Source of the DNA: Alphaproteobacteria bacterium
Lineage (GTDB): Bacteria > Pseudomonadota > Alphaproteobacteria > TMED109
Length of the DNA stretch: 64,000 bases
Assembly: GCA_965203385.1 (NCBI GenBank)
Contig: OZ241893.1
Coordinates: 269,986-333,985 of the forward strand
Direction: 5' to 3'
Positions 1 through 64,000 of the stretch are shown piece after piece. The position numbers and the translations under genes are program-made. Every line of letters begins with the position of its first letter. Position 1 is the first letter of the stretch. Under the pieces are notes generated by a model. The model made no database searches, was not told the origin of the DNA, and saw only the letters and a list, made by a program, of their open reading frames with translations.

Positions 1-774
1 CTCAACGACCCCACTGCCGCCGAGGACGGCGCCGTATCGGTCGCCCTCGTCGACGATCAGGAAGCCGTGCTCGCCGCGCTGCTGGTAGGCCGCGATGCGA
101 GCGGCAACCGGCAGGCCCGGTACGTGCGCCGGGCCGGCGAGGATCAGGCCTGGCTGGTCTGGCGCAACTTTGATCTTCCGGGACGGCCGATGGGGTGGCT
201 GGATTCGTCCATCCTCGACCTTCCGCGCTGGCGGGTCCGGCGCTTCGTCACCGACCACGCAGACGGCGAGCAGGTGGTGATCGAACGGGAGCTGTACTCC
301 GATCAGTACTTCGGCCTGCAGCACATTCCGGAAGGCTACGAACCCGAGAATCCCTTCGTCGGCAACCAGCACGGCACGGCCCTTGAGCGGGTTCGGGCCG
401 TGGCCATCGAGAAGCGCACCGACCTGCCGCTCCCGGCGGACGCCCCCGTCACGACCGTGGACACGTTCGACGGGCTGCGCCTGATCCTCCGCACGGCGGA
501 GATCGATGGGGTGGACTGGCTCTGGGTCGACGTCGAACACGCTCCGGAAACCCGGAAGGAACTGCCCGAGGACGGGCCGAACATCGTGGGCCTGCCGGAG
601 ATGCCGACGCCGGAAGCGGTCGAGGAGGAAGTGCAGGAACTCCGCGTACGCCTTTCCCGGTGGGCGTTTGCGGTGCCCCCGGCCAAGCGAAAGCAATTCT
701 CGCGGCGCCTGGCCGAGCTGATCAAGGAAACGGCCGTCGAAGAGGAGGCGGGCGAGACCCCGCCAGCGAACTGA
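1..774 (+). CDS. hypothetical protein, 5' end outside window
   Basis: Frame 1 is open from base 1 (LNDPTAAEDG...) into ORF 67..774. Composition is coding-like and the C-terminus is acidic. No family recognised with confidence. Confidence 0.45.
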   Translation, partial: LNDPTAAEDGAVSVALVDDQEAVLAALLVGRDASGNRQARYVRRAGEDQAWLVWRNFDLPGRPMGWLDSSILDLPRWRVRRFVTDHADGEQVVIERELYSDQYFGLQHIPEGYEPENPFVGNQHGTALERVRAVAIEKRTDLPLPADAPVTTVDTFDGLRLILRTAEIDGVDWLWVDVEHAPETRKELPEDGPNIVGLPEMPTPEAVEEEVQELRVRLSRWAFAVPPAKRKQFSRRLAELIKETAVEEEAGETPPAN

Positions 775-837
775 CGGCGTGGCGCGGAGCAGCCGAACAT
801 GGCAAACTGCGGGCATCCAGTACAGGAAGGATCCGGC

Positions 838-1857
838 ATGGAGTTCTCGACACCCTGGCAGCCCGGCGCTTCTTCGGCCTCTCCGACCACCGACCTGGAT
901 CAAGCCCGCACCGACCTCCGGGACCACGGTTACTGCATCGTCGACCGCGTGCTCGGCGCCGACGCACTGGACACCCTTCGCACCCGGCTCGCGGAACAGG
1001 CCGAGGCCGAACTCGAGGCCGGTGTAGCCTTCGAAGATCAGGGGCCCGGGCAGGACTGGTCCGCCCGACAGCAGCCCTCGCGCCCCGACCGGTTCACTGC
1101 AGCCCGGGGCGGGATCAATCAGCGTGTCTGGATGCTGGTCAACAAGGGGGCGGTTTTTCGTGACCTCGTTACCGACCCGCACCTCTCGCCGCTGATCGAG
1201 TCCCTGCTCGGCCCCGCATACATCCTCTCCAGCCTCACGGCCAACATCGCCAAGCCCGGCGGCCTTGCGATGGGCCTCCATACCGACCAGTGGTGGCTGC
1301 CGCAGCCGCGGCCCCGTCGGGAAGACCCGCAGGCGCCCGGGGCCATGGAACGCGGGGAATTCCACGGACCGGATGACGGGGATCCGAACCGTCCGATCAA
1401 CCCGCCGTGCGCGGTCAATGTCGTCTATTGCCTGAACGACTTCGCGGCCGCCAACGGCGCCACCCGAATCGTTCCGGGGAGCCACCTGACCGGACTGCAG
1501 CCGCCGCCCGGGATCCCCCACCCGGTCCCCACCCTGCCCGCCGAAGCGGCCGCCGGCTCGGCCATCGTGTGGGATGGAAGGCTCTGGCACGGGACCGGCG
1601 CCAACCGTTCCAAGGCGCCGCGCATCGGTGTATTGGCGACCTTCTGCGGTCCGCAGTTCCGGCCCCAGGAGAACTACACGCTGGGCCTCGATCCGGGCCT
1701 GATCGATACCGTCCCCGAAGCGCTCCTGGATCGGCTCGGTTTCCGCGTCTGGAACGCTTACGGCCGAACCGGGCACCCGCACGCGAGGCACGCGGACCCG
1801 CGAAGCCAGTTCGTGGGCGAGCTGGCACCCCGGCCGCAGCAGACGGCGGCCGCCTGA
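838..1857 (+). CDS. phytanoyl-CoA dioxygenase (PhyH) family 2OG-Fe(II) oxygenase
   Basis: ORF 799..1857 with an internal ATG at 838. The translation shows HTDQWW, NVVYCLNDF, TRIVPGSH and WHGTGANRS, typical PhyH-family motifs. Confidence 0.8.
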   Translation: MEFSTPWQPGASSASPTTDLDQARTDLRDHGYCIVDRVLGADALDTLRTRLAEQAEAELEAGVAFEDQGPGQDWSARQQPSRPDRFTAARGGINQRVWMLVNKGAVFRDLVTDPHLSPLIESLLGPAYILSSLTANIAKPGGLAMGLHTDQWWLPQPRPRREDPQAPGAMERGEFHGPDDGDPNRPINPPCAVNVVYCLNDFAAANGATRIVPGSHLTGLQPPPGIPHPVPTLPAEAAAGSAIVWDGRLWHGTGANRSKAPRIGVLATFCGPQFRPQENYTLGLDPGLIDTVPEALLDRLGFRVWNAYGRTGHPHARHADPRSQFVGELAPRPQQTAAA

Positions 1858-2636
1858 TGAGCGCGGCGCCGGCATCGCTGGTAGCCGCACTCGCCGAAGC
1901 GCGGCGGGCCGGCCGGCTGATGACGAAGTTCCCTGCTGCCGTCGCGACCGACCCCGACTCGGCGTACGACCTGCAGGTCGAACTGAACGCCGCCCTGGGA
2001 CGCGCGGCCGTCGGGTGGAAGATCGGCTGCACCAACGCCTGGGCCCAGCGGTTGACCGGGACCGACGAACCGTTTTTCGGGCGCATGCACGCGGAAACGA
2101 CGTTCGACAGTCCGGCCGACCTGTCCGGACTCACGTTTGCACAACCCATCGTCGAACCGGAAATCGCCTTTCGTCTCGGCGCCGATCTCACGCCCGACGA
2201 CGCACCGTTTGCGCTTCCCCAGGTCCTGGCGGCCATCGCAGCACTGGCCCCGGCCATCGAGGTGGTGGATTGCCGCTTTGAAGGCGGTTGGTCACCGACC
2301 CTGGCCGAAACGATCATCGACAACGGGGTTCACGGCTGCTTCGTCGCCGGGCCCTGGCACGCGGACTGGGCCGGTCTCGATCGGGCGGAACTCCGGGTCA
2401 CCGTCACGCTCAACGGCGCTCCGGCGGCAGACGGCGTCGGCGCCAACGCACTGGGCGATCCGGCCCACGCGCTGCTGTGGCTGGCGAACCGCGTGACCGG
2501 CCGGGGCGACCGACTCCGCGCGGGTGACGTCGTCACCACCGGAAACATCGCCAGCGAAGCCGTGTTCGGAACACCCGGCGACCGGGCCGTATGCGATTTC
2601 GGCGTACTCGGGCGCGTCGAAGCGAGGTTCCGATGA
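1857..2636 (+). CDS. 2-keto-4-pentenoate hydratase / FAH-fold hydratase family protein
   Basis: Last 259 codons of ORF 1407..2636. The ATG at 1857 overlaps the TGA of the upstream gene (TGATG). GWKIGCT and EPEIAF motifs resemble MhpD-type hydratases. Confidence 0.7.
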   Translation: MSAAPASLVAALAEARRAGRLMTKFPAAVATDPDSAYDLQVELNAALGRAAVGWKIGCTNAWAQRLTGTDEPFFGRMHAETTFDSPADLSGLTFAQPIVEPEIAFRLGADLTPDDAPFALPQVLAAIAALAPAIEVVDCRFEGGWSPTLAETIIDNGVHGCFVAGPWHADWAGLDRAELRVTVTLNGAPAADGVGANALGDPAHALLWLANRVTGRGDRLRAGDVVTTGNIASEAVFGTPGDRAVCDFGVLGRVEARFR

Positions 2637-3184
2637 CGGCGCCCGTACGACACAGCGGAATCTCAACCACCGTCGCCGATCGTTGACAGCGAGTAACTCG
2701 GGGGCGACGCCGAGGCCCATCGGGTAGACTTGGGGCTGCCACGAACCGTGTGGAGGTCGATTTGTCCGTGGTGCGCCCGTTTGGGTTGCCCGCACATGAG
2801 ACACAAGGGACAGGCGGGCCGGATTCCATCGCCTGAAGCAGTCCGTTTCAGCGGGAAACATCCGGATTCCCGGAATCTCGTAAAATCAATATTTTGCTAA
2901 TGATCCACATGGAAGCCGTGAAGCCCCGCCCTATCCCGATTCAGTTCAAGTTCAATTTCTTAAGGCCACCATGCCTGATGCCGGGCATGTAGCGTGTGCT
3001 CCGACTGGCCCTACGATCTGTAGATGGTCAAGGCTCTGAGCCCAACCTGTTCGCCGTATACAGGCCAGCTTCGGCCTGTGATTATCCAAGCTTCTCCAAT
3101 TCACGATTACTGCGAATTATTTCATTACACGTGAAGCATCAATTTTGATTTATCCTGATTGTAATAATTCGCACTTTATGCTAA

Positions 3185-4003
3185 ATGAGAGTCATGAAAG
3201 AAAAAACGGCCCGCCTTCCTCGAGGACGCGCACAGCTTGTCCGGGTACTGTCCGCCGCTGGCGACGTGATTCACGTCGACGACGTGGTGATTGCCCTCCA
3301 GCTCGACCGTACCGCCGCCGCCCAGCGTCTGTCGCGCTGGGTTGAACAGGGATGGCTGAGACGAGTGGGCCGTGGTGCCTATGTCGCCGCTTCTATCGAC
3401 ACCATGGGGTCGGATCGCGTCCTCGATGACCCATGGGTGCTCGTTCCCGCACTCTTCGCGCCAGCCTACATCGGAGGCCGTACGGCAGCCGAGTACTGGG
3501 ATCTGACCGAACAGATCTTCAAGGATGTCTTCGTGATGACCGCCCAGCCGGTGCGTCGGAAACACCAAGAGCGGCACGGTACGCTCTTTTCGCTTAAGCA
3601 CATCCACGAGCAGAAGATCTTCGGTACGAAGAATGTCTGGCGTCATCAGACGCGAGTCCCCGTCTCCGACCCGCATCGAACGATCATCGACATGCTCGAC
3701 GACCCGACGATCGGTGGCGGCATCCAGCATGTATCCGACTGCCTCGCAGCCTACCTGCGACGCGACGATCGCGACGACAGAGAGCTCGTCGATTACGCGG
3801 TGAGCCTCCGCAACGGAGCTGTCTTCAAGCGTCTCGGGTTTCTGGCCGAGCGCTTTCCTGGCGGTGCTGAACTGGGCCATCTTTGCGAGCCGCATCTGAG
3901 CGGCGGTCATGCGAAGCTCGATCCTGCCCAGGATGGGCCGCTCATCGTGACCAAATGGCGGCTCCGTGTGCCGGAGCGCTGGGCTCGCGAGGAAGCGCCG
4001 TGA
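3185..4003 (+). CDS. abiEi: type IV toxin-antitoxin system AbiEi-family antitoxin/transcriptional regulator
   Basis: The 272-aa ORF has an N-terminal winged-helix-like segment (AAAQRLSRWVEQGWLRRVGRGAY) and an AbiEi-like C-terminal domain. It is preceded by a low-GC intergenic region. Its stop overlaps the GTG of the next gene (GTGA). Confidence 0.8.
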   Translation: MRVMKEKTARLPRGRAQLVRVLSAAGDVIHVDDVVIALQLDRTAAAQRLSRWVEQGWLRRVGRGAYVAASIDTMGSDRVLDDPWVLVPALFAPAYIGGRTAAEYWDLTEQIFKDVFVMTAQPVRRKHQERHGTLFSLKHIHEQKIFGTKNVWRHQTRVPVSDPHRTIIDMLDDPTIGGGIQHVSDCLAAYLRRDDRDDRELVDYAVSLRNGAVFKRLGFLAERFPGGAELGHLCEPHLSGGHAKLDPAQDGPLIVTKWRLRVPERWAREEAP

Positions 4004-4980
4004 TCGATAAGCGCGAAATCCTCACGATAGCCCAGCAGATGTCGCTCACGCCCCACATCGTGGAGAAGGACTATGTACTCGGCTGGATGCTCGCCGGCAT
4101 TTATGGGCACGGAGGTCTCGCGGAGAACTGGATATTCAAAGGTGGCACGTGCCTGAAGAAATGCTTCTTCGAGACCTATCGATTCTCGGAGGATCTCGAT
4201 TTCACGCTTCGCGAACCGCAGCATCTTGACGCCGACTTCTTGAAGGGCGCATTTTCCGAAATTGGTGAATGGGTCTACGACCAAACCGGCATTGAGATTC
4301 CGGCCGACAAACAGGAATTCGATATCTACGAGAACCCACGGGGCCAATTCTCGTGCCAAGGCAAGATCAGTTACAAGGGCCCCGTCTCATCGACCCACGC
4401 CTTCCCGCGTATCAAGCTTGACTTGACCGCCGACGAACGGATCGTTCTCCCACCGATCCACGTGCAGATTTTCCATCCATACAGCGATGCTCCGGAAGGT
4501 GGCATCGAAGTCCTGACCTACGATTACACCGAGGCATTCGCGGAGAAGTTCAGAGCGCTCGCGGAACGGACGCGCCCACGCGATCTCTATGACGTCGTAC
4601 ATCTCTACCGGAATACCGAGGCACGTCCGGAACCGAAGCGCTTTATGGAAATCCTGCGCGCCAAGTGTGAATTCAAGGGCATCAGCGTTCCGCGCATGAC
4701 CGATCTTGAACCGCACCGTGCGGAACTTGAGAATGGTTGGATTCACATGCTGGAGCACCAACTCCCCGCGCTGCTCCCGGTCACGACGTTTTGGAACGTG
4801 CTCCCGGAAATCTTCGATTGGCTCCAAGGCGCCGTCGCTCCGCCGCTTACGGCGATGCCTGTCAGTGTCGGCAACACGCTCATCCGCGAGCGTGTAGTCG
4901 ATCTGCCCGCGGGCAGCCGAGGACAGAGTCTCATCGAGATGATCCGCTTTGCTGCTGCAAACGCTCATGAGGCGCGCTGA
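4000..4980 (+). pseudogene. abiEii: AbiEii/AbiGii-family nucleotidyltransferase toxin, 5' portion, reading frame interrupted by an IS element after codon 321
   Basis: GTG at 4000 lies in frame with ORF 3883..4980. EKDYVLGW, FKGGTCLKKCF and RFSEDLDF are AbiEii hallmarks. The last 6 codons and the stop appear to be IS-derived (see IS at 4963..6889). Confidence 0.75.
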
Positions 4981-4996
4981 CCCTCACCCCAGTACA

Positions 4997-5034
4997 TGAA
5001 CACCCGGTCGGGCCGGGCCGAGCTCTAGCGTGGC
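4997..5034. repeat. left (sub)terminal inverted repeat of the IS110-family element
   Basis: TGAACACCCGGTCGGGCCGGGCCGAGCTCTAGCGTGGC matches the reverse complement of 6844..6881 with 2 mismatches. Confidence 0.8.
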
Positions 5035-5385
5035 TTTTTTCGCGGCTGGGTCTTCGTAACTGCACTTCGCGGACAAGGATTTTCCCTACCTTTCGCGGCG
5101 GTTTCTCGCTTTCGTTCACAGGTGCTCCCGGCGGATTTGGAGAGGGCTCCAGAACCGGGATACACTGGGTGCTGGAGACGGAAAGGAGAACGAATTTTTA
5201 GTGTTGGCCTAGACCACGCCAGCAAACTGTTCCGGGTGACCAGGTAGCGTACCCCTGTATGTACCCATCCTTTGCGGATGAGGACGAACGGCAAAATGTA
5301 TGCACCGCGGTTAGCCGAATGGCCACCTTGAGTGCTTCCCCCGGTCACCCACTCCGTCTCCAGCCATCTCACTGGGAGACGACTT

Positions 5386-6853
5386 ATGATTACCGATACC
5401 TTGCATGTTGTCCATTCGCGCGCTGCCGGAGTGGACGTGCACAAGCACCAGCTGACGGCCACCGTCCGCTTGGCCACGGGTGCTGGCGAACCGATGTGCG
5501 AGACGCAGACGTTCCGTGCTTTGGGGCCTGGTCTGGATGCCTTGGCCGAATGGTTGACTTCGCATGCCGTCACCGCGGCGGCCATGGAAGGAACGGGTGT
5601 GTACTGGCGGGCCCCGCTGGACCGGCTGGAGGCCGCCGGGATCGAAGTGCAGTTACTGCACGCCCATCACGTCAAGCAGCTGCGGGGGCGCAAGACCGAC
5701 GTGGAGGACAGCCGCTGGCTGGCGCGCGTCTGTCAGTTCGGACTGTGCCGTCCGAGTCTGGTGCCGAATCAAGAATTCCATGGCCTGCGGCGGATGAGCC
5801 GCTATCGCCGCCAACTGGTGCAGAAACGTAGTCAGACACGGAACCGGATTCAGAAGGAGATCGACGATGCCGGGGTTCGGATCGGCGGCATCCTCTCGGA
5901 TGTCTTCGGCAAGAACGGCCGGATCATTCTGGAGGGCCTGGCGCGAGGCGAGGACCGCGAGACGATCCTCTCGCGTCTGACTCCGCACGTGGCGGAGAAA
6001 ATCAAGCTGCTCGGGGAGGCGCTCACCCTGAAGCTTAGCTGCTCGGGTCGTATGATTCTCAACCACCTGATGACGGACGAGCGCGCCGAACAGGCTCGCA
6101 TCGCGGCCGTCGAGGCGTTTGGCCACCGCCCACAGGCCGTACGCGTTTCGGCCGTACGCTTCCCAGCTGATCCTCCTCCAGACCCTGCCCGGGATCGACC
6201 GGATCGGCGCCGCCGCGATCCTCGCCGAGATCGGCGGTCCCGACGTCACGCCGTTCGCGTCCGCCGAGGCGTTTACGGCCTGGGCCGGACTGGCACCAGG
6301 CAATCACGAGAGCGCCGGCAAACGCCGGAAAGCCACCACGCTCAAGGGCTCCCGCTACCTGCGCACCCTGCTGGTGGAGGCCGCCCACGGAGCCGCACGT
6401 ACCAAGAACTGTCAATTCGCCAGCTACCGGAAGGTGTTGACCGCACGCCGTGGCTATAAGCGCGCCATCGTGGCCACCGCCCACAAGATGGCACGTGCTC
6501 TCTATGCCATGCTGCGGGACGATGTCCCGTATCGCGACCCCGACATCGATTACGAAGCCCTGCTGGTCGATCGCAATGCCCCCCGGTGGCTGCGACAACT
6601 CAAAGAGTGCGGCGTACTCAAGCCGGGAGTGCCAGGACGGCCCGACCCAAGTGCGGCGTGTGGGCGACCACACCTTCCGAATCGACTGGAGTGCCAGGAC
6701 GGCCCGACCCAAACCGGCCTGAAACTTCCTCTGCGCACGATCCCGGACCACCGGCCCGTTGTCCAAAAAACAGGGGAAGACAACACCGCCAAGCCCCGAG
6801 ATCCGGCGCAGATATCGACGACCCAAAGCGTGCGCTCTAGGCCGCCACGCTAG
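5386..6853 (+). pseudogene. IS110-family transposase, apparently frameshifted near 6100-6130
   Basis: The N-terminal DEDD-type half (GVDVHKHQL...MEGTGVYW) lies in the ORF 5332..6459 frame. The C-terminal half (LLQTLPGIDRIGAAAILAEIGG...AGLAPGNHESAGK) lies in the ORF 6119..6853 frame. A frame change is needed to join them. Confidence 0.75.
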
Positions 6854-6881
6854 AGCTCGGCCCGGCCCGCCCGAGTGTTCA
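6844..6881. repeat. right (sub)terminal inverted repeat of the IS110-family element
   Basis: GCCACGCTAGAGCTCGGCCCGGCCCGCCCGAGTGTTCA is the reverse-complement partner of 4997..5034. Confidence 0.8.
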
Positions 6882-7390
6882 CGGCAAACCGCCTGCTTGT
6901 AGAGATCGACTACCGCAACAGACAGGGCAATCGTTCAACACGCGCAATCGAAGCCTACTCACTCCGCCGCTCGCAGGCCGGAGACGTATTGCTCATGGCC
7001 GTACGCGCGGACAGCGGCCGGTCGCGTAGCTATTTGGTCGACAGCATTCTCGGAGTCAAACCCACCCAGACGCCATTCACGCCGCGATACCCAATCGAGC
7101 TGATGCCATCGGGACTTCAGAGCATTCCGAGGACAACCCGTTCCGGTGGACACACAACCGGGGTAGGCCGCAGCACTAGGACCGTTTGGCGTTCACCTGC
7201 ACCACGCAGTGCGACCAGAAACACGAGTTTCCCGGCTGCAAGTGGTCCAACATACGTATTCAAGTGCACCGTTTGCGGAAAGACCTTTTACAGGAAGAAA
7301 TACGATGCCACATTGAACCAACACAGACATAAGCAAACTGGCTATCAATGCTATGGCACAGTCGGTAGACACGTGAAGACAAAATACTAG
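6875..7390 (+). pseudogene. 3' remainder of the interrupted abiEii-like gene (WYL-like segment plus Cys/His-rich tail)
   Basis: The first 5 codons are IS-derived. From codon N-R-L-L the frame continues the upstream ORF once the IS is removed. LVEIDYRNRQGNRSTRAIEAYSL...SRSYLVDSILGV resembles a WYL-type fold. The C-terminus contains CTVCGKTF...HRH...C. Confidence 0.55.
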
Positions 7391-7484
7391 CCCGGATTTC
7401 TCACCAACAAGACTGTACATGGGACCAAAACCGTGGTACAAACCGACGAATCAACACCTTATCGGTGTGCCACGGAGAGGTCCC

Positions 7485-8586
7485 ATGCAACCAGAGTGTA
7501 CCCCGAAGCAGTTGTGTTTTGAAGGCCTGGGTCGCCGTCGAGTGGAGGGGTGTTTCGACGGCGGTCGGCTGACGACGGACGGCGGCGTACTGCTCCTGCG
7601 GGAGGTCGACCAGCGGTTCCGCGTGACGGAGCGTCTGGCTGGCTGCTTCCAGGATCATCGCGGATCATCGCGCAGAAACGCGCATTGAGCATCGTCTGGA
7701 GACGCTGGTCGCCCAGCGGGTACTGGGGCTGGCGGCGGGGTATGAGGATTTGAACGATCACGACCGTCTGCGCACGGACAGCCTGCTGGCGCTGGCAAGC
7801 GGGTGCCAGGATCTCACCGGGGAACAGCGCCGCCGGGAGCGGGACCGGGGACAGGCGCTGGCGGGTTCCAGCACCCTGAACCGGCTCGAGCTCAGCGAGC
7901 CGGACACGGCGGCCGGAGACCGGTACAAGAAAATCGCGGCCGACCCGGCGGCGATGGACTCGCTGCTGGTGCAATTGTTCCTCGAGGCTCATGACGAACC
8001 GCCCGGGGAGATCGTGCTCGATCTGGATGCGACCAACGATCCGCTGTACGGGAACCAGGAGGGGCGGTTCTACCACGGCTAGTACGACGAATACTGCTAT
8101 CTTCCGTTGTACATCACTTGCGGCGACTTCGTCCTGTGCGCCCGGCTGCGTCCGGCCGATGTCGATCCGGCGAAAGGATCGGTGGAGGAACTGAAGCGGA
8201 TCGTGGCCCAGATCCGCGCCGTCTGGCCGAACCTCCCGATCCTGGTGCGCGGCGACGCCGGCTTCTGCCGCGATGAACTCTTGACCTGGTGTGAAGAGAC
8301 TGGCCTCGACTACGTGTTCGGTCTGGCCCGCAATAACCGTCTGGAAAAGTGGCTGGCGAAGGCGCTGCACAAGTCCCGGCGCCGCTGCGCCGCCACGGGG
8401 CAGGCGTCCCGGCGGTTCCGGGACCGGCGTTATCGGACCCAGAAATCCTGGAGCCGCACCCGCCGGGTGGTCGGCAAGGCCGAGTGGCTGCCGGGACTGA
8501 GAGGCGCGAATCCGCGTTTCGTCGTCACCAACCTGCCGGCGGATTCGGTCGGCGCACAGCCGCTGTACGAAAAAGTGTACTGCGCC
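7485..8586 (+). pseudogene. IS1380-family transposase, 5' part (10-bp duplication, in-frame TAG, then truncated by IS21 insertion)
   Basis: MQPECTPKQLCFEGLGRR...TTDGGVLLLREVD is followed by a frame break at the tandem GGATCATCGC duplication. LDLDATNDPLYGNQEG..FYHG is followed by TAG at 8080..8082. The same frame then continues through YDEYCYLPLY...EKVYCA. Confidence 0.85.
7652..7671. repeat. 10-bp tandem duplication (GGATCATCGC x2) that frameshifts the IS1380 transposase
   Basis: Deleting one copy restores FQDHRAETRIEHRLETLVAQRVLGLAAGYEDLNDHD in a single frame. Confidence 0.85.
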
Positions 8587-8793
8587 TGTTGGCGGCGAAA
8601 TAAAACGGCGGGATTCCGGCGGTAAGCCGCGCTTTTCCGAAGGTCGTTTCTTTCCCTATTGTACGACTGCCGGAGCTCCTGCCGCCGGGTGGCAGGAAGG
8701 CGCGTTCGGCGCCGAACGGATCACGGGTGGCTCAGCGGCCTCCTTGAGCCGGCCGGCCGCTGCCTTCGTTGGTTCCGGCCCGTCTGGCCGCTG

Positions 8794-8805
8794 CGTTACG
8801 TAACG
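8794..8805. promoter_or_regulatory. 12-bp perfect palindrome CGTTACGTAACG downstream of the 100-aa ORF
   Basis: Read directly. The same core recurs at 9156..9173 and in copy B. Confidence 0.4.
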
Positions 8806-8826
8806 GTGCTACAGCGGGTACCCGCA

Positions 8827-9129
8827 TCACCCGTCGCGACCGAACCCGCGGGGCAGTTCCTGTTCTGCCAGGGCTTCGAGGTCGAGGTCGTCAAGGGCTT
8901 CGATCGCCTGGTCCAGGAGTTCTGCGGTCGCCGTCGTCTCCAGCGCCTCTGGCAGGGCGTTCCGCCAGTCACGGTATTCCTCCCGGATCGCGATGATGGC
9001 GTCGATGGCGTCGTGCAGCCGCTGCCGGCGCGAGCGCCGGTCCGGCGGCGGGCGCCGCGCCGCCGGTGACTGACCCTCGCGCCGGCGCTGACGAAAGCGC
9101 CGTTGCCGTTCGGCGTTGGACAGTGCCAT
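8827..9129 (-). CDS. hypothetical 100-aa protein carried by the IS21-family element
   Basis: Internal ATG of ORF 8827..9528 (MALSNAERQRRFRQRRREG...PRGFGRDG). It is identical in both copies and has a basic N-terminus and an acidic helical C-terminus. Confidence 0.5.
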   Translation of the reverse strand: MALSNAERQRRFRQRRREGQSPAARRPPPDRRSRRQRLHDAIDAIIAIREEYRDWRNALPEALETTATAELLDQAIEALDDLDLEALAEQELPRGFGRDG

Positions 9130-9155
9130 CGGGTTGCCTTTCTTGATCCCTTGCG

Positions 9156-9173
9156 CCCCGTTACGTAACGGGG
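9156..9173. promoter_or_regulatory. 18-bp perfect palindrome CCCCGTTACGTAACGGGG upstream of the 100-aa ORF (candidate operator)
   Basis: Read directly. It lies 27 bp upstream of the ATG at 9129. Confidence 0.4.
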
Positions 9174-9269
9174 TCCGGAGACCGGGACTTCCGGCCGCCG
9201 CGCAGGCTTCGGCTGGCCGTCGGCACAGGGGTGCGCCGTGACCCCGCCGGCCCGGGCGTTCCGGCGGCG

Positions 9270-10133
9270 TCAGCCTGTCGCGGCGGCGCAGATGACGTCG
9301 TTCCAGTCGGCGTGTTCGGGCGGACGCCGTCGCTGGAACGCGACCTGCGAGGGGACCTCGAGTTGACGGCGCAAGGCTTCGGCCTGGCGCTCTCCGGCCT
9401 CGTCGTGGTCCTGTGCGAGGACGACGGTGCGGACGTTGGGTAGGGTGCGGGCGGCGAGTCCGATCTGCTCGCGTTGTCGGCGCGAGGGGGCGCCGGCGGT
9501 GGAGAGGAAGGCCTGGCTGGGGTGGCACTGCTCAATCTGGGCCAGGCTGAGGGCGTCGACGGCGCCTTCGGTGATGACGAGGGTTTTCAGGTCGGCGGCG
9601 TGTCCGGCGCGGACGGCGAACAGGCTGCGGGAGCCGCCGGTGGCGAAGCGTCTCGCGCCGTCGGGCGGGCCGATCTCGAAGCCGGTGAGGCGGCGGTGGC
9701 GGTCGCGGTGGGCGAAGAGGACGTGGCCGTGGCGGTCGCGGCGGATCAGCGGGCGGGCGGCGGCGAGCGTCTCCGGGCGGATGCCGCGGCCGACCAGCCA
9801 GGCCGGCGCCGGGTCCGGTACGGCCGCGTGCCAGTGGCGGCGGAAGTCGCGCGCGGTGCCCGCGGGTTTGCCGTAGCGGGTGCGGATCTCGGCGAAGGAG
9901 AGGCCGCGACGGAGCAGGAAGTCGATCGCGGTACCGTGGTCATCGCTATCGAGGGTACTGAAGTAGACCCAGTGTCCGTTGGGGCACAGCTTCGTGACGA
10001 GTTTCGCCTGGCCCGGCGCGCGGAGCACGGGGTTCGCGCGGGTCGAGGCCTGGGGATCGCGGACGTATCCCCAGTCCGCCGCGATGCCCTCGAGCGGCCG
10101 GCGCTTGAGCGCGTCGAAGTCGACGTAGGTCAT
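9270..10133 (-). CDS. Toprim-domain protein with DUF3991-like N-terminal region (primase-like)
   Basis: The 287-aa ORF starts MTYVDF... and its ATG overlaps the istB stop (ATGA). VITEGAVDALS and LAQDHDEAG look like Toprim Glu and DxD motifs. Confidence 0.65.
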   Translation of the reverse strand: MTYVDFDALKRRPLEGIAADWGYVRDPQASTRANPVLRAPGQAKLVTKLCPNGHWVYFSTLDSDDHGTAIDFLLRRGLSFAEIRTRYGKPAGTARDFRRHWHAAVPDPAPAWLVGRGIRPETLAAARPLIRRDRHGHVLFAHRDRHRRLTGFEIGPPDGARRFATGGSRSLFAVRAGHAADLKTLVITEGAVDALSLAQIEQCHPSQAFLSTAGAPSRRQREQIGLAARTLPNVRTVVLAQDHDEAGERQAEALRRQLEVPSQVAFQRRRPPEHADWNDVICAAATG

Positions 10134-10831
10134 CCGGCTTCGCGCCGGGTGCGCCACGAATCACCGTCGATGGTGATGAGGGCGGCGTCGTGCATCAGTC
10201 GGTCGACGGTGCCGGCGATGCCGGCGGCGCTGGGGAAGACGCGGTCCCACTGGGCGAAGGCCAGCGTGGTGGTGACCAGGGTGGAGCGGCGCTGGTAGCG
10301 CCGCGAGACGAGGGCGTAGAGGAGGTCGGCCGCGGGGCTCTTGAGGGTCACATATCCGATCTCGTCGAGGACCAGCAGGCGGGGCCGGGCGAGGATTCCG
10401 AGGCGGCGGCGCAGTTCGCTTCTCGAGGAGATCTCGACGAGTTTGTCGAGCAACTCCGGCGCTTTCTCGAAGCGGACGGTGTGGCCGTGCAGGAGCGCCT
10501 GGTGCGCGACGTTGGCGGCGATCATGGTCTTGCCGGTGCCCTGTCCGCCGACGAGCACGGCGTTGTCGGCCCGCTCGATGAAGGCGAGGCTCATCAGGGC
10601 CTCGACGCGGTCGCGGCTCAGGTCGCGCGGCCAGGTCCAGTCGAAGTCCGCCAGCGGCTTGAAGGCCGGCAGCCGCGCCCCGGCGCGGCGGCGGTCGTAG
10701 CTGCGGGTGTGGCGCACCCGTTCCTCGCTGGCGATCAGTTCCTCGACCCAGCCGGCGCTGCCGACCTCCTCCCAGCGTTCGAGCAGTCCGCGGAGGCCGA
10801 GGGCGGCGGCCCGTTTCCTGAGGTCGCTCAT
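10130..10831 (-). CDS. istB: IS21-family helper ATPase IstB
   Basis: 233 aa with a Walker A (VGGQGTGKT) and Walker B (LLVLDEIGY). The start overlaps the istA stop (ATGA). Confidence 0.9.
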   Translation of the reverse strand: MSDLRKRAAALGLRGLLERWEEVGSAGWVEELIASEERVRHTRSYDRRRAGARLPAFKPLADFDWTWPRDLSRDRVEALMSLAFIERADNAVLVGGQGTGKTMIAANVAHQALLHGHTVRFEKAPELLDKLVEISSRSELRRRLGILARPRLLVLDEIGYVTLKSPAADLLYALVSRRYQRRSTLVTTTLAFAQWDRVFPSAAGIAGTVDRLMHDAALITIDGDSWRTRREAG

Positions 10832-12321
10832 GACGCGTCCCGGTCGGCCGCGGCGGGCCGGTCGTAGGCGTCGAGGCCGGTCGCCCGGGGAGTCGTGCCG
10901 CGGCCGTCGCGGTCGTCGTCGGTGAGGCTGACAGGCGGCAGGCCCCGCTGGCGGCGGCGCTCCTCGAGGATGGCGCGCACCGTTTCGGGGTGATATGACC
11001 CGCGATCGTGCGCCATGGCGATCCCCCGGTCGACCTCGTCGGCGCCGTGCGTGTCGAGCAGCTTGGTCAGGATCCGGGCGCAGTACGTGACGTTCCGGCC
11101 CCGATGCCCGGCGTGCGCGAGCATCTCCTCCGCCCGCGGCACGGCGCGCAGCAGCCGGTCGCGCAGGCTCATGGCCCGGCCCTGCCGCTTGCGCGCCGCC
11201 AGCGCCCGGGCATGCTCCGGGTCGCTGACGGCCTGCTGCCGGTCGTAGCAGCGCCGGTGGCGCGCGACCTCGCGGGTACCGTCGAGGAGGCGGACGGTGC
11301 TGCGGTCGGCGGCGAGGGTCAGCGTCGCTCCGGCGAAGTCGGGCGGGACGCTGTAGTCGTTCGTATCGAACCGTGCGTAACAGGTCCGGTCGATGCGCGC
11401 CGGGCGGATCTCGTGGCACGAGAAGGGTGCGTCCGGCAGCGGCACCAGCATCGGCTTTTCCCGCTCGTAGGCGTCCCGGACGAGCTGGCGGTCGTCGTCC
11501 GGCCAGGGCCGCTCGGCGGCGATGCCGGCGCACCACGCCCGGGCCGCGGCGTTGAGTTCGTCGAGCGGGGCCGAGAGGTCGCGACCGGCGAAGAAGCTGG
11601 TGCGCACGAAGCGGACGCGGCGTTCCACGCGCCCCTTCTCCTGCGGCCGCCGGGGCCAGGCGGCGCTCGGCTCGAAGGCGTAGTGGGCGGCCAGCGCGAG
11701 CAGGGTCGAATGGAAGGTGACGGCCTTGCCCCGGCGCGTGATCACGGCGCTCTTGAGGTTGTCGAACAGGAGCCTTCTGGGCACACCGCCGAACGCTGCG
11801 AAGGCCTCGACATGGCCCTGCAGGAAGCTCGGCATCCGCGCGTCGTAAAACAGGCTGAGAGAGGTCTGGCGCGAATAGCTGAGGGTCACCAGCAGCCCCA
11901 TCAGCGGGCGCCGCGCCTGGCCGATATCGACCTTCCCGAACTCGGCCCAGTCGACCTGCGCCTGCTCCGCCGGCAGGAAGCGGAGCCGCAGCGACGGCTC
12001 GGGCCGCCGGGCGGGCCGGAGGTCGAGGGCGCGCAGGCTGTGGCGAAAGTGATCCTCCCCGCCCTGGTAGCCCCGCGCCTTGACCTGCCGCCAGAGCGTG
12101 CCGGCCGGCAGCCGCGGCTCCTCTTCGAGCTGCTTCCGGATGAAGGGCACGAAGGTGTCGATGAACTTCGCCCGCGGCCGCCGCTCCGCGCCGGCCGCCC
12201 GCAGCGCCCGCGTCACCGTACCGTGGTGTACGCCGAGATGCCGCGCGATGGTCCCGACCGGCCAGCCCTCGGCCCGCGACAGCCGCACGATCGTCGACCG
12301 CATCTCCTCGTCGATAGCCAT
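10828..12321 (-). CDS. istA: IS21-family transposase IstA
   Basis: 497 aa with an N-terminal HTH (GWPVGTIARHLGVHHGTV) and a DDE integrase core (QVDWAEFG...LFDNLKSAV). Confidence 0.9.
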   Translation of the reverse strand: MAIDEEMRSTIVRLSRAEGWPVGTIARHLGVHHGTVTRALRAAGAERRPRAKFIDTFVPFIRKQLEEEPRLPAGTLWRQVKARGYQGGEDHFRHSLRALDLRPARRPEPSLRLRFLPAEQAQVDWAEFGKVDIGQARRPLMGLLVTLSYSRQTSLSLFYDARMPSFLQGHVEAFAAFGGVPRRLLFDNLKSAVITRRGKAVTFHSTLLALAAHYAFEPSAAWPRRPQEKGRVERRVRFVRTSFFAGRDLSAPLDELNAAARAWCAGIAAERPWPDDDRQLVRDAYEREKPMLVPLPDAPFSCHEIRPARIDRTCYARFDTNDYSVPPDFAGATLTLAADRSTVRLLDGTREVARHRRCYDRQQAVSDPEHARALAARKRQGRAMSLRDRLLRAVPRAEEMLAHAGHRGRNVTYCARILTKLLDTHGADEVDRGIAMAHDRGSYHPETVRAILEERRRQRGLPPVSLTDDDRDGRGTTPRATGLDAYDRPAAADRDAS

Positions 12322-12354
12322 GAAATCGCCTCCCGTTGTGTCTCCATGACGCGA

Positions 12355-12795
12355 TCAGGGGTCCGCCAGCACCAGATGCGAGCACACCCGACCGCAGATG
12401 ACGCATCGAGGCACGGATTCGCGCCTCGATCGCGCCGGAAACACCCGACATAGGGGCTCGCGCCGGGGTCCGGAAGAGTGGTCCGTAACGGTTGGGCGGA
12501 AAGCGGCGCCAGCCGGGGCCGAAGGAGCGGCGCGGAACGGGCCCGCAGCCGCCGCCCGGGCGGCCAGGCGCGCCCGGAGCGCCTGACGCCTCCGGTAGCG
12601 CTGCTGACGGATCCGGCCCGTCTCGCGCCCCCGCTCGGTGCGGCGGTAGCGCCTCCGCGCCGCCCGGCGGTTCTCGACCCGGGACCGCTCGCTGCAGGCC
12701 CGGGAGCAGTACATCTGGCCGCGGTCGCAGGACCGGCAGATCACGACCTGCCGACGGCACCGCTGGCACGGGAACAGGCGTCCGGTCCGGCACAT
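12355..12795 (-). CDS. Cys-rich, Arg-rich hypothetical protein (zinc-ribbon-like) upstream of istA
   Basis: 146 aa. The N-terminus has CQRC-x6-CRSC-x6-C-x3-C and the C-terminus has CVICGRVC. It is intact in both copies. High-GC background makes a spurious ORF possible. Confidence 0.45.
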   Translation of the reverse strand: MCRTGRLFPCQRCRRQVVICRSCDRGQMYCSRACSERSRVENRRAARRRYRRTERGRETGRIRQQRYRRRQALRARLAARAAAAGPFRAAPSAPAGAAFRPTVTDHSSGPRREPLCRVFPARSRRESVPRCVICGRVCSHLVLADP

Positions 12796-13218
12796 CGCTC
12801 CGCCCGAGAGCGAGGTAGACCCAAACGCCGGAATGCCGGATACTCCACGGGAGTTCGGTCCCCGTGACCGGCTCGTTCAGGTGCGGCGCCGGGATTCTGG
12901 GTGAATCTGTGCCGGCGCCGCATCACTCTCTTCTTCCCTGCTGCGATACCACGCGGACACGGCCGTGGCAAAGCCGGCCCGACCGAACCGGCGACAAGAA
13001 CGCACTCGATCTATCCCGAATGGTGCCGTGCGCCCGACCCCTGCCTCAGGCGCGAATCTCACTCCGACACAGTACGGAAATCCGGCCGCCGGCCGGCGCA
13101 CACGATCGATACCCCACGGTACGACTCGACCAATAGGACCGTACAATGGGAAAAGGAACGATCCTGGCCAAAACGCGGCTTACCGCCAGAATCCCGCGCT
13201 TTTTCGCAGCCATCAACA

Positions 13219-13562
13219 GCGCCCGAGGGGACATGGAGAACCGCATCAAGGAACACCAACTCTGGCTCTTTGCCGATCGGACCTCGACCGCCAAGATGCG
13301 TTCCAACCAGTTGCGACTGTACTTCTCGACCTTCGCCGGGATGCTGATGACCCTGCTGCGCCGGTTTGGCCTGTCGGGCACCGCGCTGGCCCGGGCCACG
13401 GCCGACACGATCTGCACCCGGCTGTTCAAGATCGGTACCCGCATCACCGTCAGCCGGCGCCGGATCCGCATCGCGTTCGCGTCGGTCTATCCGCTCCAGT
13501 CGCTGTTCGCCCACGTGCTCGCGGCCCTGCGGGCGCCGCCGGCCCGCGCCGGCCCCGCCTGA
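13219..13562 (+). pseudogene. IS1380-family transposase, 3' part
   Basis: The frame of ORF 13146..13562 reads ..ARGDMENRIKEHQLWLFADRTSTAKMRSNQLRLYFS.., continuing the 5' part across the IS21 insertion. Confidence 0.85.
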
Positions 13563-13875
13563 CCGCCCACCCACGGACCGTTCACTACAGGGATTCGACG
13601 CGCTGCTCTGGAGCGCCGCCGGCGGAGTTTGTCCTGCGTCCGGTTATTTCCACGTGCCCGCCGCCGAATCGGCCTCATGAGACCCCTCACCGACCTCCGA
13701 GAGCGGGTTGCCAGGCCTCCGTGGTGCGATTCCCGACCCGAACGCCGGCTGAATCGGTGTTCAGTGCGCTCAGTGCCGTCGTGTCGGGCGCTGGTGAGAA
13801 ATGCGCGCTAGCCGGCTACTACCAGAGATTAAGAACATATTATGGATAAAAAAAAGAATATACTCCTCAAACCAA

Positions 13876-14371
13876 CAAGGGGGCGACCGGCTTCCGATTG
13901 TCCTGTACAATAGCAGATCCCGATGGTCGGCTCCGGAGGAAATCGGCAATCTGATCGCCCCGGCCGGCGTGACCCTCGCACCGGTCCAGTTGCATCAGCG
14001 CTATCTTCTGGCGGATGAACACACACTTCGTGTCACGGGTCTTCCGAAGGACAACCTCGTGACGATGCAGATCGCGCTGGAACAGGGACCGCATGGAGCC
14101 GAATCTGCAAAGGCTGGCCGTGCTGCTGCAGGGCCCGGGCGACGAGAGCCTGAGACGGATCTTCGGGGAATGGGCACAGGGGCTTTTCGAGCGAACCGAC
14201 CTGGCATCGACAGATCCGGGTCTGACCGTTGAGCTTCGTCGTCTCGGAGAAACAGGAGGATTGGAAGAAATGGCAACGATATTCGCTGAAGCTGACGAGA
14301 AAACCATGGCTATCTGCATGATCATCCCGATTTGGGGAGTTTCCGAAGATTTTTCTTCGGAAACGGCGTGA
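13876..14371 (+). pseudogene. Rpn/YhgA-like (PD-(D/E)XK) nuclease/putative transposase, C-terminal fragment with a frameshift
   Basis: RLPIVLYNSRSRWSAPEEIGNLI parallels RLPLVIPIVFFNGRKPWTVPLSIVDMI of the full-length paralog at 60861..61823. It lacks the N-terminal half, and the frame changes near 14090-14100. Confidence 0.55.
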
Positions 14372-14376
14372 CCGGC

Positions 14377-15336
14377 ATGTCCCTGCTCAAGGCGAACCCC
14401 GTCTACAAGCCGTTCCGCTACCCGTGGGCCTACGAAGCCTGGCTGCAGCAGCAGCGCATCCATTGGCTTCCGGAAGAAGTCCCGCTCGCCGAAGACGTCA
14501 AGGACTGGAGCGAGAAACTCACCGAGGCCGAGCGAAACCTGCTGACCCAGATCTTCCGGTTCTTCGTCCAGTCGGACGTCGAGGTCAACAACTGCTACAT
14601 GCGCCACTACGCACGCGTGTTCGAACCCACCGAGGTCCAGATGATGCTCGCCGCGTTCTCCAACATGGAGACGGTGCACATTGCCGCGTATTCGCATCTC
14701 CTCGATACGGTCGGCATACCGGAAGTCGAATATGAAGCCTTCCTCAACATCAAGGAGATGCGCGACAAGTACGACTACATGCAGGGGTTCGGCACGGAAA
14801 CCAAGGAAGACATCGCCCGCACCCTCGCCATGTTCGGAGCCTTCACCGAGGGGATTCAGCTCTTCGCCAGTTTCGCGGTACTGCTGAATTTTCCGCGCTT
14901 CAACAAGATGAAGGGAATGGGGCAGATCATCACGTGGTCGGCCCGGGACGAGACCCTGCACACGAACTCGATCGTGCGCCTCTACCGGACCTTTTTGCAG
15001 GAAAACCCGGATATCGATACCGACGGGCTGGCGAAAGACCTGCTGGAAGCCTGCGAAACCGTCGTCGGCCACGAGGATGCCTTCATCGACCGGGCCTTCG
15101 AAATGGGCGGGGTCGAGGGCCTCACCGGCGACGAGGTGAAGGCCTACATCCGGTATATCGCCGACCGCCGCCTCGACCGTCTTGGCCTGCCGCCCCTTTA
15201 TGACGCCAAGGTCAACCCGCTGCCGTGGATGGACGAAATGCTCAATGCCCTTGAGCACACCAATTTCTTCGAGAACCGTTCCACGGAATACTCGCGGGCC
15301 GCAACACGGGGAACCTGGGAAGAAGCCTTCGGCTGA
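14377..15336 (+). CDS. nrdB: ribonucleotide-diphosphate reductase beta subunit (R2)
   Basis: The ATG at 14377 lies within ORF 14332..15336. Motifs are IHWLPEEV, FFVQSDVEVNN and TVHIAAYSHLLD. The ferritin-like R2 pattern is clear. Confidence 0.85.
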   Translation: MSLLKANPVYKPFRYPWAYEAWLQQQRIHWLPEEVPLAEDVKDWSEKLTEAERNLLTQIFRFFVQSDVEVNNCYMRHYARVFEPTEVQMMLAAFSNMETVHIAAYSHLLDTVGIPEVEYEAFLNIKEMRDKYDYMQGFGTETKEDIARTLAMFGAFTEGIQLFASFAVLLNFPRFNKMKGMGQIITWSARDETLHTNSIVRLYRTFLQENPDIDTDGLAKDLLEACETVVGHEDAFIDRAFEMGGVEGLTGDEVKAYIRYIADRRLDRLGLPPLYDAKVNPLPWMDEMLNALEHTNFFENRSTEYSRAATRGTWEEAFG

Positions 15337-15362
15337 CGCCGCCGGGAACTTGTCCGGCGCGG

Positions 15363-16568
15363 TCAGTCGGCTGACGCCGGACGGTCCTCCTGCAGGCTGG
15401 CCAGCGCCGCCGCCGCACCGCCGGCCTGATGGGGCACGCCCGCATCCGCCAGGGCCAGTTCCGTCGCCCCCAGAGAACCGAGAATCATCGCTTCGCTCAG
15501 CGCCCCGAGGTGACCGATACGGAATCCCTTCGCTGCCCACTGGCCGATGGCCGCCGCGTGGGCGACACCGTACCGATCCCGGCACAGCGTCCGGAACGCC
15601 TCGGGATCCGCCCCTTCGGACAGCAGGATCGCGGTGACCGAATCACTGTGTTCGGCCGGGTTGGTGCTGACCAGTTCGAGCCCCCATCCCGCCACGGCCG
15701 CCCGTACCGCCCGGGCGATCCGGCGGTGCCGGGCACATACCCTGTCGGGCCCCTCTTCGAACAGCATCTCGAGAGCTGTTGCCAGCCCGTACCAAAGCGG
15801 AATGGCCGGCGTGGAAATGAATCCCAGGGAGCCTTCCGGTCCGAGGTGCTGATCCCAGTCCCAGAAGTAGCGCGGGCAGCCGCCCGCCGACCGGGCGGCT
15901 TCGAGCGCCCGCTCTGACAACGCATTGAAGGCCAGCCCGGGCGGCAGCATGAGCCCCTTCTGGCTGCCGCCCACACAGATATCCACACGCCACGCATCAT
16001 GGCGGTAGGGGATCGACGCAAAGGAAGAAATGACATCGGCGATCAGCAGCGCCGGATGCCCGGCGGCATCCATTGCCGACCGGACCGCCGGAAGATCGCT
16101 CAACACGCCCGTCGACGTTTCGTTGTGCACCACGCAGACGGCCTTGATGCGTTGCGACCCGTCCGCCCGCAGGCGCTCTTCCACCCGGTTGGCATCAACC
16201 CCGGTGCGCCAGTCGCCGGGAAGGTAGTCGACCTCCAGGCCCAGCCGCTCGGCCATTTCCTTCCAGCGCTGCGAAAAGAAGCCGGTTTCCGCCATGAGCA
16301 CGCGGTCGCCGGGACTCAGCGGGTTGACCAGCGCGGCCTCCCACGCGCCGTGGCCGGGCGCACTCATCAGCGCCACCGGTGACCGGGTCTCGAGGAGTTT
16401 CTTCAGGCCCAGGTAGGCCCGCTCGGCAACCGCAAGGAACTCCGGGCTCCGGTGGTCCGCCTGCGGTGCCGCCATTGCGGCCGTGATCCGCCGCGGGATG
16501 TTGGTCGGCCCGGGCGTGTGCAGGAATTGCCAGCCGGGGCGCCCCGGCCGATCAGTGGGATCAAACAA
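15363..16568 (-). CDS. class V PLP-dependent aminotransferase (serine-glyoxylate/alanine-glyoxylate type)
   Basis: 401 aa, with HTPGPTNIP near the N-terminus, VVHNETSTG and GGSQKGLMLPPGL. Confidence 0.8.
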   Translation of the reverse strand: MFDPTDRPGRPGWQFLHTPGPTNIPRRITAAMAAPQADHRSPEFLAVAERAYLGLKKLLETRSPVALMSAPGHGAWEAALVNPLSPGDRVLMAETGFFSQRWKEMAERLGLEVDYLPGDWRTGVDANRVEERLRADGSQRIKAVCVVHNETSTGVLSDLPAVRSAMDAAGHPALLIADVISSFASIPYRHDAWRVDICVGGSQKGLMLPPGLAFNALSERALEAARSAGGCPRYFWDWDQHLGPEGSLGFISTPAIPLWYGLATALEMLFEEGPDRVCARHRRIARAVRAAVAGWGLELVSTNPAEHSDSVTAILLSEGADPEAFRTLCRDRYGVAHAAAIGQWAAKGFRIGHLGALSEAMILGSLGATELALADAGVPHQAGGAAAALASLQEDRPASAD

Positions 16569-16578
16569 GAAAGTGGTC

Positions 16579-18891
16579 TCAGGCAGTGCGGCGGGAGGCA
16601 GTATCGATCAGCGACCAGATCCGCTCCGGTGTTGCCGGCATGTCAACATGTTCCACACCGTACGGCTGAAGCGCATCGACAACGGCGTTGATGATGGCGG
16701 GTGGAGAGCCGATGGCCCCCGCTTCCCCGGCCCCCTTCATTCCCAACGCGTTGGTGGTCGACGGTACGACATTATACCTGAAATCGATGGACGACGGCGC
16801 GTTATCGGCCCGCGGCATGGCGTAATCCATGAACGAGGCGCTCAGCAGTTGACCGGTGTCGGAATCGTATTGCGTACGCTCCAGCAGTGCCTGTCCGAGC
16901 CCCTGTACGATTCCGCCCTGGACCTGGCCCTCGAGCAGCACCGGATTGATGACGGTGCCGAAATCGTCCACCACCGTGTACTGCACGATCTGCACCACCC
17001 CGGTTTCCAGATCGATCTCCAGTTCACACACGTGGGTGCCGTTCGGAAACGTGGCGGCGGGCGGAGTCCATCTGGCGGCTTCCGACAGCGGGTCGCCGGC
17101 CTCGGAAGCGCGCCGGGAGGCCTCGCCGAGAGAGACCGAAAGATCGGTGCCCGGCACGATGAACTGGCCGTCCCGGAACTCGATGTCATCGGCCGATGCC
17201 TCCAACTGGTCGGCTGCGAGACTGCGACCCCGCCGAATCACCTGCAGCGCGGCATCCGACAACGCCGCGCCGCCCACCGGAACCGAACGGGACCCGCCGG
17301 TCCCGGACCCGAATCCGATCACGGAAGTATCGCCCTGGACGATGTCGATCTGGTCGAACGAAAGCCCCAGGCGCTCGGACACGATCTGCCGGTACGCGGT
17401 TTCGTGGCCCTGCCCGTTGGACTGGGTCCCGATCAGCACCCGGGCGCGGCCGTCCGCATCGATCTCGATGGTGGCCTCTTCGGGCCCGCCCCCCGAGCAG
17501 GCCTCGATGTAACTCGCGAGCCCGATTCCGCGAAGCCGTCCGTGTCGCTCGGAGAAGTCGCGCCGGGCCGGAAACTCATCCCAGTACGATTTCGCGATGG
17601 CATCCTCCATGTTCTTGACGAAATCGCCGGTGTCGTAGGTCTCCCCCATGGGCGTGGTGAACGGCATCTCGTCCGCACGGATGAAGTTGCGCCGCCGAAT
17701 CTCGCCCGGGGCAAGGCCGAGTTCCCGGGCGGCCTTGTCCACCAGCCGCTCGACGACAAACGCCGCTTCGGGCCGGCCGGCGCCCCGGTAGGCATCGACC
17801 GGCGGCGTGTTGGTGAACACCCCCTGCACGTGCGCATACACCGCCGGGGTCCGGTAGCAGCCAGCGAGCATTGCGGTGCCCGCCAGCGTCGGAACGAAAA
17901 TTCCGAAGTTCGAGCACTGGGCGCCCAAGTTCGCAACCGTATGCACGCGAAGCCCGAGGAAGCGGGCGTCCGCATCCAGCGCGAGCTCGGCCCGGGTAAC
18001 GTGGTCGCGGCCGTGGGTGTCCGAAACAAAGGCCTCGGAACGCTCGGAAATCCAGCGGACCGGCCGCCCCAGCGCCCGGGCGGCAAACAGCACGTGCACG
18101 TACTCCGGATACAGAAAGATCTTCATCCCGAAACCGCCGCCCACGTCACTCGTGCGCACCTGCATTTCGCTGGCCTTGACCCCCAGGATCTTCGCGAGCT
18201 GCCCCTGGATCAGGTGCACCCCCTGCGAACCACAGGTAATCGAGTAACCGCTGCCCTCCTCGTAGCTGCCGATGGCCGCCCGGCATTCCATCGGGTTCGG
18301 GACCAGTCGATTGTTCACCAGTTCGAGCGAGACCACCCGCGCCGCCTTCCCGAACGCGGCCTCGGTCTCGGCCTCGTCGCCAAGGGCCCAGTCGAAGCAA
18401 CGATTGCGGGCAATGGTGTCGTGTACCTGCGGAGCATTCTCGACCAGGGCGGCAGCGGTATCGGTGACCGCCGGGCGCTCGGCATAGTCGACCTCCACCA
18501 GTTCGGCGGCATCGCGCGCGAGGTTCGCCGTTTCGGCCACGACGATGGCCACCGGCTCCCCGACATATCGCACCCGTCCGTCCGCAAGCGCCGGACGCGT
18601 CGGAACCTGGTGGTCCGTTCCGTCCCGGTTCTTCCCTGCGTACAGGCAAGGCAGGGTACCGACGTCCGCCGCCGCCAGGTCCTTGGCGGTAAAGACGCCG
18701 AGCACACCTTCGGCCGCGGACGCAGCACGGGTGTCGACGGAACGAATGTCTGCACAGGCCATCGGCGAGCGGACCACCTGCATCCAGGTCTGGCCGGGAA
18801 GCACGTGGTCGGCCGTGTAGCGTCCCTTGCCGGTGAGAAAGCGGGGATCTTCGGCCCGCTTCACGGACCGACCAATACCGAATAGGTTCAT
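16579..18891 (-). CDS. xanthine dehydrogenase-family molybdopterin-binding large subunit, form-II CoxL-like
   Basis: The ATG at 18891 (MNLFGIGRSVKRAEDPRFLTGKGRY) lies within ORF 16579..19107. It contains the AYRGAGR motif. No CoxS/CoxM-like genes are adjacent. Confidence 0.8.
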   Translation of the reverse strand: MNLFGIGRSVKRAEDPRFLTGKGRYTADHVLPGQTWMQVVRSPMACADIRSVDTRAASAAEGVLGVFTAKDLAAADVGTLPCLYAGKNRDGTDHQVPTRPALADGRVRYVGEPVAIVVAETANLARDAAELVEVDYAERPAVTDTAAALVENAPQVHDTIARNRCFDWALGDEAETEAAFGKAARVVSLELVNNRLVPNPMECRAAIGSYEEGSGYSITCGSQGVHLIQGQLAKILGVKASEMQVRTSDVGGGFGMKIFLYPEYVHVLFAARALGRPVRWISERSEAFVSDTHGRDHVTRAELALDADARFLGLRVHTVANLGAQCSNFGIFVPTLAGTAMLAGCYRTPAVYAHVQGVFTNTPPVDAYRGAGRPEAAFVVERLVDKAARELGLAPGEIRRRNFIRADEMPFTTPMGETYDTGDFVKNMEDAIAKSYWDEFPARRDFSERHGRLRGIGLASYIEACSGGGPEEATIEIDADGRARVLIGTQSNGQGHETAYRQIVSERLGLSFDQIDIVQGDTSVIGFGSGTGGSRSVPVGGAALSDAALQVIRRGRSLAADQLEASADDIEFRDGQFIVPGTDLSVSLGEASRRASEAGDPLSEAARWTPPAATFPNGTHVCELEIDLETGVVQIVQYTVVDDFGTVINPVLLEGQVQGGIVQGLGQALLERTQYDSDTGQLLSASFMDYAMPRADNAPSSIDFRYNVVPSTTNALGMKGAGEAGAIGSPPAIINAVVDALQPYGVEHVDMPATPERIWSLIDTASRRTA

Positions 18892-19116
18892 GGGCACTCC
18901 TGAGAGGGGACGCCCTGCCGCGCCCGTTTGACGGTCATGATACGGGGAGGGTTGCGTTCGACAAGGCGGGCCGGGTTGACCGGCACGGTCCGGTCGCCCG
19001 ATCCGTGCTTCCGTGCCGTCAGCGAACAACTTCCGCTGAACGGATGGAGCCCGTACTTGCTGCAATGAGGTGCTTCGAAGAATTTCGGCGGAGCACCGGA
19101 GCTCCACCCCTTGATT

Positions 19117-19303
19117 TTACGCCGCGAAAATAATCCCCGCCGAACCGTTCCGGGTTTTCCGGTAGGCGATCGCGAGCAGTGCTTCGGCCGAGGCATTCGT
19201 GTATCCGTCGCTGGCGGAGAGCACATCGTGTCCGAGATCGAGCAGGGTCCGATGCGGGATGCGCGATGCGCGATGCCACGCAGACATCGAGAAGGAATTT
19301 CAC
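19117..19303 (-). pseudogene. DUF5615-like (PIN/Mut7-C-like) toxin remnant, frameshifted and truncated
   Basis: The GTG start reads MKFLLDVCVASRIAH. After a GCATCGC-type local repeat, a second frame reads HRTLLDLGHDVLSASDGYTNASAEALLAIAYR. The length is too short for the family. Confidence 0.45.
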
Positions 19304-19556
19304 GAAGCTTCGTGCCGAGAGATTCGATCATGGACACGTTCGCCGGCCAGAGAACGATGGGCGAAAACCAGACAGGCGCGGATGTCCTCGGGCTCGAGAA
19401 AGGGATATTCGTCGAGTATGGTTTCTGCGCTGTCTCCCGCCGCCAGCTTGCCCAGGACATGCTCGACTGCGACGCGCATATCGCGGATGATCGGCTTGCC
19501 GCCAAAGACATCCGCCGCACGGTGATGCGATCCAGCAGTTCGGTTTCTTCGGTCAT
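19300..19556 (-). pseudogene. DUF433-like antitoxin-type protein with a 1-nt frameshift
   Basis: MTEETELLDRITV is followed, after a missing base near 19517, by ADVFGGKPIIRDMRVAVEHVLGKLAAGDSAETILDEYPFLEPEDIRACL. Its stop overlaps the downstream GTG (GTGA). Confidence 0.5.
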
Positions 19557-19583
19557 TTCTCTACCCTCCGTTCATTCGGGTTG

Positions 19584-20183
19584 TCAGCCTTGACCGGCCG
19601 GTCTGTTAGCGGAATGCCGTTCGACGAACCGGTTCGTCGTGTTGTCAATTCGGCACGGCCAGAAGCATGGCGTCCAGCACGCGCTTCTCGCAGCTGCCGC
19701 CGTGCGGATAGAGCGTGGAAAGCGCGTTGGCACGACGCAGGAAGGACGATTCCTGCGCTTGCGGGGCGAACCCGGCTTCGTTCCCGCTGATATCAAACCT
19801 TGTCGAGGCAGTGGGTTGCCGCCGCTCAGTGGTTGCTCGCCATGGCAAGATGCAGGGGCCTCTCCGGTTCCAAGGCCGGTCTCGAAACGGCAAAACCATT
19901 CCCGATCCCGGTCGAAGTCGACGTGATCGGACAACAGCACGATGAAGGGCTCCTCGGTCATGGCATCGAACCGTGAACCAGCATCGTGTGCCGCGACGGC
20001 ATCCGGCTTGCCCATGCGGACTACGCGTGCAAACATCGAAGCGAACTTGACCCGAGTCCAATGGCTGACGGCCAGATCCTCTGCCAGCAGACCCTCAAAG
20101 AGTCTTGCGATCGGATCGCTGGTGGCTTCCGGAAGCACGAGAGGAACGAGGAAACTGGTGTCGAAATAGCGCATTCGAACCAT
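19584..20183 (-). pseudogene. vapC: PIN-domain VapC-like toxin, 3' half out of frame
   Basis: The N-terminus MRYFDTSFLVPLVLPEATS is typical of VapC. After about 100 aa the PIN-like sequence (PLHLAMASNH) continues only in another frame and contains a stop. Confidence 0.55.
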
Positions 20184-20192
20184 CCGCCGACA

Positions 20193-20440
20193 TCAGAAGC
20201 GTTGTTCGTCCCGAACCTCGCGCAGCAACTCGGCTGAGAGAGGAAGCAACCGCTCACGGCCGCCCGAAATTCCGCCGGCGCCCGCCGCCGCAGCGGTTTC
20301 TTGAAGCGGACGGCAGCAGACCCGTGCGCCACGGCTTTGCCGCGGCGGGCGATAACCACCCCCTGACCGGCCTCCATCTTGCCGAGGAGTTCCCTGAGAC
20401 ACGCTTTGGCCTGGACCAGCTTGACTGTCACCATGACCAT
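20193..20440 (-). pseudogene. Phd/YefM-type antitoxin, frameshifted
   Basis: The N-terminus MVTVKLVQAKACLRELLGKMEAGQGVVIARRGKAVA lies in one frame. The C-terminus LPLSAELLREVRDEQRF lies in another (ORF 20193..20402). Confidence 0.5.
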
Positions 20441-20813
20441 CTCACGTCGTCATGCATAGGATCACATGATAGCCATCTCCGCAATACAAGGACGCCGCCG
20501 GTCTCGCCGTCCCCACTCGGGCGGGGAAGGCGGCGTGGTCTTCGGCCGATTCGAAAACCCCGGCACTCCGATCCTCATGTTCTCGGCGCTCAATACGCCA
20601 TGCCCACACAAATCCCTACCGACGCCTCGCCTTGATCCCCTGTAACTGACCCGCAAACACCGGTACCAGCTTGCCTGGCGCACCGAATCTCCATGGCGGG
20701 CGGGGCGGCCCATCAAGTACCAAATGGCCGGCCCCGAAACTACCTCGCCACCGTTTCCAGGTGGGCAGCCAGGCCATCCCGAGGCCCGGGCGGCCGGGCG
20801 CAAATCATGCCTT

Positions 20814-21797
20814 TCAGATCGAAGCCCCCTGCCAGGTGCTTTCCCGCACCGGTCGCGCTTTCCCCAGCTTGACCACGAGCGAGGGCGAAAGCGTTTCGTT
20901 GTCCAGCACCAACTCTTGATTCGTTGCATTCGCGTGCCGGGTAACGCTCGAGAGTTTCCGCAATTTCTCGCTGCCGGCCACGGCGTGCGCATCTCCACCG
21001 TAGTAGTCGAACCACGGCAGACCAAGATCGTTGTACTGCCGCGCGGTCGGCGGTTCGGTCGGAGGCCGCTCGCCGGTGACCGCCATCCACTGGGTGGTAT
21101 TCAGCAACGAGACAAAGCAGCGGCTGCTGTGCCGCTGGTCCCAGGCCGCGAGGTCATGAGGATCATCGTAGACCTCCTGCTCCATCCGCCCGCCCGGCGC
21201 GACGCCCATATCGCACATGTCAGGTACGCAGCAATAAAAATAGCTGACGGCGTCTTCCCGTTCCCTGTTGTAGCGCTCGGCCTTCATGGGGTAGACCAGC
21301 AACTGAACACCGCCGTGGATCCCGGCGCCGGTCAGCTGCTCCTCGACGGTGTAGCCCTTTCCGAGCGGCATGGAGACAAACTGGCGAATCACCCCTTTCT
21401 CGACGCAATAGCCATCAAGCCAGGGCTGGTCGGGCAGCACCACGTAATCCTGCGGATCCTGGTTCAGCCGGTCGACCCAGGGATCGCCCGTAATCGCACA
21501 GATCTTTCCGGTCGCGACCTTCACCGCGAACGGATACTCCGATTCGAAGTTGATCCACATCGCCTCGGCCTGGTGCATGGGAGCGATCACGCCACCCCGT
21601 TCACGCCACGCTTCCGGCAGGCGCGAAGCGTAGTCGTCGAGATGCCGCAACGGGAACGAACCCAGACCCGGCGGCAGGGAATAGTCGTTTCCGTCATCCG
21701 GAATGCGCAGGGTACGCTGAAATTCAATGGTGCAGCGCGCCTCGTCATGCACCTCCGGGAAACGGAATTTCAGACGGTTCTTCTTGAGTACGATCAT
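20814..21797 (-). CDS. conserved-looking hypothetical protein (327 aa), function unknown
   Basis: The ATG at 21797 is preceded by AAGGA and lies 9 nt after the stop of the upstream HTH gene. The ORF is intact with non-repetitive, globular-looking sequence (TLRIPDDGNDYSLPPGLGSFPL...AEAMWINF). Confidence 0.6.
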   Translation of the reverse strand: MIVLKKNRLKFRFPEVHDEARCTIEFQRTLRIPDDGNDYSLPPGLGSFPLRHLDDYASRLPEAWRERGGVIAPMHQAEAMWINFESEYPFAVKVATGKICAITGDPWVDRLNQDPQDYVVLPDQPWLDGYCVEKGVIRQFVSMPLGKGYTVEEQLTGAGIHGGVQLLVYPMKAERYNREREDAVSYFYCCVPDMCDMGVAPGGRMEQEVYDDPHDLAAWDQRHSSRCFVSLLNTTQWMAVTGERPPTEPPTARQYNDLGLPWFDYYGGDAHAVAGSEKLRKLSSVTRHANATNQELVLDNETLSPSLVVKLGKARPVRESTWQGASI

Positions 21798-21808
21798 TGA
21801 TGTTCCTT

Positions 21809-22162
21809 TCACCAATTGCCCTCTCGCACTTCGCGCATCAACCGCAACACGGCCTCGTCAGGGGCTGCCTTCAACTGGCGGATCAGATCCGAGAACAGAC
21901 GCGGCCGTTTGCGGATGATGTTCTGCAGGTCGGTGGAGACCTTGCCCGCAAGGGCCAGCATGACATCCGGATCCTCGCCCAGGTCCTGCGCAAGCTTTAC
22001 CGTGGTCGCTTCCGATGGCGGAGCCACCTCACCACGCTCGATCTTGCTGAGGTACGCCGACTCGATGCCGACGCGCCCGGCAACCTGGCGCAGCGAATAG
22101 CGCCGGTCTGTCTCGCGCAGTCGCTTGCGGATCGTGCGGATGGTGGGCCCAAAATGCGTCAT
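21809..22162 (-). CDS. XRE-family helix-turn-helix transcriptional regulator
   Basis: 117 aa. LRQVAGRVGIESAYLSKIERGEVAPPS is a classic HTH_3 signature. Confidence 0.8.
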   Translation of the reverse strand: MTHFGPTIRTIRKRLRETDRRYSLRQVAGRVGIESAYLSKIERGEVAPPSEATTVKLAQDLGEDPDVMLALAGKVSTDLQNIIRKRPRLFSDLIRQLKAAPDEAVLRLMREVREGNW

Positions 22163-22174
22163 GTGTCGTATATA

Positions 22175-22610
22175 TTACACACTACTCACTCCTGTCAAGG
22201 GTGCACCGGCGGAAGTCCGTATCGCCCGCCGGTGCGGTCGGGTGCACGGAAAAGTCGCCGCAAGTACTGTACGGCGGGAGATAGCGGCGTTTCTTTGTAA
22301 TACCCGTGAAAGCAGACCTTCCTGGTTCCCGTGCAGCGGACCGTCGGTTGCGTCCAGATCGAGCACGGTCTTCCCGGGCGGTTCATCAGGAGCCTCGATG
22401 AACAACTTCACCGGCAGCCAGTCCATGCCACCGGATCTGCCGCGATTTTCTTGCACCGGCCCCTTGCCGGTTTCCGGCCGCCCGCGTCCGGCACGCTGAT
22501 CTCGAGCCCGGTGTGCTCGACCCCGCCAGCTCTTGTTTCCGGTCACGTTCCCGGCGGCGCTGTTCCCCGATCACGCAAGTCTCCGTTCGACGACACCTTT
22601 GATTTGTCGT
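22175..22610 (-). pseudogene. IS1380-family transposase internal fragment (second, diverged relic)
   Basis: GEQRRRERDRKQELAGSST, LFIEAPDEPPGKTVLDLDATDGPLHGNQEG and FHGYYKE are spread over three frames. The fragment is collinear with residues of the element at 7485..8586 but diverged. Confidence 0.6.
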
Positions 22611-22648
22611 TGATCGACGACATGCGTACACTGTTGTCGTTCGACGAC
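22583..22648. promoter_or_regulatory. three inverted-repeat sites (TGTCGT-N3/6-ACGACA type) upstream of hipB, candidate HipB operators
   Basis: CCGTTCGACGAC at 22583..22594, GTCGTTGATCGACGAC at 22606..22621 and GTCGTTCGACGAC at 22636..22648. All three lie upstream of the ATG at 22661. Confidence 0.4.
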
Positions 22649-22660
22649 ATCGGATCCGTC

Positions 22661-22951
22661 ATGCAAATCAGAACCCCGCTGGAACTCGGTCTGGCCATCC
22701 GCGACCGACGTCGCAAGCTCAAGCTGAGCCAAAACGAGCTCGCGCACAAGGCCGGGGTCGGACGACAATGGATCGTCGCCATTGAGCAGGGCAAGCCACG
22801 GGCCGAACTGGGACTGGTGTTTCGCACCCTTGCCGCCTTGGACCTTCCGCTGACAATCCATACCGATTTTCGCCAGCTTTCGCCGAGCGACGACCTGGAG
22901 CCCGTCGATATCGACGCTGTCGTGAACGCCGCTCGAGAAGTTCAGAAATGA
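22661..22951 (+). CDS. hipB: HipB-type XRE antitoxin
   Basis: The ATG at 22661 lies in ORF 22331..22951. LSQNELAHKAGVGRQWIVAIEQGK is the HTH. Its stop overlaps the hipA start (ATGA). Confidence 0.75.
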   Translation: MQIRTPLELGLAIRDRRRKLKLSQNELAHKAGVGRQWIVAIEQGKPRAELGLVFRTLAALDLPLTIHTDFRQLSPSDDLEPVDIDAVVNAAREVQK

Positions 22952-23841
22952 CCGGAGTTCTTGTGGTCGTGGCCGACCGCCGGATCATGGGCGAGATTCA
23001 GCGCAACCGGCGGGGCCGGCTGACGTTCATTTACGATGACCGCTGGCGGTCCATGGATGCAGCTTATCCGCTCTCCCTTTCCATGCCGGTCTTGGTCGCC
23101 GAACATGCGCACGCCAGGATCGAGCCCTGGCTCCGGGGACTGCTGCCCGACAACGAAATTATCCTGGACCGCTGGGGGAAGCGGTTCCACGTATCGTCCC
23201 GCAACGCCTTCGCCTTGCTTGCCGCAGTTGGTGAGGACTGCCCTGGCGCCATCCAGCTGGTGCGGCCGGACCGGGTTGACGACGTGCTTCAGGGGGATGA
23301 CCAGCAAATCGAATGGATGACCGAAGCCGATATCGCCGGTCGCCTGCAGCTCCTGAAAGAAGATCAGGCCGCGTGGCGGATCGCGGGCGATATCGGTCAA
23401 TTCAGCCTGGCTGGTGCGCAGCCGAAGACGGCGCTCCTCTTCGACGGTCGGCGTTGGGGGGTACCGCACGGCCCGGTGCCAACCACCCACATCCTGAAAC
23501 CACCCGTTCACGGGCTTGACGGCCACGCTGAAAACGAGCACCTGTGCCTGACGCTGGCCCGGACATTGGGACTGCCGGCGGCGCATTCGGAAGTCCGCAG
23601 GTTTGCAGGTGAACCGGCAATCATCGTGGAACGCTACGACCGAATCAGACGCACCGGGTCCATCCGGCGCCTTCACCAGGAAGACATGTGCCAGGTCCTG
23701 GGACTTCCCCCGACAAGGAAATACCAGAACGAAGGCGGCCCCGGATATGCCGAACTGGGGGAAGCGATCCGGGCGCACTCGGGAAGTCCTGGCGAGGATG
23801 CGTGGACGTTCGCACGTGCCATCATGCTGAACTGGATCATC
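22948..23841 (+). pseudogene. hipA: HipA-family Ser/Thr kinase toxin, 5' part (298 codons), interrupted by IS21-family copy B
   Basis: N-terminal coupling domain, then FSLAGAQPKTALL, HILKP and LHQEDMCQVLG. The frame is broken after ..AIMLNWII. Confidence 0.85.
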
Positions 23842-24264
23842 TGTTGATGGCTGCGAAAAAGCGCGGGATTCTGGCGGTAAGCCGCGTTTTGGCCAGGATC
23901 GTTCCTTTTCCCATTGTACGGTCCTATTGGTCGAGTCGTACCGTGGGGTATCGATCGTGTGCGCCGGCCGGCGGCCGGATTTCCGTACTGTGTCGGAGTG
24001 AGATTCGCGCCTGAGGCAGGGGTCGGGCGCACGGCACCATTCGGGATAGATCGAGTGCGTTCTTGTCGCCGGTTCGGTCGGGCCGGCTTTGCCACGGCCG
24101 TGTCCGCGTGGTATCGCAGCAGGGAAGAAGAGAGCGATGCGGCGCCGGCACAGATTCAGCAAGAATCCCGGCGCCGCACCTGAACGAGCTGGTCACGGGG
24201 ACCGAACTCCCGTGGAGTATCCGGCATTTCGGCGTTTGGGTCTACCTCGCTCTCGGGCGGAGCG

Positions 24265-24705
24265 ATGTGCCAGACCGGACGCCTGTTCCCGTGCCAGCGG
24301 TGCCGTCGGCAGGTCGTGATCTGCCGGTCCTGCGACCGTGGCCAGATGTACTGCTCCCGGGCCTGCAGCGAGCGGTCCCGGGTCGAGAACCGCCGGGCGG
24401 CGCGGAGGCGCTACCGCCGCACCGAGCGGGGGCGCGAGACGGGCCGGATCCGTCAGCAGCGCTACCGGAGGCGTCAGGCGCTCCGGGCGCGCCTGGCCGC
24501 CCGGGCGGCGGCCGCGGGCACGGTCCGCGCCGCTCCTTCGGCCCCGGCCGGCGCCGCTTTCCGCCCAACCGTTACGGACCACTCTTCCGGACCCCGTCGA
24601 GAGCCCCTATGTCGGGTGTTTCCGGCGCGATCGAGGCGCGAATCCGTGCCTCGATGCGTCATCTGCGGTCGGGTGTGCTCGCACCTGGTGCTGGCGGACC
24701 CCTGA
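24265..24705 (+). CDS. Cys-rich, Arg-rich hypothetical protein (zinc-ribbon-like), copy B
   Basis: 146 aa, with 3 aa differences from copy A and no disruption. Confidence 0.45.
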   Translation: MCQTGRLFPCQRCRRQVVICRSCDRGQMYCSRACSERSRVENRRAARRRYRRTERGRETGRIRQQRYRRRQALRARLAARAAAAGTVRAAPSAPAGAAFRPTVTDHSSGPRREPLCRVFPARSRRESVPRCVICGRVCSHLVLADP

Positions 24706-24738
24706 TCGCGTCATGGAGACACAACGAGAGGCGATTTC

Positions 24739-26232
24739 ATGGCTATCGACGAGGAGATGCGGTCGACGATCGTGCGGCTGTCGCGGGCCGAGGGCTGGCC
24801 GGTCGGGACCATCGCGCGGCATCTCGGCGTACACCACGGTACGGTGACGCGGGCGCTGCGGGCGGCCGGCGCGGAGCGGCGGCCGCGGGCGAAGTTCATC
24901 GACACCTTCGTGCCCTTCATCCGGAAGCAGCTCGAAGAGGAGCCGCGGCTGCCGGCCGGCACGCTCTGGCGGCAGGTCAAGGCGCGGGGCTACCAGGGCG
25001 GGGAGGATCACTTTCGCCACAGCCTGCGCGCCCTCGACCTCCGGCCCGCCCGGCGGCCCGAGCCGTCGCTGCGGCTCCGCTTCCTGCCGGCGGAGCAGGC
25101 GCAGGTCGACTGGGCCGAGTTCGGGAAGGTCGACATCGGCCAGGCGCGGCGCCCGCTGATGGGGCTGCTGGTGACCCTCAGCTATTCGCGCCAGACCTCT
25201 CTCAGCCTGTTTTACGACGCGCGGATGCCAAGCTTCCTGCAGGGCCATGTCGAGGCCTTCGAGGCGTTCGGCGGTGTGCCCAGAAGGCTTCTGTTCGACA
25301 ACCTCAAGAGCGCCGTGATCACGCGCCGGGGCAAGGCCGTCACCTTCCATTCGACCCTGCTCGCGCTGGCCGCCCACTACGCCTTCGAGCCGAGCGCCGC
25401 CTGGCCCCGGCAACCGCAGGAGAAGGGGCGCGTGGAACGCCGCGTCCGCTTCGTGCGCACCAGCTTCTTCGCCGGCCGCGACCTCTCGGCCCCGCTCGAC
25501 GAACTCAACGCCGCGGCCCGGGCGTGGTGCGCCGGCATCGCCGCCGAACGGCCCTGGCCGGACGACGACCGCCAGCTCGTCCGGGACGCCTACGAGCGGG
25601 AAAAGCCGATGCTGGTGCCGCTGCCGGACGCACCCTTCTCGTGCCACGAGATCCGCCCGGCGCGCATCGACCGGACCTGTTACGCACGGTTCGATACGAA
25701 CGACTACAGCGTCCCGCCCGACTTCGCCGGAGCGACGCTGACCCTCGCCGCCGACCGCAGCACCGTCCGCCTCCTCGACGGTACCCGCGAGGTCGCGCGC
25801 CACCGGCGCTGCTACGACCGGCAGCAGGCCGTCAGCGACCCGGAGCATGCCCGGGCGCTGGCGGCGCGCAAGCGGCACGGCCGGGCCATGAGCCTGCGCG
25901 ACCGGCTGCTGCGCGCCGTGCCGCGGGCGGAGGAGACGCTCGCGCACGCCGGGCATCGGGGCCGGAACGTCACGTACTGCGCCCGGATCCTGACCAAGCT
26001 GCTCGACACGCACGGCGCCGACGAGGTCGACCGGGCGATCGCCATGGCGCACGATCGCGGGTCATATCACCCCGAAACGGTGCGCGCCATCCTCGAGGAG
26101 CGCCGCCGCCAGCGGGGCCTGCCGCCTGTCAGCCTCACCGACGCCGACCGCGACGGCCGCGGCACGACTCCCCGGGCGACCCGCCTCGACGCCTACGACC
26201 GGCCCGCCGCGGCTGACCCGGACGCGTCATGA
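24739..26232 (+). CDS. istA: IS21-family transposase IstA, copy B
   Basis: 497 aa, with 8 aa differences from copy A by my count. Confidence 0.9.
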   Translation: MAIDEEMRSTIVRLSRAEGWPVGTIARHLGVHHGTVTRALRAAGAERRPRAKFIDTFVPFIRKQLEEEPRLPAGTLWRQVKARGYQGGEDHFRHSLRALDLRPARRPEPSLRLRFLPAEQAQVDWAEFGKVDIGQARRPLMGLLVTLSYSRQTSLSLFYDARMPSFLQGHVEAFEAFGGVPRRLLFDNLKSAVITRRGKAVTFHSTLLALAAHYAFEPSAAWPRQPQEKGRVERRVRFVRTSFFAGRDLSAPLDELNAAARAWCAGIAAERPWPDDDRQLVRDAYEREKPMLVPLPDAPFSCHEIRPARIDRTCYARFDTNDYSVPPDFAGATLTLAADRSTVRLLDGTREVARHRRCYDRQQAVSDPEHARALAARKRHGRAMSLRDRLLRAVPRAEETLAHAGHRGRNVTYCARILTKLLDTHGADEVDRAIAMAHDRGSYHPETVRAILEERRRQRGLPPVSLTDADRDGRGTTPRATRLDAYDRPAAADPDAS

Positions 26233-26930
26233 GCGACCTCAGGAAACGGGCCGCCGCCCTCGGCCTCCGCGGACTGCTCGAACGCTGGGAGGAGGTCGGC
26301 AGCGCCGGCTGGGTCGAGGAACTGATCGCCAGCGAGGAACGGGTGCGCCACACCCGCAGCTACGACCGCCGCCGCGCCGGGGCGCGGCTGCCGGCCTTCA
26401 AGCCGCTGGCGGACTTCGACTGGACCTGGCCGCGCGACCTGAGCCGCGACCGCGTCGAGGCCCTGATGAGCCTCGCCTTCATCGAGCGGGCCGACAACGC
26501 CGTGCTCGTCGGCGGACAGGGCACCGGCAAGACCATGATCGCCGCCAACGTCGCGCACCAGGCGCTCCTGCACGGCCACACCGTCCGCTTCGAGAAAGCG
26601 CCGGAGTTGCTCGACAAACTCGTCGAGATCTCCTCGAGAAGCGAACTGCGCCGCCGCCTCGGAATCCTCGCCCGGCCCCGCCTGCTGGTCCTCGACGAGA
26701 TCGGATACGTGACCCTCAAGAGCCCCGCGGCCGACCTCCTCTACGCCCTCGTCTCGCGGCGCTACCAGCGCCGCTCCACCCTGGTCACCACCACGCTGGC
26801 CTTCGCCCAGTGGGACCGCGTCTTCCCCAGCGCCGCCGGCATCGCCGGCACCGTCGACCGACTGATGCACGACGCCGCCCTCATCACCATCGACGGTGAT
26901 TCGTGGCGCACCCGGCGCGAAGCCGGATGA
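26229..26930 (+). CDS. istB: IS21-family helper ATPase IstB, copy B
   Basis: 233 aa, identical to copy A. Confidence 0.9.
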   Translation: MSDLRKRAAALGLRGLLERWEEVGSAGWVEELIASEERVRHTRSYDRRRAGARLPAFKPLADFDWTWPRDLSRDRVEALMSLAFIERADNAVLVGGQGTGKTMIAANVAHQALLHGHTVRFEKAPELLDKLVEISSRSELRRRLGILARPRLLVLDEIGYVTLKSPAADLLYALVSRRYQRRSTLVTTTLAFAQWDRVFPSAAGIAGTVDRLMHDAALITIDGDSWRTRREAG

Positions 26931-27790
26931 CCTACGTCGACTTCGACGCGCTCAAGCGCCGGCCGCTCGAGGGCATCGCGGCGGACTGGGGATACGTCCG
27001 CGATCCCCAGGCCTCGACCCGCGCGAACCCCGTGCTCCGCGCGCCGGGCCAGGCGAAACTCGTCACGAAACTGTGCCCCAACGGACACTGGGTCTACTTC
27101 AGTACCCTCGATAGCGATGACCACGGTACCGCGATCGACTTCCTGCTCCGTCGCGGCCTCTCCTTTGCCGAGATCCGCGCCCGCTACGGCCAGCCCGCGG
27201 GCACCGCGCGCGACTTCCGCCGCCACTGGCACGCGGCCCTGCCGGATCCGGCGCCGGCCTGGCTGGTCGGCCGCGGCATCCGCCCGGAGACGCTCGCCGC
27301 CGCCCGCCCGCTGATCCGCCGCGACCGCCAGGGCCGCGTCCTCTTCGCCCACCGCGACCGCCACCGCCGCCTCACCGGCTTCGAGATCGGCCCGCCCGAC
27401 GGCGCGAGACGCTTCGCCACCGGCGGCTCCCGCAGCCTGTTCGCCGTCCGCGCCGGACACGCCGCCGACCTGAAAACCCTCGTCATCACCGAAGGCGCCG
27501 TCGACGCCCTCAGCCTGGCCCAGATTGAGCAGTGCCACCCCAGCCAGGCCTTCCTCTCCACCGCCGGCGCCCCCTCGCGCCGACAACGCGAGCAGATCGG
27601 ACTCGCCGCCCGCACCCTCCCCAACGTCCGCACCGTCGTCCTCGCACAGGACCACGACGAGGCCGGAGAGCGCCAGGCCGATACCTTGCGCCGCCAACTC
27701 GAAGTCCCCTCGCAGGTCGCGTTCCAGCGACGCCGTCCGCCCGAACACGCCGACTGGAACGACGTCATCTGCGCCGCCGCGACAGGCTGA
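26927..27790 (+). CDS. Toprim-domain / DUF3991-like protein, copy B
   Basis: 287 aa with ATGA overlap with istB. It has 7 aa differences from copy A. Confidence 0.65.
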   Translation: MTYVDFDALKRRPLEGIAADWGYVRDPQASTRANPVLRAPGQAKLVTKLCPNGHWVYFSTLDSDDHGTAIDFLLRRGLSFAEIRARYGQPAGTARDFRRHWHAALPDPAPAWLVGRGIRPETLAAARPLIRRDRQGRVLFAHRDRHRRLTGFEIGPPDGARRFATGGSRSLFAVRAGHAADLKTLVITEGAVDALSLAQIEQCHPSQAFLSTAGAPSRRQREQIGLAARTLPNVRTVVLAQDHDEAGERQADTLRRQLEVPSQVAFQRRRPPEHADWNDVICAAATG

Positions 27791-27886
27791 CGCCGCCGGA
27801 CCGCCCGGGCCGGCGGGGTCACGGCGCACCCCTGTGCCGACGGCCAGCCGAAGCCTGCGCGGCGGCCGGAAGTCCCGGTCTCCGGA

Positions 27887-27904
27887 CCCCGTTACGTAAC
27901 GGGG
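27887..27904. promoter_or_regulatory. 18-bp palindrome CCCCGTTACGTAACGGGG upstream of the 100-aa ORF, copy B
   Basis: Read directly. Confidence 0.4.
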
Positions 27905-27930
27905 CGCAAGGGATCAAGAAAGGCAACCCG

Positions 27931-28233
27931 ATGGCACTGTCCAACGCCGAACGGCAACGGCGCTTTCGTCAGCGCCGGCGCGAGGGTCAGTCACCGGCGG
28001 CGCGGCGCCCGCCGCCGGACCGGCGCTCGCGCCGGCAGCGGCTGCACGACGCCATCGACGCCATCATCGCGATCCGGGAGGAATACCGTGACTGGCGGAA
28101 CGCCCTGCCAGAGGCGCTGGAGACGACGGCAACCGCAGAACTCCTGGACCAGGCGATCGAAGCCCTTGACGACCTCGACCTCGAAGCCCTGGCAGAACAG
28201 GAACTGCCCCGCGGGTTCGGTCGCGACGGGTGA
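27931..28233 (+). CDS. hypothetical 100-aa protein carried by the IS21-family element, copy B
   Basis: Identical translation to copy A. Confidence 0.5.
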   Translation: MALSNAERQRRFRQRRREGQSPAARRPPPDRRSRRQRLHDAIDAIIAIREEYRDWRNALPEALETTATAELLDQAIEALDDLDLEALAEQELPRGFGRDG

Positions 28234-28254
28234 TGCGGGTACCCGCTGTAGCAC

Positions 28255-28266
28255 CGTTACGTAACG
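28255..28266. promoter_or_regulatory. 12-bp palindrome CGTTACGTAACG downstream of the 100-aa ORF, copy B
   Basis: Read directly. Confidence 0.4.
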
Positions 28267-28478
28267 CAGCGGCCAGACGGGCCGGAACCAACGAAGGCAG
28301 CGGCCGGCCGGCTCAAGGAGGCCGCTGAGCCACCCGTGATCCGTTCGGCGCCGAACGCGCCTTCCTGTCACCCGGCGGCAGGAGCTCCGGCAGTCGTACA
28401 ATAGGGAAAGAAACGACCTTCGGAAAAGCGCGGCTTACCGCCGGAATCCCGCCGTTTTATTTCGCCGCCAACATCATC

Positions 28479-28871
28479 GGCAACACCGATGCACACGCAA
28501 AGAACTTCTCCATGCTCATTGGCGTTCCGGGGCAATCACGCCTGGCGCCACTCTACGATATGGCCAGCATGCTGCCTTACGGCTTCAGTGCCAGAAGCCT
28601 GAAGATGGCAACCAGGATCGGCGGGAAATACCGGCTCGAAGAGGTTGCCTCACGCCATTGGTCACGGTTCGCCGCAGACGTACGCCTGCCGCCCGCTGAA
28701 TTCCTGGACATGGGCGTGGCCATGGCCGAAGCGTTGCCCGCCGCATTTGGCGAGATTGTCGAGCGCGCTCGCGCTGACGGACTCGATCACCCGATCCTGG
28801 AGCGTATGGTCGAGGTCCTGGACGCTCGCTCCGCTCGCTGCGCCCAAGTGCTGAGATCGGCGGCAGATTGA
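28479..28871 (+). pseudogene. hipA: HipA-family toxin, 3' part
   Basis: GNTDAHAKNFSML..LAPLYDM is the catalytic/activation region of HipA kinases. It is in frame with ORF 28512..28871. Confidence 0.85.
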
Positions 28872-29204
28872 GCGGAACCCGTGAGCCCGGGGAAATGACG
28901 ACGATTACCCCGAATGCCCGGAAAGTCGTGATCCTCACACGAAAACCTTGCGGTCTCGTGACGCCGCAACCGAGGTATCGAAGTGACGCTTGGAGCCTTG
29001 CGCCACTCGTGTTGGGAGGCAACTGCACGCAGCGAGAACCTCATCGCCAACACATGCAGGATAACCTTCGGACTCGGGATCGTGTCGTCGAAGTCACAAA
29101 CGACAGTCTCCTTGACATTGCCGCGAAGCTCCCCGACGGAATGGCCTCGGGTGCAGATGCTGCATGCAGGGGCACTGGCCGGATAACCGCCGTCCATTTC
29201 ATCT

Positions 29205-30118
29205 TCAGTGCTCAGCGTCGGTGCGCGAGACAGATGGCGCAACCGCACTTCGGTGGGCTGAAATGGCGTACCCCACAGCGATGTCGCCGATTCGGTCCGC
29301 GCGCTTGAAGACGGGCTTGAACAGATCGCTCTCACCATTCTCCAGACAGCGGCGCAGAGCGTAGGCACAGAGGTCGGCGATCTGGACCAAGCGGGTCAAT
29401 TTGCTGTCGACGAACATGGGCGTTTCGATGATGTGGTCAACGCTGGTCCAGAGTGTGCCGGTCACGTGGAAGGAGCGCATCATGTGGGTATGCCTCCGGG
29501 CGACCGTCTCGTTGTTGTCGTGCACAGGCAACCCGTGGTTGCGTTGGGAGTTGGGAGGCCGGGCCGCTCACGTTGCGGAGGAACCGCTCAAACCGGGAGA
29601 CGACTTGCTCAAACGCCTGTTCGCTGACAGATCGCTGAGACCGGGCCGGATCGAAATGGGACTTGTCGACGCATTCGGCGAACAGGCGGGCGAATCCCCA
29701 GTTCGACACCGTCTCAGCAACCTCACGCACGGCACGGCGACGCTCATCCCAAGTGAGATGAACGTAGGATTCGGTGTTGCGGTGGAACTTGCGGGCGCGT
29801 CTGCGACGAATGTCGTTGGCCGGACCGGCAAGGCGCGATAGCCCGTTATTCCTGTAACGGTTGACCTCCCGGCGCCGGTCAGCGGGGCCAAGCTGCTCGA
29901 AACCGGAGATTTTTCGACTGTTCGAGGTATTTCCTCAGCATCCACGCTGTGTGGATCTCGGTATCGGCTAACCCATATTCCCCCAGCACGCGCGAGACCT
30001 CTCGATCAGCATCCCGCCAATGCCAGATCGGAATGGACAGGCCAGCGAGGATGAAATGGCTGGTATCGCCAGTGCTGGCACCGGTTGTGCCGGACTCATC
30101 AAGGTAGCAAAGATACAC
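29205..30118 (-). pseudogene. DUF3800-like protein, multiply frameshifted
   Basis: MYLCYLDESGTTG (ORF 29879..30118), then VAETVSNWGFARLFAECVDKSH (ORF 29437..29730), then FVDSKLTRLVQIADLCAY (ORF 29205..29531). The three pieces are in three frames. Confidence 0.55.
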
Positions 30119-30557
30119 AGCGATCCCGATCCCGGCGGAACGGAAAAAAGAAAGCGTCTGGGCCTTGGAGCCTTGGGCTCCGAAGGACGAGCCGCTTGGC
30201 GACTCTCCGCAGACGCACTGAACAATCTAATTCGGGGTGGGCGCACGTCAATATCTTCACTGAACTGCTCACTCCAGACCTATCAGGATGATCAACCTGC
30301 TGCCGGTCTGGAACCCTGATCTTCAGCCGTGATCTTCAGTCGCACGAGAGCCAACCGCGAACCCGAGCGTGCTACCGCGAATCCTTCCCTTGCGCATAAC
30401 AGTCATTTCCCACGGGACTGTGCGAGCCTGCATTCAAGTTGAGCGGGTGAGCAGTTACCACTGAAGTTCCTAACAAACACGGTGACACGGCTTCATGATA
30501 TTTCGTGGAACTCGCTTTCGATGTCGGGACATCTGAGATTGGATTACGGTCCAAGGA

Positions 30558-33362
30558 TCAGGCACCAATGATCTCCACATGTCGCGCGAGGATATCCCGA
30601 ATGTCCGCGGGCGCCTGCGATACACCCCAGAACCACCGGCCGAATCCGCCATGCGAGTTGACGGCCTCGACCCATTCGGCCAGGAAACGACGCTTGGTCC
30701 GGTCCTGATCGCTGTCTCGGCCCTTTGTCTCAAGCACCAGCATTCCACCCGACACGAGCCGGACGAGGAAATCGGGTCTGTATTTCCGCACCACGCCACG
30801 ATAGACGTAGAAGACCTCAAAACCGAGATGGTCGTTCTTCACCCAGGCTGCTACCTCGGGAGCGTGGTCGAGGACGTAGGCCTCGGACGCTTCCCATGTG
30901 CTGTCGAACACACAGAAATTGACGTGGCTGCGCTCCGTACGCTCACATGGCTTGCCCGTATACCAGGTCCGCATGTCGCCGGTGGCACGAATCGGGCGAT
31001 CCCGGTCGAACACGGGTTCCAGGCTCTCGGTGTTTTCGTAGCGGATCGCTTCCCAGATGTGCTGCACCACCTTGGTCATGTTGAGGGTAATGATGAGACG
31101 GCGCTTCAGGGCGTCGTTCAGGAACACTGCGGGCGCGATATCGATCTTGTCTGAGCGAATGAATTGCTCGATAAGCCGCACCAGTTGCGCCAGCAGGAAA
31201 ATCCGGTCACCCGCCCAGTCCTCTTGCATCTGGTCGTAGACGTCTCGTGCCGTCTCGAAAATGATGCGCTGAGTGCGGAACTCGCGCGCAAGGTTCTCCA
31301 AATCTATGGAGTCGATCTTCGTGATGTCAGGCTTGCCATCGACGATGGGGGCCATGTCCACCAACCGGGCAGTCAGGGCGGCGTTGAGCTCCAGGGATGT
31401 CACCCGTTCCCAATCGAGCAACAGGCGCGAACGATAGCCGTGATCGATGCGAACGATGTTCGGCCATGAAATCTCGTAAACCGCCTTCTCCGTTACCGAC
31501 TCGATGGCGGTCTTCGGTTTTGGCGGAGGCGGCGGGCCATTCTCTCCACCTTCATGAGGCAGGAAGGTGAAGGGAACACCGAAGACGTTGACGTATTCCG
31601 GCTCGAACAGCTTTGTATCCGGATTCACCTCGTAGGACGTGCGGCGCAGGCCGCGCCCAACCACCTGCTCGCAGAGGAGCTGGCTGGTGAATGCACGGAG
31701 GCCCATAATGTGGGTGACGGTCTTCGCATCCCACCCCTCCGAGAGCATCCCAACCGAGATCACGTTCTGTATCCCCTCGCCCGCGCGTCCGGGCTGGCCC
31801 ACCGTATCCACCTGCAATCGCAGAAATTCAGCCTGCTGCTTCCCGGTCAACCTGCGCACACGACCTGCGTCGGCGTCGACCTCGCCTGAGGCGATCTCGG
31901 CGATCGGCTCCTCGGCAGTCTCGGCTTTGTCGAGCGCTTTCGAATCGATATGCAGGGTTCTCTCCGGATCGCAAAGTTCGTCGATGCGAACTCGCTTGTG
32001 GTCGAACGCGTGCTTGATCCGGGCGGCCGTCTGGGTGCGGTTAGCGACAGTGATCATCACCGGCGGAGTCGCGCTGCTCCGCGCTTTCCAGGCCTTGGCT
32101 GTCTCGCGCCAGTCGTAGCCGAGAAGGTAGTAGCCGTTCATCACCAGGTCCGGCAAGGGTTCCTCCGCCCGGGCCGGCCGGTTCAGATCGTCCCTGACCT
32201 CGGGATCGTTGTAGATGTGATAGAGGCGGGACCTGTAGGTCTTGGCGTCGGGCACGGCGTCGTCACGGATCACAACCCGCGGCGTCTTGACCAGACCGGA
32301 CTCGATGGCGTCGTTCAATCCGAAATCGCTCACGATCCAGTCGAACAGCGCTTCCTCGGAATTCCGCTTGCCCGACGGTGTGAACGGCGTCGCAGAGAAG
32401 TCGAAGCAAGCGAGAATGCCGCGCACCCGGTGGATTCGATCGAGCCCTCCGATCCACTTGGTCGCTTCCTCAATGTCACCCTTGGCGATGCCCCTGACCT
32501 TGACACCGGGCTGGACCCGCCACGCGTGATGCGCCTCATCGTTGACGACCAGGATGTTCCTTGCGCGTGCCATGTCTCCGAGCACGTCACGGACGTAGGC
32601 TTCGTCGCTCTTGGCCCCGCGCTTGTCGACGCCGCGTCTGCCGGCGATCTTCTCGTCCGTCTCCCAGTTGAGCATGTGCCAGTTCCGGATCACCACCTTG
32701 CCCTGACGCAGCTTGTCGAACAGGGCGGAGGGCACGACGCGGAAGGCCGCGTAATAGTTCTCCGGATGAGACGGCACCAGAACGGCAAGGCGGTTTTTCA
32801 CCGTGAGACCGGGCGCGATAACAAGAACGTTCGCGGCAAACCGGGGGTCGCGCGGACTGGCGACCTTGTTCAATACCTGCCAGGCGATGACCATGGCCAT
32901 GACAACGGTCTTGCCGGAGCCGGTCGCCATCTTGGCGCACAGCCGCCGGAACGCGCCGCCGTCGGACGGGATCTCGACCCCCACGCGGTCGGCCGCCGGC
33001 GCTTCGGTCAGCCAGATCAGCGTTTCCACCGCCTCGATCTGGCAGAAAAAGAACTGCCGGGTCTCGAATTCCTCGGGGTCGTTCCAGTACTCCAGCAGGC
33101 GCTTCGTAACTCCCGTGATGCCGGGATAGCCGGCATCACGCCACGCCCGAACCCGGTTTCGAATTTGATTGACCAAGGGGATTTCGACCAATACGCCGGG
33201 ATCATCGAATGCGCTCGAGTCCGGAGAGGCCACCACGTATCCCGCGGGCCGCCGACCGTCCGCGAGGTCGAACAGGCGCGTCGCCCGGTCGTAGCGCCAA
33301 TGGCGCGCCGGCTCCTCGTAGGGAGAATTGACGATCAGACGGTCGATGGTTGTGCGCGCCAT
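30558..33362 (-). CDS. res: type III restriction enzyme Res-like subunit (SF2 helicase plus PD-(D/E)XK nuclease)
   Basis: 934 aa. Motifs are AKMATGSGKT (motif I), VVNDEAHHAW (DEAH box) and a C-terminal YRPDFLV...LVLETKG nuclease motif. Confidence 0.8.
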   Translation of the reverse strand: MARTTIDRLIVNSPYEEPARHWRYDRATRLFDLADGRRPAGYVVASPDSSAFDDPGVLVEIPLVNQIRNRVRAWRDAGYPGITGVTKRLLEYWNDPEEFETRQFFFCQIEAVETLIWLTEAPAADRVGVEIPSDGGAFRRLCAKMATGSGKTVVMAMVIAWQVLNKVASPRDPRFAANVLVIAPGLTVKNRLAVLVPSHPENYYAAFRVVPSALFDKLRQGKVVIRNWHMLNWETDEKIAGRRGVDKRGAKSDEAYVRDVLGDMARARNILVVNDEAHHAWRVQPGVKVRGIAKGDIEEATKWIGGLDRIHRVRGILACFDFSATPFTPSGKRNSEEALFDWIVSDFGLNDAIESGLVKTPRVVIRDDAVPDAKTYRSRLYHIYNDPEVRDDLNRPARAEEPLPDLVMNGYYLLGYDWRETAKAWKARSSATPPVMITVANRTQTAARIKHAFDHKRVRIDELCDPERTLHIDSKALDKAETAEEPIAEIASGEVDADAGRVRRLTGKQQAEFLRLQVDTVGQPGRAGEGIQNVISVGMLSEGWDAKTVTHIMGLRAFTSQLLCEQVVGRGLRRTSYEVNPDTKLFEPEYVNVFGVPFTFLPHEGGENGPPPPPKPKTAIESVTEKAVYEISWPNIVRIDHGYRSRLLLDWERVTSLELNAALTARLVDMAPIVDGKPDITKIDSIDLENLAREFRTQRIIFETARDVYDQMQEDWAGDRIFLLAQLVRLIEQFIRSDKIDIAPAVFLNDALKRRLIITLNMTKVVQHIWEAIRYENTESLEPVFDRDRPIRATGDMRTWYTGKPCERTERSHVNFCVFDSTWEASEAYVLDHAPEVAAWVKNDHLGFEVFYVYRGVVRKYRPDFLVRLVSGGMLVLETKGRDSDQDRTKRRFLAEWVEAVNSHGGFGRWFWGVSQAPADIRDILARHVEIIGA

Positions 33363-33724
33363 TACTCCGACTCCAGCTCCCGGCCGTTTTCGGGCAGGAT
33401 GGTCCGTTCAAGCAAATGGATCAGGTTCGGCAGATCTCCCTGTACCGTTTCCCAGACGATATCGGGGTCGATGTCGAAATACGCATGGACGAGTCGATTG
33501 CGCATCCCGACAATCCGCTCCCACGGTATTTCCGGAAAGTCCTGGCGTGTCGATTCGGTGACCTGCGTTGCCGCCTCGCCAACGATCTCGACACTCTTGA
33601 TCAGCGCAAGGACCAACTGGCGGTCGTTGTCGAGGTCGCCGCGCGTCCGTCCCTGCGCGAAGGACACTGCTTCGTGCGCGGCGTCCAGCATGTGCCGCAA
33701 CCGGACTTCGTCATCCTTGCTCAT
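33362..33724 (-). CDS. hepT: HepT-like (DUF86) HEPN ribonuclease toxin
   Basis: 120 aa. RNRLVHAYFDID contains the Rx4-6H HEPN motif. It overlaps mntA by 14 nt and res by 1 nt (TAATG). Confidence 0.8.
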   Translation of the reverse strand: MSKDDEVRLRHMLDAAHEAVSFAQGRTRGDLDNDRQLVLALIKSVEIVGEAATQVTESTRQDFPEIPWERIVGMRNRLVHAYFDIDPDIVWETVQGDLPNLIHLLERTILPENGRELESE

Positions 33725-34016
33725 ACTGGACTTCCGCCGTGTCGAGGACTTCCTGGCGGAAATAGCGGCTCAGATCCTTCGGCGTGCGCAAATCCACCTT
33801 GCGGCCGCCGAAAAGGGGCGACAAATCGATCTCCATACCGACCACACCCAACAGGCCGGGAACCCGGCCTGGCACAAACTCGACCAAGACATCGACATCG
33901 CTTTCGGGGCCGAAATCCGGCCGCAATGCCGAGCCGAAAATCGCCAGCCGCCGGATGCCGTGCGCCTGGCAGAAGTCGGCCAGTTCGGCTTTGTGGACAG
34001 ACAGTCTCGCGTTCAT
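33711..34016 (-). CDS. mntA: MntA-type minimal nucleotidyltransferase antitoxin
   Basis: 101 aa. IFGSALRPDFGPESDVDVLVEF is the GSx10DxD NTase motif. Confidence 0.8.
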   Translation of the reverse strand: MNARLSVHKAELADFCQAHGIRRLAIFGSALRPDFGPESDVDVLVEFVPGRVPGLLGVVGMEIDLSPLFGGRKVDLRTPKDLSRYFRQEVLDTAEVQYEQG

Positions 34017-34208
34017 GGCCAGATCGCCTTGTTAGTGTCGAAATCAACGGCAACGGTGTTTGCTTCCTGAATGATTCTCATCTTGTATCCACCTGCGTAA
34101 TCCAGCTTGGTATAGACCACTCCCTCGCAGTCTGAAGGCGTTTCCGCACTGCCTCGCCCATCAACTCTTCCAGCTGCCCAACCGCCCGTGACCGGTTCAC
34201 CCGCGCCA

Positions 34209-36812
34209 TCACGCCAACTCCACGATCTTCAGGCTCTCGATGCCACGATCGTCCACGATCTTGACCGCCGCACGGCCATGCTCGCCCGCCCCGAAGGGTA
34301 GGGAAACAGTACCGCGGTAGGCCTTGATCAGATCCTGATCGATCTCCGCCCTGAGGCTGTGCGCAAGCTTTGTCCAGTCATATTTGCTACCGACCAGCGG
34401 GAAGAACACTTGGCGCGGGAACAGGCTTCGTCCGTCATAGTCGGGATCGAGCATCCAGAGTGCGATCCGATCAGCGGCGCCGGATTCAACGTTTCCCGTC
34501 CTGGTATTGTAGTAGTCGAAGCCTTGGATCAGAACGCGAAACGTAACATCGCCAGTGCCGTCGCCCGCGATACGCTCAACGATTACGTCGGGCTGACCAA
34601 TCAGCCAGAAACTCTCGTTGCTGACCCTCGCTCTCTTGAGGTCATCGGTCAAGAGATCGGCGTTCATCTGCGCCTTCAGAAGGGTAACGCCAGGCCAGCG
34701 GGTTTCATCGATGTCCTTTGACGCTTCGGGATCAAACTGAAAGGCGGCGAAAACGATAATTTTGGGCTTCGGGACAAGATTCTGCGCTTCCTCAATCGCG
34801 TGTGCAACTTGACGTTGCTCCAGCGGTGCGTGGTCCGGCCCAAACGAAACTACGAGGCGGCCAGATTTTGAAGTGGCTGTGGCGTTGCGAGAACCGTCCA
34901 CCTCGCCATCGCCGGACCGCGCCTCGCCCTCGGCGTGCAGCCATTTCGCACCGGGAAGAGGCTCCAGACGTGTGAAGGCAATGCTCTGTCCGGCCTTGCC
35001 GCGAATTCCGGTCTTGAGCAGTTCATCGCGCCAGTCGCCCTGCCGCACGGTCGCGCCTGAGCGTGCGACGGAAGCGTCGGCCTGTAAGGGCGCCGGTCCC
35101 TCAATGTCGTCGAGAGGCCTGACTGCTGGGGCGGGAACAGCCTCAACCGTAAACGGACCTGTAACTCTGGCTGTGCTGCGGTCGATATTGGGTTGGTCGT
35201 AGAGTACTTCTTGTGGCGCATGACGGCTAATCGCCACCTCAATCTCTTCATGCGCCATGCCGTCCCGAATATCGGGGTTGTTTGCGATGGAGCCGAGCGT
35301 GACGTGTGGCACGGTTGTATATTTGAAGCCACTGCTGACGCCTTCTTTTGCGTGAGCCAATTCGTAGTAGTCGAAATACGCGACCATTAGCCGCTGCTTC
35401 GCGAGGGTGAGCGCGACGCGGGACGTATCACAAGTGATCCATCTGCGCCCCCACTGTTCGGCGACATAGGCCGTCGTTCCGCTACCACAGGTTGGGTCGA
35501 ATACCAAGTCGCCGGGATCAGTAGTCATCAAAAGACAGCGTTCGAGGATTTTCGTGGCAGTTTGCACGGCATAGGCCTTGCCCCTTGCCCCCTGCGTATC
35601 TGTCCACTGATTGGTAATTTCCATGACTGGATAGTCATCGGCAAAAAATACATATCTTGGCACCGTCTTTAACCAACGAATTCGTTTTGCAGCAATCAGC
35701 TTTTTTATGCCTTCAGGAGTGGTTTTCCAACTTGTCGTCGGGTTTGGATACGCTCGCCTGCCTTCCAACTCAAATTCAAAGTGACAGGATGCCGTGTATC
35801 CGGTAGCCATTAGATCTATGAGATTAAAGTAACGAGCTTTGTCCCGATCGTCTCTTTGAGATACACAGGCGGCCTTTACAATATCTCCGTTTGGCATCAG
35901 CGCAGACGAAAATTGTGTGTCTTCACCATAGCTTCTGGGAACAAACAGTCGGTGGAACTTGACTTTGTCCTTATCTCTAGCATACCAGATTAGGTAATCG
36001 GCTACGCCCGGCAAATGGGCTGAGTTGAGCGGAACCTTTGTTCTGAAAGAAATCAACGACATGAAATTTGATGGTCCAAAAACCTCGTCCATAACGTTGC
36101 GGACTAGATGCACATTCTCGTCGCCGATTTGCACAAAACAGCTTCCGCCCTCATGCAGAAGTTCTCGCATTAGCAATAACCGATCCCGCAGATAGGTAAG
36201 ATAGGAATGTATACCAAGTTCCCAAGTATCTCGGAAAGCACGAATGGTCTCCGGTTGCTGCGTCAGATCCTCATCCCGACCGTCTTTCACATTGGGTTTA
36301 TTCACAAAAGGCTGGAAGTTTGAACGGTAGCTAATCCCGTAAGGCGGATCGAGATAAACCATCTGGACCTGACTACCGAGACCTTCTTTTTCGATCAAGC
36401 TGTTCATCACCAGCAGACTATCGCCCGCAACCAGGCGATTCGACCAATTACGTCGATGTTTATAGAATTCGATAGCTTGGCGAAGTGGCAGATTTTCCTC
36501 AGGCGAGTCAAACAGAGAAAACTGTTCTTCTACTTTTTTCTGCTTTCCTACCGCCTCAATAATGGTGCGCGGGTCAATTTTTTCGTGTATATGCAACGAG
36601 ACGGTCGGGGCTTTGAACGACGTGTGCTCTGCCTTGCCGGCCCATGACAGATGTGGATCAAGGTGCGCATCATGAACGTAGGCTCTTCTCCCGGCATCTT
36701 GATCTGTCTCGGGCGTAACTAAGCCGACAGGCGGATTGTTCACCCGTTCCTTATCAGTGTGAGCGTAGGTCTCGATTTCTCGCCCGGCCTTCTTCCCGCT
36801 TCGTCGTACCAT
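34209..36812 (-). CDS. mod: site-specific DNA methyltransferase, type III Mod-like (N6A/N4C beta class) with a long C-terminal extension
   Basis: 867 aa. The DPPY motif (VYLDPPYGISY) precedes FDPTCGSGTTAYVAEQ, giving a IV-then-I motif order. Confidence 0.8.
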   Translation of the reverse strand: MVRRSGKKAGREIETYAHTDKERVNNPPVGLVTPETDQDAGRRAYVHDAHLDPHLSWAGKAEHTSFKAPTVSLHIHEKIDPRTIIEAVGKQKKVEEQFSLFDSPEENLPLRQAIEFYKHRRNWSNRLVAGDSLLVMNSLIEKEGLGSQVQMVYLDPPYGISYRSNFQPFVNKPNVKDGRDEDLTQQPETIRAFRDTWELGIHSYLTYLRDRLLLMRELLHEGGSCFVQIGDENVHLVRNVMDEVFGPSNFMSLISFRTKVPLNSAHLPGVADYLIWYARDKDKVKFHRLFVPRSYGEDTQFSSALMPNGDIVKAACVSQRDDRDKARYFNLIDLMATGYTASCHFEFELEGRRAYPNPTTSWKTTPEGIKKLIAAKRIRWLKTVPRYVFFADDYPVMEITNQWTDTQGARGKAYAVQTATKILERCLLMTTDPGDLVFDPTCGSGTTAYVAEQWGRRWITCDTSRVALTLAKQRLMVAYFDYYELAHAKEGVSSGFKYTTVPHVTLGSIANNPDIRDGMAHEEIEVAISRHAPQEVLYDQPNIDRSTARVTGPFTVEAVPAPAVRPLDDIEGPAPLQADASVARSGATVRQGDWRDELLKTGIRGKAGQSIAFTRLEPLPGAKWLHAEGEARSGDGEVDGSRNATATSKSGRLVVSFGPDHAPLEQRQVAHAIEEAQNLVPKPKIIVFAAFQFDPEASKDIDETRWPGVTLLKAQMNADLLTDDLKRARVSNESFWLIGQPDVIVERIAGDGTGDVTFRVLIQGFDYYNTRTGNVESGAADRIALWMLDPDYDGRSLFPRQVFFPLVGSKYDWTKLAHSLRAEIDQDLIKAYRGTVSLPFGAGEHGRAAVKIVDDRGIESLKIVELA

Positions 36813-36991
36813 GATCTAACCTCAAATTTCGGTTACCGCACTAGATCGCCGGCCTCGTGCCAAACGCAGGTAACCCATTCGTTGATCATATCTCGAAAGG
36901 TGCTCCTACGATCGATATCAATTTGGGCTGTCCCGATCGAGGTGGTGGAGCGACGAGGCTCTGACGGGGACGGCAATCCTTGAAATCGCCG

Positions 36992-37849
36992 TCAGCGGCT
37001 CGTCAGGCTTTCCGGCACCGAGTTGAGCGCCTGGCGCTGGTCGTCGGACCCGGCGAGCGGGGGCGGGACCGGCCACGCCTGTGCGAAGATTTGTCCTTCG
37101 CTGTCGGTCACCCTGACCGACAACTCGCCTGGACCCGTCGGCACATAACGAAAATGAATCGACGGGTTCTCGCTGAGCGAGAAATTTGAATCGACGGTCA
37201 AGACCGCTTCGTCCCCATAGCGCACTTCCATGCGTTCGACGAAGTGGGCCTGCACGTAATGCCGGGTGACCTGATCCATCTGCATACCGGTGTGGTTGGG
37301 ATGGCTCACCAGTATCTGCGCGCTGTTGGGCTCTCCCCAGACGACCGGTTCCGGGCGGCGGAGCTTCATCCTGCCGAGATTGGCCAGTGCCGCTTCGGGG
37401 TCCTTCCCGGCAGGAGCAGAACAGCCGCCGGAGGCCTTCACGTAGCGTTTCACCATGTGCAGTTCGCCGTCTTCGGTCTCGGCCACGGCCCGGACGTGGG
37501 TATAGGCGTTGATGCGAACTCGGGTACTGATAGCCGCCCAGCCGCTGGCGGCGGTGAAGTGAAAGTGGCCGGCCATCGGCATGGGATTCTCGTCCACAAT
37601 CAGCGTAACCGTCTTGACCTGGCGTTCCGGTGTTTGCGGAAACGCCGCCTCAAAGCTGATCGGCACCAGGGCCGCATCGTGGGCCCGTACAGGTGCTTCC
37701 AGGGATATCACCCCGGTACCGTCTGCGATCGACCGGTCACCGAACAGCGACGAGCGAATCTCCTCCCAGCGGATCTCGTCCTCCGCTGCAGACCAGGCGG
37801 GCGGCGAAAAAGTTATTGCCAGCAGGGTAACGGCAAGGGCGATCCGCAT
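36992..37849 (-). CDS. quinoprotein dehydrogenase-associated SoxYZ-like carrier protein
   Basis: 285 aa with a signal peptide and an SGGCSAP motif. The genomic context is the PQQ-dehydrogenase relay genes. Confidence 0.6.
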   Translation of the reverse strand: MRIALAVTLLAITFSPPAWSAAEDEIRWEEIRSSLFGDRSIADGTGVISLEAPVRAHDAALVPISFEAAFPQTPERQVKTVTLIVDENPMPMAGHFHFTAASGWAAISTRVRINAYTHVRAVAETEDGELHMVKRYVKASGGCSAPAGKDPEAALANLGRMKLRRPEPVVWGEPNSAQILVSHPNHTGMQMDQVTRHYVQAHFVERMEVRYGDEAVLTVDSNFSLSENPSIHFRYVPTGPGELSVRVTDSEGQIFAQAWPVPPPLAGSDDQRQALNSVPESLTSR

Positions 37850-38201
37850 GGCTTGATGGCCTCCCGTGGCGTTCCGACAACGGATACTGCCTGCATTCTA
37901 GCACTGATCGGGGCCGGCGCATCGCATCCTCTACGGCTTCGGGGCCACAAGCCGGCCAGACGCCTCCTCATCGAAGAGAGCGTGGACGGGTAGGAGGCCG
38001 GCTGGCGACCCCGGCGATTCCTTTCCCACGTCGGTAGGAACCTCTGCTCCCCCTCGACGCCGACCGACCGGCGCCCGGCCGACGGTACCGCACGGCCCCG
38101 CCGGATTCGGGCACCAGAGGATCGAACGGCAACCAGAAACACAGAGCACGCCGGAGATGCCCGATGGACGGGAAGCACCCCCGGTTCTGCCGGACCGGCC
38201 C

Positions 38202-39194
38202 CTATTCCCACTCCAGTTCCGCAAAGCTGGCTGTGACGTTGCGAGGATGATCTTCGTCGAACCGTTCCCATTTCCCCTTCTCTTCCGCCGCCACCCAGCC
38301 GATCGCGTGCTTGATCGTTCCTCCTGACTCGATTTCGCTGCGCACGTCCCGCAGGAGCGCCCGCAGGTACCGCTCCTGTCCGGCAAGCGCGTCCGGCCAG
38401 GCTACCGACACGGGACCGTGACCGGGAACGACCCGAACCGCCTCTATGGACCGAAGTTGCTCCATGACGCCCAGCCACCCCTTGAGGCTGCCATCCACCA
38501 CGGGCAGCCGATCGACAAACACGAGGTCGCCGGCGAACAGCGTACCGGTCTGCCGATCGAGGATCGTCAGATCGTTGTCGGTATGGGCGGTCCCATGAGC
38601 CTTCACGTCCAGTATGCGCCCGCCGAGGTCCAGATGAAGCACGTCGGTTACTGTGAGCGTCGGCGATACGATCCGGGTCCCGGCAAAGCTCGGTCCGATA
38701 TCGCGCCGGCCTGCTTCAAGGTAATGTGTGGCCCGTGCCCCCAACGCGGCGCCAAGCCGGCGATGACCGACGATTTCCACCTCGTCGCCGGCAAAGGCGG
38801 CGTTCCCCAGTACATGATCCGGATGCATGTGCGTGTTGATGACGTATCTCACCGGCAGGTCCGTGACCTCTCCCACGGCCTTGCGCAGCAATCGTCCGAA
38901 CCCGTGGCTGCCGCCCGTATCAATGAGCGCCACCGCCTCGGGGCCGACCACTACCCCCAGGTTGCCGACCGCGCCCAGGTTCCGGTCACTCGCCTCGGCA
39001 TGTGGACCGGCATAGACATAGATGCCCTCCGCCACTGGCACCAACCGAATCGGTTCCGTGGCAGCCGCGGATGCAGCGGCGGCGCACCACCCGGCCGTTA
39101 CCGCCAGCAGCCAGACGGCCAGACCGCCAACACACAACGATGATGTCCGCCAACCGACGGACGGGAGACCTTCGCAAGAGATGGGTTTCGACAA
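38202..39194 (-). CDS. metallo-beta-lactamase-fold protein (quinoprotein relay system zinc metallohydrolase-like)
   Basis: 330 aa. The HMHPDH motif sits inside VINTHMHPDHVLGN. There is an N-terminal hydrophobic segment. The start codon is uncertain. Confidence 0.65.
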   Translation of the reverse strand: MSKPISCEGLPSVGWRTSSLCVGGLAVWLLAVTAGWCAAAASAAATEPIRLVPVAEGIYVYAGPHAEASDRNLGAVGNLGVVVGPEAVALIDTGGSHGFGRLLRKAVGEVTDLPVRYVINTHMHPDHVLGNAAFAGDEVEIVGHRRLGAALGARATHYLEAGRRDIGPSFAGTRIVSPTLTVTDVLHLDLGGRILDVKAHGTAHTDNDLTILDRQTGTLFAGDLVFVDRLPVVDGSLKGWLGVMEQLRSIEAVRVVPGHGPVSVAWPDALAGQERYLRALLRDVRSEIESGGTIKHAIGWVAAEEKGKWERFDEDHPRNVTASFAELEWE

Positions 39195-39750
39195 CGCGGC
39201 GAACTCCGCTCGGACCGGGTTCCGCGGTGGAAGACGACAACCGACCCGGTCTGGTCCGGCCGCCCGGATGACAATGTCCGGGCACGGCCCGATCCGACCG
39301 GACGAGGCGCCGGACCCGCCAGCGAGTGTCGGTCATGCCCGCAACTGTCGTATCAGAGCGGCGGGAGAAGTTCCAGCCAGGCGCTTCCGCGGAATCCCGG
39401 TGCGGGCAAGTTTCGTTTGGCAGCGCCCTGGCAGCGCCGGCCTGCCCGGCGCTGCGACGGGCATTACGGGTACGTGCCTGAATCCAAACTCCCGGCACCA
39501 GGTCTCCCGGGCTCTTGATCAGGCGCCTTTCTGCTTCCCGCCACCATCCAGGGCGGGCAGGAAACCACCTCAGCAAGGCGAAGTTCGATGCGCACGGTCA
39601 AGGGAGCCGGACTCCGTCCCGTGTCTGCCGTCGACCCCGGACGCGACTCGATGCCCACCCCCCGCCAACCGTGCCAGTGGAACCTGCCCGCACGAGGCGT
39701 CCGGACGGCACCCGATCGGAAATTCCGGGCGGCCATCCCTGCCGGTTTCC

Positions 39751-40359
39751 GTGCGGTTCCTCCGTACTTCTTTCGGCGGTCCGGTGGCCGCAAGCTGCCT
39801 GATGCTCGCCGCCGCTTTGGCGCTGTTCGCTCCGGCGACAGGGTCGGCCGATCAGCACCCGTGTGTACCGGAAGAACCCCGAAGCTACCGCACGTCCGAG
39901 TTCCGGTCCCCCGTACCCTGCTCGTTGGCCGGGGCCACCGTGATCACAACCGAGGCGCTCGGCTCCCTGATCGACCGGGAAGCCCCCTTGCTGGTGGACG
40001 TGTTTCCGGCCCCCCGGCCGCCGGTCGGAGTGGACAGCGCGGATCATCTGTGGTTCCCGCCCAGCCGGCGGAGCCTGCCGTCGACCACCTGGCTGCCGAA
40101 CGTCGGCCTCGGAATCCTGCCGGTGGAGGAGGAGAACTACTTCCGTGCCAACCTGGAACGTCTCACCCGCGGTGACCGTACCCGAACCATCGTGTTCTTC
40201 TGCCTCCGGGATTGCTGGATGTCCTGGAACGCGGCACGGCGGGCGGTGAGTTGGAGCTACTCGGCTGTAGTTTGGTATCCGGAAGGCACCGACGGATGGG
40301 AAGCAGCAGGGCACGAATTGACCGAGGTGTGGCCGGTCGAACGGGCCGCCGGGCAATAG
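39751..40359 (+). CDS. PQQ-dependent catabolism-associated CXXCW-motif (rhodanese-like) protein
   Basis: C-terminal 203 codons of ORF 39022..40359, starting at the GTG at 39751. A signal-like segment is followed by FFCLRDCWMSWNAA (CxxCW). The upstream 243 codons look non-coding. Confidence 0.6.
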   Translation: MRFLRTSFGGPVAASCLMLAAALALFAPATGSADQHPCVPEEPRSYRTSEFRSPVPCSLAGATVITTEALGSLIDREAPLLVDVFPAPRPPVGVDSADHLWFPPSRRSLPSTTWLPNVGLGILPVEEENYFRANLERLTRGDRTRTIVFFCLRDCWMSWNAARRAVSWSYSAVVWYPEGTDGWEAAGHELTEVWPVERAAGQ

Positions 40360-40588
40360 GAGTGGTGCGCACCGGTGACGATGCGGAGGAAGCGGCGGAC
40401 AGCATGCACCCCCAGGGTAACGAACCGCTCGGTGTGCCAATCGGACCATGCGACCCGATCAGGGCTCGGGCCGACGGGATGCGGATATGACGGCCGTCCG
40501 AAACGACGACCACGAGAAGCAGTTCGCCGCGACGCGACCGATGTCTCAGCTTGCGGCGCACTGCCCGCCATGCCGAAAGGAAGAAGCA

Positions 40589-40870
40589 ATGAGTACTTTT
40601 GGAGAAGACCTGATCCAGTCCCTCAACGAGGCCCTTGCCCACATCGAGGACAAAGGCCCTGCCATCGTGCATGCACCGGTAACGCCGCGCGAGGTCCGCA
40701 AGCAGGCGAAACTGACCCAGGCGCAGATGGCGCCGCTGGTCGGAATGAGCCTGTCCGGCTATCGCAAGCGGGAACAGGGAACGCGCCGGATCAGCGGCCC
40801 GGCGGCGGCGCTTCTGCGCGTGATCCAGAAAGAGCCGGCAGCCGTGAAGCGGGCGTTACTGTCTGCGTAA
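40589..40870 (+). CDS. XRE/MqsA-like helix-turn-helix protein (antitoxin-like), no recognisable partner
   Basis: The ATG at 40589 is preceded by AAAGGAAG. LTQAQMAPLVGMSLSGYRKREQGTRRISGPAAALLRVI is the HTH. Confidence 0.65.
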   Translation: MSTFGEDLIQSLNEALAHIEDKGPAIVHAPVTPREVRKQAKLTQAQMAPLVGMSLSGYRKREQGTRRISGPAAALLRVIQKEPAAVKRALLSA

Positions 40871-41148
40871 TCCAGAGCCTGGACTTATTCGCTGTAACCC
40901 ACCGATACCATAACCGTTCGGTCGTGCAGTGATGGGGCGGTTTTCGCCCCCGGATTATTCCTTCTGGCTGAACTACGGGGACGGCAGGATCGAATGCCAT
41001 CACACCAGAACCGAACGCCTGCCACAGTTTTGTTGCTGTGTAAATTCCTGTCCAGCATGAGAAACCGCCGACCGCAGTTTTCCAATTTACATGCCCAAGC
41101 GGGGTGAGCGGCCTGACCCAATCATGAACGTTTGGTACGAAATCCGGA

Positions 41149-41757
41149 CTAGCGGCGGGCGGCCAGCCGCTCAATGAGAATCCGGTCCAGCAGATAGTTC
41201 GTGGCATGTCGCCATGACCGTTCATTGTTGCCCCGCAAATCCACGAACGCATGGGCTACCGGGTGTCCGGTCTCGACCTCCACCACCACCACATTGAGAT
41301 TGAGAATGAGGTTGCTGACGAGTTGTACCCACCCGATCAGCACCCAGTCTGCCGAAAGATCCCGTGCGATATCCCGTTCACAGCCGTTGCACATGTGCAG
41401 GCGCTGGAGGGGGTTCGCCTGGCGGATGGCCGCCCTGGTCGCGTCGGCGGTCACGACATCGTAACCTTCAGCCCGCAACCGGGTACGGATCGTATCGGCC
41501 ACCAGATCCAGCCGCTGCTGTTCGGAAGCCGTGATCAAATGCGCGTCAGGAAAGTAGTCGGCCTTCAGTAGTTCGATCTCCAGCACGGCCACGCGAGGCG
41601 GGGAGCCGGCGGCCTGCAGGCTGACCGGAAACAGGACAGCGACGGCAGCCAGGCAGGCGAACTGCCATCGTGCTCGCCGGCATCCTAACGTCAGGGGCTG
41701 GCCGCCTTTCCGCGACGGCCATTGATCACGCCCGGCAGTGGAAGGAATGACTATCAT
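41149..41757 (-). CDS. hypothetical periplasmic protein in the quinoprotein cluster
   Basis: 202-aa ORF with an internal hydrophobic signal-like segment (FACLAAVAVLFPVSLQAAG). The start is uncertain and the family is not confidently recognised. Confidence 0.45.
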   Translation of the reverse strand: MIVIPSTAGRDQWPSRKGGQPLTLGCRRARWQFACLAAVAVLFPVSLQAAGSPPRVAVLEIELLKADYFPDAHLITASEQQRLDLVADTIRTRLRAEGYDVVTADATRAAIRQANPLQRLHMCNGCERDIARDLSADWVLIGWVQLVSNLILNLNVVVVEVETGHPVAHAFVDLRGNNERSWRHATNYLLDRILIERLAARR

Positions 41758-41790
41758 GAGGAATGATCCGTGACTGGGGGAAGCTTCAGG

Positions 41791-42180
41791 ATGAAAACGA
41801 TGTCACCCCTGCCGGCGGTGGTTGCGGCCGTGGTCGCGGGAACTGGAGCCGGAAGTGCATCCGCCAATGATTTTCCCACGCAGGCGCGCGTCGAGTTCGT
41901 CCTTGCCTGCATGGGCCAGCAGGGCGGGCAAAGCTATGACACACTCTATCCGTGCGTCTGCATGGTGGACCGAATCGCATCGCAGACCTCCTTTCAGGAC
42001 TATACCGCAGCGGAAACCCTGAGCTTTCTGTACTCCACGCCCGGAGAGCGCGGCGGCATCTTTCGGGATGCGGCACCGGATGCCCGGTCCCGCGTCGAAC
42101 AGTTCCGCGCCCTGCACCAGGAGGCGGCCGCCGCCTGCTTCATCTCCCGGCAGGAGAACCGGGAAGAGGGTGCCGGCTGA
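41791..42180 (+). CDS. hypothetical periplasmic protein
   Basis: MKTMSPLPAVVAAVVAGTGAGSASA is a signal peptide. The protein has several Cys residues. The ATG at 41791 lies in ORF 41770..42180. Confidence 0.5.
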   Translation: MKTMSPLPAVVAAVVAGTGAGSASANDFPTQARVEFVLACMGQQGGQSYDTLYPCVCMVDRIASQTSFQDYTAAETLSFLYSTPGERGGIFRDAAPDARSRVEQFRALHQEAAAACFISRQENREEGAG

Positions 42181-42572
42181 GCACGAACCGCCCGTGCCCT
42201 GCAAGCACGAATCGGCTTGACGGAATTCGCGCCGTCGGGGCATCCATCAGTGTAACAACCGGGCAAGCACGGGCGACGGACTTCGGCCGCAGACAGCGGG
42301 GGAGCGCTTTCCAGTGACGGCGATCGAAACCCGACGGGGCAATCGTCCAGAAAGTGCAACCGTTCATTGTGAATCGATCATTCTGCACCCTGCGTCGTGC
42401 ATCTTGCTCCCGAACGTGCTTGAATAGTCAAGCTGACGACTCGCCGACCGCATTCGGACGGGGTGCGACACAACGGTCAGCATGACGGGCACGTTCGCCA
42501 TCCCGGGGACGATCACGCAACAAGCTCCCGGAAGCCGCGAATTTGCCGAACGTTACAGAGGGGAAACCAGCA

Positions 42573-44381
42573 ATGATGAATCGATTCCTGCTTGTCGCTG
42601 CCGTCGCCATGGGCACGCTGCTTGCGTTGCCGCATGCCGGGGTGGCGAATGACGACGTCAAGTCGCTCTCCAGCAATGTGAACAACTGGGCCATGTGGGG
42701 CCGTACCTACGACGGCACCCGCTATAGCCCGCTGTCCCAGATCAACGCCGACAACGTGGGCGATCTCCAGGTTGCGTGGACCTTCTCCACCGGCGTGCTG
42801 AGGGGACACGAAGGCGGGCCGCTGGTCATCGGCGACACCATGTTCGTTCATACTCCGTTCCCCAACAAGGTATTCTCCATCAACCTCGCCGACCAGACGA
42901 TCAACTGGTCCTACGTTCCGGTCCAGGATGCCGCCGCCACCATCCCGGTGATGTGCTGCGATACGGTCTACCGGGGCCTGGCCTACGCCGAGGGCAAGAT
43001 CTTCCTGCAGCAGGCCGATACCACCTTGGTGGCGCTGGATGCCAACACCGGCAAGGTGATCTGGAGCGTGGTGAACGGTGATCCGTCTGCCGGCTCGACC
43101 AACACCAACGCCCCGATCGTGGTCAACGACAAGGTCTACACGGGCATCAGCGGCGGCGAGTTCGGGGTTCGCGGTTTCCTGGCCGCCTACAACATCAATG
43201 ACGGAAGCCTTGCCTGGAAGGCGTACAGCACGGGCCCCGACGACGAGATGCTTGTGGACCCGGACAAGACCACCCAGATGCTCAAACCGGTAGGACCCAA
43301 TTCCAGCCTGGATTCCTGGGAAGGCGACCAGTGGAAAATCGGCGGCGGGACGACCTGGGGCTGGTTCACCTACGATCCGGATCTCAACCTCGTCTATTAC
43401 GGGACCGGAAACCCGAGCACGTGGAACCCGGTCGTCCGTCCGGGGGACAACCGGTGGTCGATGACCATCTTCGCCCGCGATGCTGACACCGGCATGGCCC
43501 GCTGGGTCTACCAGATGACCCCGCACGATGAATGGGACTACGACGGCGTCAACGAGGGCATCCTGGCTGACATCGAGATCGACGGAAAGATGCGGAACGT
43601 GCTGGTGCACTTCGACCGCAACGGCTTCGCCTACACCCTCGACCGGGCAACAGGGGAACTGCTGGTGGCCGAAAAGTACGACCCGGCAGTCAACTGGGCG
43701 ACGCATGTCGACATGGAGACGGGCCGACCGCAGGTGGTACCCCAGTACAGCACCCGCCATCAGGGTGAGGACGTCAACACCGAGGACATCTGCCCGGCCG
43801 CGCTCGGAACCAAGGACCAGCAGCCGGCCGCGTTCTCGCCGCGAACCGGTCTGTTCTACGTGCCGACCAATCACGTGTGCATGGACTACGAACCCTTCCG
43901 CGTGGAATACGTCTCAGGCCAGCCGTACGTCGGCGCGACGCTGAGCATGTTCCCGGCCGGACAGGTGACGGGTGACGGGACCAGCCACCTCGGCAACTTC
44001 ATCGCCTGGGATGCCGCCAAGGGTGAGATCGTGTGGTCCCTGCCGGAACCGTTCTCGGTCTGGAGCGGCGCCCTGGCGACCGGCGGTGACGTCGTGTTCT
44101 ACGGAACCCTGGACGGCCACCTGAAGGCGGTCGACGCTCACACCGGGGAGCAGCTTTACAGCTTCAAGACCCCGTCGGGCATCATCGGCAACGTGAACAC
44201 GTGGACGTTCGACGGCAAGCAGTACATCGGTGTGCTGTCGGGCGTGGGCGGATGGGCCGGCATCGGCATGGCCGCCGGCCTCGAGGGAGACACTGACGGA
44301 CTGGGAGCCGTCGGCGCCTACCGCGGCCTGAATCAGCACACGCAACTCGGCGGGGTGCTGACCGTGTTCGCTCTCCCGTAA
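42573..44381 (+). CDS. xoxF: PQQ-dependent methanol/ethanol dehydrogenase, XoxF (lanthanide) type
   Basis: The ATG at 42573 follows AGAGGGGA. It has a signal peptide, the vicinal CC in [12 protein letters not shown]-repeat propeller motifs, and [12 protein letters not shown] carrying the extra Asp typical of Ln-dependent enzymes. Confidence 0.85.
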
Positions 44382-44548
44382 CCCGGACTCGCGACCGGCA
44401 GCCCCATTGCGCGGCTGCCGGTCGTCCATCCCGTTGACCGGTTGCGGCGTGACCGCCGCAACCGGTCTCTTTGTCTCGACCATTTCGGCAGCATTGGCAC
44501 GGGCCGGGTTGTCTCCCCTGTGCGCCCTTGCCGCAAAGGGAACAAATT

Positions 44549-44995
44549 TTGCGAGAGAACGCTTGCATCGGGCGCGCCTGCAACAGGATCATCGTCGTCT
44601 TGTTCGCCGTCCTGACCGCCTTCACGGCAGCGGCGGCCGAACCCCCGCCCTACGAGGGCCATATCCAGTGCGAGATCGAATCGGATCCGGGCACCTGCCG
44701 AATCGATCTCTGGCTGACCCGGGGCTACCGGGCCTTCAGCCAGTGCCAGGTCTGTCACGGCCTGACCGGCGACGGCAGCACTATCGGACCGAGCCTGGTA
44801 CAGAAACTTCAGGAAATCGATCTGGATCGTTTTCTGGAAGTCGTGGTGAACGGCTATGAGGGGCAGATCGGCGTGATGCCGGGCTGGGGAACCAACCCCA
44901 ACGTGATGAACTACATCGATCAGCTGTACGCCTATCTCAAGGCTCGCTCGGACGGCGTCCTGCCGCCCGGCCGGCTGAAACGGTACGACCGGTGA
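44549..44995 (+). CDS. xoxG: c-type cytochrome (XoxG-like)
   Basis: CQVCH haem-binding motif and a signal-like segment IIVVLFAVLTAFTAAAA. The candidate TTG start at 44549 follows AAGGGA. The ORF-track start at 44471 is also possible. Confidence 0.6.
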   Translation: MRENACIGRACNRIIVVLFAVLTAFTAAAAEPPPYEGHIQCEIESDPGTCRIDLWLTRGYRAFSQCQVCHGLTGDGSTIGPSLVQKLQEIDLDRFLEVVVNGYEGQIGVMPGWGTNPNVMNYIDQLYAYLKARSDGVLPPGRLKRYDR

Positions 44996-45846
44996 TCCGG
45001 CGCTGGGCGTTGGCACTGGCCGTTGCCGCCGGCGCCTGGGCTCTCACCGGAACTGCCGGCGCCGACGACCGCGCTGCCTTCAGGGTCTGCGCGGATGCCA
45101 ACTACCTCCCCTGGTCGAACGAGGCCCAGGCGGGTTTCGAAAATCGCATCGCCTCCCTCCTGGCCGGTCAACTTGGCTTGCCGGTTGCCTATACTTGGTT
45201 CCCGCAGCGGTTGGGTTTCATTCGCAATACCCTCCGTGCGCAAGACCCTGGCGGTTCGTACAGATGCGACGTCGTGATGGGAGTCCCGCACGGATACGAA
45301 CTGACCGACACCACGGATCCCTACTATCATTCCACGTATGCCGTGGTATTCGTCGAGGGACGGGGTCTTGACTCGATCCGCTCGGCATCGGATCTCGCAA
45401 CGCTTGGCCTGGACCTGCGACGGACAGTCCGCTTCGGTCTGGCCGAACGCAACCCCGGGACGCTATGGCTGGCCAAGTACGACATGCTGGATCGCCTGAC
45501 CAGGGCCTATCCGTCACAATACGGGGACCCGGGCCTGCGCCCCACCCAGTTGGAACAGGAGGATCTGCTGGCCGGCAAGATTGATCTCACGTTCCTGTGG
45601 GGTCCGATCGCCGGACACTTTGCGCAGAGTCATCCGGACGTTCCGATTCGGGTGATCCCGTTGGAATCGGAACCCGGCCTGCGGTTCCATTTCGGCATCT
45701 CCGTCGGCGTCCGCTACGGAAACCGGGACTGGAAGGAACAGTTGCAGAACCTGCTGGATGACCATGCGGTGGCGGTGGAGGCGATCCTGCGCGACCACGG
45801 CGTACCGCTGGTCGACGCCGGCGGACGTCTGCTCGAGGCTCGTTGA
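44992..45846 (+). CDS. xoxJ: quinoprotein dehydrogenase-associated periplasmic substrate-binding-like protein (XoxJ/MoxJ-like)
   Basis: 284 aa with a signal peptide and FRVCADANYLPWSN. It overlaps the xoxG stop. Confidence 0.65.
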   Translation: MIRRWALALAVAAGAWALTGTAGADDRAAFRVCADANYLPWSNEAQAGFENRIASLLAGQLGLPVAYTWFPQRLGFIRNTLRAQDPGGSYRCDVVMGVPHGYELTDTTDPYYHSTYAVVFVEGRGLDSIRSASDLATLGLDLRRTVRFGLAERNPGTLWLAKYDMLDRLTRAYPSQYGDPGLRPTQLEQEDLLAGKIDLTFLWGPIAGHFAQSHPDVPIRVIPLESEPGLRFHFGISVGVRYGNRDWKEQLQNLLDDHAVAVEAILRDHGVPLVDAGGRLLEAR

Positions 45847-45892
45847 CGGCGGCCCCGCACGGAGCCGACCGCCTGCCCGGAAGGCCGCGCCT

Positions 45893-47182
45893 CTAGCGCA
45901 GCAGTCCAGCGAGGCCGGACGCCGGCCCGCCGCCGTCCAGTGCCCGCACCGCCCGGATCATCGGGTCGGGATCCGCTCCGCCGAAAGCCAGGAGCCTGCG
46001 CGCCTTCGCCTCGAGCCGGTCCGGAGAGAGCGGTGCATCCGGGTCCCCGAGAGCATGCTCCCGAGAGGCCCCGAGAATCCGTCCATCGGCCAGCACGATC
46101 CGGACCGTCGCGCCCCAGGCACCGGGATAGGCCTCGTCGTATGGAGAACCGGACGCCAGGCTGACCCGGCCGGCAAGGTCACGGTGGCGCTTCCGGGCTG
46201 TCTCCTCGAAACTGGAAAAACCGATGTCCCGGTCCGCCAGCCCCGCCGCAACACAGTGCTGCAGGGAGAACTTGGCCTCGTATTCCGTCGTCGGGCACTG
46301 ATTGTCACAGACGTCGATCGCGGCCGGGTAGGTCTGCACCTCGACCCGCTCCAGATACTCCGCCTGAGGCGCAAGTTCCAGGGCCGCATCGATCGCCGGA
46401 TGGGTATGCCGGCAACAGGGCCAGGGCTTGATGGAAGTCCGGTGCAACTGCCAGGGATCCTCCGGGGCCCGAAGCACCGCCGCAGGATCCGCGTCGGGGC
46501 AGGCGGCGGCAAAGAAGCCCCGCGCGCCTTCGAGAATCGCCGGCGCACCGGTGAATCCGCGGGTCGCGAGCTCGGCGGCGACGACACCCGCCTCCGCGGC
46601 CCGTCCGGCGTGAAGATGCTTGCTCATGGCGCCGGAAGCGATGAACTCCCACAGACCGGCCGACTGGGTTCCGGCGTTGCCGAGCGCATGCACCATCTCT
46701 TCGGGGCCGAGCCCCAGAATGCTCCCGGCCGCATAGGCAGAGCCGAAGGGCCCGCAGGTCGCCGTGTTGTGCCAGGTCCGGTAATGCGCGGGTCCGACCG
46801 CGGCACCGATGCGGCACATGGCCTCGAATCCCTTGAGTACCGCCGTGAGGAAGGTTCGCCCATCGACGTTCTCGGATCGGGCGACCGCACAGGCCGCCGG
46901 TACCACCACGCAGCCGGGATGCGTCACTGATTCCCGGTGCAGGTCGTCGACTTCGAGGATATGGGTCAGCGCACCCAGCCGGAATGCTTCCCGGCCCGGG
47001 TCTCGGCCGGCGTTTGCCGCCCAGGCCCGGATGATCTGCCCGGGCTTCGTCGCCCCTCCGGCTTGCGTATTGGCCAGGGCATCCAGTACAAGGCGGGCAG
47101 CCTGTTCGAGGTCGGCGTCGGTGACCGGCCTGGCCTCGATGTACTGCACCAGTCGTTCGGTAAGCGTGGACATTCTCGCCAA
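45893..47182 (-). CDS. MmgE/PrpD family protein
   Basis: 429 aa with the typical PrpD-fold sequence (ALANTQAGG...HILEVDDLH...HPGCVVVPA). Confidence 0.75.
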   Translation of the reverse strand: MARMSTLTERLVQYIEARPVTDADLEQAARLVLDALANTQAGGATKPGQIIRAWAANAGRDPGREAFRLGALTHILEVDDLHRESVTHPGCVVVPAACAVARSENVDGRTFLTAVLKGFEAMCRIGAAVGPAHYRTWHNTATCGPFGSAYAAGSILGLGPEEMVHALGNAGTQSAGLWEFIASGAMSKHLHAGRAAEAGVVAAELATRGFTGAPAILEGARGFFAAACPDADPAAVLRAPEDPWQLHRTSIKPWPCCRHTHPAIDAALELAPQAEYLERVEVQTYPAAIDVCDNQCPTTEYEAKFSLQHCVAAGLADRDIGFSSFEETARKRHRDLAGRVSLASGSPYDEAYPGAWGATVRIVLADGRILGASREHALGDPDAPLSPDRLEAKARRLLAFGGADPDPMIRAVRALDGGGPASGLAGLLR

Positions 47183-47262
47183 TCCTCGAGAGCCTCTCTT
47201 TTTGTCAAGGGCGGGCGGTCAGTATAGGCGCCCCCTTTTCCCTGCACTTCGGATGAGCACAC

Positions 47263-47871
47263 ATGACCCAGCGGGTGGAATTCTATTTCGACGTCGGAAG
47301 CCCCAGCGCCTATCTCGCGTGGTCGCAGTTGCCGGCGATTGCCCGGGACTCCGGTGCCCGGATCGAGTATCTCCCGGTGCTCCTCGGAGGAATCTTCAAG
47401 GCGACCGGCAACGCTTCTCCCGCCGAGGTTCCGGCGAAAGGCCGCTACCTGGCGGTCGATCTCGCCCGGTTCGCACACCGGTACGGCGTACCGCTGGTCT
47501 ACAACGATGCCTTCCCGATCAACACCATCGGCCTGATGCGGGGGGCAGTGGCGGCCGGCCAGACCGGTCAGCTCGAATCCTATCTCGACGTGATTTTCCC
47601 GGCGTTCTGGGAACACAACGTGGACCTCGGCAAGCCGGACGAGGTGGGCCGGTGCCTGGAGGCTGGCGGGCTGGACGCCGATTACCTGCTGCGGCGTGCC
47701 CGGGAAGACGACGTCAAGCTGGAACTCCGCGAGCGCTCGGATGCCGCCGTGGAACGCGGACTGTTCGGGATTCCGACCATGTTCATCGGGTCGGAGATGT
47801 TCTTCGGTCAGGACCGCCTGGAGTTTGTCCGCGAGGCTCTGCAGGGGGGTGCGCGACTTGAAGAAGGATGA
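47263..47871 (+). CDS. 2-hydroxychromene-2-carboxylate isomerase-like DsbA-family protein
   Basis: 202 aa. VEFYFDVGSPSAYLA, FGIPTMFIG and FFGQDRLEFV are present. Confidence 0.75.
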   Translation: MTQRVEFYFDVGSPSAYLAWSQLPAIARDSGARIEYLPVLLGGIFKATGNASPAEVPAKGRYLAVDLARFAHRYGVPLVYNDAFPINTIGLMRGAVAAGQTGQLESYLDVIFPAFWEHNVDLGKPDEVGRCLEAGGLDADYLLRRAREDDVKLELRERSDAAVERGLFGIPTMFIGSEMFFGQDRLEFVREALQGGARLEEG

Positions 47872-47941
47872 AGTCAACCCCATCTGCTAAAATGAGCGGA
47901 GACAGGGTGGTACCTGTCCGTGCGACAGAAAGGGCTCGAGC

Positions 47942-48280
47942 ATGCAGAAGCCGACGGAAACCCGGGCGGAATTCGGGCTCGGTCAGGTCGTTCGCCACCG
48001 GGTCTACCCGTTTCGCGGCGTCGTCTTTGACGTGGACCCGGAATTCAACAACACCGAGGAGTGGTATCAGCAGATCCCGGAAGATCTCCGTCCTCGCAAG
48101 GACCAGCCGTTCTACCATCTGCTCGCGGAGAGCGAGGACGGACCGTACATTGCCTACGTGAGCCAGCAGAATCTGCTTCTGGACACGAGCCGTCAACCCT
48201 GCCTGCATCCGCAGATTCCGCGCTTGTTCGACGGGCCGGACCAGGGCCGCTACACACTCAAGGCCGAAAACGTCAACTGA
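47942..48280 (+). CDS. hspQ: heat shock protein HspQ (YccV-type hemimethylated-DNA-binding domain)
   Basis: 112 aa. FGLGQVVRHRVYPFRGVVFDVDPEF and QPFYHLLAE are present. Confidence 0.8.
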   Translation: MQKPTETRAEFGLGQVVRHRVYPFRGVVFDVDPEFNNTEEWYQQIPEDLRPRKDQPFYHLLAESEDGPYIAYVSQQNLLLDTSRQPCLHPQIPRLFDGPDQGRYTLKAENVN

Positions 48281-48282
48281 TC

Positions 48283-48332
48283 GGATACCGCTGGATACCG
48301 CTGGATACCGCTGGATACCGCTGGATACCGCT
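48283..48332. repeat. perfect tandem repeat (GGATACCGCT)x5
   Basis: Read directly. It starts 3 nt after the hspQ stop. It is followed by a 9-bp-stem inverted repeat (GCTCTCCCC ... GGGGAGAGC). Confidence 0.9.
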
Positions 48333-48757
48333 CTCCCCTGGCGCCAGTAACCGCCGGATGGGGGAGAGCGCAGTGGAAAGCGGGGAGGTTGAACGTGAGC
48401 CCCGGGCGGGGCAGATGTCTCCCAAGACAATGGGCAAGGGGATATCGCGAAGGGCGGGCGGCTGCGAATCATCCTGTGCCATGGCCGTTCCCGTTGGTCG
48501 GCTCCGGAGGAAATGGACTGCCGGGGCGCCACGGTTGGTGCGGAACTTCGCGCCATTCCATCCGCATCGGCACTGGCATGCCGTCAGATTCACGAAAGTC
48601 GCCCAGACTGACGAAAACCCTGGGCAATGAGAGCCTGAGACGGCCCTTTGCGGAAAGATTGAAACGGCCAGTCGTAAGGACATGATCTGGAATCGTTGGG
48701 ACTGGGTCTGAGTGATAAGCTCCGTCACTGGCGCACTTTCGGAGTGAGCAGTTACGG

Positions 48758-49111
48758 TTATTGGCAGTTTTTCTTCAGTTTGGCCTCATAGAGCTGCCGC
48801 TCCCTGTCGCGAATCTTCTGCCGTGCGATATGCTCCAGCTTTTCGTCGGCCATAACGGACCATAAGCCACCCCAGAATATCTGCTGGGCTTGTCCGCTGG
48901 TTGCTTCTTCGTCAACGCCCCGCTCGTGGCGTTGCAGCAGCAGAAATTCCTGATCGATGTCGTCGCACGACATGGTGCGCAATTGGGCAGCATCAAGTGG
49001 CGGCATTTCCTCGAATTGCTTGGTCGCACAGGCAGTCAGAGCAAGCATTGCTACAGCTACGGTCAGAATATGGGGGGGGGGGATTTCTCCCGAATTACTT
49101 GACATATTCAC
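48758..49111 (-). CDS. hypothetical lipoprotein
   Basis: 117 aa with an LTAC lipobox after a hydrophobic stretch. GC content is lower than the surroundings. GTG at 49111 or ATG at 49105. Confidence 0.55.
   Translation of the reverse strand: MNMSSNSGEIPPPHILTVAVAMLALTACATKQFEEMPPLDAAQLRTMSCDDIDQEFLLLQRHERGVDEEATSGQAQQIFWGGLWSVMADEKLEHIARQKIRDRERQLYEAKLKKNCQ
49072..49082. repeat. G11/C11 homopolymer inside the 5' end of the lipoprotein ORF
   Basis: Read directly. It encodes the PPP of GEIPPPHIL on the minus strand. Confidence 0.9.
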
Positions 49112-49475
49112 GTGTTCCTTCTTCAGGCTATGGTTTCACGCTGAAGGATCCCGCAGTGTTCGACTCTTCGAACACACCTTCCACCTACAGCACGGCTGGT
49201 GAAACTACCCTGAGTGCAATTGCCTGTCTACGCCATGTCGCTGTCAACCTTCGGCGCCGGTCCCGAGCCATTGCCGGAGCGAATGGCAGATGATGACCGG
49301 AAGCGGCGTTCCGTGTTCACGGTACGGACGCCTCGTACCGGCGGCCGGGGTTGCGATCTTCCCAAGCCGGTTTGCCCGGCGGCCGGGTCGCCTGCGGATT
49401 GACACGCTGCCACAACGCTCTGGCCGAAGCCGGCCAGAGACCGAGGCATGGTAGGCTTGCGCGGCCTGTGGCAGC

Positions 49476-49551
49476 GCCGACGTAGCTCAGACGGTAGAGC
49501 AACGCATTCGTAATGCGTGGGTCGGGGGTTCAAGTCCCTCCGTCGGCACCA
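49476..49551 (+). tRNA. tRNA-Thr: tRNA-Thr (anticodon CGU)
   Basis: Manual fold. Acceptor GCCGACG/CGTCGGC, D stem GCTC/GAGC, anticodon stem ACGCA/TGCGT with loop TTCGTAA, T arm GGGGG-TTCAAGT-CCCTC, and an encoded CCA. Confidence 0.85.
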
Positions 49552-49848
49552 CCCGCACTCCGCCCTGGTGGTTCGCGGCAGCTGCGGTAACTGCTCGCGC
49601 CTCCGCATCGGCACGGGTTTCGCGGCGCTTCAGGACGTCAGCAACGCCCGGCATTCCCGATGCCGGCAGGGACCGGCGCCGGCCGCCGCCAAGGGTGGAT
49701 CGATACCGGCTGCGTTCGGAAGCACCGGCCGAGGCCCCGCCGGCGCACGGTTCGCAGCCGGGAGCGGGGATTCGGCGAAGCCCCGGCGCGGGAAACGAAC
49801 CGCGGGCCGGCGTCCCCGTCGGCCGGCCGGGTGAACGCCGATCATGAT

Positions 49849-50070
49849 ATGCTGGCCGGCGATATGCCACTGTTCGGACCCGTCATGCGCCTGCTGATCC
49901 GCCGGGCGGCGGCCAATCCGCAGGTTCAGAAAGCCGCCGTCGAAACGGCGGCGGCGGCCGCGCGCGAGGCCAGGAACATTGCAGCGGATCCATCGCCGGC
50001 GCGACGGCTGGGGCGTCTCGCCGGGCGTGCCCAACGACGACTGTCGGAGATCGTCCAGAGCAAGGACTAG
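49849..50070 (+). CDS. hypothetical small protein (73 aa)
   Basis: Internal ATG of ORF 49660..50070. It ends 2 nt before the efflux operon. Support is weak. Confidence 0.3.
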   Translation: MLAGDMPLFGPVMRLLIRRAAANPQVQKAAVETAAAAAREARNIAADPSPARRLGRLAGRAQRRLSEIVQSKD

Positions 50071-50072
50071 TC

Positions 50073-51443
50073 ATGACCGGCCAGGTACGAACGCATCTCG
50101 GGTTCGCGCTGGTGCTTGCCTGCCCGCTCGCCCTTGCCGCCTGTGAGGGGCCGGAAGTTCCGGCCGAGCCCCTGGACCCCGATGTCACCGCTTTCGACCG
50201 TCTGCAGAGGGTGCTGCCGGGCGGAGACGGACCCATCGACGCCAGGGCGCTGGTGCTTGCCGCCGTGGAACATGCCCCCGTCCGGCGCCGCGCCCGGGCC
50301 GAGCTGGACCGCGCGCAGGCCCACGTGCAGCTCACGGAGGTCAACCAGCCGTTCGTCTACACGTCAGAGGTGGAGTACCACTCCGAGGGAGCGCCCTGGA
50401 CGCTTGGCCTTTCGGTCGAACGTCCGTTTACCCGGACCGAGCTCCGGACGGCCCGGACCGATGCCGCCGTCGCCGCCCGCATCGCCGCCCGGTGGAAGCT
50501 GGAACGGGTCGGCTGGGAGGTGCGCGACCGGATCCTGAAGGCGCTGGTCCGGATCGAACACGCCCGGGGGGAAATCGCCCTCGCGGAAGAGGAAGTGCGG
50601 CTTCGCAACGAACTCGAAGGGATGCTGCAGCAAGGCGTCGCCGCCGGGGTCGCCCGCTTGACCGACCTGCAGCTGGCCGCCGCCCGGGCACAGCAGGCGC
50701 GGCTGGCCCTGGACGCCGCGCGGTCGCGCACCGTCGAGGCCGAAACCGAACTGGCGGCAGCGCTCGGCCTCTCGCGGCGGGCGGTCCGGGAGCGCGCCAT
50801 TCGGCCCTCGGTCGGAGAACTGCTGGCGGCGGCCGTCGAGCCGGCCCGATTCGACATCATGCTCCGCCGCGCCCTGGTGCGCCGCTCCGACGTGCTGGTG
50901 GCCCTCGCCGACTACGGCGCGGCGGAGGCCCGCCTCCGGATCACGCTCGCGGCGCTGACTCCGGACCTGTCGCTTGCACCGGGAATCCTGTGGGACCAGA
51001 AGGACTTCGTGCTGCGTCTGGCCGGAGCGGTGGTTCCGGTGCCCGAAATCACGGATGCGAAGGTAGCGATAGCGGTTTCGGAACGGGACGCTGCCCGCTT
51101 GACGTTCGAAGAGGTGCAGGCAGGGGTTCTGGCCGATGCCGAGGCGGCCTGGACGAAGCTTGCCACGGCCGACCGGGAGGCGGTCTCCGCCGCCGCCGAA
51201 ACCGCAGTGGCCGAGACGAAAGTCCGTCAGACCGAAACCGCGATTCGGCAGCGTACGCTCCCGGCCACGGCCGAGCCCGCCGGCCGGCTGCGGCTGCTCG
51301 CCGCCCGCCGGGCCGGTGCCGCCGCCGAACTGCGGCGGCAAACCGCGCTGATCGACCTCGAACTCGCGGTGGAGCGCGTGCTGAACGGCGCGGCGGCGCC
51401 TCGGGGCGCGCCCTGGCTTGCCGACCCCGAACCGTCCGAGTGA
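50073..51443 (+). CDS. TolC/CzcC-like outer-membrane efflux lipoprotein
   Basis: 456 aa with an LAAC lipobox and Ala/Arg/Leu-rich coiled repeats typical of OMF proteins. It is the first gene of a three-gene RND operon. Confidence 0.7.
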   Translation: MTGQVRTHLGFALVLACPLALAACEGPEVPAEPLDPDVTAFDRLQRVLPGGDGPIDARALVLAAVEHAPVRRRARAELDRAQAHVQLTEVNQPFVYTSEVEYHSEGAPWTLGLSVERPFTRTELRTARTDAAVAARIAARWKLERVGWEVRDRILKALVRIEHARGEIALAEEEVRLRNELEGMLQQGVAAGVARLTDLQLAAARAQQARLALDAARSRTVEAETELAAALGLSRRAVRERAIRPSVGELLAAAVEPARFDIMLRRALVRRSDVLVALADYGAAEARLRITLAALTPDLSLAPGILWDQKDFVLRLAGAVVPVPEITDAKVAIAVSERDAARLTFEEVQAGVLADAEAAWTKLATADREAVSAAAETAVAETKVRQTETAIRQRTLPATAEPAGRLRLLAARRAGAAAELRRQTALIDLELAVERVLNGAAAPRGAPWLADPEPSE

Positions 51444-51456
51444 GGGAGAACGCGCC

Positions 51457-52581
51457 GTGCGCCTGACACTCGTGTTGATCGCCGCGTTCCTCGGCGGCTA
51501 TGCGGCCGTGTACGGGCTTCAGCGTCTCGCCCCCGAATCAGTTCTCGCAGCCGTGGGCTTCGACTGGTGGCCGGATGCCCGTCCGGCAGCCCCGCTCGCC
51601 CTGCGTGAATCGGAGCATGACGACGATCACGACGACGACGACGATGATGATGATGATGATGATGCGCCGGTCGCCGCGCTGCAACTTGACGGGAACGAGC
51701 AGTTCCTGGTGTTTCCCCCGGGGGTGGCCGAAGCCAACGGGGTCGTGGTGGCGGACGTGCGGGCGGGCACCTGGACGGAGCGGTACACCAGCCTCGGCAC
51801 GGTCCTCGACATTGCCGCCCTGCTCGGCGATGTCGCGAGCATCGAGGGGACCGAACGCCTGATCGCGCAGTCCGAAGCCCGGATGCAGCCGCTGCGCGAA
51901 CGTCTCGACCGCCTGCAGCAGGCGTATGACGCCGGCCTGATCGCACTGGCCGACGTGAACCTGGCGGAGCGTTCCCTGCGCGAGGAAGAGATGGCGCGCT
52001 CCGAGCACACGGCGGTGCGGATGCAGACGTTGCAGCGCATCGAGTACCAGTGGGGCCCCTACTTCGCCCGGGCGGCGGCCGACCGGGCGCCGCTGCTGGC
52101 AGCGTTGGCGAGCCGCCGCACGGCGCTGGTGCAGGCCTCGCTGCCGCCCGGACTGGCCGGGCGGGAGTTCCGCACCGAGATCCTGAGCAACGGCACGGCG
52201 CGGCCCGTCCAGCTCATCGGGCCCGGCTTCGCCGACGTGGCCGGGATGGGCTCCGACGCCGTGACGCTGCTCGCCGACGGCGGTGGCCTGCGGCCCGGCC
52301 TTCGGGTCGAGATCGCCTTTGCCGCGACCGACCGCACCGAGCCGGGGGTGATCATCCCGACCAGCGCCGTCCTCTTTCACGGGGACGGCACCTGGGTGTA
52401 CCGCGACTTCGGAGACGGCCGCTTCGGCCGGCGGGCCCTCGCCGGCCTCCGGCGACTCGACCGGAGCTGGTTCGTGCCGGAATCGGTGCTGGAGGCCGAT
52501 GCGCGCATCGTGATTCGCGGCGGCCAGATGCTGCTCGCGGAGGAGTTCCGGGCCGACATCATGCGCGAAGACGACGACTGA
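51457..52581 (+). CDS. RND efflux periplasmic adaptor (CzcB-like) with an Asp/His-rich tract
   Basis: The GTG at 51457 follows GAGGGAGA. It has an N-terminal TM segment and an EHDDDHD11 tract. Position between the OMF and RND pump genes. Confidence 0.65.
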   Translation: MRLTLVLIAAFLGGYAAVYGLQRLAPESVLAAVGFDWWPDARPAAPLALRESEHDDDHDDDDDDDDDDDAPVAALQLDGNEQFLVFPPGVAEANGVVVADVRAGTWTERYTSLGTVLDIAALLGDVASIEGTERLIAQSEARMQPLRERLDRLQQAYDAGLIALADVNLAERSLREEEMARSEHTAVRMQTLQRIEYQWGPYFARAAADRAPLLAALASRRTALVQASLPPGLAGREFRTEILSNGTARPVQLIGPGFADVAGMGSDAVTLLADGGGLRPGLRVEIAFAATDRTEPGVIIPTSAVLFHGDGTWVYRDFGDGRFGRRALAGLRRLDRSWFVPESVLEADARIVIRGGQMLLAEEFRADIMREDDD

Positions 52582-52585
52582 CTTC

Positions 52586-55500
52586 GTGCTCGAGCTGATC
52601 GTCAGGTTCTCGATCCGGCATCCGGGTGTCGTGACGCTTCTGGCCGCGGCCCTGGTGGCGGCCGGGGTCTGGCGCCTGTCCGAGGGCGCCTTCGATATTT
52701 TCCCCGAGTTTGCCCCGCGCCAGGTCGTCATCCAGACCGAAGCTCCGGGGCTCACCGCCGAACAGGTCGAGACCGGAGTCACCCGCCCGCTCGAGGAGGT
52801 GCTGAGAGGCCTGCCCCGCCTGGTCGGCACCGGGTCGGAATCGATCGGCGGCCTCTCGATCGTCACCCTCACGTTCGAAGACGGAACGCGCGATGAAGGC
52901 AACCGGGCGGCCGTTGCGGCCCGCCTCGCGGTAGCAGCGGGGCAGCTGCACCGTTCCGCCGCTCCGCCCGCGATCGTTCCGTTGTCCTCCAGCGCGGCCA
53001 CGGTCATGACGGTCGGATTCACCGCGGAACGGGACCCGGAACGGTTGCGCTCCACGATCGACCGGCTGGTGCTGCCGCACGTGCTGGCGGTCCCGGGCGT
53101 GGCCGACGTCAACGTGTTCGGAGGCGCTGGCGAATCCCTGCAGGTCCGGCCCGACCCGAAGCGGCTGGCACGGGCCGGAATCACGATCGCCGACGTGACG
53201 GAGGCGGTCCGGGCGGCCGGACATCGGGGAACGGGCCGCATCGACACGCCCAACCAGACCCTGGCCGTGGTCGTGGGCGACGAGGCCCTGTCCGAGGCCA
53301 CCCTCCGGTCCCTGCGCATCACGCGGCCCGACGGCGTCCGCCTGCCCCTGACGGACGTCGCCGACATCGGCTTCGGCGCTTCCCATCCGATCAGCATGGC
53401 GACGGTCGGGGGCGAACCCGCCGTACTGCTGATGGTGATCGGCCAGTTCGCCTCGAGCACGGTCGCCGTGACCCGCAGCCTGGACCGCGCGCTGGACGAG
53501 CTGACCCCCGCCCTCGCGTCCATCGGCGTCTTCGTGCACCGTGACCTGTTTCGTCCGGCGGGCTACGTCGAGCGGTCGGTGAACAGCATCTTCGGACACC
53601 TCGCCATCGGCGCCGGGCTCGTGGTCCTGGTACTGCTCGCCTTCCTGTTCGATGTCCGGGCGGCGGTCATCACGGCGAGCGCGATTCCCGTCTCGCTGCT
53701 GGCCGCCGCGCTCGGGATGCTTGAAACCGGGAACACGTTCAACATCATGGTCATCGGCGGCCTCGCCATCGCCCTGGGCGAGGTGGTCGACGACGCCATC
53801 ATCGACACCGAGAACATCCAGCGCCGCCTGCGCCAGAACCGGACGCTGCCGGCACCGCGCCCGGCCCGGGCGGTGGTGCTGGACGCGTCGATGGAAGTGC
53901 GAGGGTCGATGGTGCATGCAAGCGTCATCGTGATGCTCGTGTTCGTGCCGCTGTTCGCCATTTCCGGGGTGGCGGGCCGCATGTTCGCCCCCCTCGCCTT
54001 GGCCTACATCATGGCCATCTTCGCCTCCCTGGTGACCGCCCTCACCCTGACGCCCGCGCTGTGCCGGGTCCTGCTGGCCGCGCGAACCACTGAGCGCACG
54101 CCGCCCCTCATCCGCTGGCTGACCCCGGCCTACGCCTGGACCCTGCGGCAGCTGAACCGGGCCCCGGGCGTCGTGATCGTGGTCGCGCTCGGCGGATCGC
54201 TGGCGGGCGTCGCCCTGCTGCCCGGCCTCGGCAGTTCCTTTCTGCCCGAGCTCCGTGAAGGGCACTACATGATCCACACGTCCGGCCTTCCGGGTACTTC
54301 CCTCGAGGAGACGATCCGGATGGGAACCCGCCTGACCCGGCAGGTCCTGCAGGTGGACGGGGTGCGGTCCATGTCGCAATGGGCCGGACGCGCCGAACGC
54401 GGTGCCGACACCTACGGCAGCCACTACGCCGAGTACGAAGTGGAGCTCGAGCCGCTTTCGGGCCGCGAACAGCAGGAGGTGTTCGACCGGATCCGGGAGA
54501 TCCTGAACCGGACGCCGGGCATCGCCTCGGAACTGAACACCTTCCTGACGGAGCGCGTCGACGAAACCGTCTCCGGGTACGCGGCCCCCCTTGCCGTCCG
54601 GATCTTCGGTCCCGATCTCGGCGTGCTGGATGCCGCCGCCACCCGCATCGCCCACCGGCTGGAAGCCGTGCCGGGGCTCACCCAGGTGCGGGTGCGGGCC
54701 GCCCTCGGCCGTCCGCAGGCCGAGGTGCATCTCGATTGGGAACGTCTCGGACGAGCGGGGATCGCCCCGGCCGAAGTAGTCGAGGCCGTCGAAGCGACCT
54801 ACGGCGGCCTGCGGCTCGGCACGGTGTTCCGCGACGGACTCCCGGTGCCGGTGACCCTGATGTACGACGCGCGCGACCGCGCGAACCCGCTCGCCCTCGG
54901 CGATCTTCTGGTCCGCCGTCCGGACGGGGTGCTGGAACCGCTCGGCGCCCTGGCCGAGATCCGCATGGCCCGCGGGCGCTACTCCATCCTGCGCGACGGC
55001 GGACGGCGGCTGCAGGTCGTCACCGCGCACCTCGCCGACCCCGACGTGGAAACCGTGCTCCAGCGCGTCGAAGCGGCGCTCGACGGGGCGGACATTCTCC
55101 CCCGGGGCGTCTATGCCGATCTGACCGGATCGGCGCTCGAACAGCGCCGCTCGCGGGAGGAACTGATCGTCGCGGCGCTCGCGGCCGGCCTCGGGATCCT
55201 GATCCTCGCCCGGATGGCCATCGGCCGGGGCCGGGTCCTGCTGCTCGTTCTCGCCAACCTCCCCTTCGCCCTCGTCGGCGGGGTCGTGGCCGCCTACTTC
55301 ACGGGCGGGGTGGTCTCCCTCGGGTCGCTGGTGGGATTCGTGACGCTCTTCGGGATCACGCTGCGCAACTCCATCATGCTGATCTCCCACTACCGCCATC
55401 TGGTCGTCGTGGAAGGGGCGCCGTGGACCACCGATACCGCCATCCGCGGCGCCGTGGAACGCCTGCCCTCGATTCTGATGACGGCGCTGGTCACGGCCCT

Positions 55501-55828
55501 GGCCATGCTCCCGATCGCCCTGTACGCGGACAATCCCGGCCACGAGATCATGGGCCCGATGGCGGCCATCATCATCGGCGGACTGGGGTCGTCCACGCTG
55601 CTCAACCTGCTGGTCCTGCCGCTCATGATGCGGTGGCTGGGGAACTTCGGAACCGAGCACCCCGAGTCCGCGGGGTGCCGGTCCAGACCGGCGGCTGAGC
55701 CGCCCGGTGCGCCGCCGGGAATCCGGGGCCCGGGCTATCCCGCCGCGGTGCAGGCCAGGAGGTCGTCCACGGTGCGAAGGGTCGCGAGGACCCGCCGCCA
55801 GCGCCGCGCTCCCGGCTCGCGCCGGTAG
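52586..55828 (+). CDS. RND efflux permease, CzcA/CusA (heavy-metal efflux) family
   Basis: 1080 aa with a typical HME-RND N-terminus (IRHPGVVTLLAAALVAAGVW...FPEFAPRQVVIQTEAPG). The basic 3' tail overlaps dusA, so the true C-terminus may be earlier. Confidence 0.8.
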   Translation: MLELIVRFSIRHPGVVTLLAAALVAAGVWRLSEGAFDIFPEFAPRQVVIQTEAPGLTAEQVETGVTRPLEEVLRGLPRLVGTGSESIGGLSIVTLTFEDGTRDEGNRAAVAARLAVAAGQLHRSAAPPAIVPLSSSAATVMTVGFTAERDPERLRSTIDRLVLPHVLAVPGVADVNVFGGAGESLQVRPDPKRLARAGITIADVTEAVRAAGHRGTGRIDTPNQTLAVVVGDEALSEATLRSLRITRPDGVRLPLTDVADIGFGASHPISMATVGGEPAVLLMVIGQFASSTVAVTRSLDRALDELTPALASIGVFVHRDLFRPAGYVERSVNSIFGHLAIGAGLVVLVLLAFLFDVRAAVITASAIPVSLLAAALGMLETGNTFNIMVIGGLAIALGEVVDDAIIDTENIQRRLRQNRTLPAPRPARAVVLDASMEVRGSMVHASVIVMLVFVPLFAISGVAGRMFAPLALAYIMAIFASLVTALTLTPALCRVLLAARTTERTPPLIRWLTPAYAWTLRQLNRAPGVVIVVALGGSLAGVALLPGLGSSFLPELREGHYMIHTSGLPGTSLEETIRMGTRLTRQVLQVDGVRSMSQWAGRAERGADTYGSHYAEYEVELEPLSGREQQEVFDRIREILNRTPGIASELNTFLTERVDETVSGYAAPLAVRIFGPDLGVLDAAATRIAHRLEAVPGLTQVRVRAALGRPQAEVHLDWERLGRAGIAPAEVVEAVEATYGGLRLGTVFRDGLPVPVTLMYDARDRANPLALGDLLVRRPDGVLEPLGALAEIRMARGRYSILRDGGRRLQVVTAHLADPDVETVLQRVEAALDGADILPRGVYADLTGSALEQRRSREELIVAALAAGLGILILARMAIGRGRVLLLVLANLPFALVGGVVAAYFTGGVVSLGSLVGFVTLFGITLRNSIMLISHYRHLVVVEGAPWTTDTAIRGAVERLPSILMTALVTALAMLPIALYADNPGHEIMGPMAAIIIGGLGSSTLLNLLVLPLMMRWLGNFGTEHPESAGCRSRPAAEPPGAPPGIRGPGYPAAVQARRSSTVRRVARTRRQRRAPGSRR

Positions 55829-56718
55829 AGCCCGGCGAGCGGACGGACCAGCCGCCGCAACGGCACGCCTTCGGCCAGGGCCCGGACCAGGTACGGCGCG
55901 TGGGCCCGGACGGCCTGCTCGCGGGTCAGCGCCCGCCGCGGCGCCCCGAACACCTGCTGGTCCGCCTCGGCAAACAGCCAGGGGTGGTCCCAGGCGGCCC
56001 GTCCGATCATGACCCCGTCGAGGCCGTCCGCGAGAAAGCTTCCGGCCTCCGCCAGCGAGCGGATGCCGCCGTTGACGACCACCGCCAGGTCGGGCCGGCC
56101 GCGGGCCAGGCGCCGGACCCGGTCGTAGTCGAGGGGCGGAACCGTGCGGTTCGCGGCCGGGCTGAGCCCGTCCAGCCAGGCGCTCCGGGCATGCAGGATG
56201 ATCCGCCGGCATCCCGCTTCGGCGACCGCCCCGACAAAATCGTCCAGGAACGCGTCGCTCTGGTCGCCGTCGAGACCGATGCGGGCCTTGACGGTGACCG
56301 GCAGGTCCGTGCTCTCGGTCATCGCCCGCACGCAGACCGCGGTCCGCGCCGGGGTCCGCATCAGGACCGCGCCGAAGCCTCCGTCCCGCACCGCGCGGCT
56401 GGGACAGCCGCAGTTGAGATTGACCTCCCGGTACCCGTAACGCCCGGCGTGCCGCACGGCCCGGGCCAGACCGGCGGGCTCGCCGCCGCCGATCTGGAGC
56501 GCGACCGGGTGTTCGGCCGGGTCGAACCGGAGATACCGGTCGCGCCCGGCCTGGAAAATCGCCCCCAGCGGGATCATCTCGGTATAGAGCAGCGTGTGCC
56601 GGGTCAGCCGGCGCATGAACCGCCGGTAGTGGCGGTCGGTTCGCTGCATCATGGGCGCGATGGAGAGGCGCCCCGCCCGGGCGTCCGGGCGAGAGGGCCG
56701 GGCGGTTGCGTCTGGCAT
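55735..56718 (-). CDS. dusA: tRNA dihydrouridine(20/20a) synthase DusA
   Basis: 327 aa. LSIAPMMQRTDRHYRRF, NLNCGCPS and VTVKARIG are present. Confidence 0.85.
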   Translation of the reverse strand: MPDATARPSRPDARAGRLSIAPMMQRTDRHYRRFMRRLTRHTLLYTEMIPLGAIFQAGRDRYLRFDPAEHPVALQIGGGEPAGLARAVRHAGRYGYREVNLNCGCPSRAVRDGGFGAVLMRTPARTAVCVRAMTESTDLPVTVKARIGLDGDQSDAFLDDFVGAVAEAGCRRIILHARSAWLDGLSPAANRTVPPLDYDRVRRLARGRPDLAVVVNGGIRSLAEAGSFLADGLDGVMIGRAAWDHPWLFAEADQQVFGAPRRALTREQAVRAHAPYLVRALAEGVPLRRLVRPLAGLYRREPGARRWRRVLATLRTVDDLLACTAAG

Positions 56719-56803
56719 GGACTTCCTGCAAGGTGCGCCGACGGGACGGAGCGGGGACTGCGCGGTTCGCGTTGCGTGTGTGGGACGCTGCGGAGACGCG
56801 CAG

Positions 56804-57703
56804 ATGATGGCGCTGGCCGCGATCGTCGTCGACAGCCTGGTCTACGCGTCCTGGCTGTTCATCGTATCGATCGGCCTCACCCTCATTTTCGGGGTGATGA
56901 AGGTTCTCAATGTAGCGCACGGGAGCCTCTACGCGCTCGGCGCGTACACGGCCGCCTGGGCCGTGGGGCTGTACGTCGCGGGGGCGCCCGATGCCGGCTT
57001 CGAGCTGCTCGCCATCATGCTGGCGGCGGCGGTCGTCGTCGGGCTCGCGGCCGGCCTCCTGATGGAGCGCGGGATCCTGCGCTGGGTCTACGGCCGCGAC
57101 GAGATCGTGATCGTCCTCGCGACCTACGCGGTCTTCCTCATCCTCGAAGACGTCATGAAACTGGTGTTCGGGCCGGAATCGTACATCGCGTTCCAGCCCC
57201 GGTTCCTGTTCGGCACGATCCCGGTGGCCGGCATCCCCTACGTGGGGTACGACCTGCTCCTGGTCCCCCTGGTGGCAGCGATCGGCCTCGGCATCTGGGC
57301 CGCCATCCACCGCACCCGGCCGGGCAAGCTGCTGATCGCCGTGATCCACGACCGGGAGATCGCGGCCGCGCTCGGGATCAACGTGACCCGCTTCTTCACG
57401 CTCACGTTCCTGTGCGGAGCGGTGCTGGGCGCGCTCGGGGGCGCCCTCAGCGCGCCGCTGATCTCGGTCGTTCCCGGCATCGGCGTGGAACTGATCGTGC
57501 TGGCCTTCGCCGTCGTCGTGATCGGCGGGCTGGGGTCGGTCGAGGGCGCGGCCGTCGGGGCGCTGCTGGTCGGCCTGGGCCGCACCGCCGCCGTGTTCTT
57601 CCAGCCGGAACTGGAACTGTTCGTGGTCTTCGTGGTCATGACCCTGGTCCTTGCCCTGCGCCCCGAAGGCCTGTTCGGCAAGCCGCAGGCGCGGCGCATA
57701 TGA
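56804..57703 (+). CDS. livH: branched-chain amino acid ABC transporter permease (LivH-like)
   Basis: The ATG at 56804 lies within ORF 56651..57703. IGLTLIFGVMKVLNVAHG is the family signature. Confidence 0.8.
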   Translation: MMALAAIVVDSLVYASWLFIVSIGLTLIFGVMKVLNVAHGSLYALGAYTAAWAVGLYVAGAPDAGFELLAIMLAAAVVVGLAAGLLMERGILRWVYGRDEIVIVLATYAVFLILEDVMKLVFGPESYIAFQPRFLFGTIPVAGIPYVGYDLLLVPLVAAIGLGIWAAIHRTRPGKLLIAVIHDREIAAALGINVTRFFTLTFLCGAVLGALGGALSAPLISVVPGIGVELIVLAFAVVVIGGLGSVEGAAVGALLVGLGRTAAVFFQPELELFVVFVVMTLVLALRPEGLFGKPQARRI

Positions 57704-58662
57704 AGGGCCTCCGGAAGCCCCGCCCCACGACGGCGGGGATTGCCGCCGCGGCGCTGCTGCTCCTCGCCGCCTGGCCGCTGATGCCGGCCTGGGCGGCGCA
57801 TACCGCCGCGGTCTCGCTGGGCGGCGGACTGGTCGTCCTCGGGCTGCTGATCCTGATCCGGTTCGGCCTGGTATCGTTCGGCCAGGGGCTGTTCTTCGCC
57901 ATCGGCGGCTATACGGCCGCACTCGCCAACCAGCTGCTCGGGATCACCGACATGGCGCTGCTGAGCGCCGCCGGCGTCGTCGCGGCCGGCGCCCTCGCCT
58001 GGATCCTCGGCTTCATCGTCCGCAGCCACCGGGGCATCTTCTTCGCGATGCTCAACCTCGCCTTCTCGATGATCCTGTTCGGCATCCTGGCCAGGACGGT
58101 CGCACTCGGCAGCACCGACGGGTTCAGCGTGGGTGTGCCGACCCTGTTCGGCGTCGCGCCGGCCCCGGAGGCCGGGCGGCTCACGCTCGTCCTGTTCGGC
58201 TACATCGTCACGGTCACCGCCGCCGTCGCCTGGGCGGTGGACCGGGTCCTCGCCAGCCCCGTCGGGTACGCCGGCCAGGGGGTGCGCGAAAACGAGCTCC
58301 GGCTCCGCTACCTGGGCGTGTCGGCCCGCCAGACGGTGCATGTCGCCTACATCGCCGCCGCCAAGCTGGCGGCGCTGGGCGGCGTGTTCACGGTCCTGCT
58401 GATCGGTCACGTCACGCCCGAGGACACGGCGTACTGGACCAAGTCCGGGGAGTTCGTGTTCGTCGCGATCCTCGGCGGGTCCGGACACGTCGCGGCGCCG
58501 TTCATCGCCCAGTCGGTATTCGAACTGGTGCGCACGTTCGCCCTCCAGTACGCCCCCGAAGCGTGGCAGATGCTCCTGGGCTTCACGCTCCTGCTGATCA
58601 TCCTGTTCCTGCCGGACGGGCTGTGGTCGCTGGTCCGCCGGCTGCGCCGCCGCCATGCCTGA
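57700..58662 (+). CDS. livM: branched-chain amino acid ABC transporter permease (LivM-like)
   Basis: The ATG at 57700 overlaps the livH stop (ATGA). It is the last 320 codons of ORF 55900..58662. GLVSFGQGLFFAIGGYTAA is present. Confidence 0.8.
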   Translation: MKGLRKPRPTTAGIAAAALLLLAAWPLMPAWAAHTAAVSLGGGLVVLGLLILIRFGLVSFGQGLFFAIGGYTAALANQLLGITDMALLSAAGVVAAGALAWILGFIVRSHRGIFFAMLNLAFSMILFGILARTVALGSTDGFSVGVPTLFGVAPAPEAGRLTLVLFGYIVTVTAAVAWAVDRVLASPVGYAGQGVRENELRLRYLGVSARQTVHVAYIAAAKLAALGGVFTVLLIGHVTPEDTAYWTKSGEFVFVAILGGSGHVAAPFIAQSVFELVRTFALQYAPEAWQMLLGFTLLLIILFLPDGLWSLVRRLRRRHA

Positions 58663-59425
58663 CGTCCTGCTCGAGACCCGGAACCTCGGGAAGCAGTTCG
58701 GGGCGGTGGTGGCGGCGGCCGACGTGAACGTCTCGGTCGAGGCGGGGGAGATCGTCGGCGTGATCGGTGCCAACGGCGCCGGCAAGACCACCTTCTGCAA
58801 CATGGTCACCGGCTATCTGGCGCCCGACCGGGGGGCGATCCGGTTCCGGGGCCGGGACCTCACCGGCTGTACGGTCGAGCAGGCCACGGCCGCCGGCATT
58901 CACCGCTCGTTCCAGATCCCGCAGCTGTTTCCGGGTCTCACGGTCCACGAGAACCTGCTGCTCGCCGTCGGCGTCTACGGACACCGCCGTCCGCCCTGGT
59001 GGCAGCCGCTCGTCCAGCCCGGCGTGGCGGCGGAAGCGCGGCGGATCATGACCTGGTACGGCATCGCGGATTCGGCCGCCCAGCGGGTGAACCGGCTGCC
59101 GCAGGGAGACCGCAAGCTGCTCGACATCGCGATGGCGATGGTCGGGCAGCCGGCGATGCTCCTGCTGGATGAACCGACCAGCGGGATCAGCACGACCATG
59201 AAGTTCGACGTGATGGACAAGGTGATCGAGGCGCTCCGCCGGTCGTCCACGACCGTCCTGTTCGTCGAACACGACATGGAGGTGGTCGGGCGCTACGCCA
59301 GCCGGGTGATCGCCTTCCGGGAGGGCCGGATCCTCGCCGACGGCCCGCCGCCGGCAGTGCTGGAGGACCCGTCGGTCATCGAGCACGTGGTCGGCCGGCC
59401 GCCGGAGCGGGCCGCCGATGCTTGA
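58655..59425 (+). CDS. livG: ABC transporter ATP-binding protein (LivG-like)
   Basis: Walker A GANGAGKTT, signature-like LPQGDRKLLDIA, Walker B LLLDEP. Confidence 0.85.
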   Translation: MPDVLLETRNLGKQFGAVVAAADVNVSVEAGEIVGVIGANGAGKTTFCNMVTGYLAPDRGAIRFRGRDLTGCTVEQATAAGIHRSFQIPQLFPGLTVHENLLLAVGVYGHRRPPWWQPLVQPGVAAEARRIMTWYGIADSAAQRVNRLPQGDRKLLDIAMAMVGQPAMLLLDEPTSGISTTMKFDVMDKVIEALRRSSTTVLFVEHDMEVVGRYASRVIAFREGRILADGPPPAVLEDPSVIEHVVGRPPERAADA

Positions 59426-60062
59426 GGTCCGGGAGCTCACGGTCAAGCTCGCCGGCAGCACGATCCTGCACGGGGTCGGGTTGACGGTGCAGGGCTTCAC
59501 GGGGCTGGTCGGACGCAACGGCGCCGGCAAGACCACGCTGATGCGGGCGGTGATGGGCCTGACACCCAGCCACGCCGGCCGGGTCCTGCTGGACGGCGAG
59601 GACCTCACGGCGGTCCCCGCCCACGCCCGCGCCCGTCGGGGGATCGGGTACCTGCCCGAGGACCGCAGGCTGATTCCCAGTCTGTCGGTCGAGGAGAACC
59701 TGCTGCTCCCGGCCTGGGGGGCCGGGCGGGCTGACGGTACCGCCCGCTGCGCGCGCGCCTATGACCACATTCCGGAAGTCGCGGACCTGCGCACGCGCCG
59801 GGCGGAGCAGCTGTCGGGCGGGCAGCAGAAACTGGTCGCGCTGGCGCGCGCCCTGGTGGCCGGCGACCAGGCCCTGTTGCTGGACGAACCCTTCGAGGGG
59901 GTGGCCCCGGCCCTCGCGCTCCGGTTGTCGGAAGTCCTGGCCGGCGTGCAGCAGGAGGGCACGACGGTGCTCATCGCGGAATCCGAAATGGAACGCGCCG
60001 GCAATCTCTTCGACCACACCTACCTGATCGAGCGCGGTGCCGTCGACTCCCGGCGCGTGTGA
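59418..60062 (+). CDS. livF: ABC transporter ATP-binding protein (LivF-like)
   Basis: Walker A GRNGAGKTT, signature LSGGQQK, Walker B LLLDEP. Confidence 0.85.
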   Translation: MLEVRELTVKLAGSTILHGVGLTVQGFTGLVGRNGAGKTTLMRAVMGLTPSHAGRVLLDGEDLTAVPAHARARRGIGYLPEDRRLIPSLSVEENLLLPAWGAGRADGTARCARAYDHIPEVADLRTRRAEQLSGGQQKLVALARALVAGDQALLLDEPFEGVAPALALRLSEVLAGVQQEGTTVLIAESEMERAGNLFDHTYLIERGAVDSRRV

Positions 60063-60294
60063 TTCTCGAATGGCCGGGTCATGGCACTACGAATACGAAT
60101 GGAAAACCCCGCTTCGATTCCGTAGTAACAGCCGGAACATCGTAGAGCAGATTGATCGTGGAAAAATCGCAGACCGGGCGGCTGATTTTCGCGAAATCGG
60201 CCAAATCCGTGCAAGATTCCGAGTGCCGATCAGAAAAGATCTTTTGCTTTCAGCGCATTAGAATTGACGGTTCACCGCACAGAAATCACACCCC
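60061..60294 (+). repeat. 234-bp non-coding repeat, copy 1 (direct repeat of 61847..62080)
   Basis: Aligned by eye with copy 2. Long identical blocks include CCCCGCTTCGATTCCGTAGTAACAGCCGGAACATCGTAG and GACGGTTCACCG.ACAGAAATCACACCCC. GC content is lower than the flanks. Confidence 0.8.
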
Positions 60295-60460
60295 ACCCGC
60301 ATCATGCAAATATCCGTGCGGCAACGGTGCCGGCCCGGGATTCTGCGAAGGGGTAGCGTCGTCGGAAGTGCCGGGCGCCGGACCGCCGGAGCGGCAGCCG
60401 GGGAAACGCCCGTGCGCACCATAGGAACCGGCGCTGCGCAGGGAGAGGGCCCTGTCCCGA

Positions 60461-60650
60461 CAGCGTCTACCCATCGGCATCCAAGATTTCCGGCGCCTCC
60501 GGGAGAGCGGCAGTTATTATGTCGACAAGACCCCGCTGATCCGGCAACCGGCCGAACCGGGCGATCACTATTTCCTGTCGCACCCGCGCCGCTTCGGCAA
60601 GAATCTGCTGTTCGATCCGCTGCGCTCGCCGTTCGCCTGTCACCATCCGC
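60461..60650 (+). pseudogene. N-terminal fragment of a predicted AAA-ATPase/DUF1703-type (PD-(D/E)XK-associated) gene
   Basis: RLPIGIQDFRRLRESGSYYVDKTPLIRQPAEPGDHYFLSHPRRFGKNLL matches the conserved N-terminus of that family. It has no start codon and no continuation. Confidence 0.5.
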
Positions 60651-60860
60651 CCACCCGTGATCCGGCCGAAGCGGGGGTGGATACCGCCGCCGGCGAGCGC
60701 CTCGCAACCGTGCCGGGCAAGGGACCGCCGCCACGCCGCGGGATCGAACCGGCGGGTGCGGCGGAACCGGTTCTGGTGTTGCCTCGAAGCCGTGTCACGG
60801 GCACCCTCTCCCGTAGTGCGCCGGCCGCCACCCCAACCCGAGTTTGTCTGGAGACCCTGC

Positions 60861-61823
60861 ATGCCTCTGCCTTCGGCCCCGCATGACGCCCTGTTCCGCC
60901 AGCTCGTCTCCGATCCCGGACGCGCAGCGGCCCTGCTGCACGACTACCTGCCGTCCGAGGTCGTCGCACGGCTCGATCCCGACCATGTGCCCGAGCACCT
61001 CGAGGGCACCGCCATCGACGGCGACGGCCTGGCCACGCAGGCAGACGCCATCTTCCGGGTGCGGATGAAGGACGGCGCCTCGGCCACGATATACGCATTA
61101 CTCGAACACAAGGCAAAAGCTGATGTCCACACGCCGCTGCAGCTGATGCGCTATGTCCTGCGGATCTGGATGGCGGACCTCGATCGTGGGGAGCGGTCCG
61201 CCGGGCGATTGCCGCTGGTCATCCCCATCGTCTTCTTCAACGGCCGCAAACCGTGGACCGTACCGCTCTCGATCGTGGACATGATCGATGCCCCCGAGGG
61301 TCTCGGCCATCTCGCCCGCAACTTTGGAACCTATGCGCTGCGCGACCTCTCCCGCATGGCCTCCGACGACCTCTCGACCGACCCGGCCGTGCGCAGCGCC
61401 CTGCTCGCGCTGGCCCGGGCCTTCGCCGACGACGTCACCGAATCGGAAGCCGATACGCTGGTGGTGACGATTTCCGATAGAGAGTTCGGGCGCTACATGC
61501 TAATGTACATAACCGAGCAGGTCAGTCTGTCGCCCGAGCGCATCGAGGCCGCGCTCAAGCGCATCGGCACTGCTCCTGAAGAAGTGGAGGCACTGATGGG
61601 AACCGCAGCCCAGGTCTGGTTGGAACAAGGCGAAGCCCGGGGCGAAGCCCGGGGCAAATCAGAAACGCTCGCCCGACAGCTTGAGCGTCGTTTCGGCCTT
61701 CCGCCCAATGAGATCCGGGCACACATTGCCGGTGCCGACCTTGAACAGCTCGACCGGTGGCTTGACGCCGTGCTTGATGCGCCGAACCTTGATGCGGTCT
61801 TTCGTTCGAACCCGAAACACTGA
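60861..61823 (+). CDS. Rpn/YhgA-like recombination-promoting nuclease / putative transposase (PD-(D/E)XK)
   Basis: The ATG at 60861 lies in ORF 60657..61823. HDALFRQL, DAIFRV...IYALLEHKA and IPIVFFNGRKPW are family hallmarks. Confidence 0.75.
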   Translation: MPLPSAPHDALFRQLVSDPGRAAALLHDYLPSEVVARLDPDHVPEHLEGTAIDGDGLATQADAIFRVRMKDGASATIYALLEHKAKADVHTPLQLMRYVLRIWMADLDRGERSAGRLPLVIPIVFFNGRKPWTVPLSIVDMIDAPEGLGHLARNFGTYALRDLSRMASDDLSTDPAVRSALLALARAFADDVTESEADTLVVTISDREFGRYMLMYITEQVSLSPERIEAALKRIGTAPEEVEALMGTAAQVWLEQGEARGEARGKSETLARQLERRFGLPPNEIRAHIAGADLEQLDRWLDAVLDAPNLDAVFRSNPKH

Positions 61824-61846
61824 TTGGTGAGGCCCGGATCGGGTAT

Positions 61847-62080
61847 GATTTTCGAGTGGCAGGGTCATGGCACCACGAAGACGGGTGGAAACCCCGCTTC
61901 GATTCCGTAGTAACAGCCGGAACATCGTAGGGCCTGTTGATCGTGGAACAATTGCAGGCCCGGCGGCTGATTTTCGCGAGATCGGCCAAATCCGTGCAGG
62001 ATTCCGAATGCAGATCAGAAAAGCTCGTTTGATTTCCATGCACTAGAAATTGACGGTTCACCGTACAGAAATCACACCCC
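61847..62080 (+). repeat. 234-bp non-coding repeat, copy 2
   Basis: See copy 1. It has the same length and orientation. Confidence 0.8.
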
Positions 62081-62178
62081 TCCCGGCGCGCTCCGCCGGC
62101 CTGAGAACGCCGCCCGGCCCCAGCCGCTCCGTGCACCGTCCGCGGCTGGACCGGCGCAAGGACCGCGCCGCGCCCCGG

Positions 62179-62970
62179 CTAGCGGCCCCGGAAGACCGGG
62201 TCCCGCTTCTCGACGAAGGCCCTGGCCGCTTCCAGGTGATCGTCGGTGAAGCCCGACCGGGCATGGTTGCGGGCCTCGGCATCGAGCGCCTCGGAGAGGG
62301 AAGCGGTCCAGGTGCCGTTCAGGTTCTGCTTGATGTAGCCCAGCGCCACCCGGGGCCCGGCGGTGAACCGCTCGGCCAGGGCCCGCGTCTCGTCCTCCAG
62401 CGCATCCGCGGGCACCACGCGGTTCACGATCCCGAGCGCGTGCGCCTCGGCGGCCGGGAGCCGGGCAGCGGTGAGATAGAGCTCCTTCGCCCGCCCGGCG
62501 CCCACCAGTCTCGAGAGGAACCAGGAGCCGCCGAAATCTCCCGACAGGCCCACCTTCGCGAAGGCGGTCGTGACCATCACGGTCTCGTCGGCGAGGCGCA
62601 GGTCGCAGGCCAGCGCGATCGACAGACCGGCGCCGGCGGCCGGCCCGCGCATCATAGCGAGGACCGGCTTCGGCATCTCATGGATGACCCGGGTCACCTC
62701 CATCCGGCGCCGCAGCGCCTCGGTCCGATCCTCCAGGCCGTCTTTCTGCAGCGAGCCCTGCGCCATGCCGGTGACATCGCCGCCGGCACAGAACCCGCGT
62801 CCGGCGCCGCTCAGCACGACGCATCCGGTCTCCCGGTCGGCGGCGAGCCGTCCGAGGGCATCGAGCAGGGCATCCAGCATCGCGTTGCTGAGAGCGTTCA
62901 GGCGCTCCGGACGGTTCAGCGTCAGCCACGCCACGCCGCCCTCACGTCGTTCCAGGAGATGATCGGTCAT
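62179..62970 (-). CDS. enoyl-CoA hydratase/isomerase (crotonase) family protein
   Basis: The ATG at 62970 lies in ORF 62179..63180. LTLNRPERLNAL and GAGRGFCAGGDV are present. Confidence 0.85.
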   Translation of the reverse strand: MTDHLLERREGGVAWLTLNRPERLNALSNAMLDALLDALGRLAADRETGCVVLSGAGRGFCAGGDVTGMAQGSLQKDGLEDRTEALRRRMEVTRVIHEMPKPVLAMMRGPAAGAGLSIALACDLRLADETVMVTTAFAKVGLSGDFGGSWFLSRLVGAGRAKELYLTAARLPAAEAHALGIVNRVVPADALEDETRALAERFTAGPRVALGYIKQNLNGTWTASLSEALDAEARNHARSGFTDDHLEAARAFVEKRDPVFRGR

Positions 62971-63037
62971 CCGTGAGCCTCTTCCGAACATGGCCGGCCG
63001 TGGAGGCTGCCGCGCTGCCGACCGCGGCGCCGGATCG

Positions 63038-63880
63038 CTACAGCGCCTCCGTCGCGGCGAACAGCCAGTAGGCCTCCCGGGCCGCACGATACAGGGGCCC
63101 CACCGCAAAGGTCCGGTCATCGACGCGGACCACCGGCAGGACCTTGCCCCAGTTGCCGGTGCTGAACACCTCGTCCGCACCCAGCACGTCGTCGACCGAG
63201 ACGGTCCGTTCCACCACCTCGATCCCCCGGGCGCGCAGCAGCCGGGCCACCCGCTGCTTGGTGATCCCGTTGAGGAAGGTCCGGTTCCAGACGGGGGTCA
63301 CCGCCATCCCGTCGATGCCCAGCCAGATGTTGGCCGAGGCGAGTTCCGCCACGTTGCCCTCTCCGTCGAGCATCAGGGCGTTGTCGAACCCCCGCCGCCC
63401 GGCGTCCTGCAGGGCCCGTGACCCGTTCGGGTACAGACACGAGGCCTTGGCCTCGGTCGGCGCCATGTCCGGGCCGGGCCGCCGGAACGGACTTACGGTG
63501 ATCGCCGTCCCGGTGGGAGCCGGCATCGGCATGCGCATGAGCGACAGCAGGAAGCGCGTGCTCCCCGGCTCGGGCGTGAGGAACCCGCGCTGGGCGTAGA
63601 GCGACGGCCGGATATAGACCTCGGCTCCCGGCTCGAACCGGCGCGCGCCCGCGCGCGCGATCTTCTCGATTGCGGCTGCGGAAAGCGGCTGGTCCAGCCC
63701 CATGACCGCCGCCGAGCGAAGGAGCCGCTCGCAGTGCGGCCCGAGGTCGGGGACGCAATTCTCGAAGAGCCGCGCACCGTCAAACACGGCAGTCCCGTGC
63801 ATGTAGCTCTGGCTCAGCGCGCCGATGAGCGGCGGGTCGCCTTCGTGCCAGGCTCCGTCCGCGTAAACAAGGCTGTCCAT
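63038..63880 (-). CDS. class IV aminotransferase (branched-chain amino acid aminotransferase-like)
   Basis: 280 aa. YMHGTAVFDGARLF, YIRPSLY and NVAELASANIW are present. Confidence 0.75.
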   Translation of the reverse strand: MDSLVYADGAWHEGDPPLIGALSQSYMHGTAVFDGARLFENCVPDLGPHCERLLRSAAVMGLDQPLSAAAIEKIARAGARRFEPGAEVYIRPSLYAQRGFLTPEPGSTRFLLSLMRMPMPAPTGTAITVSPFRRPGPDMAPTEAKASCLYPNGSRALQDAGRRGFDNALMLDGEGNVAELASANIWLGIDGMAVTPVWNRTFLNGITKQRVARLLRARGIEVVERTVSVDDVLGADEVFSTGNWGKVLPVVRVDDRTFAVGPLYRAAREAYWLFAATEAL

Positions 63881-64000
63881 CCGTTCCTCCCGGTCCCGCC
63901 CGGCCCGGTAATCCGCGCCGCCCGGGTGACCGTCCGGACCGCTCCAGGGGCATCCATTTGGCGTTGGGCGAAAGGCAAAGTACCATGCCCCGAACGTCGA

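Follow-up and report, generated by a model that had tools for sequence, protein, structure and literature searches.

A primase-like gene built into an IS21-family insertion sequence suggests an element that supplies its own DNA priming

The open reading frame at positions 26927-27790 of the window, the whole 64,000-nucleotide stretch of alphaproteobacterial DNA analysed here, is the last of the four conserved genes of an IS21-family insertion sequence that transposes as a single unit and is active at present. Judging from profile matches and a predicted structure, the encoded protein is a complete primase core of the DnaG/T7 gp4 type without zinc ligands or a helicase-binding domain. These observations suggest that the element supplies its own DNA priming, a property undescribed for the IS21 family. 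On sequence grounds we give even chances to the reading that this primase-like gene is built into the mobile element and that the element primes its own copy-out step, the priming being the part that we infer. A role of the protein in priming, in nicking or in replicating a transposition intermediate, as put forward in a preliminary description of this DNA, is likewise something that we can only infer.

Two full copies of the element were found in the window; each has interrupted a gene that can still be recognised and is bordered by a 5-bp duplication of its own:

22948-23841, forward strand: hipA N-terminal part (Pfam Couple_hipA, HipA_C), interrupted by copy 1
23837-23841, no strand: left target-site duplication TCATC, flanking copy 1
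23842-28473, forward strand: IS21-family element copy 1, complete, 4,632 bp, inserted in hipA
23842-23920, forward strand: left terminal inverted repeat, starting with TGTTG and carrying subterminal CC(C/T)ATTGT repeats
28395-28473, forward strand: right terminal inverted repeat, ending with CAACA
28474-28478, no strand: right target-site duplication TCATC, flanking copy 1
28474-28871, forward strand: hipA C-terminal part, identified by Pfam HipA_C profile positions 150-211 and by frame continuity
8587-13218, reverse strand: copy 2 of the IS21-family element, with 51 differences from copy 1
9270-10133, reverse strand: Toprim gene of copy 2

The ends of copy 1 were set by its exact co-linearity with copy 2 (4,632 bp, 98.9% identity) and are also backed by the terminal inverted repeats, which are 79 nt long and 76% complementary, and by the target duplication. 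When the element and one TCATC were removed in silico, the hipA frame was restored (...NWII joined to GNTDAHAKN...). Copy 2 is flanked by the duplication GCGCC and disrupts an IS1380-like transposase ORF. The TGT(T/C)G ends are kept in six lineages and the ends are conserved in elements of other genomes, which range in length from 4.1 to 5.3 kb according to lineage; target duplications of 5-7 bp were seen at 12 copies. Copies within a genome are 99-100% identical over these 4.1-5.3 kb and differ in their 5-7-bp duplications, and in the metagenome-assembled genome OZ219747 about 35 copies are present, all flanked by separate target duplications.

The gene order in the element is leader-orfA-istA-istB-Toprim gene, followed by a variable orfE. 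In copy 1 these features are placed as follows:

24116-24270, forward strand: conserved non-coding leader with a structure of five helices and 33 pairs, immediately upstream of orfA
24265-24705, forward strand: orfA, 146 aa, Cys-rich and Arg-rich, found by tblastn in all elements
24739-26232, forward strand: istA, IS21-family DDE transposase, 497 aa (NCBIfam NF033546, Pfam HTH_23 and Mu-transpos_C_2)
26229-26930, forward strand: istB, AAA+ helper ATPase, 233 aa, with an ATGA overlap with istA
26927-27790, forward strand: DnaG/T7 gp4-type primase-like gene, with a degenerate ZBD-like N-terminus, DUF3991 and Toprim, and an ATGA overlap with istB
27890-27901 and 28255-28266: palindrome CGTTACGTAACG, two copies flanking orfE
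27931-28233, forward strand: orfE, lineage-specific accessory gene, 100 aa

IstA matched the IS21 transposase model NF033546 with 233.8 bits (cut-off 160, E=2.9e-69) and Mu-transpos_C_2 with E=1e-23. IstB matched Pfam IstB_IS21 (PF01695; 171 bits, 3.1e-50), scored 192.8 bits against NF038214, slightly below the cut-off of 200, and carries the Walker A GQGTGKT and Walker B LVLDE motifs. The Toprim ORF had been correctly placed in the preliminary description, from the ATG at 26927 to the TGA at 27788-27790 (287 aa), and both ATGA overlaps reported there, istA/istB at 26229-26232 and istB/Toprim at 26927-26930, are real. The three genes had been taken for one coupled unit; the ATGA coupling stands, and the unit is larger, with orfA and the structured leader included. 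It should be noted that the ORF listing contains an alternative upstream GTG start for the Toprim frame at 26903. The bounded 4,632-bp insertion sequence, orfA with the leader, orfE and the second full copy in the window had all been overlooked.

The orfA gene is kept across this IS21 subgroup with or without the Toprim gene, and seven cysteines of its product are invariant (C13, C20, C23, C30, C34, C131 and C134). Searches with OrfA gave no Pfam, PDB-sequence or fold match, and its predicted model has a pLDDT of 76.6. A YacG zinc finger was the best Foldseek match and was set aside as not significant (E=4.1). Homologues of orfE are confined to the OZ219747 elements (41-44% identity), and a Pfam search with its product was without match. 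Because orfE lacks a family match and has homologues in just one other lineage, we do not consider it a core part of the element.

The label "primase-type" given earlier to the product of the Toprim gene is backed by both sequence profiles and fold. The resemblance to DUF3991 noted upstream of the Toprim region was borne out by a Pfam DUF3991 match (E=1e-6, 29.5 bits, cut-off 24.5), and the two reported motifs, ITEGAVDALS and AQDHDEAG, were found in the translation at residues 187-196 and 240-247. The protein matched Pfam Toprim_2 (E=4.6e-14, 53 bits, cut-off 22.1), Toprim_3 (1.9e-7) and also the Toprim_4 and Toprim profiles. Among the aligned homologues, 45 of 48 exceeded the Pfam threshold for DUF3991 and all 48 did so for Toprim_2. 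A profile search of the PDB retrieved the T7 gp4 primase fragment 1nui (E=3.7e-10), in an alignment of positions 93-281 with T7 gp4 residues 41-225 that spans both DUF3991 and Toprim, and a PHROGs search returned DNA primase families exclusively. The AlphaFold (AF2) model has a pLDDT of 93.4, and its top 25 Foldseek matches in the PDB were all DnaG, T7 gp4 or Twinkle primase structures, led by the ZBD and RPD of Aquifex DnaG (1.7e-7), the first unrelated fold appearing at E>2e-3. DUF3991 is the N-terminal subdomain of the RNA-polymerase domain, and the acidic metal site of the Toprim domain is intact. The conservation of the Toprim Glu and DxD residues, proposed earlier as a check, held in the 48 homologues, with E189 and D244 invariant and D242 kept in at least 90%; D276 and N278 are likewise invariant, as are H142, G151 and F163 of the DUF3991 subdomain over 31-98% identity. 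The full invariance of the metal-binding and DUF3991 residues argues for retained catalysis.

Several features of known primases are missing. The N-terminus aligned to the zinc-binding domain of E. coli DnaG ("HGTAIDFL" against "HGNAIDFL", E=1e-4), the CxxH...CxxC positions hold no Cys or His, and Pfam zf-CHC2 gave no match. The C-terminal helicase (DnaB)-binding domain is absent, the protein stopping nine residues past the Toprim DWND motif, and the score against NCBIfam dnaG (TIGR01391) was only 16.5 bits for a cut-off of 283.6. The basic residues aligned with T7 K122 and K128 are not kept across the wider family.

Toprim acidic sites also serve metal-dependent phosphodiester cleavage, as in the OLD-family nucleases and RNase M5. 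The protein could thus be a Toprim nuclease or nickase that would cut the non-transferred strand, in a TnsA-like manner leading to cut-and-paste transposition, or would resolve intermediates, which might be figure-eight, cointegrate or tandem-junction molecules. The acidic site formed by E189, D242/D244 and D276 fits cleavage equally well, and the protein lacks both the zinc ligands that primases use in template recognition and family-wide counterparts of T7 K122 and K128. We nevertheless regard this reading as improbable, because all significant sequence and fold matches are primases and include the primase-specific N-terminal subdomain and the ZBD-like domain, because the sole PADLOC match was the DnaG-like module of a DRT model (RTasDnaG-like, 7.6e-10) and because, when fused to relaxases, the module takes the position of the RepB primase of RSF1010 MobA, in one case on a plasmid typed IncQ. 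PADLOC returned no match to the Toprim nucleases of OLD, Gabija, PARIS or Wadjet (JetD), and a defence-system Toprim nuclease was dropped as a candidate since PADLOC support was absent.

The association of the primase-like gene with istAB depends on the distance considered. The preliminary description had named a lack of linkage to istAB, or of conserved catalytic residues, as refuting its idea, and neither result was obtained. The close homologues examined (50-98% identity) lie directly after istB, at 47 of 49 genome loci and on about 12 further contigs, and those at 50-62% identity (L069-L080) all adjoin istB downstream. Junctions with istB among the homologues are of the ATGA type, have a 1-nt gap or overlap by about 10-17 nt. 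The linkage thus holds for homologues of at least 50% identity and fails for distant ones (at most 45%), which occur in conjugative and mobilisable plasmids. The IS-linked proteins make up a clade of their own, set off from the others by a gap in identity (at least 50% as opposed to at most 45%), and at 50% clustering of 1,086 matches this clade comprised only two to three full-length representatives. All four genes are full-length at 41 of the 49 loci in other genomes. The dN/dS ratios were 0.31-0.44 for the Toprim gene, 0.32-0.42 for istA and 0.19-0.39 for istB, with similar dS, and the divergence of the Toprim protein follows that of IstA and IstB. Purifying selection on the Toprim gene matches that on the transposase. 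In the L079 and L080 records, the Toprim gene had been mis-called on the opposite strand.

The distant homologues, at 31-45% identity, fall into two groups. Some lie in the T4SS, relaxase, TraG, ParB or topoisomerase III neighbourhoods of conjugative elements; others are fused to a relaxase, whose C-terminal partner they are, on small IncQ-type or Mob plasmids, such as pPNAP08 (a small IncQ-type plasmid with RepA and RepC) and a 5.2-kb Citrobacter Mob plasmid. The primase-like protein descends from those of conjugative and mobilisable plasmids. The PLSDB plasmids contained nothing close to the element, every match being below 40% identity.

A search with IstA retrieved 1,712 relatives at E≤1e-30. 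Elements that have orfA, istA and istB and lack the Toprim gene occur in very large numbers. The Toprim gene is therefore not required in this subgroup, and at least some related IS21 lineages can dispense with it. In an NJ tree of IstA and IstB, the Toprim-bearing L069 and L073 joined the Toprim-less L055-58 with 89-91% bootstrap support (61-78% with fewer taxa). A single origin of the Toprim gene was rejected by this tree, and as the Toprim-bearing elements are not one clade, the gene was lost or transferred. The slot after istB is itself variable: it holds small acidic ORFs in L055-58 and another ORF in L060 and L061, and in two lineages orfE follows the Toprim gene.

These data bear on the question of whether the gene is a passenger that was picked up from a conjugative or mobilisable plasmid, with no part in transposition. 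As such it might aid the host or a co-resident plasmid, or act in conflicts with other mobile elements. The setting of the nearest outgroup homologues in transfer loci or relaxase fusions and not beside istAB, the split of the Toprim-bearing elements at 89% support and the variable content after istB, in the L055-58, L060/L061 and orfE lineages, are all in line with such cargo. By contrast, start and stop still overlap with istB where the proteins have diverged by about 50%, dN/dS and dS do not differ from those of the transposase, the Toprim divergence parallels that of IstA and IstB, and the gene has been gained or lost along with the leader, which does not adjoin it and lies at the opposite end of the operon. 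Moreover, useless cargo should decay, whereas the gene is intact at 41 of 49 loci and at about 35 copies in one genome. Passenger status is therefore, in our view, unlikely.

The leader was defined by an alignment, a consensus fold and a covariance model, R1, which matched with 61-168 bits in all 16 Toprim-bearing elements having 5' sequence. In the alignment, 94.6% of cells are paired and compensatory change occurs at 12 pairs, a result equalled by none of 500 shuffles, and an Rfam search of the element returned nothing. R1 was not detected in Toprim-less IS21 relatives, yet the leader is present in the Toprim-bearing L069, which is nearer the Toprim-less group in IstA and IstB. This co-distribution of leader and Toprim gene rests on few independent evolutionary events. 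Folding as DNA or RNA and on either strand gave similar z-scores (-3.3 to -4.1), and G-U pairs in the alignment are the sole evidence for the sense strand. The leader is a candidate for either an RNA leader or an initiation site on single-stranded DNA. It could also be no more than a 5'-UTR; folding energies separate neither RNA from DNA nor the two strands. More speculatively, it may be an initiation site for the primase, which would parallel the ssi sites of IncQ plasmids or G4-type DnaG sites. A sigma-70 and terminator scan, which is uninformative in this GC-rich sequence, found no promoter in the element. In the stretch from the Toprim gene to the right end, only 157 nt long in one lineage, the terminal repeat was the only conserved non-coding site, and a priming site near the right end was dropped for this reason.

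The co-occurrence of leader and gene, the translational coupling, which implies stoichiometric co-production with IstB, and the existence of sister lineages that do without the gene could also be read in terms of a non-catalytic, regulatory partner. Such a protein would make no primers; by binding either the DnaC paralogue IstB or the leader, as RNA or DNA, it would tune transposition frequency, target choice or immunity. The fact that the full set of acidic metal ligands is invariant across 31-98% identity, as are H142, G151 and F163, argues against it, and we hold this reading to be very unlikely.

A replicative copy-out/paste-in route has been proposed for IS21 (PMC11208146; bioRxiv 10.1101/2023.06.07.543989), and canonical IS21/IS5376 needs only IstA and IstB for integration in vitro (PMC11208146), which counts against self-priming. 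If the element studied here primes its own copy-out, one strand of a circular or abutted-end intermediate would be extended from the donor 3'-OH and the opposite strand would need a new primer, made by the Toprim enzyme of the element. Copy-out would then be independent of host primosome assembly. A more specific scheme, which we advance tentatively and as less likely than not, gives the leader a part. The IS21-type transposase would circularise one element strand, which would be displaced by synthesis from the donor 3'-OH. The element primase would begin the complementary strand at the multi-hairpin leader, on the sense strand, so that the leader would be in effect a single-strand origin inside an insertion sequence. 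The single-stranded circle would in this way become a double-stranded, integration-competent circle without the host primosome, and primase gene and leader would form a two-part module, gained and lost jointly. A literature search retrieved no biochemical or genetic data on DUF3991-Toprim proteins, and literature searches on IS21 or IstB with Toprim, primase, istC or passenger genes retrieved no description of such an element.

The element resembles IS21/IS5376 in its IS21-type IstA with Mu-transpos_C_2, its IstB_IS21 helper overlapping istA, its TG-initiated imperfect terminal repeats with subterminal repeats and 5-7-bp duplications, and its landing in genes with little evident site specificity. 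Canonical IS21 members have two ORFs between their terminal repeats, in an operon of about 2 kb (PMC10122671). By contrast, the present element does not conform to the pattern of two ORFs in about 2-2.6 kb: it is 4,632 bp long, with four conserved genes and a variable fifth ORF, has an IstA about 100 aa longer, and carries the Cys-rich orfA, a leader of about 130 nt some 275 nt inside the left end and the istB-coupled primase-like gene. The IS-excision enhancer IEE, a PrimPol-helicase, is likewise a primase-type enzyme, for which a role has been proposed in the replicative copy-out of IS families that form circles, IS21 among those listed (bioRxiv 10.1101/2023.06.07.543989). Unlike the protein studied here, IEE combines a primase of the archaeo-eukaryotic type with a helicase in one fusion, lies outside the insertion sequence, acts in trans and promotes excision or abortive transposition.

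With the DUF3991/Toprim proteins of conjugative elements, the protein shares full-length homology (31-45%), a three-part architecture and the conserved residues. Their genes have those of a T4SS, coupling protein, relaxase, topoisomerase III or ParB as neighbours, whereas this gene and its homologues of at least 50% identity follow istA-istB inside IS ends and have no transfer or mobilisation gene context. In the IncQ relaxase-primase fusions, the module of ZBD-like region, DUF3991 and Toprim is the C-terminal half, next to MobC, and in pPNAP08 it adjoins the RepA helicase and RepC. RSF1010 has the RepB primase at that position of its relaxase fusion (MobA/RepB), and the fold of RepB' is different and non-Toprim. 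RSF1010, with ssiA and ssiB, offers a working analogy of a mobile element having its own primase and structured single-strand priming sites. The present protein differs in standing alone in an insertion sequence with no helicase or initiator gene, and the leader is a putative ssi site. With DnaG and T7 gp4, it shares the fold order (ZBD, RPD N-subdomain, Toprim) and the acidic metal site; it differs from them in having no Cys/His zinc ligands or helicase-interaction domain and in being encoded by a transposable element.

IS21 is a structural model for AAA+-regulated transposition, and its replicative copy-out/paste-in route and second-strand priming have so far only been proposed. That an IS21 lineage has kept a recruited primase under selection provides indirect evidence of DNA synthesis in the pathway, and the sister lineages without leader and gene offer a ready-made genetic contrast. 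If the protein has a priming role, the DUF3991-Toprim proteins that are widespread on conjugative and mobilisable plasmids would gain their first functional context, and insertion sequences would join the short list of transposons with replication enzymes. In current annotation, these 4-5-kb elements are split into separate "IS21 transposase", "IstB" and "toprim domain protein" genes.

The Toprim gene lies where the preliminary description had placed it, with an ATG at 26927, a stop codon at 27788-27790 and 287 codons for amino acids. The ATGA overlaps claimed at its junctions were likewise recovered, both between the istB stop codon and the Toprim ATG at 26927 and between istA and istB at 26229-26232, and the motifs ITEGAVDALS and AQDHDEAG quoted there are found in the protein. 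Comparison with Pfam identified Toprim_2 (E=4.6e-14), Toprim_3 (1.9e-7) and DUF3991 (1e-6), all above the curated cut-offs, and the upstream genes encode an IS21-type transposase (NF033546, 233.8 bits) and IstB (PF01695, 171 bits). The coupled istA-istB-Toprim genes sit within a bounded mobile element, present in two copies, whose gene order is left region, orfA, istA, istB, Toprim gene and orfE. Its features, in window coordinates, are listed here.

Features of the element
23842-23920 and 28395-28473: imperfect inverted repeat of 79 nt, element termini
5' of orfA: left region of about 420 nt
24116-24270 (+), in copy 2 12790-12944 (-): leader of about 150 nt just upstream of orfA, non-coding and strongly conserved in the alignment
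24265-24705: orfA, Cys- and Arg-rich product without family match
27931-28233: orfE, after the Toprim gene
27890-27901 and 28255-28266, in copy 2 9159-9170 and 8794-8805: palindrome CGTTACGTAACG
8587-13218 (-): copy 2, co-linear with copy 1 over exactly 4,632 bp (98.9% identity, 51 differences)

The element ends read TGTTG...CAACA and are bordered on both sides by a direct TCATC. Copy 1 interrupts a hipA gene (Pfam Couple_hipA/HipA_C), whose halves flank it at 22948-23841 and 28474-28871, and the hipA frame ...NWII-GNTDAHAKN is regained on removing the element and one TCATC. Copy 2 has its own target duplication, GCGCC, and splits an ORF resembling an IS1380-type transposase (family assigned by eye) into halves ...EKVYCA and RGDMENRIKE...; its exact co-linearity with copy 1 fixes the element boundaries independently. 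IS21 is described as two ORFs between TIRs (PMC10122671), whereas the present element also carries orfA, the Toprim gene and orfE. The insertion of copy 1 inactivated the hipA toxin gene, and the ORF at 22331-22951, which overlaps the hipA start, looks like an HTH (HipB-like) antitoxin gene that would now be an orphan. Shortly before copy 2 there is another transposase-like ORF, of 375 aa (5332-6459, +), so the region is IS-rich.

With each species represented by a single genome, 49 loci with relatives of the Toprim protein were detected, all in alphaproteobacterial MAGs. The istB gene was directly upstream in 47 of them, the two exceptions being gene fragments, and orfA, istA, istB and Toprim were all full-length and in the same order in 41. 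This order was kept at the divergent loci L069-L080, whose Toprim homologues are 50-62% identical, and the istB/Toprim junction varied between ATGA, a 1-nt spacer and an overlap of about 10-17 nt, with ATG or GTG as start. One MAG (OZ219747) holds about 35 copies and others two to five; within a genome, copies are 99-100% identical over 4.1-5.3 kb, diverge sharply beyond that span and bear differing target duplications of 5-7 bp. When 1.84 billion cluster representatives were searched exhaustively, 1,086 matched (only 18 at E<=1e-30), among which only two full-length representatives and fragments exceeded 50% identity, all others being at or below 45%. These distant relatives have T4SS, coupling-protein, relaxase, topoisomerase III or ParB genes as neighbours, or form the C-terminal part of proteins of 700-950 aa. 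The absence of linkage to istAB, raised earlier as a possible objection, is thus refuted for the Toprim gene's own clade and is true only of the outgroup. That the gene is a plasmid-derived passenger, a reading to be set beside both the neighbourhoods of the outgroup and the conserved order within the clade, appears unlikely.

Pairwise Nei-Gojobori comparisons across six lineages gave dN/dS values of 0.31-0.44 for Toprim, 0.32-0.42 for istA, 0.19-0.39 for istB and 0.44-0.71 for orfA, with dS alike across the four genes. These genes diverge together, and the constraint on Toprim is that of the transposase.

The structure prediction and fold search proposed in the preliminary description gave an AlphaFold model of high confidence (pLDDT 93.4) whose best 25 PDB matches all belong to primases (DnaG, T7 gp4 or Twinkle), the top one being the zinc-binding and RNA-polymerase domains of Aquifex DnaG; unrelated folds appear only at E>2e-3. 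A profile of 48 homologues matched the T7 gp4 primase fragment 1nui across DUF3991 and Toprim (E=3.7e-10) and DnaG cores weakly, and the PHROGs and PADLOC matches were restricted to DNA-primase families and a DnaG-like module, respectively. Residues 52-82 align with the zinc-binding domain of E. coli DnaG (HGTAIDFL versus HGNAIDFL, E=1e-4), its Cys ligands being replaced. Among homologues of 31-98% identity, the Toprim catalytic residues, whose conservation had been in question, are retained (E189 and D244 invariant, D242 at least 90% conserved), and D276, N278, H142, G151, F163, D65 and G67 are also invariant. Profile, fold and residue evidence therefore point to a DnaG/T7-type primase core that lacks the zinc ligands and the helicase-binding tail. 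DnaG itself was rejected as a class, the protein failing the dnaG equivalog model (16.5 versus 283.6 bits), and it was assigned to the DUF3991-Toprim family as a member whose active site is primase-like. Set against these primase matches, a Toprim nuclease or nickase that has the second strand or intermediates as its substrate is a doubtful alternative, and a non-catalytic regulator, to be weighed against the invariant E189 and D244, is distinctly improbable.

Homologous modules are also found on plasmids. Two small plasmids, the IncQ-type pPNAP08 (6.5 kb) and a Citrobacter plasmid of 5.2 kb, encode MobA/VirD2-type relaxase fusions whose C-terminal third is this module; the fusion adjoins MobC in both and, on pPNAP08, also the RepA helicase and RepC. 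In RSF1010, the corresponding position is held by RepB, a primase that starts synthesis at ssi hairpins. The fusions thus represent domain displacement in the primase slot, and they lend indirect support to a priming activity of the module.

At 41-52% identity, relatives of IstA abound (1,712 proteins at E<=1e-30, most of them on contigs of 3-4 kb); those examined have orfA-istA-istB and no Toprim gene, and in one of them the bounding inverted repeats are 3.26 kb apart. Their istB is followed either by a small acidic ORF bearing the motif PEHW..EAL.VFEFID or by another ORF; the acidic ORF lies at these positions in four Toprim-less loci.

Small acidic ORF after istB
L055: 3057-3263
L056: 3796-4065
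L057: 3210-3470
L058: 3141-3422

The orfA product, Arg-rich with seven invariant Cys, gave no Pfam, PDB or fold match; across a very large subgroup of IS21 elements, orfA is conserved ahead of istA whether Toprim is present or not (loci L055-L061, L081). On a neighbour-joining tree of IstA and IstB, the main Toprim clade had 100% support, and a second Toprim-bearing group, L069 and L073, fell with the Toprim-less L055-L058 (89%) and L060 (91%). Since the Toprim-bearing elements form two separate groups, the gene would either be ancestral, with two or more losses, or have moved between lineages. In the Toprim-less L081 (Candidatus Thiodictyon syntrophicum CP020370), a 571-aa ORF without Pfam match (5864-7579) splits istB in its 5' part.

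The leader has a consensus fold of five helices, in which 94.6% of alignment cells are paired, compared with only 32-43% for slid controls. Compensatory changes occur at 12 of 33 pairs, none of 500 shuffles reached its structural support, G-U pairs favour the sense strand, and no Rfam family matched. With scores of 61-168 bits, a covariance model found the leader in each of the 16 Toprim-bearing elements that have a 5' region, including the divergent L069 and L070, and in none of the Toprim-less relatives tested, even with filters off. The Toprim gene and the leader, despite lying at opposite ends of the operon, share a phyletic pattern, behind which stand few independent events. Circle-forming families include IS21, and the PrimPol enzyme IEE has been argued to act in trans at the copy-out step of circle-forming IS (bioRxiv 10.1101/2023.06.07.543989). 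Our best reading, which has about an even chance of being correct, is that the lineage provides for its own priming: the primase-like protein would make primers for the replicative copy-out step proposed for IS21. The structured sense-strand leader may be the initiation site of priming. The published papers searched contained no description of an IS21/IstB element with a Toprim, primase, istC or passenger gene. The parts are of known kinds, and what is new to that literature is their combination, in which an IS21 element has a primase-like gene coupled to istB, a structured leader distributed like that gene, and a Cys-rich orfA.

The perfect 12-bp palindrome occurs exactly twice per element, on either side of orfE (chance expectation 0.01 per window), and in none of the 82 other loci; the two sites may form an operator pair or mark the termini of a small cassette inserted there. 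Proteins that share at least 90% identity with the IS-linked Toprim protein P0015 are annotated in Chloroflexota, Gemmatimonadota and Gammaproteobacteria MAGs, reflecting either broad horizontal transfer or mis-binned repeat contigs. At L079/L080, the public gene call at 6173-7021 is a 282-aa opposite-strand ORF without domains, an annotation artefact of GC-rich DNA; tblastn located an intact forward-strand Toprim gene at 6227-7075. In OZ219747, orfE is followed by a decayed partial Toprim duplicate (aa 88-162, 51-57% identity; for example L007, about 7282-7509) and by repeat blocks of about 350 bp in varying number, giving copy lengths of 4.98-5.33 kb, and one copy carries an extra 2.4-kb insertion (L006, 7092-9532).

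Follow-up and report, generated by a model that had tools for sequence, protein, structure and literature searches.

Results

Organization of the locus

The window, by which we mean the whole stretch of 64,000 nucleotides that was analysed, carries on its minus strand a gapless chain of six reading frames, mod, two micro-ORFs (here u1 and u2), mntA, hepT and res, with no intergenic nucleotide between them (Table 1). On rechecking the window, all of the coordinates and overlaps given in the earlier note were found to be correct. Its gene identities were equally sound, with Mod, MntA, HepT and Res each matching the expected families or motifs.

Table 1. Features of the mod-res operon in the window.
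Feature	Position	Strand	Size	Description
mod	36812..34209	-	867 aa	Type III-like DNA methyltransferase; intact
5' remnant of PDC-S35 gene	34152..34212	-	first ~20 codons	Native start GTG 34212 / ATG 34209
u1	ATG 34209 to TGA 34078	-	43 codons	Micro-ORF; GTG 34212 also in frame
Deletion junction	34148..34151	-	net -610 nt	612 nt of the intact G003 gene replaced by 2 nt; frameshift
3' remnant of PDC-S35 gene	34147..34013	-	45 codons	Native frame, open
u2	ATG 34081 to TGA 34013	-	22 codons	Micro-ORF; last 22 codons of the 3' remnant
mntA	34016..33711	-	101 aa	Minimal nucleotidyltransferase antitoxin; intact
hepT	33724..33362	-	120 aa	Predicted HEPN RNase toxin, HepT-like family; intact
res	33362..30558	-	934 aa	BPTD_3080-family restriction endonuclease, SF2 helicase and C-terminal nuclease; intact

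Mod matched both PF01555 (N6_N4_Mtase; 2.3e-30) and the PADLOC type III methyltransferase model MTase_III PDLC03632 (3.4e-143), and aligned over its full length with the Mod proteins of two related operons (L022 and L019). Res scored 1124 bits against the NCBIfam BPTD_3080 model NF046055 (cut-off 800), matched PF04851 (ResIII) and was 86.6% identical over its full length to Res of L022, while its match to the PADLOC REase_III model was weak (4e-9). The locus therefore has the make-up of a type III R-M system, namely Mod and a Res helicase-nuclease encoded on the same strand with mod upstream.

MntA matched PF01909 (NTP_transf_2; 2.6e-9) and PADLOC PDC-S09 (9.5e-24), was 76-88% identical to the MntA proteins of relatives and carries the GSX10DXD motif defined for MNT proteins (PMC7641770) as GSALRPDFGPESDVD at residues 28-42. 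HepT matched PF01934 (5.9e-26) and carries the RX4HXY motif as RNRLVHAY at residues 75-82. Both components of a type VII toxin-antitoxin (TA) system are thus present in adjoining genes, an MNT protein with PF01909 and GSX10DXD and a HEPN protein with PF01934 and RX4HXY. Neither reached the NCBIfam equivalog cut-off of 60 bits (MntA_antitoxin, 29.6 bits; HepT_toxin, 38.3 bits), and the pair is a divergent subfamily of type VII TA.

Stop and start codons overlap at all five junctions, as in a translationally coupled polycistron: TGATG between mod and u1 (1 nt), ATGA between u1 and u2 and again between u2 and mntA (4 nt each), 14 nt between mntA and hepT, and TAATG between hepT and res (1 nt). 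Four of these (mod/next gene, upstream gene/mntA, mntA/hepT and hepT/res) recur in homologous operons of other genomes, as TGATG, ATGA, a 14-nt overlap and TA[A/G][A/G]TG, respectively, and the architecture is therefore inherited. The gapless chain is real but for the most part inherited, and as a finding it is fairly ordinary.

The 192 nt separating the mod stop from the mntA ATG were screened for regulatory elements. No promoter-like site was found upstream of mntA on the minus strand, and terminator-like matches around the spacer were fewer than expected from shuffles and lay inside mod; an internal promoter or terminator at the spacer was rejected. A structured RNA or riboswitch was likewise rejected, since an Rfam search of the micro-ORF region gave no match at E up to 1 and the folding energy of the spacer was no better than that of shuffled sequences (z = +0.31). 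We infer that the operon is read as one transcript.

A TIR-domain gene once lay between mod and mntA

A genome of the same genus (G003) holds an intact five-gene operon with the same overlapping junctions, in which a 269-aa ORF sits exactly between the mod stop and mntA. This ORF matched PF10137 (CAP12-PCTIR_TIR; 5.1e-40) and PADLOC PDC-S35 (1.1e-84). Window DNA was 82% identical to G003 over the end of mod and the start of the TIR gene, and a 33-nt stretch across the mod/TIR-gene junction was identical to that of another relative, L017. The 5' remnant aligned with the N-terminus of 13 intact family members (MARV.K..A.ERL..L..EA) and the 3' remnant with the family C-terminus (ETPSDYDGVVYT.LDD.G.WK..L.QELKAAGFD.DAN). 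In pairwise BLAST against G003, query position 110 corresponded to subject position 113 and query position 113 to subject position 726. No convincing repeat was present at the breakpoints, and a microhomology-mediated deletion was rejected. A search of the whole genome for PDC-S35 returned the remnant as its sole match (family residues 225-267, E 8.9e-9), with no second copy.

The two micro-ORFs are accounted for by these remnants. The first 20 codons of u1 are those of the native TIR gene, followed by 23 out-of-frame codons that run over the 3' remnant to the first stop. The start Met codon of u2 is common to some intact relatives, and an alternative ORF of 35 codons opens within the 3' remnant from a GTG at 34120. 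Neither u1 nor u2 had a Pfam match. The PF10137 domain, residues 123-241 in G003, lies inside the deleted 612 nt and is missing from the window, where family homology persists outside the TIR domain, in the N-terminal helix and the C-terminal tail. Together, u1 and u2 appear to be a pseudogene remnant of the PDC-S35 family and not a functional member. The ancestral gene was, by its alignments, a CAP12/PycTIR-like TIR gene of about 270 codons belonging to PADLOC candidate PDC-S35, whose intact product, with a helical N-domain and a CAP12/PycTIR-type TIR domain, is a candidate NAD-degrading anti-phage effector. No mention of PDC-S35 by name was found in the literature searched. The earlier suggestion that the micro-ORFs were the remains of a small frameshifted gene thus holds as to gene remains, but the gene was not small, and the lesion is a net deletion of 610 nt rather than a simple frameshift.

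Seven of the 17 near-invariant C-terminal positions are replaced in the remnant (W to Y, K to N, F to V and others), and its identity to intact members is 0.36-0.52 as against 0.57-0.75 among the intact members themselves. At the DNA level, the window branch evolved at approximately 2.0 times the mntA rate in the remnant segment, a weak excess because the segment outpaces mntA even in intact genes (1.6-1.8 times in the comparison genomes), and the relative-rate test was dropped as a proof of decay. The argument for decay therefore rests mainly on the replaced invariant residues, in a segment of only 44 codons.

Exact-match searches, which may omit the window's own or very near genomes, returned no metagenome contig with the junction 22-mer, no record of the exact MntA protein elsewhere and no strain-level relative with the same deletion allele.

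A cargo slot between mod and res

Intact or near-intact mod-TIR-mntA-hepT-res operons were found in Albidovulum (L019), a gammaproteobacterial MAG (L022) and Nitrospira (L024), and partial ones in four further loci (L017, L020, L028 and L060). In other relatives the TIR gene has been truncated independently, leaving residues 187-269 (G009), 145-269 (L032) or 243-269 (L036), and in G005 mntA and hepT stand without any TIR 3' end. Such repeated decay beside an intact MntA/HepT pair suggests that, of the two partners, the TIR effector is more readily dispensed with or more costly. An HMM-based sample of PDC-S35 genes across 16 genomes of the phylum yielded none with mntA/hepT directly downstream, and an obligate three-gene TIR-MntA-HepT system was rejected on that basis. 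Hence, the trio is a sub-lineage cassette and not a rule of the family.

A survey of 71 related operons showed the mod-res junction to be empty in 33 and to hold a short spacer in three, MntA/HepT only in 11 and other cargo in 24; toxin-antitoxin or defence cargo was present in 35 of the 71. The empty operons mostly join mod to res by a 1-nt stop/start overlap, and empty sites were also seen in G034 and G138. In the 11 operons whose sole cargo is MntA/HepT, all of them metagenomic, mntA begins right at the mod stop, and no space is left for micro-ORFs. The other cargo matched PDC-S22, PDC-M24B, PDC-M41/M30 and OLD/Gabija-like ATPases. With variable genes inside a defence core, and with relatives either empty or differently filled, the mod-res junction in the R-M clade of the window is a cargo slot. 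The premise that MntA/HepT pairs are sometimes found inside R-M operons agrees both with these 11 operons and with the description of HEPN genes embedded in R-M operons (PMC3710099). A comparison across homologous operons, proposed as a check on the micro-ORFs and their overlaps, gave a split answer: four of the five overlaps are kept, and the micro-ORFs are absent, an outcome that the earlier note itself had named as a refutation.

Discussion

Taken as a whole, the locus is very probably an R-M operon of type III-like make-up, with mod ahead of res, that moves horizontally and carries cargo embedded at the mod-res junction. With similarly high confidence, and judging from sequence comparison, we read the micro-ORFs as the two ends of a deleted TIR gene within an inherited operon. 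The ancestral cargo would have been a three-gene cassette of the PDC-S35 gene, mntA and hepT, in which stop/start overlaps linked the genes to one another as well as to mod and res. An internal deletion would then have taken out the entire TIR domain with a change of frame, leaving the first 20 and the last 45 codons. On this account u1 would be the native start read across the junction in the wrong frame to the first stop, and u2 the native-frame tail, which opens at an internal Met codon and closes at the native stop overlapping the mntA ATG. The outer two overlaps would be inherited, and the inner u1/u2 overlap a by-product of an ancestral ATGA. Indeed, the ATGA (Met-Lys/Arg) holding the u1 stop and the u2 start is also present in the intact genes of G003 and L060. 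When internal deletions of at least 300 nt were simulated in these two genes, approximately 20% ran into a stop that overlapped an ATG of the native frame, and another third kept the frame. The u1/u2 overlap is thus nothing special, being formed by the first stop after the deletion within an ATGA that relatives keep, as in about a fifth of simulated cases.

The consequences for translation merit consideration. Shine-Dalgarno energies were -4.0 kcal/mol for mntA, -5.9 for both u1 and u2 and -6.6 for res, against a background mean of -3.3; mntA is the weakest in the chain and lies near background. The GGAG site of u1 is inherited, and u2 has AGGTGG 7 nt upstream. Ribosomes that finish mod would probably continue to initiate at the u1 site, which is inherited, and terminate at 34078; they may resume at 34081 and once more at the ATG of mntA. 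In that event, most of the native coupling to mntA, hepT and res would be retained. It is plausible that translation of res is chained to that of mod, and the conserved overlaps fit such a link.

It is tempting to go further and suppose that the remnant was retained because it relays ribosomes: u1 and u2 are translated, termination-reinitiation is needed to reach mntA and thence hepT and res, and only deletions that preserved the chain survived. The gapless run of overlapping ORFs, the near-background site of mntA beside the better ones of u1 and u2 and the want of a promoter-like site before mntA are in keeping with this, as is the observation that all independent TIR-gene truncations seen keep a 3' end adjoining mntA. 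Nevertheless, random deletions in a G003-like gene so often restore the overlap or stay in frame that no selection is needed. Furthermore, with the coupling of hepT and res lying downstream of mntA, a loss of coupling would reduce all three together and would not release the toxin; mntA/hepT do without a TIR 3' end in G005 and in 11 operons begin at the mod stop itself; and the remnant peptides are decaying. We therefore regard a selected relay as doubtful, roughly a one-in-four prospect. There may be some residual selection on translation through the remnant region: the 3' remnant has no internal stop in its native frame, and the Shine-Dalgarno match of u2 is fair.

An equally tentative extension concerns the slot itself. 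It may be a dedicated cargo slot, in which toxin-antitoxin and defence cassettes are swapped and stacked by recombination between the conserved terminal 40-70 nt of mod and the beginning of res, with overlaps of 1-4 nt restored each time and with cargo and Res forming one relay from mod; u1 and u2 would then be a surviving segment through which mntA, hepT and res are still expressed after the loss of the TIR gene.

It is very unlikely that u1 and u2 encode real small proteins with independent functions, whether as the coupling peptides envisaged in the earlier note or as small regulators. A Shine-Dalgarno-like sequence precedes each start codon and both ORFs overlap the adjoining ones, but they lack Pfam matches, u1 is read out of frame in its second half, over a sequence conserved in the native frame, and none of approximately 90 related operons examined has a counterpart. 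Least probable of all is an assembly or sequencing artefact masking an intact TIR gene: the assembly is in four contigs, but a clean loss of 610 nt within a unique gene is an atypical assembly error, and substitutions at many otherwise invariant positions are as expected after inactivation.

For annotation, u1 and u2 are best entered as one pseudogene, a PDC-S35 remnant, and not as small proteins. More broadly, this R-M clade, with its varied cargo, offers a compact natural system in which to ask whether translation through upstream cargo meters Res synthesis.

Comparison with known systems

In the classical type III R-M systems EcoP1I and EcoP15I, mod precedes res in one operon and Res is an SF2 helicase-nuclease that needs Mod. 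The order of mod and res in the window is the same. It differs in that its Res belongs to the separate BPTD_3080 family and matches REase_III weakly, and in that the mod-res junction of its clade is a frequent cargo slot. The subunit composition of type III R-M systems is described in PMC3333885.

The HepT/MntA pair SO_3166/SO_3165 of Shewanella oneidensis (PMC7641770) has the same overlapping order of mntA then hepT, the same Pfam pair and both motifs. Unlike that system, the window pair scores below the equivalog cut-offs, has no room for a promoter of its own and sits inside an R-M operon.

PrrC in the type Ic hsd locus (PMC3710099) likewise places a HEPN RNase between modification and restriction genes, which by analogy suggests that a HEPN protein within an R-M operon may provide a second line of defence acting jointly with R-M. 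PrrC is an ABC-ATPase-HEPN fusion restrained by the R-M complex, whereas the HEPN toxin of the window has its own predicted AMPylating antitoxin and nothing ties its activity to Mod or Res.

A further parallel is the guilt-by-embedding screen of Hma, BREX, DISARM and type I R-M systems by Payne et al. (bioRxiv 10.1101/2024.01.29.577857), in which, as here, candidate defence and TA genes are nested between R-M core genes. PDC-S35 and PDC-S09, the PADLOC candidates matched by the ancestral cargo gene and MntA of the window, are themselves among those embedded genes. Unlike the systems screened there, the window has a type III-like mod-res operon as host, with stop/start overlaps at all junctions and with the PDC-S35 gene reduced to a 200-nt remnant. 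Beyond the Hma, BREX, DISARM and type I systems, the idea of embedded defence genes thus applies also to a type III-like R-M clade, about half of whose members carry cargo between mod and res, with a stop/start overlap at every junction.

A TIR gene remnant between mod and mntA

On the minus strand, every base from 36812 to 30558 lies inside some ORF, and our reading of the six-cistron chain matches exactly the coordinates and overlaps previously described. The gene names mod, mntA, hepT and res are likewise borne out by family matches and motifs. For Mod the family matches are PF01555 and the PADLOC type III methyltransferase model (3.4e-143), and for Res they are ResIII and the NCBIfam BPTD_3080 restriction endonuclease family (1124 bits; cut-off 800). 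MntA matches PF01909 and possesses the GSX10DXD motif, and HepT matches PF01934 and possesses RX4HXY (motifs as defined in PMC7641770). The two micro-ORFs between mod and mntA, here u1 and u2, gave no family match in Pfam.

Cistrons of the mod-res operon in the window
Feature	Position	Strand	Remarks
mod	36812..34209	minus	867 aa; TGA shares 1 base with ATG at 34209
u1	ATG 34209, end 34078	minus	43 codons
u2	ATG 34081, end 34013	minus	22 codons; ATG within ATGA that also holds the u1 TGA
mntA	34016 to 33711	minus	start within ATGA that also holds the u2 TGA
hepT	33724..33362	minus	14-nt overlap with mntA
res	33362..30558	minus	ATG shares 1 base with hepT TAA

When the window was searched at the DNA level against 40 related genomes, the matches came out split. 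In G003, a genome of the same genus, one site matches the end of mod together with the opening 59 nt of u1, and the rest of u1, u2 and mntA find their match approximately 610 nt further on. Between these sites G003 holds a single 269-aa ORF, beginning on the mod stop and finishing on the mntA start, that contains a CAP12/Pycsar-effector TIR domain (PF10137, 5.1e-40) and matches over its whole length the PADLOC phage defence candidate PDC-S35 (1.1e-84). Pairwise alignment places the breakpoint at 34151/34148, where 2 nt stand for 612 nt of G003; the net loss of 610 nt therefore shifts the reading frame. At the protein level, codons 1-20 of u1 align to the N-terminus of the PDC-S35 family, and 34147..34013 (45 codons in the u2 frame) to its C-terminus (13 full-length members in each case). 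Thus, u1 is the native start read past the junction in the wrong frame, and u2 is the native tail. It covers the final 22 codons in the native frame and opens at an internal Met codon common to several intact members. The TGA terminating u1 falls within the ATGA of a Met-Lys/Arg dipeptide, an ATGA also present in G003 and in the related locus L060. On sequence grounds, then, the micro-ORFs are the remnant of a pseudogene. The earlier suggestion that they are the remains of a small frameshifted gene holds as regards gene remains and a shifted frame; the gene itself, however, encodes 269 aa in G003, and in the window it has suffered a net deletion of 610 nt.

A search of the window's whole genome matched the remnant alone, with no second PDC-S35 copy, and no strain-level relative with the same deletion was found using the junction 22-mer against metagenome contigs or an exact MntA protein match. 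Of 17 near-invariant positions in the C-terminal remnant, 7 are altered, the invariant W, K, A and F among them. The remnant shares 36-52% identity with intact members, compared with 57-75% among those members. Its divergence excess at the DNA level is weak because this segment outpaces mntA in evolution even in intact genes, and no weight is placed on it. Independent truncations of the PDC-S35 gene exist in G009, also of this genus (residues 187-269 kept), and at loci L032 (145-269) and L036 (243-269). In G003 (L012 5980-8990), an insertion of about 3 kb parts mntA and hepT, and res is down to about 50 codons. In G009 (L011 7714-8190), hepT is frameshifted, the final 83 codons are all that is left of the TIR gene, there is no mod, and res is truncated as in G003. 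The G003 insertion holds a 397-aa ORF, by inspection a putative IS1595-type transposase.

Inheritance of the overlaps

Using the G003 protein as query we obtained 20 loci. The arrangement mod-TIR-mntA-hepT-res is complete in L019 (Albidovulum MAG), L022 (gammaproteobacterial MAG; Res 86.6% identical to that of the window) and L024 (Nitrospira MAG), and partial in L017, L020 and L028, as well as in L060, which came from a res-family genome search. The junctions of these relatives match those of the window: TGATG between mod and the TIR gene, ATGA between the TIR gene and mntA, 14 nt between mntA and hepT, and TA[A/G][A/G]TG between hepT and res. The window has thus inherited its four outer junctions, and the frameshift gave rise to the inner one, between u1 and u2. 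When all internal deletions of at least 300 nt were simulated in G003-like or L060-like genes, approximately 20% finished on a stop that overlaps an ATG of the native frame and one third were in frame, so selection is not required.

Four loci (L021, L023, L027 and L033) have the TIR-mntA-hepT trio but neither mod nor res. In L021 the trio is flanked by two ORFs, each of about 1500 aa; the one downstream is, by inspection, a putative large helicase/methylase-type restriction protein.

The mod-res junction as a cargo slot

We fetched 80 metagenomic loci (L083-L162) that encode a sequence closely related to the Res N-terminus, with the end of mod and the start of res both visible in 71. The junction is empty in 33 of these, the mod stop sharing 1 base with the res start in 28, and a further three have a 26-38-nt spacer. 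Empty sites also occur in the whole genomes G034 (L053) and G138 (L056). That MntA/HepT pairs are found inside R-M operons was confirmed, as 11/71 hold this pair alone (635-647 nt), with mntA beginning on the mod stop. The remaining 24 carry other toxin-antitoxin or defence cargo, including a DUF4258 pair, what sequence inspection shows to be further MNT/HEPN pairs, a GIY-YIG nuclease, a KilA-N protein (PDC-S22), DUF6978 with DUF1828 (PDC-M24B-like), a PIN-containing trio, an IrrE-peptidase with DUF4411, AAA_15/AAA_21 ATPases and an OLD-family nuclease. In most cases the leading cargo gene begins at the mod stop itself or no more than about 10 nt from it, and the last one finishes on the res start. 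The mod-res junction of this mod-then-res BPTD_3080-type R-M clade is a cargo hotspot. The idea that the micro-ORFs are coupling peptides, which the earlier note had made dependent on their presence in homologous operons, is not sustained, since none of the 71 metagenomic mod-res operons has u1-like or u2-like ORFs.

Several loci show other states of the slot. L149 (5596-5989) has mntA without a recognisable hepT between mod and res, a 392-nt gap representing an antitoxin-only state. In G007, of the window's genus (L013 4857-5510), mod and res are intact and the slot has a very divergent MNT/HEPN-like pair (MntA 36% identical), which may be degenerate. In genome G037 (L014), the last 39-68 nt of mod occur in three copies, 85-97% identical (6161-6219, 7850-7888 and 7980-8038), one being the true mod end and the others lying just before a TcmP/DUF5131 cassette and just before a PDC-S35 gene. 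This suggests that cassettes travel with the conserved mod 3' end, or get stacked there by recombination.

The G037 mod also has a G9 homopolymer (about 10690-10705) exactly at a reading-frame shift (residues ~90-97). Such tracts make type III mod genes phase-variable; the longest homopolymer run in the window's mod is A6. The G037 mod ORF also encloses, in a different frame (8342-8731), a 129-aa ORF of the 23S-rRNA-intervening-sequence-protein/bAvd-like family (PF05635, 1.8e-28). It lies in an inserted stretch of ~133 aa that the window's Mod lacks, the mod frame being open throughout. Outside the window, its genome holds a second, distant BPTD_3080-like res (G000:C1:1777222-1780158, L065; 583 bits, below cut-off) in the reverse order, res then mod, as in most family members of the class sample.

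Proposed expression of the chain

The mod, mntA, hepT and res genes are intact in one uninterrupted array, with no promoter-like or terminator-like signals at the internal junctions of the operon; the spacer neither matches an RNA family nor folds unusually. We envisage that transcription from upstream of mod yields one mRNA, on which translation is handed on by termination-reinitiation at every overlap. In the empty state, where res begins on the mod stop, Res synthesis would depend on and trail Mod synthesis, and cargo would be spliced in so that the relay persists. Following the deletion, the TIR start, which is inherited (GGAG 8 nt upstream, -5.9 kcal/mol), would still be used by ribosomes, with termination at 34078; reinitiation could follow at 34081 (AGGTGG 7 nt upstream) and then at the mntA ATG, whose Shine-Dalgarno match is the weakest of the chain (-4.0 kcal/mol; the background averages -3.3). 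A relay through the remnant is plausible; that it is functionally relevant seems rather unlikely. MntA/HepT would be a toxin-antitoxin pair of type VII, a system whose antitoxin, MntA, AMPylates the Tyr in the RX4HXY motif (PMC7641770).

Relation to known systems

A 2013 paper described HEPN genes within R-M operons, for which joint triggering with R-M failure was proposed (PMC3710099). PDC-S35 and PDC-S09, the latter matched by MntA, are present in PADLOC-DB v2.0.0, which gained its PDC models from bioRxiv 10.1101/2024.01.29.577857; neither was found in that preprint or its supplements. In an HMM-based sample of PDC-S35 genes from the phylum, mntA/hepT directly follows none (0/16), and the trio is therefore a sub-lineage cassette and no family-wide rule. 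Defence and toxin-antitoxin genes embedded in Hma, BREX, DISARM and type I R-M are established (bioRxiv 10.1101/2024.01.29.577857). The window's locus is a further example of such embedding, in a type III-like host and with one cargo gene shrunk to a stub.
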